Notes: generated from the sequence alone by a model not told the origin. DNA of 26,164 nucleotides from a bacterium (GCA_046485285.1 JAWOHE010000086.1:1-26164); one strand, 5' to 3'; counted from the stretch's first letter, positions 1 to 26,164 are shown. Numbers and translations: made by a program.

Positions 1-314
1 AGAAACGCCTGCTCGCTGCGCTGGTAGCGCGCAAACAGCCGGGTCCGGTAGCCGCCGCTCCGCTCGGTCGGCACCGACAGCGCCAGTTTGCCCAGCCGGG
101 TCTGTAGCCGTCGCGGCCGATGCCCGCTCCGGTACCCGCGCCGGCTCCCGGCCCGCTCGTAGCGTCCGGCGCCAAGGTAGTCACGCAGCTCGCTCTCCAG
201 CAGCTCCTGCAGCCATCGCCGCACCACCTCCTTGAGCACTTCCGGGTCATCCAGTAGAAACCCTTGTCCGGGCACCTCGGCTGTGTTACTATCGGTCATT
301 CTTCTTGTGGCCAT
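1..314 (-). CDS. IS256-family (mutator-type DDE) transposase, N-terminal part; not in the ORF track
   Basis: Manual translation: MATRRMTDSNTAEVPGQGFLLDDPEVLKEVVRRWLQELLESELRDYLGAGRYERAGSRRGYRSGHRPRRLQTRLGKLALSVPTERSGGYRTRLFARYQRSEQAF. Matches the IS256 N-terminal pattern (E..LG..RYER...R..YRxG...R.L.TR.G.L.L.VP..R). AGGAG RBS at about 321-325. Confidence 0.9.
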   Translation of the reverse strand, partial: MATRRMTDSNTAEVPGQGFLLDDPEVLKEVVRRWLQELLESELRDYLGAGRYERAGSRRGYRSGHRPRRLQTRLGKLALSVPTERSGGYRTRLFARYQRSEQAF

Positions 315-421
315 TCGAGCCTCCTTTCGATCATAACTGACGCCACATTCTCATCGGAATGCGGCACGGCTCAATGGCCACTCTCTCTTTGCCAATTTGC
401 AGACATTATGGCACGCAACTC
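1..421 (-). mobile_element. IS256-family insertion sequence, left end (truncated by window edge)
   Basis: Transposase ORF plus a candidate left terminal IR at 394-421 (minus strand GAGTTGCGTGCCATAATGTCTGCAAATT). The partner IR is outside the window, so the boundary is inferred. Confidence 0.75.
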
Positions 422-791
422 TGGTGAGCGATGGATTGGACAGAGCAGAGGCATTAACTCATTTGGACGGACAAGACGCCAGGAATTCGGCAGAAAGGGA
501 ACCTGCGCCACGAGTGGAGTAGCAGCAACCGCGCAGGTGCGCAAGGAGCTTGCAGCACTGATGGCCGGCACGGCGGTGGCCGGCGACTCGGCACACAACC
601 TCAGCGGCGAGTTCGTCCGCTTGGCCGTGCGCCCGCTGGGATCCCCATCATCGTCGCAGGCCGCGGGCCGACCCGTGGCCCCGTGTGGGCCGCTCTTGCT
701 GAACCTCGGGAAGGCGGCTGGTCCGAGGGCGCAGGCCTGCGTCGATCGGTCTGGCCCGGTCGCTGACTCCTGCCCCGCGGACATGAGACGT

Positions 792-813
792 AAGCCGCCC
801 CGAAGGGCGGCTT
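792..813 (-). terminator. Hairpin 21 nt after the last hydrogenase-operon gene; likely terminator or 3' stabilising stem
   Basis: Perfect 9-bp stem AAGCCGCCC-TTCG-GGGCGGCTT with a cUUCGg tetraloop on the mRNA strand. The U-tract is short. Confidence 0.6.
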
Positions 814-834
814 CGACTCAGTTGCAGTTGCCGG

Positions 835-1452
835 TCAGTATCCCCACTGCTCGGTCAGGTAGACCTTGCGTCGGCACTCCGGGCAGAGGATTCGCATCGT
901 GCCCGAACGATAGGGTTCAGTCCTGGCGTCGGGCAGTGGCGGCTCCGAAATCCCGAGTGCCTGGTACTTGGCAAGGAACAGGCTCGGGTTGGCGCTGACC
1001 AGGTCGCCGACCTTGTGGGCGAGGTAGACAAGGTGTTCCTTCGCCGCGAACGGCTCACCGCAGATCTCGCACAGGGCGACCGGTTTCTCGACCGCGGTCT
1101 CCCAGTCCGCCGAGCGCTCGGTCCGGGCCGTATCGAACTCGGTGGACTGGTAGATGGCGTCGCCGACCGTGCAGTAACGGACGCACTGGCCGCAGTAGAT
1201 GCAGCGCTCGGCGTGGTGAATGTTGCGCAACACGCCCCGGTCGCGGTCAACGACGATCTCACGGGCGTTGGTCGGGCAGACGTTCGAACAGGCCCCGCAG
1301 CAGATGCACTTGTCCTCGCGGAACTTGAGCATCCCCCGAAAGTTGGGGTGAATCGCATCGACTGCGGCCGGAAACCTGGTCGTGAACGGCGGGCTGAACA
1401 GCGAGCGGATCGCCTCGCCGAGCTCGCGGACCTTGGGCAGCGGGATTCTCAC
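835..1452 (-). CDS. 2x[4Fe-4S] ferredoxin-like hydrogenase subunit (NuoI/HycF/MbhN-like)
   Basis: FT.RFP..FRG, CICCGACSNVCP, CIYCGQCVRYC, plus C-terminal CEICG...CPECR as in HycF. GTG start overlaps the upstream stop. Confidence 0.9.
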   Translation of the reverse strand: MRIPLPKVRELGEAIRSLFSPPFTTRFPAAVDAIHPNFRGMLKFREDKCICCGACSNVCPTNAREIVVDRDRGVLRNIHHAERCIYCGQCVRYCTVGDAIYQSTEFDTARTERSADWETAVEKPVALCEICGEPFAAKEHLVYLAHKVGDLVSANPSLFLAKYQALGISEPPLPDARTEPYRSGTMRILCPECRRKVYLTEQWGY

Positions 1453-1814
1453 TCTTCTTCCCCCTCACCGGTCGAGATGATCGAGCGGCCGCCGCGGTCC
1501 TCGGTGAACATGTCGCGCACCGTGCCCTTCCAGAGCTTGACCCCGAACTCGAGCGAGCCACGCGAGAGCGCGTGCGAGGCGACCGGCAGGTTGATGAGCA
1601 CGAAGACGATCACGACGAGGGCCTTGATGCCGATGGCACTGAACCCGGTCATCAGGAATATGCCGAACAGGATTCCGCAGGTGCCGAGCGTGACCGACTT
1701 GGTCGCGGCCTGCATCCGGTTGTAGAGGTCAGGAAACCGGACCAGCCCGAGACAGCCAAGCAGGTTGAACGCGACACCGCCGATGATGAAGATCCAGCCG
1801 ATAGTCTCAGTCAT
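1449..1814 (-). CDS. mnhG: Na+/H+ antiporter subunit G (MnhG/MrpG)
   Basis: GLVRFPDLYNRMQAATKSVTLG and P.ASHAL motifs. Start re-called to ATG 1814 (MTETIGW). Confidence 0.92.
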   Translation of the reverse strand: MTETIGWIFIIGGVAFNLLGCLGLVRFPDLYNRMQAATKSVTLGTCGILFGIFLMTGFSAIGIKALVVIVFVLINLPVASHALSRGSLEFGVKLWKGTVRDMFTEDRGGRSIISTGEGEEE

Positions 1815-2061
1815 CGAGGCTCCTTCCGGACAGGTACTTGGCCAGCGCCAGTGTCGCCACGAAGCTGATGACCGCCAGCGCGATCGAGATGTCCAGCAGG
1901 TAGGCAAGCTTGAAGCGAAGCGCCATCAGCGCGGTGATGCAGGTGAAGATCACCGCCATGATGTCGACCGCGATGACCCGGTCGGGGATGCTCGGTCCGC
2001 GCAGGATGCGGTACAGGCAGAAGAAGGCACCGAGCACCAGTGTCACGATCAGTATCGTCAT
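1807..2061 (-). CDS. mnhF: Na+/H+ antiporter subunit F (MnhF/MrpF)
   Basis: RILRGPSIPDRVIAVD and LDISIALAVISFVATLALAKY motifs; 84 aa, 3 TM. Confidence 0.92.
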   Translation of the reverse strand: MTILIVTLVLGAFFCLYRILRGPSIPDRVIAVDIMAVIFTCITALMALRFKLAYLLDISIALAVISFVATLALAKYLSGRSLDD

Positions 2062-2071
2062 CAGCGCCCCC

Positions 2072-2566
2072 TCACTCGAAGATCCGGGCCAGCAACTTTT
2101 CGAACGGGCCCTTGATCATGCGGCCGGCCGCCGCCTCGTCCTCGCTCCTGACCTCGATCCAGTGAATGTAGAGGACGTCGTCCTTGATGTCGACCGTCAT
2201 TGTCCCGGGCGTCAAAGTTATCGAGTTCGCCAGGAAGGTCCGGGCGATGTCGGTCTTGAGCGTCGTGCGAATCTTGACGATGCCGGGCTTGAGTTGGAGC
2301 CCGGGCGAGAGCACCCGGAGCGCGACGTCGATGTTGGCCTTGATAACCTGGTAGCCGAAGACCGGGATGTAAACCAGCACCCAGAACCAGCGCGCCGGGT
2401 TGAACAGGCGCGCCGGGGACAGCGGCAATTCGCTGCCGAAGACGAGTGCGGCGATGAGCGAGACGACCGCGCCCAGGACCAGCGAGGCCGTATTCAGGGT
2501 CCAGGTCAGCAGCAGCCAGACGCCGAACCCGCCAAGCCAGTAGCATAACACCCGTGCCGTCCTCAT
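2072..2566 (-). CDS. mnhE: Na+/H+ antiporter subunit E (MnhE/MrpE)
   Basis: ANIDVA, PGIVKI, LANSITLTPGT, LYIHWI motifs. Start re-called to ATG 2566 behind GGAGG. Confidence 0.93.
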   Translation of the reverse strand: MRTARVLCYWLGGFGVWLLLTWTLNTASLVLGAVVSLIAALVFGSELPLSPARLFNPARWFWVLVYIPVFGYQVIKANIDVALRVLSPGLQLKPGIVKIRTTLKTDIARTFLANSITLTPGTMTVDIKDDVLYIHWIEVRSEDEAAAGRMIKGPFEKLLARIFE

Positions 2567-2567
2567 C

Positions 2568-4073
2568 CTAACCTCCGAGCACCATCCGGGCGTACTCAAG
2601 CCCGCTCATCAGCACCCGTGCCGCCGGGGCGACTACGCCGTCAAGCAGGGGCCGGAAGCCGATGCCGAAGGCAAGTGCCATCACCGCAAGCATCACCAGC
2701 GCGACGAGGATCGCCAGCGGCGCTTCCCTGGCCTTCGTCGGCTCGCGGTCCTTGCGAACGAACAGCACGTTGTTGATGACCTTGAGCAGGTAACCCATCG
2801 TCACGACGCTGAACAGCGCGGCGACAATGGCCAGCCAGTACATCCTTGCCGCCACCGCGCCGACGATGATGAACAGCTTCGAGAAGAACCCGGCGAAGGG
2901 CGGGATACCGGCCAGCGACAGCGCACCGGCGATGTAACTCCAGGATGTCACCGGCATCGACTTCTCGAGGCCGGAAATCGCGCCGATCTCGCGCGACCCG
3001 GTCTCGCGCTCGATCGACCGCGAGGCGAGGAAGAGCAGGCCCTTGGTCACCGAGTGAGCGAGGACGTGGAACAGCGCGCCGACGATCGCCCAGTAGTTGC
3101 CAATGCCGAGGCCGAGGATGATGTAGCCGATCTGGCTGATCGTCGAATAGGCGAGCAGCCGCTTGTAGTTCATCTGGTTGATGGCAAGGAGGGACGCGGT
3201 AATGAGCGAGAACAGCCCGAGGCCGACCAGCAGGTTGAAGAAAGTCGGGGCAGTCGCGCGGGTGAGCCCGAAGACGTTGAAGACGACCCGGCTCATCGCG
3301 TAGATGCCGAGCACCTTGACGAAGACGCCCGACAGCACCGCCGAAACCGGCGCCGGCGCCGACAGGTGGGCGTCGGGCAGCCAGGAGTGAAACGGCATCA
3401 GCGCCATCTTGGTCGCGAAGCCGACCAGCATCGTGCCGAGCACGAACCAGGTGAAGGGCGTCTGGCCAATCGCCTGGAGCGCCCGGGACATGTCGGCCAT
3501 GTTCAGGGTCGAGGTCCGGGCGTAGAGTAGTGCGACCGATACCAGCACCATCATCCCGGCGATCTCGCCCATCACCATGTACTTGAACCCGGACTCCAGC
3601 TCCTCCGCCTCGGTGCCGAACGCGACCAGCGCGTAGCTCGACACCGCCGATATCTCGAGGAAGACGAACAGGTTGAACATGTCGCCGGTCAGCGCGACCC
3701 CGTTGAGCCCGGCCAGCAGCAGCATGAACAGCGTGTAGTACTTCCAGCGGCCGGTGTAGCGGTCAAGGTAGCGGGTCGAGAAGAGCAGTGCCGGCAGGCC
3801 GACCAGGTTGGCGATCAGCACGACCAGCGCCGACAGCGGGTCGTAGACCAGGGTGATGCCCAGCGGCGGCATCCAGCCGCCCATCCTGTAGACGACCGGC
3901 GCCATCCCCTGGGCCAGCGCGACGAGCCCGTAGATCGAATACGTGACGAGGAACGCCCCGACGAGGTTGCCGATGACGTCGGCGAAGAAGCGCCAGGCCC
4001 GGCCGAGGAGAGGGATCAGGAAGGCGCCGGCCAGCGGCACGACCACGAACAGCGGCAGGTATTGAGTCAGCAC
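2568..4073 (-). CDS. mnhD: MrpD/MbhH-like proton-conducting antiporter subunit
   Basis: TGDMFNLFVFLEI, KMALMPFHSWLPDAH, KRLLAYSTISQIGYI, GIPPFAGFFSK; highly hydrophobic, 501 aa. Confidence 0.9.
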   Translation of the reverse strand: MLTQYLPLFVVVPLAGAFLIPLLGRAWRFFADVIGNLVGAFLVTYSIYGLVALAQGMAPVVYRMGGWMPPLGITLVYDPLSALVVLIANLVGLPALLFSTRYLDRYTGRWKYYTLFMLLLAGLNGVALTGDMFNLFVFLEISAVSSYALVAFGTEAEELESGFKYMVMGEIAGMMVLVSVALLYARTSTLNMADMSRALQAIGQTPFTWFVLGTMLVGFATKMALMPFHSWLPDAHLSAPAPVSAVLSGVFVKVLGIYAMSRVVFNVFGLTRATAPTFFNLLVGLGLFSLITASLLAINQMNYKRLLAYSTISQIGYIILGLGIGNYWAIVGALFHVLAHSVTKGLLFLASRSIERETGSREIGAISGLEKSMPVTSWSYIAGALSLAGIPPFAGFFSKLFIIVGAVAARMYWLAIVAALFSVVTMGYLLKVINNVLFVRKDREPTKAREAPLAILVALVMLAVMALAFGIGFRPLLDGVVAPAARVLMSGLEYARMVLGG

Positions 4074-4077
4074 CCGG

Positions 4078-4425
4078 CTATCCTCTCAAGCGCCTTATCT
4101 CGGTGATGTCGAAGGTCTTGTACTTCTCGTAGATCCGCATCACGAAGGCGAGCATCAGGGCGGTCGTCGCGAGGCCAATGACGATCGAGGTGAGCACAAG
4201 CGCCTGGGGCACCGGGTCGACGAACGGGCCGGTCATCCCGGGCCGGGTGATGATCGGCGCGACCGCGTCGTGCTTGAAACCGATGAAGGCGAACAGCAGG
4301 TTGATGGCGTATTCCATCAGACAGAAGCCGATGACCATCTTGATGAGGTTGCGCTTGAGCACGACCGCGTAGAGCCCGAGCAGGAACAGGAGAAAGCAGG
4401 CGACAAAGGGCAGCATCGTCATCAC
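4078..4425 (-). CDS. mnhC: Na+/H+ antiporter subunit C (MnhC/MbhG, NuoK-like)
   Basis: NLIKMVIG and DPVPQALVLTSIVIG motifs. Confidence 0.92.
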   Translation of the reverse strand: MMTMLPFVACFLLFLLGLYAVVLKRNLIKMVIGFCLMEYAINLLFAFIGFKHDAVAPIITRPGMTGPFVDPVPQALVLTSIVIGLATTALMLAFVMRIYEKYKTFDITEIRRLRG

Positions 4426-4862
4426 TCCTTCATCACGAACCGCGACGCGCCCAGCGCCAGGAAAATCGCGAACAGCCCGGCACCGACCTTGATGCCGATG
4501 GCGATGTTGGCGAGCGGGATGATGCCGGCGCTGACGAGGCCGAACGGTCGCCCGACCTGGGACCAGACGTTGTAGAGAAACTCGTGGCCGGCGAAGTAGC
4601 CGGCGAGGCCGATGAGGATGAAGCCGAGCCCGCCGATGCTCTCAAACACCGAGGAGAACGTGTAGCGGTGCTGCTCGACATTCTCGACCGACCCGAAGGC
4701 CAGCGACACGAGGATGAACGCCGCCGCGACGATCGCGCCGCCGGCGAACCCCCCGCCCGGCGTCAGGTGGCCGTGGAGGATGATGTAGCCGCCGTAGAGA
4801 AAAACCATCCCGGCGACGAGCCGTGCCACGGTCTGGACGATGACGGTCATCCCGCGCGTCAT
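4422..4862 (-). CDS. mnhB: MnhB-domain antiporter subunit (MbhF-like)
   Basis: GHLTPGGGFAGG signature; IGIKV. Confidence 0.9.
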   Translation of the reverse strand: MTRGMTVIVQTVARLVAGMVFLYGGYIILHGHLTPGGGFAGGAIVAAAFILVSLAFGSVENVEQHRYTFSSVFESIGGLGFILIGLAGYFAGHEFLYNVWSQVGRPFGLVSAGIIPLANIAIGIKVGAGLFAIFLALGASRFVMKE

Positions 4863-5413
4863 TGCCTGCCTCCCCCGGTGCCGGACTTGTAGCCGATCTG
4901 CCTCACGATCGTCAGTACTCCAACGACCGCGGTGAAGAGCACGACCGCCTCGCCGAGCGTGTCCCAGGCCCGGAAGTCGAGGATGATCGCCGCGACTAGG
5001 TTGGCCGCGCCGGTCCGGTCGAGGCCGATCGCAATGTAGTCGCTCGCCACCCGCATCAGCGGCTCGCCGAACTTCGGCAGTTCGGGCAGGACGTGGGCGA
5101 GCAGGATGAGGAACATCACCACGAAGCCCCCGTACATCACCGCCGGGAAGATCATCCGCGAGGTTATCCGGAGCTGGACCGTGCTGTCGACGTGGGTGGT
5201 CCTGAGGATCACCGCGGCGAACAGCACCACTGCTAGGATTTCGACCACGATCTGGACGATGGCGAGGTCCGGGGCCTGGACCAGGATGAATACGATGGCC
5301 ACGCTGAACCCGACCATTCCCATCGCCACCGCCGCGGCCAGCAGGTCCTTGACCTCGATGGCAAGGATGGCGGCAGCGATCATTCCAAGCAGGACGACGT
5401 ATAGCTCAATCAT
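4859..5413 (-). CDS. DUF4040 + MbhE-like membrane subunit (equivalent to MrpA C-terminal / MbhD-E fusion)
   Basis: QAPDLAIVQIVVE (DUF4040) and NLVAAIILDFRAWDTLGE (MbhE/MrpA C-terminal) motifs. Confidence 0.85.
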   Translation of the reverse strand: MIELYVVLLGMIAAAILAIEVKDLLAAAVAMGMVGFSVAIVFILVQAPDLAIVQIVVEILAVVLFAAVILRTTHVDSTVQLRITSRMIFPAVMYGGFVVMFLILLAHVLPELPKFGEPLMRVASDYIAIGLDRTGAANLVAAIILDFRAWDTLGEAVVLFTAVVGVLTIVRQIGYKSGTGGGRQ

Positions 5414-5418
5414 CTCCG

Positions 5419-7347
5419 CTACCCCAGCAACAGCACCAGGTAAAGCAGCGCCGCCCCAAGGAAGACCCAGGACACGTAGAGCGGCAGCTGGCCGGTCATC
5501 AGTTTCGAGACGCCCGAGCCCACGGCAAGCACGAAACGGCCGACGAGCCCGAAGGCCCGGTCGAGGGTCTCATCGATCGCCGAACGCAGGGCCGCGCCCA
5601 GCCCGCCGAGCAAGCCCTTGAGCCAGTTGTAGAGGTCAAGCGCCCCGCCCTCACCGAAGCGGAGGCCGTCCCCGACCAGCGGCAGGCCCTTGACCGAACT
5701 GTAGAACGCCGTGCCGGGAACCCGGCTTTCCTCGGCGTCGGCGATCCTCTCCCCGCCGACGAAGGTCCGGCCGGTGGTCGGCTTGCGCGCCGTGCCGAGC
5801 AGATAGACCACCGCCCCGACGCCGAAAGCGATTATCATCAGCACCGAGGCAAGGTCAGGACGCCAAACCCCGGACCAGTTGCCGCGCGACCGCAGTATCC
5901 CGGCGAGCCGGTCGGGCAGGGCCGGAAGGATGAAGTGCGCCAGCGGCAGGCCGAAGGCGAACACGCCGAAGGCCACGCAGGTGAAGGCGATGAGCAGGGT
6001 CGGCAGCCACATCGTGAAGCCGCCTTCCCGGACGTGGCTGAGCTCGTGCGGCCGCTGGCCCAGGAACACTGCGTGAAGCAGCTTCAGGAACGAAGCCAGC
6101 GTCAACACGCTGCCGAACATCGCCGCAACGAGAAAGAGCGGGTAGAGCCGGCTGCCCTGCCCCCCGAGTTCGACGATACCCTGGTAGATCATCCACTTCG
6201 AGAAGAAACCATTGAGCGGGGGGATGCCGGCGATTGACAGCGCGCAGATGAGGAACGAGAAGAAGGTCAGCGGCATCTGGCGTGCCAGCCCGCCGAGCTT
6301 GTCGAGTTCGTCGTTGCGGGTCCAGAACTCGACCGTGCCCGCGGAGAGGAACAACCCGGTCTTGTAGAGCGAGTGGTTCAACATGTGGAACAGCGCGCCG
6401 GCGATCCCGACCGGCGTCCCGGTTCCGATACCGAGAACCATGTAGCCGACCTGGGAGACCGCGTGGAAGGAAAGCAGGCGCATCACTCGCTTCTGGACCA
6501 GCGCCATCATCACCGCTCCGACCACCGTGACCGCGCCAACCGTCATCAGGACGTTGCGTATGGCTATGCTGCCCGGGATGTCGAACATCGACAACGAGAC
6601 TCTGGTCAGCAGGTAGATACCCAGCAGCTTGTCAACCGATGCCGGGATGAGGGCCATCACCGTGGCCGGCGATGTCTTCGCCGCCTGCGGTATCCAGCCG
6701 TGGAATGGCATCGAGCCGGCCTTGGCGAGCGCGCCGGCAGCAATCATGAGATAGGAAGTGACCAGCCATCCGTCTGCCAGCGACAGCGGCGTGCGGGGCG
6801 CGATGTCGCTGCCGCCGGTGCGCACGAGCAGCATCACGATGCCGAGCAGGAGGGCGAAATCGCTGAGCCCGATGAGGACAAGCGCCTTGTTGGCGGCATC
6901 CTCGGCGCCCGGCCGGCCGACCAGCAAGATGCCGTAGGTCAGGACCAGGAGCGAGCCCCAGAAGAAAAGCAGGGTCAGCAGGTTGCCGGCAAGAAGCACG
7001 CCGTTGGCGCCGGCCAGCAGGAGCATCACGTACAGGTAGTAGCTCCGGTTGCGGTCCCAGTTCCGCATGTAGCGGAACGAGTAGAGCAGGACCAGCACCC
7101 CGAAGATTGCGACGAAGAGGAGGATGAAGCTCGAGAGCTGGTCAATCCGGAACCAGATCGGCTGGCCGGAGACCTCGAGCAGGCGGTAGCTGGTCTCGCC
7201 GCCCCGGGTCGTGATGAAGAGCCGGACCGCGAAATAGAGGGTCAGGATCGCGCCGATGAAGCTGAGCTCGTTGCGGAGGCGGCTGACCAGCCAGCCGGCG
7301 ACACCGGCCAGCACCGGGACGAGGATGAGGAGGAGGAATGAGTTCAT
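5419..7347 (-). CDS. NuoL/MrpA/HyfB-like proton-conducting membrane subunit (642 aa)
   Basis: KAGSMPFHGWIP, RLLSFHAVSQVGYM, FHMLNHSLYKTGLFL, GIPPLNGFFSKW; C-terminal lateral-helix-like region ending in one TM. Confidence 0.88.
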   Translation of the reverse strand: MNSFLLLILVPVLAGVAGWLVSRLRNELSFIGAILTLYFAVRLFITTRGGETSYRLLEVSGQPIWFRIDQLSSFILLFVAIFGVLVLLYSFRYMRNWDRNRSYYLYVMLLLAGANGVLLAGNLLTLLFFWGSLLVLTYGILLVGRPGAEDAANKALVLIGLSDFALLLGIVMLLVRTGGSDIAPRTPLSLADGWLVTSYLMIAAGALAKAGSMPFHGWIPQAAKTSPATVMALIPASVDKLLGIYLLTRVSLSMFDIPGSIAIRNVLMTVGAVTVVGAVMMALVQKRVMRLLSFHAVSQVGYMVLGIGTGTPVGIAGALFHMLNHSLYKTGLFLSAGTVEFWTRNDELDKLGGLARQMPLTFFSFLICALSIAGIPPLNGFFSKWMIYQGIVELGGQGSRLYPLFLVAAMFGSVLTLASFLKLLHAVFLGQRPHELSHVREGGFTMWLPTLLIAFTCVAFGVFAFGLPLAHFILPALPDRLAGILRSRGNWSGVWRPDLASVLMIIAFGVGAVVYLLGTARKPTTGRTFVGGERIADAEESRVPGTAFYSSVKGLPLVGDGLRFGEGGALDLYNWLKGLLGGLGAALRSAIDETLDRAFGLVGRFVLAVGSGVSKLMTGQLPLYVSWVFLGAALLYLVLLLG

Positions 7348-7356
7348 CGCGTCACC

Positions 7357-8775
7357 TCACATCCCGGTTGCGGCCACGGCCGCGTCAAAGTACCGGCTGA
7401 GCCAGGGCCAGGCCGCGCCGAGCGCCAGCGTCGCCAGCCCGAGCACGGCCACGATCGTGGTCAGGAGGCCGGACTCGCGACCGGTCACCCCTGCGCGCGG
7501 CTCACCGGTGAACATCCGGAAGAGCCGGAGCATGTAGAGCGCGGTCATCACCGCGGCAACGAGCGCGGCGACCGCGATGACCAGGTTGCCCCGGACCGCG
7601 GCCAGGATTACGTAGAACTTGCCCCAGAAGCCGAGCAGGGGCGGGAACCCGACAATCGAGAGCATCATCACCGCGACAGCGGCCGCGGTGACCGGCATCG
7701 TCCGGGCCAGACCGCCCAGCTCGGTCAGGTCGCGCTGGTGCGTCGCCTTCTCGACAACGCCCATCGCAAGGAACAGCCCGGCCTTGGCAAGGCTGTGGGC
7801 GATGAGGTAGATGAGCCCGGCCGCGAGGCCGAACGCGCCGGCGAAGGCGAAGCCGATGAATATGTAGCCGAGCTGGCTGACGGTCGAGTAGGCGAGCACG
7901 CGCTTGTAGTCGCGGGTGTGGAGCGCGACCCCGGCGGCGAGCATCGCGCTGAACGCCCCGAGTCCGCCGACGAGCAGCGGCCACCAGTCGGGCAGGACCA
8001 GCGGGCTCTGAATGAATATCCGGATATAGGCGATGAGTCCGACCTTCTCGACGGCACCCGACAGCACGGCCCCAACCGGAAGCGGTGCCGCGGCCTGGGC
8101 GTCGGGCAGCCAGACGTACATCGGCACGCTCGCCGACTTGGTGACCATCCCGGCGAGAATCAGCAGGAGCCCCCAGGGACTCAGGCCCGGCCCGGTCAGC
8201 CGGTCCGGGCTGAAGGTCTGGTGCTCGACGAAGAGGACCGCGAAGCCGACCAGCATCAGCACCGACCCGGCGAAGGTGATGAGCAGGGTCTTCTGCGCGG
8301 CGCCGATCTCGCGGTCGGAGCGGTAGAACGCGACCAGCCGCCAGGTCGCGACGCCGGCCAGCTCCCAGAACATGTAAATCATCAGGAGGTTGCGCGAGAA
8401 GCACAGCCCGACGACCGCCCCGAGCATTATCAGCAGGAAGCCGAAGTAGTCGTCCTGGAAATCGCGGCCCCTGAGGTAGCTCGTCGAGTAGATGGTAACC
8501 AGCAGCCAGACGAACCCGAAGACGGTCGCGAGCAGCAGCCCGACACCGTCGACGACCATCAGCGGCGAGGGCAGGACCCGGAGGATGCCCATCAGCCAGA
8601 GGCCGTGGCTGGCCGTGCCGGCCCGGGCCCAGAGCGCGAGGACGATGGCGAGGGTGGCGGCGCTGGCCAGGACCGCGAAGACGTTTCGGAACGCCCCGGG
8701 CGCGCGGCGCAGGAGCAGCACCACGAGCCCGGACAGCACCGGGACGAGTATCGCCGCGGCAAGGAGGCCGCTCAT
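7357..8775 (-). CDS. NuoL/M/MrpD-like proton-conducting membrane subunit (472 aa)
   Basis: FWELAG, KSASVPMYVWLPDA, KRVLAYSTVSQLGY, HSLAKAGLF, GFPPLLGFWGK. Start re-called to ATG 8775 (ATGA overlap with the large-subunit stop). Confidence 0.88.
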   Translation of the reverse strand: MSGLLAAAILVPVLSGLVVLLLRRAPGAFRNVFAVLASAATLAIVLALWARAGTASHGLWLMGILRVLPSPLMVVDGVGLLLATVFGFVWLLVTIYSTSYLRGRDFQDDYFGFLLIMLGAVVGLCFSRNLLMIYMFWELAGVATWRLVAFYRSDREIGAAQKTLLITFAGSVLMLVGFAVLFVEHQTFSPDRLTGPGLSPWGLLLILAGMVTKSASVPMYVWLPDAQAAAPLPVGAVLSGAVEKVGLIAYIRIFIQSPLVLPDWWPLLVGGLGAFSAMLAAGVALHTRDYKRVLAYSTVSQLGYIFIGFAFAGAFGLAAGLIYLIAHSLAKAGLFLAMGVVEKATHQRDLTELGGLARTMPVTAAAVAVMMLSIVGFPPLLGFWGKFYVILAAVRGNLVIAVAALVAAVMTALYMLRLFRMFTGEPRAGVTGRESGLLTTIVAVLGLATLALGAAWPWLSRYFDAAVAATGM

Positions 8776-10067
8776 CGCCTCATCCCCCGCCGGATGTTCT
8801 CGGTCTTCGCCCAGGACAGCCTGAGCAGGTCGTTCCAGCCATAGCGGTGCCTGCCGTCCTCGAAGGCCGCCATCCGCTCGGTGCAGCAGTAGCACGGGTC
8901 GACCGCGGCCAGCGTGATCGCCGCGTCGGCAATCGTCCCGCCGACGCAGGCGACCTTGTTCGAGGCGATGTTCATATAGCTCGGCGCGCGGACCTTGTGC
9001 CGGAGCGGCCGGTTGCTGCCGTCCGAGCGCATGTAGTGGAAGACCTCGCCGCGCGGGGCCTCGGTGCGGCCGCAGCCCTCGCCCGGCGGCACTTCCTCGA
9101 TCCGCGTCTCGATCGGCCCGGCCGGGGTCTGCTTGAGGCACTGACGGATCATCTTGACCGACTCGATGATTTCGAGGAGCCGGACCTTGGCCTTGGCGAA
9201 GACATCGCCTTCCGGGAAGTGGATGACGTTCCAGTCCAGGTACGGGTATGCGGCGTGCGGCTCGTCGCGCCGGACGTCGCCGGGCACGCCCGACCCGCGG
9301 GAGGTCGGGCCGGTGCAGGAATAGGCCAGCGACTGCTCGCGGGTCAACACCCCGACGCCTTCGAGCCGCGCGTGTATCACCGGGTCGTCGAGCACCGCGT
9401 TGGTCAGGAGCCAGGTCTTCTTCTCGATCTCGTTCATCGCGGCTTCAATCGGCCCGACCATCTCCGGCTTCAGGTCGTGGCGGACCCCGCCCGGCTTGTT
9501 CATCGCGTAGTGGTTGCGGTTGCCGACCAGCATCTCGAAGACGTCGAGCACCGCGTCGCGGTACTTCCACGCCCACATCCAGACCGTGTTGTAGCCGATG
9601 AAATGCCCGGCCAGCCCGACCCAGAGCAGGTGCGAGTGGATCCGCTCGAGCTCGTGGACGATGACCCGAAGGTACTTCGCCCGCTCCGGAATCTCGATGT
9701 TGCAGATGTCCTCGACCGCCATCACCGCCGCCAGCGGGTGTGAGTTCGAGCAGATCCCGCAGATGCGCTCGACCAGGAACGGAACCTGGTCGTAGGTCAG
9801 CTCGGGTGAGATGAACTCGTGGCCGCGGTGGTTGTAGCCGAGGTGGATCTCGAGGTCGACGACCGTCTCGCCCTCGACGACGAGCTTGAAGAACTCGGGC
9901 TCCTCCTGGAGCGGGTGGTACGGCCCGATCGGGACGATGCGCCGGGGGCTACCGCCCCCGGAAGCCGCGCCAGAGGCGCGTTCAGACAAGGAACGGATTT
10001 CCCATCTTCCGACGGCTGCGCCGTCGGCTTCCCGGCGCGTGGCGCCGGGGCCGCTATCCGCGCTCAT
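8772..10067 (-). CDS. Group 4 [NiFe]-hydrogenase large (catalytic) subunit, NuoD-like
   Basis: PIGPYHP, GYNHRG, L1 ERICGICSNSH, ELERIHSH, EAPRGE, L2 DPCYCCTER. All four Ni-Fe Cys are present, followed by a C-terminal extension. Confidence 0.93.
   Translation of the reverse strand: MSADSGPGATRREADGAAVGRWEIRSLSERASGAASGGGSPRRIVPIGPYHPLQEEPEFFKLVVEGETVVDLEIHLGYNHRGHEFISPELTYDQVPFLVERICGICSNSHPLAAVMAVEDICNIEIPERAKYLRVIVHELERIHSHLLWVGLAGHFIGYNTVWMWAWKYRDAVLDVFEMLVGNRNHYAMNKPGGVRHDLKPEMVGPIEAAMNEIEKKTWLLTNAVLDDPVIHARLEGVGVLTREQSLAYSCTGPTSRGSGVPGDVRRDEPHAAYPYLDWNVIHFPEGDVFAKAKVRLLEIIESVKMIRQCLKQTPAGPIETRIEEVPPGEGCGRTEAPRGEVFHYMRSDGSNRPLRHKVRAPSYMNIASNKVACVGGTIADAAITLAAVDPCYCCTERMAAFEDGRHRYGWNDLLRLSWAKTENIRRGMRR
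9960..10049. repeat. Coding palindromic element, diverged inverted copy D (hydrogenase large-subunit N-terminus)
   Basis: Reverse complement reads cccggcgccacgcgccggga...aatccgttcc...cgcgcctctggcgcggcttcc; both terminal hairpins and the gcttcc flank are shared with copies B and C. Confidence 0.72.
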
Positions 10068-10509
10068 GCTTGTCCGCCCTTCGTTCGTAGTCGCGTCGCA
10101 GCGGCTTCTTTTCCGGATCCCAGTCGGTATCGGACGTCAAGAGCGGCCGCATGTCCGGGTTGCCGGGGAACTCGATGCCCATCAGCTCGGTCATCTCGCG
10201 CTCGATCCACTCGGTCGAGGGGAACCACCCGGCCTGGGACTCGATGCGTGGGTCATCCTTGGGCGCGATGACCTTGAGCGTATAGAGTCCGCCGTTCGCG
10301 TCGTCCGAGAAATGGTAGAGCACCTCGAAACCGGCCCGGGTGTCGATGCCGGTACAGATGCAGAGCCTCATTCCCCGCTCCTGGTGCAGGAACCGGCAAG
10401 CCTCGGTGACCCGCTCGCGCGGGACGGTGATGTAGATCCGGTTCTCGTTGTGCCGGTGGTAGCCGGCGTCCGGGAATCGCTCGCGCAGTTTCGCCTCGGC
10501 TTCTCTCAT
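10054..10509 (-). CDS. NuoC/MbhK-like (complex I 30 kDa) hydrogenase subunit
   Basis: TGID...EVLYHF and WIEREMTELMGIEFPGNPD...PLRRD. Start re-called to ATG 10509 (ATGA overlap). Confidence 0.88.
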   Translation of the reverse strand: MREAEAKLRERFPDAGYHRHNENRIYITVPRERVTEACRFLHQERGMRLCICTGIDTRAGFEVLYHFSDDANGGLYTLKVIAPKDDPRIESQAGWFPSTEWIEREMTELMGIEFPGNPDMRPLLTSDTDWDPEKKPLRRDYERRADKHERG

Positions 10510-10922
10510 AGCTTGCCCAGAGCCTTCACCACGCCCAGGAGCATCGCCTCCGGCCGCGGCGGGCAGCCGGGAATGTAGGCGTGGACCGGGAGGTACTTGT
10601 CGTACGGCCCGACCGCGTTGTAGGAGTTGCGGAAGATGTGCTTGTCGCTGGTGCACGAACCGACGCAGATGACCAGGCAGGGCTTTGCCGCCTGCTCGTA
10701 GACCTCGAGCACGCGCGGCAGGCTCTTGCGGTTGATGACGCCGGTAACCAGCAGGGCGTCGGCGTGCCGGGGCGAGCCGACCAGCACGACCCCGAAACGC
10801 TCGACGTCGAACCGCGGGGTCAGGAGCTCGAGGATCTCGATGTCGCAGTTGTTGCACGGGGCGGCCGCCAGGTGATAAACCCACGGCGATTTCTTCAGGC
10901 CCCAGAGTCCAAGCTTGCTCAT
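10506..10922 (-). CDS. Group 4 [NiFe]-hydrogenase small subunit (NuoB-like)
   Basis: CNNCDIE, SPRHADALLVTG, VGSC, YIPGCPPRPE. Confidence 0.93.
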   Translation of the reverse strand: MSKLGLWGLKKSPWVYHLAAAPCNNCDIEILELLTPRFDVERFGVVLVGSPRHADALLVTGVINRKSLPRVLEVYEQAAKPCLVICVGSCTSDKHIFRNSYNAVGPYDKYLPVHAYIPGCPPRPEAMLLGVVKALGKL

Positions 10923-10926
10923 GGCC

Positions 10927-11850
10927 TCAGATTCCCACGAATGCCAGTATCACGGCGGCGACGCCGAGTCCGCCGAGCCCGAACCAGAAAAACCGCAGGG
11001 CCTGGTCCACGCGCAGGCGCGGGTTGGTGTTCCTTATCAGCACGACCAGGACGATGACGGCAAGAAATTTGAGAATCGCCCACCAGCTCGCGAAGCCGCC
11101 CCAGAGCACCGAGACGAGGAACAGCGGCATCACCACCATCATCATCGCCCGGGTCAGCCGGAACATCGCCAGCGCGGCGCCGGAATACTCGGTGTAGACC
11201 CCGGTCATTATCTCCTGCTCGGCCTCGGCGGTGTCGAACGGCACCAGCCCGAGCTTGGCCTGGGTCACGAGCAGGACGATGACCACCGCGATGACGCCCG
11301 AGACCGAGGCGAGGAAAGGCGCGCCCTGCTGGGCCGCGACCAGCCGGCCGAGCGTTATCGCCCCGCCCGACTTGATGATCGGCACCAGCAGCGCCAGCAG
11401 GAACGGCAGTTCGTAGCCGAAATACAGCGTCATCTCGCGCGACGCGCCGACCGCGGCGAGCGGGTTCCGGCTCGCCGACGCGCCGATTATCAGCCCGAGC
11501 GGCGGCAGGGCGAAGAGGTAAACCAGCACCAGCACGTCGCCGACGAAGCCCGAGCCGCCGAAGTTCGCGTTCCAGAGGATCACCGTCGCGACCGTCATCG
11601 CGACGACGCCGAGCATCGGCGCGAACAGAAAGACGAGCGGGTGCGCGCCCTCCGGGACGATCGTCTGCTTCAACAGCAGCTTCGCGAAGTCCGCGAACGG
11701 CTGGATGAACGGCGGCCCCTTGCGGAACTGGACCCGCGCGGTCACCAGCCGGTCAACCCAGCTCAGCACGAAGCCGACCAGCACCGTGAACAGGAACCCG
11801 GGGAAGACCAGGAAGGCGAACGCCAGCCGCCAGCCAGTCCAGCCGATCAC
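10927..11850 (-). CDS. NuoH/HycD/MbhM-like membrane anchor subunit
   Basis: DRLVTARVQFRKGPPFIQPFADFAKL, GASRE, PFDTAEAEQEIMTGVYTEYSG, PRLRVDQ. GTG start 11850 behind GGAGG. Confidence 0.92.
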   Translation of the reverse strand: MIGWTGWRLAFAFLVFPGFLFTVLVGFVLSWVDRLVTARVQFRKGPPFIQPFADFAKLLLKQTIVPEGAHPLVFLFAPMLGVVAMTVATVILWNANFGGSGFVGDVLVLVYLFALPPLGLIIGASASRNPLAAVGASREMTLYFGYELPFLLALLVPIIKSGGAITLGRLVAAQQGAPFLASVSGVIAVVIVLLVTQAKLGLVPFDTAEAEQEIMTGVYTEYSGAALAMFRLTRAMMMVVMPLFLVSVLWGGFASWWAILKFLAVIVLVVLIRNTNPRLRVDQALRFFWFGLGGLGVAAVILAFVGI

Positions 11851-12314
11851 GGCCGCCTCCAGTGGGGCGAACGGGCGGCGATGCCGACCCCGGTCTTCTT
11901 CTCGGCCAGCTCGCTCTCCTCGACGTACTGGAGCGCGCCGGTCGGGCAGGTCGTGGCACAGCGCGGGCCGCCCTCGCGGTCCGCGCAGAGGCTGCACTTC
12001 TGGGACGTACTGCGCAGGAGGTAAGTGTCCATCACCCCGAACGGGCAGGCCAGCACGCAGGACCGGCAACCGACGCAGTGGAAGCTCGAGCGCGAGACGA
12101 TGCCGGTCTCCGGGTCCTTGCGGATGACGTCGAACGGGCAGGCGGCCATGCACAGCGGCTCGGCGCAGTGCCGGCACGACAGCGGGAAATAGGCCTGGGC
12201 GTTCACCTCGGCGTAGCGCACCCGGGCCTCGCCCCTGAACCGGCTCCGGCAAGCCGCCTCGCACGACCGGCAGCCGATGCAGTAGTCGAGGCGCAGTACC
12301 AGTCGCTTCGCCAT
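11847..12314 (-). CDS. HycB/HydN/DmsB-like 4x[4Fe-4S] electron-transfer protein
   Basis: CIGCRSCEAAC, CRHCAEPLCMAACP, CVGCRSCVLACP, KCSLC..P.CATTCP. Start re-called to ATG 12314. Confidence 0.9.
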   Translation of the reverse strand: MAKRLVLRLDYCIGCRSCEAACRSRFRGEARVRYAEVNAQAYFPLSCRHCAEPLCMAACPFDVIRKDPETGIVSRSSFHCVGCRSCVLACPFGVMDTYLLRSTSQKCSLCADREGGPRCATTCPTGALQYVEESELAEKKTGVGIAARSPHWRRP

Positions 12315-12315
12315 C

Positions 12316-14022
12316 TCAGGACCTCGTTTTGTCCGACCGGGCGGCCGCTTCGAAAAACCGGCCGCCGCGGGAATCCGGGACAGCAACGACCGGGGGTTGG
12401 ACCGCGCCGGCCAGCTTCTCGACCGTGACATTCACCGGCGTGACGGTCGTCATCCCGGAACTCTCGTCCAGCGCCAGCGGGAACAGCGCACGGTTCTCGT
12501 GGACGTTGGTCCCGACCATCGCCACGCCGGGCGGAACCTGCTCCGTGACCAGCGCCTGGAACTCCCGCGCCCCGGTCGGGCTCGTCACCCGGATGACGCT
12601 GTCGCCGTCCGCCCCGAGCCGGACGGCGTCCTCCGGGTTCAGCGACAGCCGGTCCTCCGGGTCGTAGAACCCGCGCAGGCCGATGGCCTTCTTCTCGCCG
12701 ACGAGCAGGAATCCCTCGCCGCCCCGCGCAAGCCCGGCGGCCTTCGTCGCCATCGCGACGACCGCCCCCGGCGCTACGCGCCGAGAATCCGTTCCGGAAT
12801 CCTGATGGCGTTCTCCTTCTCTCCGCGCCGCAGGCGCGGCGTACAGCAGTTCCAGCACCCGGCCGGAATCCCGGCTTCCGCTCAGCGGCGCGGCCAGCGG
12901 CTCGCGGGTCGCCGGCCCCCAGTAGGTCTGGGCCCGGGCGGACTTCTCGAGCTCCGCGGTCACCGGCAGGACCAGCCCGGGCACCGGCGGGTCGGGTATG
13001 AATATCGAAGTCGCCACCCGGTACTCGGCTTTCGCCGCCTCTGGGAAGATTTCGGCGTAGCTGTAAGGGTACAGCCCGCCGGTCCAGAAGAGCAGCCGGA
13101 CCCGTCCCTGCCCGAGCGCCTGGCGCAGCTCGGTGAAGCCCGTCTGGCCGTAGGGCAAGCCGGTCTCGCGGAACCCGGTGAACGGCATCTTTGCCTTCAC
13201 CGCAACCAGCTGAGCCGCCAGGCTGTGCAGGGCCGGGTGATACACCCGGCCGAAATGGGCCGCGCAGCCGACGAAGCCGGGCACGCCCGCGCCCAGCACC
13301 GCGGCGGCCGCGGCGAGCTGACCCCGGCTCACGCCCGCGGCCGCGGCCATGGCGTCGACATCCGCCTTCAGCTTGCCATCGAGCAGGCCGGCCAGCGCGA
13401 CCAGCGCCAGCGGCTCGGTCCCGGGCCGCACCTGGATGAATACATGGGCGAACCCGGACTGCCGGGTCCGGACCGAGTCAATCACCACCAGCCGGTTCTT
13501 CCGGTCCGCGTAGCGGGCGTCGAGCATCCGCCCGGTCGCCACCGGCGAGGTGTTGAAGACGTCGCCGACCAGGAGCATCGCCTTCGCCGCCTCGAGCTCG
13601 GCCAGCGTCGCGTCCTTCACCCCCTCGAGCTTCAGGCTGAATGCATTCTCCGGCTCGATGTGGCCGCAGACGATGAAGTCGGTCCCGATCTCGCGGGCGA
13701 GGTCGAACATCCTGCCGGCCTCGTCGGCACCCCGGCCCCGGCTGTAGACCAGCGCGACTTCCTTGGGCTTCACCGCCGCCCGCCAGGCCCGCACCAGCCG
13801 CTCGGCCTCAGGCCAGGCTATCGGCCTGCCGTCGAGCAGCGGGTAGGCCAGCCGCTTCGGGTGGTCAATCACAACGCTCGCCGAATTGCCCCGGGCGCAC
13901 AGCCTTCCCCGGTTGACCGGCCCGTCGGCCGGGTACTCCATCCGGTACTGGTAGCCGTCGAACACCACCGCCGAGGTACAGCCGTTGAGGCAGAACGGGC
14001 AGGTCGTCGTCTTCGTCTCCAT
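12316..14022 (-). CDS. Molybdopterin-oxidoreductase-fold protein (FdhF/NuoG C-terminal-like), probably degenerate, with one [4Fe-4S]
   Basis: TTCPFCLNGC...NRGRLCARG, RLAYPL, LVVID..RT, VRPGTE, VLPVTAELEK; C-terminal dinucleotide-binding-like domain LNPEDAVRLG...V.VTSPTG...VTEQVPPG. Confidence 0.8.
   Translation of the reverse strand: METKTTTCPFCLNGCTSAVVFDGYQYRMEYPADGPVNRGRLCARGNSASVVIDHPKRLAYPLLDGRPIAWPEAERLVRAWRAAVKPKEVALVYSRGRGADEAGRMFDLAREIGTDFIVCGHIEPENAFSLKLEGVKDATLAELEAAKAMLLVGDVFNTSPVATGRMLDARYADRKNRLVVIDSVRTRQSGFAHVFIQVRPGTEPLALVALAGLLDGKLKADVDAMAAAAGVSRGQLAAAAAVLGAGVPGFVGCAAHFGRVYHPALHSLAAQLVAVKAKMPFTGFRETGLPYGQTGFTELRQALGQGRVRLLFWTGGLYPYSYAEIFPEAAKAEYRVATSIFIPDPPVPGLVLPVTAELEKSARAQTYWGPATREPLAAPLSGSRDSGRVLELLYAAPAARREGERHQDSGTDSRRVAPGAVVAMATKAAGLARGGEGFLLVGEKKAIGLRGFYDPEDRLSLNPEDAVRLGADGDSVIRVTSPTGAREFQALVTEQVPPGVAMVGTNVHENRALFPLALDESSGMTTVTPVNVTVEKLAGAVQPPVVAVPDSRGGRFFEAAARSDKTRS
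12767..12840. repeat. Coding palindromic element, copy A (inside the Mo-fold gene)
   Basis: 66/74 identical to 22796-22869 by manual ungapped alignment. Confidence 0.92.
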
Positions 14023-14025
14023 CGC

Positions 14026-14841
14026 TTATACGAACGGGTCCGGGATGTCCTTGACCTGGTCCCAGGTCAGCACCGGGCCGTCCTTGCAGGTGAAGTATGG
14101 GCCGAGCTTGCAGTGGCCGCAATGCCCGAGCCCGCAGGACATGTTCGTCTCCATCGAAAGGTAGATGTGCTCGCCCCTGAACCCGGCCTCGAGCAGCTTC
14201 ATCGTCACGAACTTCATCATTATCGGCGGCCCGCAGACCACCGCGATGCTCTTCGCCTCGTCGCAGGGAATCTCGTCCATCAGGCAGGTCACGACCCCGA
14301 CCTTCTTCATCCAGCGCTCGTCGCGGACGTCGACCGAAAGGTCGATGTCGACCTTCTTCATCTTCTCCCACTCCGGGATGAGATACTTGTAGACGATGTC
14401 GTCCGGCGTCCGGGCGCCGTAGCGCAGGAAGATCCGGCCGTACTTGTCGATCTCGTGGGTCAGGGCGAGGAACAGCGCCCGCAGCGGCGCGAGCCCGACG
14501 CCGCCGCCGACGATGTAGATGTCCCGGCCCTCGAACTTTTCCAGCGGGTAACGCGCGCCGTACGGCCCGCGGATGCCGACCTTGTCCCCGACCTTGAAGT
14601 TGAACAGCGCCCCGGTCGCCCGGCCGACCTTCATTATCGTCATCTCGATCGTCTCGCGCCGGAAATGCGACGAACTCGGCGTGAACGGCGCCTCGCCGTA
14701 CCCGGGCATCGTCAGCTCAATGAACTGGCCGGCCAGGAACGGCACCTCCTGCTCGGGACGAAGCTCGAAGGTGCGGATATTCGGCGTCTCGTCAATCGTC
14801 TTGACTATCTCGGCCGAGATCGGCTGGAAGATATTCGCCAA
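14026..14841 (-). CDS. FAD/NAD(P)-binding [2Fe-2S] oxidoreductase (AsrB / sulfhydrogenase gamma HydG-like)
   Basis: F.AGQF, GEAPF, RGPYG, GGGVGLAPLR, YGART, CGPPIMMK, MSCGLGHCGHC...TCKDGPV. TTG start at 14841 behind GAGG, 1 nt after the upstream stop. Confidence 0.9.
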   Translation of the reverse strand: MANIFQPISAEIVKTIDETPNIRTFELRPEQEVPFLAGQFIELTMPGYGEAPFTPSSSHFRRETIEMTIMKVGRATGALFNFKVGDKVGIRGPYGARYPLEKFEGRDIYIVGGGVGLAPLRALFLALTHEIDKYGRIFLRYGARTPDDIVYKYLIPEWEKMKKVDIDLSVDVRDERWMKKVGVVTCLMDEIPCDEAKSIAVVCGPPIMMKFVTMKLLEAGFRGEHIYLSMETNMSCGLGHCGHCKLGPYFTCKDGPVLTWDQVKDIPDPFV

Positions 14842-14842
14842 G

Positions 14843-15877
14843 CTAGACCTCGAGCAACACCTTCCGGATGTCGATCTTGCCCATGCAGACCTTGTAGCAC
14901 CGGCCGCAGCCCGAACAGGCCGGCATCCCCTGCCAGTTCGGGAAATGGCTGAACTTGCAGTAAAAGCGGTTGTAGAACCGCTTGATGAACTCGGCCCGCG
15001 GGTTAGCCCCTCCGCCGACCCGGGCATAGGCCGCGACGTAGCAGGCGTCCCAGACCTTCGTCCGCTCCATCCCCTGCGCCTTCGCCTTGTCGTGAAGCAG
15101 GAAGCAGTAGCAGGTCGGGCAGGCCATCAGACAGCCGTAGCACTCCACGCAGTCGGCTGCGTGCCCGGACCAGAACGCGTTGTCCTGGACCCGCTTCCAG
15201 ATCCGGGCCGGCGTGTCCGGGGCGAACGGCTTCGGGTTGATCTCCGCGAGCCGCTTCCCCGCTGCCTTTCGGCTTGACTCGCGCGAGGCAAGCTGGGCCT
15301 CGGTCGCCGGGGTGGTGCGGGCGAGCACGACCAGCTTCTCCCCCGCCTCGGTCAGCGGTTCGAGCAACCAGCCGTCCTCGAGCACCGAGAAAGCCACGTC
15401 CGCCTCGTCCCGGTCCTCGCCCGTCGCGTACGGCCGCCCGTGGACGAGGTTGCAGAAGCAGCTGTCCTCCGGGGCCGGGCAGTCCGCGACGACGATCAGC
15501 GTGTTCTCCCGGCGCGAGCGGTAGAAGTCGTCCTTGTGCTCCTGCTCGAGGTACATCTTCCGGTGCACCCGCAGCGCGGCCACGTCGCAGGCCTTCGCCC
15601 CGAACAGGATACGGCGTTCGGCCGGACCCGGCTCGAACCGCCCGGGTAGCTCCGCGACCTTCTCGCGCGGGGAGAAGAGAAAGGTCTTGACCGGCTCCGC
15701 GGCCCGGATCCGCTTCAGCGCGGCGCCAATCGCATCCGCGCTCTCCGTCGCCTCCGGACTCAGTCTCTGCCAGTGTACCTGCTCCTTGGCAATGGCAGGC
15801 ACGAAAAGGGCAGAATGGGCCGAAAGCGCTCGGAGCCAGTCGGGTGAGGACGCATTCGCGAGGAACTGGATACTCAC
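14843..15877 (-). CDS. 4Fe-4S dicluster protein (AsrA / sulfhydrogenase beta HydB-like)
   Basis: KTFLFSPRE, LFGAKACD, D.FY..RRE, SCFC, CVECYGCLMACPTCYC, WDAC, CSGCGRCYKVC..KID. Confidence 0.88.
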   Translation of the reverse strand: MSIQFLANASSPDWLRALSAHSALFVPAIAKEQVHWQRLSPEATESADAIGAALKRIRAAEPVKTFLFSPREKVAELPGRFEPGPAERRILFGAKACDVAALRVHRKMYLEQEHKDDFYRSRRENTLIVVADCPAPEDSCFCNLVHGRPYATGEDRDEADVAFSVLEDGWLLEPLTEAGEKLVVLARTTPATEAQLASRESSRKAAGKRLAEINPKPFAPDTPARIWKRVQDNAFWSGHAADCVECYGCLMACPTCYCFLLHDKAKAQGMERTKVWDACYVAAYARVGGGANPRAEFIKRFYNRFYCKFSHFPNWQGMPACSGCGRCYKVCMGKIDIRKVLLEV

Positions 15878-15886
15878 GTAGGCGGA

Positions 15887-15914
15887 AAACTACAAATCTA
15901 AAACCGATTGTCAA
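15887..15914 (-). promoter_or_regulatory. Sigma70-like promoter of the hydrogenase operon
   Basis: TTGACA(15914-15909)-16 bp-TAGTTT(15892-15887) in an AT-rich gap, 9 nt before the GTG start; no SD. Confidence 0.65.
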
Positions 15915-15939
15915 GCAGAACGTGAACTCGTTCGACCAC

Positions 15940-15967
15940 TTGACCCGGTCGCGTTGAGGGCGAGAAT
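15940..15967 (+). promoter_or_regulatory. Divergent sigma70-like promoter
   Basis: TTGACC(15940-15945)-16 bp-GAGAAT(15962-15967); in-frame GTG at 15975 near the expected +1. Confidence 0.45.
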
Positions 15968-16376
15968 GTCGGCTGTGGCAGTTGTCGTCCTGCTTTCGCT
16001 TCTGGCCTTTGGGCCCGCCGCCGGGGTGGATACACCGGCACCAAATGAGGGATGGGTAGGATGGGAGGGGAAGGGTCGAGAGGGCCGGGGAGGATGGGAA
16101 GGAGCGGAGGACGGCTGGCTGGGCCTTGACAAGCTGTGGCACTTCTCGGCCAGCTTCGTCACGGTCGGCGCCGGGTATCACCTCTGCGCCAACCGCTTCG
16201 GCCTTGCCCACGCGCCTGCAGTCGGCATTTCAATCGGCGGCACGTTTTCGCTGGGAATCGGCAAGGAACTGTCCGACCGCTACGGGTTCCGCCGCCGCTT
16301 TTCGTGGAAGGACGTCGCGGCCAACTGCCTCGGCATCGCCGCCGGCTATTTCGTCTTCGCCCACCAGTACCGATGA
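15966..16376 (+). CDS. YfiM/DUF2279-like small membrane or exported protein
   Basis: Signal-peptide-like N-terminus; WLGLDKLWHFSASF, GIGKELSD, FSWKDVAAN..G motifs. Start is ATG 15966 or GTG 15975. Confidence 0.7.
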   Translation: MSAVAVVVLLSLLAFGPAAGVDTPAPNEGWVGWEGKGREGRGGWEGAEDGWLGLDKLWHFSASFVTVGAGYHLCANRFGLAHAPAVGISIGGTFSLGIGKELSDRYGFRRRFSWKDVAANCLGIAAGYFVFAHQYR

Positions 16377-16945
16377 ACCCCCTGCTCGAGCGTCTCCGCC
16401 AGGAGGGCCTGACCGTGCTCGTCGTCCGGGGTGAGGAGGAACTCTACCGTTCGACCCTGTCCGGCGTGCGGCCCCTGCTGGAGCTGTGGAGCTTGTATGC
16501 AGGAACACAGGCTGCGCCTCTTTCGGCCGGGCCCGCCTGCCGTGGCGTGGGCAGGCTCGCCGGCGCAACCGTGGCCGACCGGGTGGTCGGCGGGTGCGCG
16601 GCGCGGGTTTTCCTGCACCTGGGCGTTGAGAGAGTGTTCGCCTTGGTCGGTTCGATACCGGCCCGGGCGATCCTGACCGCGGCCGGCATCGGCTTCGAGG
16701 TCGAGCGCGGGGTGCTCGAAATCCGGAACCGGAACGGTACCGACACCTGCCCGTTCGAGCGGCTCAGCCGGCACTGCCGCCGGCCGGGAAACCTCGTCCC
16801 GGCAATGGCCCGCCTGCTCGACGCGCTCGGCCGCGGCTCAGTACGACCCGGCGCGGCCGGTGTTCCGCGCGTCGCTCCGGAACTTCGGCCAGGCGCCGTT
16901 GTCGAGCTTCCCCGAGCCGCGGACCGCCCAGAGACTGCCGGCTGA
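16373..16945 (+). CDS. DUF1893 (TM1506-like) protein
   Basis: GVRPLLEL, GATVADRVVG.CAA, S.PA..IL, I.NR.GTDTCPFE motifs; ATGA coupling to the upstream gene. Confidence 0.8.
   Translation: MNPLLERLRQEGLTVLVVRGEEELYRSTLSGVRPLLELWSLYAGTQAAPLSAGPACRGVGRLAGATVADRVVGGCAARVFLHLGVERVFALVGSIPARAILTAAGIGFEVERGVLEIRNRNGTDTCPFERLSRHCRRPGNLVPAMARLLDALGRGSVRPGAAGVPRVAPELRPGAVVELPRAADRPETAG
16530..16555. repeat. Third copy of the CCTGCC...GGCAGG repeat, inside the DUF1893 gene
   Basis: ggcccgcctgccgtggcgtgggcagg; 24/26 identical to 18688-18713. Confidence 0.8.
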
Positions 16946-18523
16946 GTCGCCGACATAGAGCACGCCGTCGGTCACGGCCACCGACCCTTCGACGTCTGCC
17001 GGCAGGGTCAGGAACCACGCGATACCCCCCTCGCCGTACGAGTCGACGGCGTACAGGCGTCGGCCCGAGCCGAAGTGGACTATCAGGTCGGAGTCGACGA
17101 GCGGCGATGAACGGACCGGCGTCACGACCGCGACCTGCCAGACCGGGCCGCCGGTCGGGTAGAAGGCGCAGATGCGGCCGTCCTCGGTGCCGACATAGAC
17201 ATTGCCGTCCGACGCGACGGCCGGCGAGGAGCGCGAACCGGCACCGACCTCCTCGCGCCAGGCCTGCGTTCCGCCCGGGTCGAGCGCATACAGCCACCCG
17301 TCGGTCGAGACGACGTAGACCTTGCCGTCGCCGCCGATGGCCGGGGAGGCGTCAACCGCGCCGCCGGTCGCGTGCCGCCAGAGCAGCGCGCCGTCAGAGT
17401 CAAGCGCGTAGACGTAGCCGTCACCGGAGCCGAAGCAGACCGAGCCGCCCGGGCCAAGCGCCGGGGATGACCTGACCGCCCCGCCGGTCGCGTGGCTCCA
17501 GCGCAGTGACCCGTCCGGGCCAAGACAGTAGAGATGTCCGTCGTCCGACCCGACATAGACGGCGCCGTCTTCTCCAAGCGCCGGCGAGGAGTTGATTTCG
17601 CCGCCGGTCAGCCAGGTCCAGCGCGGCCCGCCGGCGGCGCTGAGACAGTGGACCCTTCCGTCTGCCGCGCCAAAGACAATTGAGCCGTCGTCCCCGACCG
17701 CCGGCGAGGACAGCACCGGCGCGCCCGCGTCCTGGCTCCACACTTCGACGCCGTTCGCGTCCACGCATCGCAGGAACCCGTCGCCTGCCCCGAAGAGGAC
17801 CCGGCCGGCCGCGTCGATGGCCGGGACCCCGGCCACGGCGGCCCCGGCACCGGTCTCGAAACGCCAGAGCACGACGCCAGGACCGTTGATGTCGCGCATC
17901 GCCACCCTGAGCGTCTCCGACCAGGCTGACGCGAGCCCGGGGCGGTCGAGCGCCCGGACCGTCACCTCGAAGGTGTCGGTGCGCGTCCAGGCGTGGGCGA
18001 GCGTCGCGTACCGGCCGGTTTCATAAAACGCGGTCGTCTCGACCACACCGTCACCCCAGTCGAAGACGTAGCGGATGTCGTCGGCGTCGAGGTCGGTCGC
18101 GACAGTCGTGTAGGAATGGCTCGTGTCGGTCCAGCCCGAGCGTGGCCCGTCGGGCCGGGTCGGCCGGCGCGGCGGGTTGCCGACAAGCACCTCGAGCGGC
18201 TCCGACCAACCGGACAGCGCCTCCTGCGCGTCGCGCGCCTGCGCGGCGACCTCGTAGCGCCCGACCTGCCGCCAGGCGTGGCGGAGCGACGCGGTCTCGC
18301 CCGCGCCGACCCACAGGCTCCAGCCCGAGGTATCGCCATCGCCCCACGCGCACCGGAAACTCACGCTGTAGTCCTCCGGGTCGCGGCTCGAGAACCGAAA
18401 CTCGGCCGAGTCGCCCGGCGCGACCGCGGTCGGTCCGGACGGGACCGCCGGGGTGTCGGGCGGCCGGTTGCCCGGGCACGCGATGATGAACAGACAGACG
18501 GAAATCAGCAAGGCCCTGGTCAT
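16838..18523 (-). CDS. Lipoprotein with two PKD-like domains and a PQQ/BamB-type beta-propeller
   Basis: Lipobox-like MTRALLISVCLFIIAC; two N.PP.TP..P.GP...WGDG repeats; repeated SSPA.G.DG.VYVGS.DG.LY blades; GGAGG RBS at 18531-18535. Confidence 0.85.
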   Translation of the reverse strand: MTRALLISVCLFIIACPGNRPPDTPAVPSGPTAVAPGDSAEFRFSSRDPEDYSVSFRCAWGDGDTSGWSLWVGAGETASLRHAWRQVGRYEVAAQARDAQEALSGWSEPLEVLVGNPPRRPTRPDGPRSGWTDTSHSYTTVATDLDADDIRYVFDWGDGVVETTAFYETGRYATLAHAWTRTDTFEVTVRALDRPGLASAWSETLRVAMRDINGPGVVLWRFETGAGAAVAGVPAIDAAGRVLFGAGDGFLRCVDANGVEVWSQDAGAPVLSSPAVGDDGSIVFGAADGRVHCLSAAGGPRWTWLTGGEINSSPALGEDGAVYVGSDDGHLYCLGPDGSLRWSHATGGAVRSSPALGPGGSVCFGSGDGYVYALDSDGALLWRHATGGAVDASPAIGGDGKVYVVSTDGWLYALDPGGTQAWREEVGAGSRSSPAVASDGNVYVGTEDGRICAFYPTGGPVWQVAVVTPVRSSPLVDSDLIVHFGSGRRLYAVDSYGEGGIAWFLTLPADVEGSVAVTDGVLYVGDSAGSLWAVRGSGKLDNGAWPKFRSDARNTGRAGSY

Positions 18524-18524
18524 G

Positions 18525-20774
18525 TCAATCCCTCCGCGGTCGTTTCGTCCTGTGCGGCCGTGCGTTCTTCTGCGCGTCACGGCGCCCGGCGCCAGGTTTG
18601 CGGCCGGGCCAGACCGAGCCTGGCCGGCGCGGCCGCGTGTCCCATTCCTCGCCGCGAGCGTGCCCGGCTGGACCGCGGCGGCCGTCCGGCCCGCCTGCCG
18701 CGGCGCGGGCAGGGCGGCGGTCAGCGCCGGGGCGCGGGCCGGGATAGTCCCTGCGTCGCTTGAACCCGCGCGCATCGCCGTCACGCCGGCCCGACGCGGT
18801 CCCGGGACGCGACGCCCGACGGCCCGGCCCGCCTGCCGCGGCGCGGGCAGGGCGACGGTCGGAGTCGCGCACCCAGTCACCCGGCGCTGCGCGCCGGGAG
18901 TCCGTTCCGGAATCCGAAAGGAACCTCTCATCTGGTCCGCGCCGAAGGCGCTGCTTCCCAGCGGCCGGGCCGCCGGGCGCGTCTCTCTTCTTTCTCACCG
19001 GCCGTTCTTCCTCTGCGCCCTGGACCCCTGCCAGGAGCTGGACTCGCCGAAGCAGGTCCCTGCACCCCATCCGCTCGAGCTCGCGCTCGGCGAAGGCCCG
19101 GTTGGCCGGGACGTGCAACTGCAGGAGACAGCGCTGGAGCCGCTGTTCCTCCGGGCTCCGCGCGACCTCGACCTTGTCCCCGGTCAGCGGGTCGCGGCCG
19201 GTGTGCCAGACCGCCGCGGAGAGGGTCATCGGCAGGGGGGTGAACTGCTGGACCTGCCGGATCCTGATTTTCTCATCCCGGACGAGGTGTTCGGCGAGCT
19301 CGACCGCGCTGTCGGCCGTCGCGCCCGGGTGGCCGCTGATGAAGTAGGGTATCAGGTACTGCTTGAGCCCGAGCTTCTCGTTGACCCGCCGGAACCGCTC
19401 CCGAAACTTCTGCCAGTCGCCCGGCGCGTACTTGCGCATCCGCGCGAGGACCTCGGCACAGACGTGCTCGGGCGCGACCCGGAGCTGGCCGGAGACGTGG
19501 CTCCGGCAGAGCTGTTCGAGGTAGCCAAGCCCGGCCGCGCCGTCGAGAAGGTCGAAGCGCAGACCGGAGCCGACCGTGACCTTCCTGACCCCGGGGACCT
19601 GCGCGACCGCGGCGAGGAGCGCGAGCTGACGGTCGAGCGCGAGGCGGAGGTTCGGGCAGGGCTCGGGCCAGAGGCAGTCGCGGTCCGCGCAGACCGCGCC
19701 GCGTTTCATCCGGGCGCAGGTCGCGCCGTACATGTTGACGGTCGGGCCGCCGACGTCGGTGATGTGGCCGCGGAAGTCGGGCAGGAGCGCGATGGCGGCC
19801 GCCTCGCGGACGACCGACGCCTCGGTCCGCCAGCCGATGATCCGGCCCTGGTGCGCGCGGAGCGAACAGAAGGCGCAGGAGCCAAGACAGCCGCGATGCG
19901 AGGTTATCGAGAACGCGACCGTCGCGAGCGCGGGCACCGGTTCCGGGCATGACGGGTGAGGCAGGCGGGTATACGGGAGGTCGTAGACCCGGTCGAGGTC
20001 CGCGCCGCTGAGCGGGGGCCCGGCCGGTTCCTGGACTACGAAGCGGTTGGCGTGGGGCTGGACGACCGGCCGCGCGCTCTCGAGGTACCAGGCCCGGAAC
20101 GCCTCGTTGAACCGCCCCGCGTCGTCGCGCGCGGCCTCGTACGAGGGCAGGACGCAGGCGTCGCCGGCCGGCATCTCGCGCCGGATGACGCAGGTGCCCG
20201 GGATGCCGTCGAGCGGCGCGCCGGCGTCGAGCCGGCGGGCGATTTCGACCGCCGCCAACTCGCCCATCCCGTAGACGAGGATGTCGGCGCGGGTGTCGGC
20301 GAGGAGCGAGGGCCGGACGCGGTCGTCCCAGTAGTCGTAGTGCGCGAGCCGGCGCAGGCTCGCTTCGACGCCGCCGAGCACCAGCGGGACGCCGGGGAAC
20401 GCCTCGCGCAGGCGGTTGGCGTAGACGGTCGAGGCGCGCGGCGGGCGCAGGCCGGGCCTGCCGCCGGGCGAGTAGTCGTCCTCGCGGCGGCGCTGGAACG
20501 ACGGGCTGTAGTTGGCGACCATCGAGTCGACGTTGCCGGCGGTGACCGCGAACGCGAGCCGGGGACGGCCGAGCGCGGTGAAATCCGCGGTCGAGCGCCA
20601 GTCGGGTTGGGAAATCACCCCGACCCGGAACCCGGCGTCCTCGAGGACCCGGGCGATGACCGCGCTTCCGAACGCCGGGTGGTCGACGTAGGCGTCGCCG
20701 GTGACGATGATGATGTCGCAGGCGTCCCAGCCGAGCGTGCTGAGCTCCTCGCGGCCGGACGGCGGGAATGGCAT
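18525..20774 (-). CDS. ygiQ: YgiQ (UPF0313) family radical SAM protein with a long low-complexity C-terminal tail
   Basis: DIIIVTGDAYVDHPAFG, GNVDSMV, GGVEASLRR.AHYDYW, RGCLGSCAFC, DVGGPTVNMY, LRVAPEH, PYFISGHPG, QVQQFTPLPMT. Start re-called to ATG 20774 (TGATG overlap). Confidence 0.9.
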   Translation of the reverse strand: MPFPPSGREELSTLGWDACDIIIVTGDAYVDHPAFGSAVIARVLEDAGFRVGVISQPDWRSTADFTALGRPRLAFAVTAGNVDSMVANYSPSFQRRREDDYSPGGRPGLRPPRASTVYANRLREAFPGVPLVLGGVEASLRRLAHYDYWDDRVRPSLLADTRADILVYGMGELAAVEIARRLDAGAPLDGIPGTCVIRREMPAGDACVLPSYEAARDDAGRFNEAFRAWYLESARPVVQPHANRFVVQEPAGPPLSGADLDRVYDLPYTRLPHPSCPEPVPALATVAFSITSHRGCLGSCAFCSLRAHQGRIIGWRTEASVVREAAAIALLPDFRGHITDVGGPTVNMYGATCARMKRGAVCADRDCLWPEPCPNLRLALDRQLALLAAVAQVPGVRKVTVGSGLRFDLLDGAAGLGYLEQLCRSHVSGQLRVAPEHVCAEVLARMRKYAPGDWQKFRERFRRVNEKLGLKQYLIPYFISGHPGATADSAVELAEHLVRDEKIRIRQVQQFTPLPMTLSAAVWHTGRDPLTGDKVEVARSPEEQRLQRCLLQLHVPANRAFAERELERMGCRDLLRRVQLLAGVQGAEEERPVRKKRDAPGGPAAGKQRLRRGPDERFLSDSGTDSRRAAPGDWVRDSDRRPARAAAGGPGRRASRPGTASGRRDGDARGFKRRRDYPGPRPGADRRPARAAAGGPDGRRGPAGHARGEEWDTRPRRPGSVWPGRKPGAGRRDAQKNARPHRTKRPRRD
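18686..18860. repeat. Two copies (18686-18722, 18824-18860) of a 37-bp CCTGCC...GGCAGG palindromic repeat
   Basis: ccggcccgcctgccgcggcgcgggcagggcgRcggtc; one mismatch, 138 bp apart. Confidence 0.9.
18880..18954. repeat. Coding palindromic element, copy C (ygiQ tail)
   Basis: cccggcgctgcgcgccgggagtccgttccggaatcc...tccgcgccgaaggcgctgc; same two hairpins and the same gttccggaatcc core. Confidence 0.88.
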
Positions 20775-22519
20775 CAGTGCTTGCGCGGGATATTTTCCCA
20801 GGGCATCTTCGCGCCCCGGTGCTTCGCGCCGGGCGGCTGGACGGAAGACGGACGCTCGGTCCCCGGTCGCGCGTCGGGCCGGCCGCGGTGCGCGGCGCGG
20901 TCCTCGATGACCTGCATGTCCCGGGTCCGCGCGCGCCAGCGCTGGATGATGCCGTCGACGTCGGCATCGGGCAGGCCCTCGGCCCACCAGCGGTCGTAGT
21001 CGATGTCGGCGCTCGAGGGCTGAGGGTCGGGCATGTCGACCATCACCCGGGTCGGCAGGGCGACCGAGTTGCCGAGGATGACCGCCTCGCCGGTCCGGAG
21101 CGCGGGCAGCATCGCGATCAGCCCGGTCGCGGTGTCGGGCACGAGCCGGCGGACGTAGTCCTGGTCGTCGGGGTTGGTCAGCCGCATCGCGAGGAAGTTG
21201 TTGCACTGGGCAATCACCGTCTCGGACAGCTCCTTCGGCCGCTGGGAGACGACGACCGCGCCGACGCCGTACTTCCGGCCCTCTTTCATTATCCGCTCGA
21301 CCGCGGCGCGGCAGGCCCGGTAGCGGTCGTCATCGCGGTTCGGGATGTAGCTGTGCGCCTCCTCGTAGACCATCAGGATCGGAAACCGGCGCCGGTCCGG
21401 GTTCCAGAGGTTGAACTCGAAGACGATCCGCGAGACGACCGCGACGACGACGCCGACCGCCTCGTTCGGCACGCCCGACAGGTCGACGACCGTCATCCGC
21501 TTGCCGGTGTCGACGCTCAGGAAGTCGCGCAGGAGCCGGGGCAGGCTGTCCGCTCCCTTGTAGGCGCGGCACTTGAACATGAAGTCGTAGCGCGGGTCGC
21601 TCATCCGCGAGTCGAAGCGGATCAGGAACCGGTCGAACACGCCGTAGAGCGGGCCGGGAACGACCCGGCCCTCCGGGTCCGGCACCATCTGGATGTTCCA
21701 GTTCCGGAGCTGGCCGAGCAGTTCGTCGATGTCGAAGTAGACCGGCGAGTCGACCATCACCGACGACCCCAGCCCCATCCGCTCGGCGACGTCGGTGCTC
21801 TGGCGGGCGCGGACGATGCAGTCGCGCAGGACGGTTATCTGGTTCTTCGCGCTCGCCTCCATCCGGTCCACCGCCAGGTCTTGGAACTCGTCGAAGCTCA
21901 GGATCCAGTAGGGCAGCTCGACGTCGTCGGCGTGGATGGCGTTGACGCTGTCCGGGAACGCGCGGGCGTACTCGCCGTGCAGGTCGAGCACGACGATGTG
22001 GGTGTGTGGATACTTCCGGATGACCGACTGGAGCATGCTCGCGACGGTGTACGACTTCCCGCAGCCGGTCGAGCCGACCACCGCGCAGTGCTGGCCGAAG
22101 AACCGGTTGACGTCGATGTAGGCGCGCTGGTCCGGCGCCTGCGACAGCGAGCCGAACGAGAAGTCGAAGTGGACGAACTCGGCGAATATCGTCCGGAGCT
22201 CCGACGACGTCACCATCTCGACCGGCTGGCCGACGTTCGGGTAGATCGCGACGCCCCGGACGAACCGGCCGCCGGGCTGGAGCGTACCGATCAGCACGCA
22301 GCCGGCGGTCTTCCGGCCCGCCTCCCCGGCCGGCATCCGTACGTCGGACACGATGCCGATGATGCTGTAGTCGCGGAACGGGACCTTGATGTACGACCCC
22401 GGCTGGCCGGGATAGTAGTTTTCGGACAGCGGGACGGTCGTGTCGGCGGTCAGGTCGGCGACCGCGCGCTCGCCGGAAATCTCGACCAGTCGGCCGATAA
22501 TGATGCCGGCTTCTTTCAT
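20774..22519 (-). CDS. HerA/DUF87-family P-loop ATPase with N-terminal HAS-barrel-like domain
   Basis: GQPGSYIKV (HAS-like), H.AVVGSTGCGKS (Walker A), DLHGEY, ILMVYEEAH (Walker B), EGRKYG, SQRP, D.D.V, L.TGEA. Start ATG 22519 (ATGA overlap with xseB). Confidence 0.88.
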   Translation of the reverse strand: MKEAGIIIGRLVEISGERAVADLTADTTVPLSENYYPGQPGSYIKVPFRDYSIIGIVSDVRMPAGEAGRKTAGCVLIGTLQPGGRFVRGVAIYPNVGQPVEMVTSSELRTIFAEFVHFDFSFGSLSQAPDQRAYIDVNRFFGQHCAVVGSTGCGKSYTVASMLQSVIRKYPHTHIVVLDLHGEYARAFPDSVNAIHADDVELPYWILSFDEFQDLAVDRMEASAKNQITVLRDCIVRARQSTDVAERMGLGSSVMVDSPVYFDIDELLGQLRNWNIQMVPDPEGRVVPGPLYGVFDRFLIRFDSRMSDPRYDFMFKCRAYKGADSLPRLLRDFLSVDTGKRMTVVDLSGVPNEAVGVVVAVVSRIVFEFNLWNPDRRRFPILMVYEEAHSYIPNRDDDRYRACRAAVERIMKEGRKYGVGAVVVSQRPKELSETVIAQCNNFLAMRLTNPDDQDYVRRLVPDTATGLIAMLPALRTGEAVILGNSVALPTRVMVDMPDPQPSSADIDYDRWWAEGLPDADVDGIIQRWRARTRDMQVIEDRAAHRGRPDARPGTERPSSVQPPGAKHRGAKMPWENIPRKH

Positions 22520-22881
22520 TCCTGCTCTTCGTCGTTCCCGGTCCGGTCGAGCGGCTCCTCCCGGAACAGGTCCTCGCGCTCGCGGACCAGCTTCGCGACC
22601 CGAAGCTCGGCCGCGTCGAGCCGCTGCTTGCACTGCCGGGCCAGCTCGACGCCGCGCTCGAACAACCGGAGCGACTCGTCGAGGCTCGGCTTTCCGCCCT
22701 CGAGCTGCTTGACGACGCCTTCGAGCTCGGCGAGCGCGGCCTCGAAGTCACCCGGCGCCTCGCGCCGCGGGGAATTCGGGGACATAACCGATTTGCCCGG
22801 CGCTCCGCGCCGGGAGTCTGTTCCGGAATCCTGCCGGAATTCTCCTTCTCTCCGCGCCGCAGGCGCGGCTTCCTTCTTCAT
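22516..22881 (-). CDS. xseB: Exodeoxyribonuclease VII small subunit, with a repeat-derived N-terminal extension
   Basis: FEAALAELEGVVKQLEGGKPSLDESLRLFERGVELARQCKQRLDAAELRV; ATG 22881 behind GGAGG (alternative ATG 22785). Confidence 0.9.
   Translation of the reverse strand: MKKEAAPAARREGEFRQDSGTDSRRGAPGKSVMSPNSPRREAPGDFEAALAELEGVVKQLEGGKPSLDESLRLFERGVELARQCKQRLDAAELRVAKLVREREDLFREEPLDRTGNDEEQE
22796..22869. repeat. Coding palindromic element, copy B (xseB N-terminus)
   Basis: cccggcgctccgcgccgggagtctgttccggaatcctgccggaattctccttctctccgcgccgcaggcgcggc. Confidence 0.92.
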
Positions 22882-22885
22882 ATCA

Positions 22886-24250
22886 TCATCCTCCCTCGAC
22901 CGGGGCCCCACGGCGGGTCCCGCGCACTTCGCAGTCAACGCGGCCGTCGGAGACCAGCGCCTCGAGTCGGTCGCCGGCCGCCACCTGCCCGACCCGACTG
23001 ACGACCGCGCCCGCCGGAGTCCGGAGCAGGGCGTAACCGCGGCCGATGCTCGCAAGCGGGCTCAGCGCGTCGAGCCGGGCCAGCGCCTCCCGGAGCCGCG
23101 CCCGCTGCTCGCGGGCCAGCGCCTCGACGCGCCGCGCGGCCAGCGCCGTCGCGGACTCGAGCCGCCGGCGGGCCCGCTCGAGTCGGGCCTGCGGGTTCTG
23201 CCCGGCCAGCCGCTCGCCCAGTCGGTTAGCGGCCTCGACGCGACGGTGAATCCCGGCTGCGGCCGCCGCACCGGCCCGGGCCGCTGCCCGTTCGGCCCGG
23301 TGGCGCGCATCGGCCAGCCGCGCCAGCGCCGACTCGAACGCCCGGTGCCGGGCCAGCTCGTCGAGCCGCCGTTCGCGGTCCGCCAGCGCCCGCTCGACCG
23401 CCTCGGCGAGGCGCCCGGCGAGCTCACCCAACCGCCGCTCGAGGTCGTCCCAGCCGCGGGCGACCGCCTGCGCCGCCGCGGTCGGCGTCGCGGCGCGCAA
23501 GTCGGCCGCGAAATCGGCGATGGTGAAGTCGGTCTCGTGTCCGACCCCGGAGACGACCGGCACCCGCGACCCGGCAATCGCCCGGGCGACGACCTCCTCG
23601 TTGAAGCACCAGAGGTCCTCGATCGAGCCGCCGCCCCGGCCGACGATGATGACGTCGACGTCGTCGCGCGCGGACAGCGCCCGGACGCCGGCGGCGACCT
23701 GCTCGGCCGCGCCCTCGCCCTGGACCTGGGCCGGGTAGACCAGCACCCGGACCCGGGCCCGGTGGAGCGCCAGGGTCCGGAGCATGTCCCTGAGCGCGGC
23801 GCCGGCCGTCGACGTCACGATCCCGACGGTCCGCGGCAGGGCCGGCAGCGGCCGCTTGCGTTCTTCGTCGAACAGCCCCTCGGCGGCGAGCCGCCGCTTG
23901 AGTTGCTCGAACGCCGCCTGGAGCGCGCCCAGCCCGGCCGGCTCGGCCCGGTCGAGAATCAACTGGAACCGGCCGCGCGGTTCGTAGAGGTCGAGCCGGC
24001 CGTGGCCGACGACCTGCATCCCATCCTCGAGCCGGAACTTGAGCCTGGCGACCGAGCCCCGGAACATCGCCGCGTCGAGCTGGGCGGCGTCGTCCTTGAG
24101 GACGAAGTAGCAGTGGCCGGAGGGATAGGCTTTCAGGTTGGACACCTCGCCGGTGACCCAGATGTCATGGAACCGCTCGGCCAGCATCCCGGCCACCAGC
24201 CGGTTGACCTGGGCGACCGTCAGGACGCGCGTCGGCGCTGTAACCTCGAT
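22886..24250 (-). CDS. xseA: Exodeoxyribonuclease VII large subunit; start probably upstream of the ORF-track call
   Basis: VLTVAQVNRLV, WVTGEVSN, SGHCYFVLKD, L.AEGLFD, GAALRD, VQGE.A, GRGGGSIEDLWCFNEE, SGVGHETDFTIADFAADLRAATPT, LSPL....RGY. The start codon is uncertain (see findings). Confidence 0.92.
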   Translation of the reverse strand: MEVTAPTRVLTVAQVNRLVAGMLAERFHDIWVTGEVSNLKAYPSGHCYFVLKDDAAQLDAAMFRGSVARLKFRLEDGMQVVGHGRLDLYEPRGRFQLILDRAEPAGLGALQAAFEQLKRRLAAEGLFDEERKRPLPALPRTVGIVTSTAGAALRDMLRTLALHRARVRVLVYPAQVQGEGAAEQVAAGVRALSARDDVDVIIVGRGGGSIEDLWCFNEEVVARAIAGSRVPVVSGVGHETDFTIADFAADLRAATPTAAAQAVARGWDDLERRLGELAGRLAEAVERALADRERRLDELARHRAFESALARLADARHRAERAAARAGAAAAAGIHRRVEAANRLGERLAGQNPQARLERARRRLESATALAARRVEALAREQRARLREALARLDALSPLASIGRGYALLRTPAGAVVSRVGQVAAGDRLEALVSDGRVDCEVRGTRRGAPVEGG

Positions 24251-24256
24251 GACGGG

Positions 24257-24284
24257 ATTATAGAATCCCGCCCCCGGGTGTCAA
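24257..24284 (-). promoter_or_regulatory. Perfect-consensus sigma70 promoter for the xseA operon
   Basis: TTGACA(24284-24279)-16 bp-TATAAT(24262-24257) in the short gap between hbd and xseA. Confidence 0.85.
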
Positions 24285-24297
24285 CGACCGCGCGGCG

Positions 24298-25161
24298 TCA
24301 GGCCCCTTTCGAGTAGTCGAAGAACCCGCGCCCGGCCTTCCGGCCGAGGTGGCCGGCCGCGACCATCCGCCGCAGCAGCGGGCAGGGCCGGTACTTCGGG
24401 TCGCCGAGGTCGCGGTGCAGCACCTCGAGTATCGCGAGGCAGACGTCAAGCCCGATGAGGTCGGCGAGCGCAAGCGGGCCGATCGGGTGGTTCATCCCGA
24501 GCTTCATCACCGTGTCGATCGCCTCCCGGTCGGCGACGCCCTCCTCGAGCGCGAAGGCGGCCTCGTTGATCATCGGCAGCAGCACGCGGTTGGAGACGAA
24601 CCCGGGCGAGTCGTTGACGACCACCGGCGTCTTGCCGAGCTTCGCCGACAGCGCGACGAGCGTCTCGACCGTCTCCGGCGCCGACGCCAGCCCGCGGACG
24701 ACCTCGACCAGCTTCATCACCGGCACCGGGTTCATGAAGTGCATCCCGGCGACCAGCTCGGGCCGTTTCGTCGTCGCGGCGATGGCGGTCACCGATATCG
24801 TCGAGGTATTGGTCGCGAGCAGCGCGCCGGGCTTGCAGAGCCGGTCGAGCCGGCCGAACAACTCCCGCTTCACCGCCAGGTCCTCGACGACGGCCTCGAC
24901 GACGATGTCACAGCCGACGAGCGCGCTCGGGTCGGTACTGCCCTTGACCCGGCCCAGCACCTCGTCGGCCTGTTCCTGGGTCAGCTTCGCCTTGGTGACA
25001 AGCCGGCCCAGCGATTTCCTTATCGTCGCCAGTCCACGGTCAACGTAATCGCGGTCAAGGTCGGTCATCACGACGTCGTGGCCCGCGGCCGCGAACACCT
25101 GGGCAATGCCGTTACCCATCGTGCCCGCGCCGACCACGCCCGCAGTCCGAATCTCTAACAT
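24298..25161 (-). CDS. hbd: 3-hydroxybutyryl-CoA / 3-hydroxyacyl-CoA dehydrogenase
   Basis: [90 protein letters not shown] 25161. Confidence 0.93.
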
Positions 25162-25198
25162 CGTTCCTCCAGCGGTTTGGCTGCCAACATGACCCGCC

Positions 25199-25226
25199 AG
25201 CCTAGCCGGGAGCGGCCGCCTGTCAA
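25199..25226 (-). promoter_or_regulatory. Sigma70-like promoter upstream of hbd
   Basis: TTGACA(25226-25221)-16 bp-TAGGCT(25204-25199); same CTGCTTGACA context as the hydrogenase promoter. Confidence 0.55.
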
Positions 25227-25276
25227 GCAGCCCGCCCGGCGGCGGCGCCGGGCGGGCAGTGTCGGAGGACGCCGCG

Positions 25277-26164
25277 CTACTCGACCAGCACGAGCTTCCG
25301 GGCCGCGCTCTCTCCCCCGACCTCGAGCCGGCAGACATAAACGCCCCGGGCGACCTCGCGGCCGGAGTCATCCCGGCCGTCCCAGGCCGCGACGTGCTCG
25401 CCGGCCTGGTGTAAGCCGCTTGCCAGCTCGCGGACCCGACGACCCGAGGCGTCGTAGACCGTGAGCCGGGCGTCCGCCGCCCGCGGCAGCGCGTAGCCGA
25501 CTCGTGCGTACCGGCGCGCGGGATTGGGGCCGAGGAAACCGAGCCCGAGCCGCGCCGGGAGGCGCCCGGACGCCACCTCTGCGACCCCGACCGTCGGCCC
25601 GACGGTCGTGAACCTGATCGCCATCCCGGGCACGATCGGTGCCGAGCCGCGATGGTAGACACCGTTGAACAGGCACTCGATGCCGACCGCGGTCGTCGAG
25701 TCGTTGATGCCGGTCGTCGACGAGCCGTAGCCGTTCGCGGTCAGGTACTGGTAGGTGAACACGCTGTTGCCGTCTGGCGCCGCCAGCGTCGTGTCGTAGA
25801 TCACGACCTGGAACCACTCGTAGACGTTCCGGCTCGAGTAGTACGGCATCGAGTCGTACTGGACAATCAGCCGGCGGTTCGCCGCGTCGTGGTGCCACCA
25901 GACCCCGCCCGACGTCGGCGGGTAGAGATCGTCCCAGACCAGCGCCAGCATCGTCGCCGTGTTCGACGCCGGGATCGAGATGTTCGAGTACGCGGTCCTC
26001 GTCGTGTAGCCCGGCCCGACCCAGCCGTTGCCGCAGACCGAGAGCTGGCTGAACCGGCGGCCGTAGAAATAGAACGGCCCGAACGCGGTCGGGAGATTGA
26101 ACTGGACCGTCTGGTCGTCCGAGGTGATGGCGAGCCGCGTGCCGACCCCGGCGATGTCCAGCCA
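25277..26164 (-). CDS. C-terminal part of a large secreted protein with a FlgD-Ig / CTD-sorting-like C-terminal domain (5' end outside window)
   Basis: Frame is open to the window edge ([20 protein letters not shown]...PFYFYG...SVCGNGW...WDDL); C-terminus PNP...Y.LP....L.VYD.SGR.VR.L...WDG.D..GR.VA.GVY...KLVLVE. Confidence 0.8.

Follow-up and report, generated by a model that had tools for sequence, protein, structure and literature searches.

A stretch of 26,164 nucleotides from an uncultured bacterium with 69% GC (GCA_046485285.1, JAWOHE010000086.1; hereafter the window) carries copies of a hairpin-forming repeat, three of which are read as coding sequence in their open reading frames, and this raises the question of what kind of element enters genes in this way and by which means. 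An earlier note on the same DNA had taken the repeat for a REPIN-like doublet, an inverted pair of REP hairpins with GNA loops that is moved by an HUH enzyme encoded elsewhere. The analysis described here points to a different answer: in all likelihood the repeat, some 105 nt long, is a palindromic mobile element that is confined to a lineage, not autonomous and often inserted in genes, and whose enzyme would act in trans.

Architecture and distribution of the repeat

The element consists of three hairpins and a conserved core, which in the plus orientation of the window follow the order HP1, 20-nt core, CT-rich tract, HP2, HP3. The features of the window are as follows.

12767-12840, plus strand: copy A, with HP1 12767-12785 (loop GTA), core, CT-rich tract and HP2 12823-12839 (loop GCA); without HP3
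18880-18977, plus strand: copy C, full length, with HP1 18880-18898 (loop GCA), HP2 18937-18953 (loop GAA) and HP3 18957-18977
22796-22874, plus strand: copy B, with HP1 22796-22814 (loop GGA) and HP2 22852-22868 (loop GCA); without HP3
9954-10050, minus strand: fourth, weak and diverged copy (nhmmer E 7e-4; covariance model 31.6 bits, E 5e-4), probably copy D of the earlier note
22771-22795, plus strand: segment of about 25 nt that separates copy B from native xseB sequence and is lacking in relatives
20815-20833, no strand assigned: imperfect hairpin, not a copy of the element, within the coding sequence of a HerA-like ATPase
22746-22767, no strand assigned: native xseB sequence resembling an HP1 arm, also present in the empty sites of relatives
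22519-22884, minus strand: xseB in its present form, 122 codons including the element-encoded insert

HP1 and HP2 thus lie where the earlier note had placed them, with the HP1 loops on the minus and the HP2 loops on the plus strand. The two GNA-type loops on opposite strands are real, but they do not belong to inverted copies of one REP, as the stems differ (HP1 CCCGGCGC, HP2 CCGCGCC). The doublet is further contradicted by the conserved, non-palindromic 20-nt core, which contains TTCCGGAA, and by the third hairpin. Because HP3 lies beyond HP2 in most copies, copy C included, and copies A and B lack it, HP2 is internal and not the right end of the element, A and B being truncated. Two further elements of the earlier description had to be given up: the proposed solo copy at 20815-20833 folds no better than shuffles (z -0.7; 46 of 200 fold as well) and is coding sequence that aligns unbroken with relatives, while the proposed half-copy at 22751 is native xseB sequence.

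HP1 has an 8-bp stem and a 3-nt loop. It has only its outer 7 bp in common with HP3, and these form the terminal inverted repeats of most full-length copies (CCCGGCG at the left end, CGCCGGG at the right). The CT-rich tract occurs in two subtypes. Stems and core are at least 90% conserved, the first two positions of the HP1 loop 56% and 41%. The canonical 3-nt HP1 loop is present in 30 of 37 genomic copies, with G first in 28, A third in 19 and GNA in 18, the others being GTG and GTT (three each), GAC (two), GGT, GCC, TGA and AAG; for HP2, 22 of the 33 loops found are GAA or GCA. G and A are therefore not fixed as had been claimed, and the GNA loop is a preference only. As DNA, whole copies fold better than shuffles (z -2.0 to -5.2). 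Covariation of the HP1 and HP2 stems, which the earlier interpretation called for, was not seen within the genome (compensatory change at 0 of 15 pairs); HP2 and HP3 are kept via compensatory changes in divergent members, namely C7c and the copies L055, L061 and L063 of the same-genus genome G002.

Both nhmmer and a covariance model find 37 copies in the small host genome (G000), a fragmented assembly of 102 contigs that is 88% complete, which bears out the description of a dispersed, non-autonomous element with conserved hairpins. Weaker matches to the covariance model occur in G002 (seven), one of four same-genus genomes, and in G014 (five), which belongs to another genus, and none was obtained in the other 38 of 41 genomes searched. 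The segment of about 25 nt beside copy B contains GGGGACATAACC, which resembles the outer module found beside HP1 in the G002 and G014 families. A collection scan for HP1 plus GGGAGTCC returned 49 stretches, nearly all of them single matches in unrelated high-GC taxa, with two matches each in only two records; when ten of these loci were tested with the model, 12 matches resulted, the four best-scoring of which are element-like. A metagenome scan for the 20-nt core gave two matches, neither recognised by the model, and Rfam, searched with window positions 12000-23500 at E up to 10, returned only four matches, all far below their gathering scores. The element is a new family in an uncultured lineage.

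In-frame insertion into conserved genes

Of the 37 copies, at least 10 are located within coding sequence, and the 3' end of a gene extends into another 11. Nine of the ten intragenic copies are in frame (P = 4e-4 against 1/3) and all ten share one orientation (P = 0.002); at the HP1 end, the frame reading DSGTDSRR.APG is used in 10 of 14 cases (P = 0.004). The in-frame copies occupy nine conserved genes, among them gcvPA, mutM, xseB and a molybdopterin oxidoreductase. For all nine (loci winA, C61b, C61e, C53b, winB, C75a, C96, C7b and C8a; winA compared with eight orthologues) an empty site exists in same-genus genomes, and the copies are therefore insertions.

Copies A, B and C of the window are all read as coding sequence, a point absent from the earlier note. 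Copy A lies within a 568-aa molybdopterin-oxidoreductase ORF (12316-14022, minus strand; Pfam Molybdop_Fe4S4 and Molydop_binding), where it is read in frame as ..AAPAARREGERHQDSGTDSRRVAPG.., and the idea of a separate small ORF or leader peptide was discarded, as the orthologues show one continuous gene. Copy B is inserted after codon 4 of xseB and read in frame, the xseB ATG (22884-22882) lying two bases after the xseA stop (22886-22888); this site is empty in G001-G004. Copy C is found at the 3' end of a YgiQ-type radical SAM gene. Here, the ORF (18525-20777, minus strand) runs through the copy and 117 further codons, and the orthologue in G002 has its stop close to the start of the element.

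In sequence, the host genes are intact: Pfam domains lie across the inserts or on either side of them (GDC-P, Fapy_DNA_glyco, Aminotran_1_2, Dala_Dala_lig_C, Peptidase_M23, PolyA_pol), and solved structures of MutM and of the P-protein align with the sequence before and after the insert and run uninterrupted through its position. No second copy of gcvPA, xseB or the molybdopterin oxidoreductase was found in the 88% complete assembly. Judging by intact frames and codon bias, the insert-bearing proteins may be made and working. Stop codons are nearly absent from the element, whose purine-rich strand codes for a hydrophilic peptide of Arg, Gly, Ala, Pro, Glu and Ser. These two properties would explain why insertions survive in genes when they are in frame and in the peptide-encoding orientation, each adding about 28-38 residues at linkers, loops or termini.

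Target site and candidate mechanisms

The repeat has been inserted at about 37 sites, the HP1 end usually adjoining a CCGGC-type target, and this pattern suggests that it is mobile. CCGGC ends at the HP1-side junction of the empty site in six of the eight assessable loci (P about 2e-7). The junctions are blurred, since the relatives are only about 75-80% identical in DNA, and at three loci (winA, C61e and C8a) the insertion is not clean, 12-48 nt of ancestral sequence having given way to the element.

A fixed CCGGC-type target of 5-7 nt at one end only and no clear duplication fit a single-stranded DNA mechanism of the HUH type. Tentatively, an IS200/IS605- or RAYT-type ssDNA tyrosine transposase might insert the element 3' of CCGGC(G), which would pair with the CGCCGGG of the element to form HP1 and leave no duplication. 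Such a process is compatible with the hairpins at both ends of the element and with the outer HP1 arm of C61b and C96, whose variant bases agree with those of the empty sites. The host genome holds one match to Y1_Tnp (PF01797; contig C44; 51 bits, above the cut-off), which scores 43 bits against the RAYT model NF047646 and 18 bits against the IS200 model, and its profile search returned no DDE_Tnp_1 (PF01609), TnpB (PF07282) or IS110 (PF01548). The RAYT score is, however, below the cut-off of 80 bits, the Y1 frame is broken by a 70-nt tandem duplication, and the flanks of the gene contain neither HP1, HP2 nor HP3. The most repeated 16-mers beside it occur three times (5') and 15 times (3'), and the 15-copy sequence belongs to a different, GTTAC-type repeat, arrays of which were found only at this locus among the 12 checked. 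In relatives, 11 Y1 loci were checked and HP1-like hairpins flank none of them; three genomes in which the covariance model detected no element copy (G001, G003 and G004) nevertheless have Y1 genes, and the orientation of the element is not linked to local GC skew (18:19). Nor was an autonomous copy with the same ends that encodes TnpA, with or without TnpB, found in the host genome (88% complete). The HUH/REPIN interpretation of the earlier note, which proposed to look for a Y1 or RAYT gene flanked by the same hairpins, is possible but unsupported, and its proposal that the enzyme is not encoded in the window agrees with the lack of any candidate there.

An extension of the single-strand mechanism, which we regard as improbable, would assign the outer arm of HP1 to the host: the transposon would pair its target with its own CGCCGGG as a guide, so that the left hairpin would be made of host and element DNA, and its stop-free, hydrophilic strand would let it colonise essential genes.

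A conventional MITE moved by a DDE transposase is a rather doubtful option as well. It would have 7-nt terminal inverted repeats (CCCGGCG and CGCCGGG) and duplicate a short CCGG-containing target, the alternative that the earlier note itself had named; the inverted repeats in the outer 7 nt of HP1 and HP3 were found, a clear duplication was not. At C7b, the empty site has one CCCGGCG, to which CCCGGCG on the left and CCCTGGTG on the right of the element correspond, and C61b is compatible with a duplicated CCGGC; at C53b and C96, on the other hand, the bases that follow the right end do not begin again in the way a duplication predicts. The near-palindromic nature of the target makes a repeat indistinguishable from an inverted repeat at such junctions. 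The rve matches of the host genome are IS3-type transposase fragments at three contig ends, which indicates that insertion sequences are under-assembled; the IS3 family itself was rejected, since its termini are unlike the ends of the element, and DDE_Tnp_1 is absent from the profile search.

Other candidates in the host genome were a single GIY-YIG match, whose ORF of 628 aa lies 5.6 kb away from the closest copy and, by its length, is probably UvrC, and one reverse transcriptase match on a contig without an element copy. A composite transposon for the inverted pair on contig C75 was rejected because housekeeping genes (rpsR, rplI and tyrS, named from sequence) lie between the two copies. A self-BLAST of the genome for multi-copy insertion sequences gave mostly segments of 80-90% identity, which were taken as gene families.

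Spread without an enzyme, by which hairpin-prone DNA is copied into sites of microhomology through template switching or illegitimate recombination, is most unlikely. The target does resemble the element ends on one or both sides (CCGGC on the left, CGGG at C53b, GCGCCGG in xseB), GC-rich quasi-palindromes are present at C8a and C53c, and ancestral sequence is replaced at several sites, but the boundaries are uniform across the 37 copies, and conservation of the non-palindromic core points to recognition by a protein. A non-mobile cis-acting RNA or DNA module kept for its function (terminator, RBS cassette or protein-binding site) is barely credible and largely refuted, since the element was not found at the orthologous positions compared in same-genus genomes. 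In favour of such a module, conservation is strong in core and stems with the loops free to vary, the gene-sense strand carries a Shine-Dalgarno-like GGAGAGAAGGAGAA and four copies lie directly upstream of -35/-10-like hexamers, but there is neither an Rfam match nor a model match in most related genomes, orientation to neighbouring genes is mixed (about 25:12), and copies lie inside coding sequence.

Relation to known repeats and significance

The lineage-specific mobile element favoured here can be set beside several known classes. Judged by analogy, its closest known parallel is the group of Rickettsia palindromic elements (RPEs), for which PMC10969869 gives 44 insertions in R. conorii, close to half of which lie in ORFs. 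RPEs and the present element alike are palindromic repeats that occur in many copies and measure about 100-150 nt; by that account, a large share of both lies in frame in unrelated housekeeping genes and encodes a conserved peptide, with no transposase known for either. The present element has the same hallmark in its nine conserved genes with an in-frame palindromic repeat and orthologues that lack it. By contrast, the RPE host is AT-rich and intracellular, and the element described here is built of three discrete GC hairpins and a non-palindromic core. Its CCGGC-type target and strict intragenic orientation are established for this element, RPEs being compared by behaviour only. Sequence homology between the two is very unlikely given the 69% GC of the host, and the resemblance is one of behaviour, not descent.

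With REPs and REPINs the element shares GC-rich, non-autonomous hairpin repeats and a single Y1 gene in the genome. According to PMC3337134, PMC3733652 and PMC5581495, REPs are extragenic palindromes of 20-40 nt and REPINs two inverted copies of one REP, "almost always" flanking a RAYT gene, whereas the present element has hairpins that are unlike one another and many intragenic copies, and its hairpins do not flank the Y1 gene. Bacterial MITEs such as Correia, ERIC, BOX and Nezha are likewise short, non-autonomous, structured and dispersed, and occasional in-frame fusions with host ORFs are mentioned in PMC10969869. Their defining features are a parent insertion sequence, duplication of the target and inverted repeats at the termini, and of these the element has the inverted repeats; two loci (C7b and C61b) are compatible with a duplication and two others (C53b and C96) are not, and the IS3 ends are unrelated.

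PATEs, which derive from IS200/IS605, carry a hairpin close to each end, are inserted beside a short fixed target on one side and show no obvious duplication, all of which is also true of the element. Unlike in PATEs, no IS200/IS605 copy with matching ends and no TnpB were found in the host genome, and the target would form part of a hairpin stem, an arrangement that, to our knowledge, differs from that of IS608.

That a palindromic repeat colonises housekeeping genes in frame has hitherto been regarded as almost peculiar to Rickettsia, and PMC10969869 calls its occurrence elsewhere only "conceivable". If the interpretation favoured here is true, a free-living, uncultured lineage of high GC would provide a second and independent case. 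The evidence is stronger than usual, with an empty site for each intragenic in-frame copy, a measurable preference for orientation and frame, and a defined target motif; the CCGGC target provides a concrete handle on the mechanism of a putative ssDNA transposase. Should the pairing of the host target with a guide in the element also hold, the copies would represent a new family of miniature elements, targeted by a guide, by which proteins are remodelled in an uncultured phylum. In annotation, insert-bearing genes will be split or extended by gene callers or have their starts misplaced, as is the case in the window for the start of xseB and the stop of the YgiQ-type gene. For the organism, such elements can lengthen core genes, gcvPA, mutM and xseB among them, with their reading frames intact.

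Anatomy of the repeat family

The window is the entire contig C59, one of 102 in a 2.34-Mb, 69% GC assembly, and a repeat search of it placed copies of the element at 12767, 18871 and 22787 (repeat families D6 and D9). A profile seeded with 26 copies finds 37 copies in this source genome (G000) at E < 1e-3, and a covariance model with three helices likewise gives 37 matches. The aligned copies define an element of about 105 nt, longer than the version drawn in an earlier note made from the sequence alone, with the following parts.

Parts of the element in + orientation, from hairpin HP1 to hairpin HP3 as in the window
HP1: CCCGGCGC, 3-nt loop, GCGCCGGG
Core: AGTCCGTTCCGGAATCC, every column conserved at 84% or more
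Tract after the core: about 20 nt, two subtypes, CT-rich end
HP2: CCGCGCC, loop GNA, GGCGCGG
Spacer between HP2 and HP3: GCTT
HP3: CCCGGCGGCC, 1-5-nt loop, GGCCGCCGGG

Copy C is full length (18880-18977), copies A (winA, 12767) and B (winB, 22796) end after HP2, and therefore HP2, which had been taken as the right end, is not an element end; it is internal, since HP3 lies beyond it in full-length copies such as C. Over the stretch from HP1 through HP2, pairs of copies are on average 80% identical; in a subfamily of five copies the HP1 end has a longer loop and 10 nt of additional sequence.

The hairpins listed in the earlier note are present in the sequence and fold as drawn with DNA parameters. 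Its rule of a GNA triloop holds in part for HP1: among the 30 of 37 copies with a canonical 3-nt loop, read on the strand used there, the first base is nearly always G (28/30), the middle base is free and the final A is only preferred (19/30). GNA loops make up 18 of these 30 (GCA 6, GGA 5, GTA 4, GAA 3), the others being GTG 3, GTT 3, GAC 2, and GGT, GCC, TGA and AAG with 1 each. An HP2 loop was identified in 33 copies, 22 of which have GAA or GCA. The hairpin at 20815, read as a solo copy, folds no better than shuffles (z = -0.7) and sits in HerA-like coding sequence with an unbroken alignment to the same-genus genome G004, while the supposed half-copy at 22751 is native xseB sequence, present in relatives too.

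Stem covariation, proposed as a sign of selection on the hairpins, is absent from HP1 and HP2 within the source genome (two-sided changes in 0 of 15 pairs), a count that carries little weight either way as the stems hardly vary. HP3 has seven two-sided pairs, some of them produced by force-aligning the flanks of truncated copies. Compensatory changes do preserve hairpins in diverged members, namely HP2 of copy C7c in the source genome and, in the same-genus genome G002, HP2 of loci L055 and L063 and HP3 of L061.

Three copies are nested in an inverted repeat, CACCAAGACAC.AA... / ...TT.GTG.CTTGGTG (G000:C62:5392-5545, C95:5670-5830 and C101:37729-37870), which has 13 matches across the genome. 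In the right flanks of copies C61a, C61d, C75b and C11, a TTGAC(A/C/T) hexamer directly follows HP3, pointing away from the element, with a -10-like hexamer 16-17 nt downstream; one example precedes rpsR.

Copies within genes

All nine in-frame intragenic sites have an empty counterpart in same-genus genomes (C61b, C61e, C53b, copy B, copy A, C75a, C96, C7b and C8a, most named by contig), although at C75a the alignment is poor and the empty site rests on BLAST coordinates only. Solved structures of MutM (1l1t) and of the P-protein alpha subunit (1wyt) match the proteins up to and beyond the insert and run without interruption through the site. The empty sites mark the element as an insertion, often within genes.

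Placement of copies relative to genes (GC3-based frame analysis and ORF extraction; copy B placed from the comparison with relatives)
Within genes, in-frame read-through: 9 copies
Within a gene, with a frame change (GT2 glycosyltransferase gene, C71): 1 copy
Gene 3' end reads through the whole element: 8 copies
Gene stop inside the element: 3 copies
No entering frame with coding signal, or ambiguous: 16 copies

Intragenic hosts with Pfam matches are GcvPA, MutM/Fpg, a class I/II aminotransferase, a D-Ala-D-Ala-ligase-like ATP-grasp protein, an M23 peptidase protein (two copies), a poly(A)-polymerase/CCA-type enzyme, a Mo-oxidoreductase and XseB; a large secreted protein without a Pfam match is a further host. 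The element also forms a C-terminal tail on MiaA and on a lysyl-PG-synthase-like membrane protein. The assembly holds no second copy of gcvPA, xseB or the Mo-oxidoreductase gene. At G000:C71:11933-12991, the family-2 glycosyltransferase gene shifts frame exactly at a truncated copy, just past the DXD region, and this seems to be the sole intragenic copy that breaks its host.

In the window, copy A lies inside a 568-aa ORF, between a preceding Molybdop_Fe4S4 domain and a following Molydop_binding domain; eight orthologues in relatives are continuous at the site and lack the element, which replaces about 48 nt of linker in the DNA-level comparison. Orthologues of this gene in G001 (L004) and in a further relative, G018 (L005), each have one in-frame TGA, possibly selenocysteine in those relatives, and the window gene (12316-14022) has none. 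Copy B lies in xseB, whose ATG in relatives overlaps or closely follows the xseA stop; the source genome keeps the same start, followed by four codons, the element in frame and the remainder of XseB. Copy C is at the 3' end of a YgiQ-type radical SAM gene, the G002 orthologue of which stops about where the element starts, and the frame continues through the copy and 117 further codons. Another short repeat of the window, a hairpin centred on CCTGCC...GGCAGG, occurs at 16521-16571, 18679-18729 and 18817-18867; the read-through tail beyond copy C holds two of these, encoding RRPARAAAGGP twice, the third is near 16.5 kb, and a loose pattern has eight matches in the genome, counting both strands.

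Intragenic copies are biased: frame is kept in nine of ten (P = 4e-4 against one in three), and the HP3-to-HP1 direction is co-directional with the gene in all ten (P = 0.002). Of 14 translated copies, 10 read the HP1 end in the frame ..DSGTDSRR(V/A/G)APG.. (P = 0.004). Copies at gene 3' ends lie in either direction, and when every copy is scored against its downstream gene the orientations split roughly 25:12. Rich in purines, the gene-sense strand specifies Arg/Gly/Ala/Pro/Glu/Ser; the opposite strand would encode Phe/Leu/Ser/Pro-rich peptides, with stops in one subtype. We infer that the intragenic bias reflects selection on the product.

Insertion target and mobilisation

In empty sites, CCGGC, often as CCCGGCG, ends exactly at the HP1 start (+ orientation) at six of the eight assessable loci, which exclude copy B and C75a (P about 2e-7, allowing 2 nt each way and given that CCGGC occupies 0.9% of positions). 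It is present at C61b, C53b, C7b, C96, copy A (G002 and G001 orthologues) and the intergenic C53c (G004); C8a has GCCGG only, and at C61e the site is replaced, without the motif. The junction therefore lies within 5-7 nt common to target and element end. Where the outer HP1 arm of C61b or C96 departs from the usual sequence, its bases agree with those of the corresponding empty site, which suggests that this arm is at least partly host-derived. At C7b the element has CCCGGCG to its left and CCCTGGTG to its right, where the empty site holds CCCGGCG once; this locus and C61b are compatible with target duplication, C53b and C96 are not, for a nearly palindromic target compared between species of only 75-80% identity.

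Movement by an HUH-type transposase, as the earlier note proposed, is doubtful. The single Y1_Tnp gene of the source genome (C44:28764-29505) scores closer to the RAYT than to the IS200 model, below the cut-off, and its frame is shifted by a tandem duplication of about 70 nt that looks exact and could be either genuine damage or an assembly artefact. Among 41 related genomes, 15 carry Y1 genes; these include the four others of the genus, and three of those four have no model match to the element. The element was not found flanking the Y1_Tnp gene of the source genome, and the predicted association of its hairpins with RAYT/Y1 genes did not materialise, with HP1-like flanks at 0 of 12 Y1 loci. 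Element orientation bears no relation to local GC skew.

DDE_Tnp_1, TnpB and IS110 were not found in the source genome, and the IS3-type fragments at contig ends have termini unrelated to those of the element. A MITE moved by a DDE-type enzyme is also unlikely, and slightly less probable than the HUH model.

The sole repeated flank of the Y1_Tnp gene is a different family, of 12-nt GTTAC-type arrays, a short member of which lies directly downstream of the gene. Long imperfect palindromes of these units (GTTAC/GTAAC core) occupy at least ten loci of the source genome, outside the window; the Y1 loci of 11 relatives have none.

GTTAC/GTAAC arrays in the source genome
C35:22520-22680
C26:4840-5100
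C19:18640-18880
C85:280-500
C58:4700-4880
C39:23040-23250
C7:26160-26290
C44:29545-29610

The commonest 16-mers of the genome derive from arrays of a palindromic 12-mer, GGGGATATCCCC (62 occurrences in 35 clusters outside the window, such as C9:4721-4757 and C11:22882-22906), and a CCGGGGGCCGTCCCGG repeat often lies about 100 nt beyond them at the same loci. Another repeat of about 95 nt (GGGGGAGAAGACGGGAGACGGGA...; G000:C75:17107-17200 and 19725-19820) adjoins copy C75b and also lies between tyrS and neighbouring genes.

Distribution and relation to known elements

Among 41 genomes, the covariance model has 37 matches in the source genome, seven weaker ones in G002 (same genus) and five in G014 (another genus); none were found in the other 38, G001, G003 and G004 included, the assemblies being incomplete. 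The G002 and G014 versions share the architecture of HP1, GGGAGTCC, CT-rich tract, HP2 and HP3, with different spacers and HP3 stems, and frequently sit within an outer inverted repeat. When one genome per species was scanned, only two records gave more than one match to HP1 plus GGGAGTCC, one of them titled candidate division WOR-3 bacterium.

Two loci differ from relatives in arrangement. In G002 (C157), the YgiQ gene adjoins the gene that flanks copy C61c in the source genome (window 18981/19078 and G000:C61:17097-17212); since that gene lies on another contig of the source genome, two element copies stand at a break in synteny, perhaps the product of recombination between them. The genes flanking C53a (G000:C53:22800-23250) are about 0.4 kb apart, compared with about 1 kb in G001, G002 and G004, and sequence may have been lost at this copy.

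The element lacks three defining features of REPIN/RAYT systems as these are set out in parts of PMC3337134, PMC3733652 and PMC5581495. It is not a doublet of one REP, contrary to the REPIN-like reading first offered; REPIN/RAYT elements are extragenic, whereas this one is not; and they flank RAYT, which this one does not. Its behaviour matches the Rickettsia palindromic elements, so far as these are described in part of PMC10969869. The element is a new family of a kind already known.
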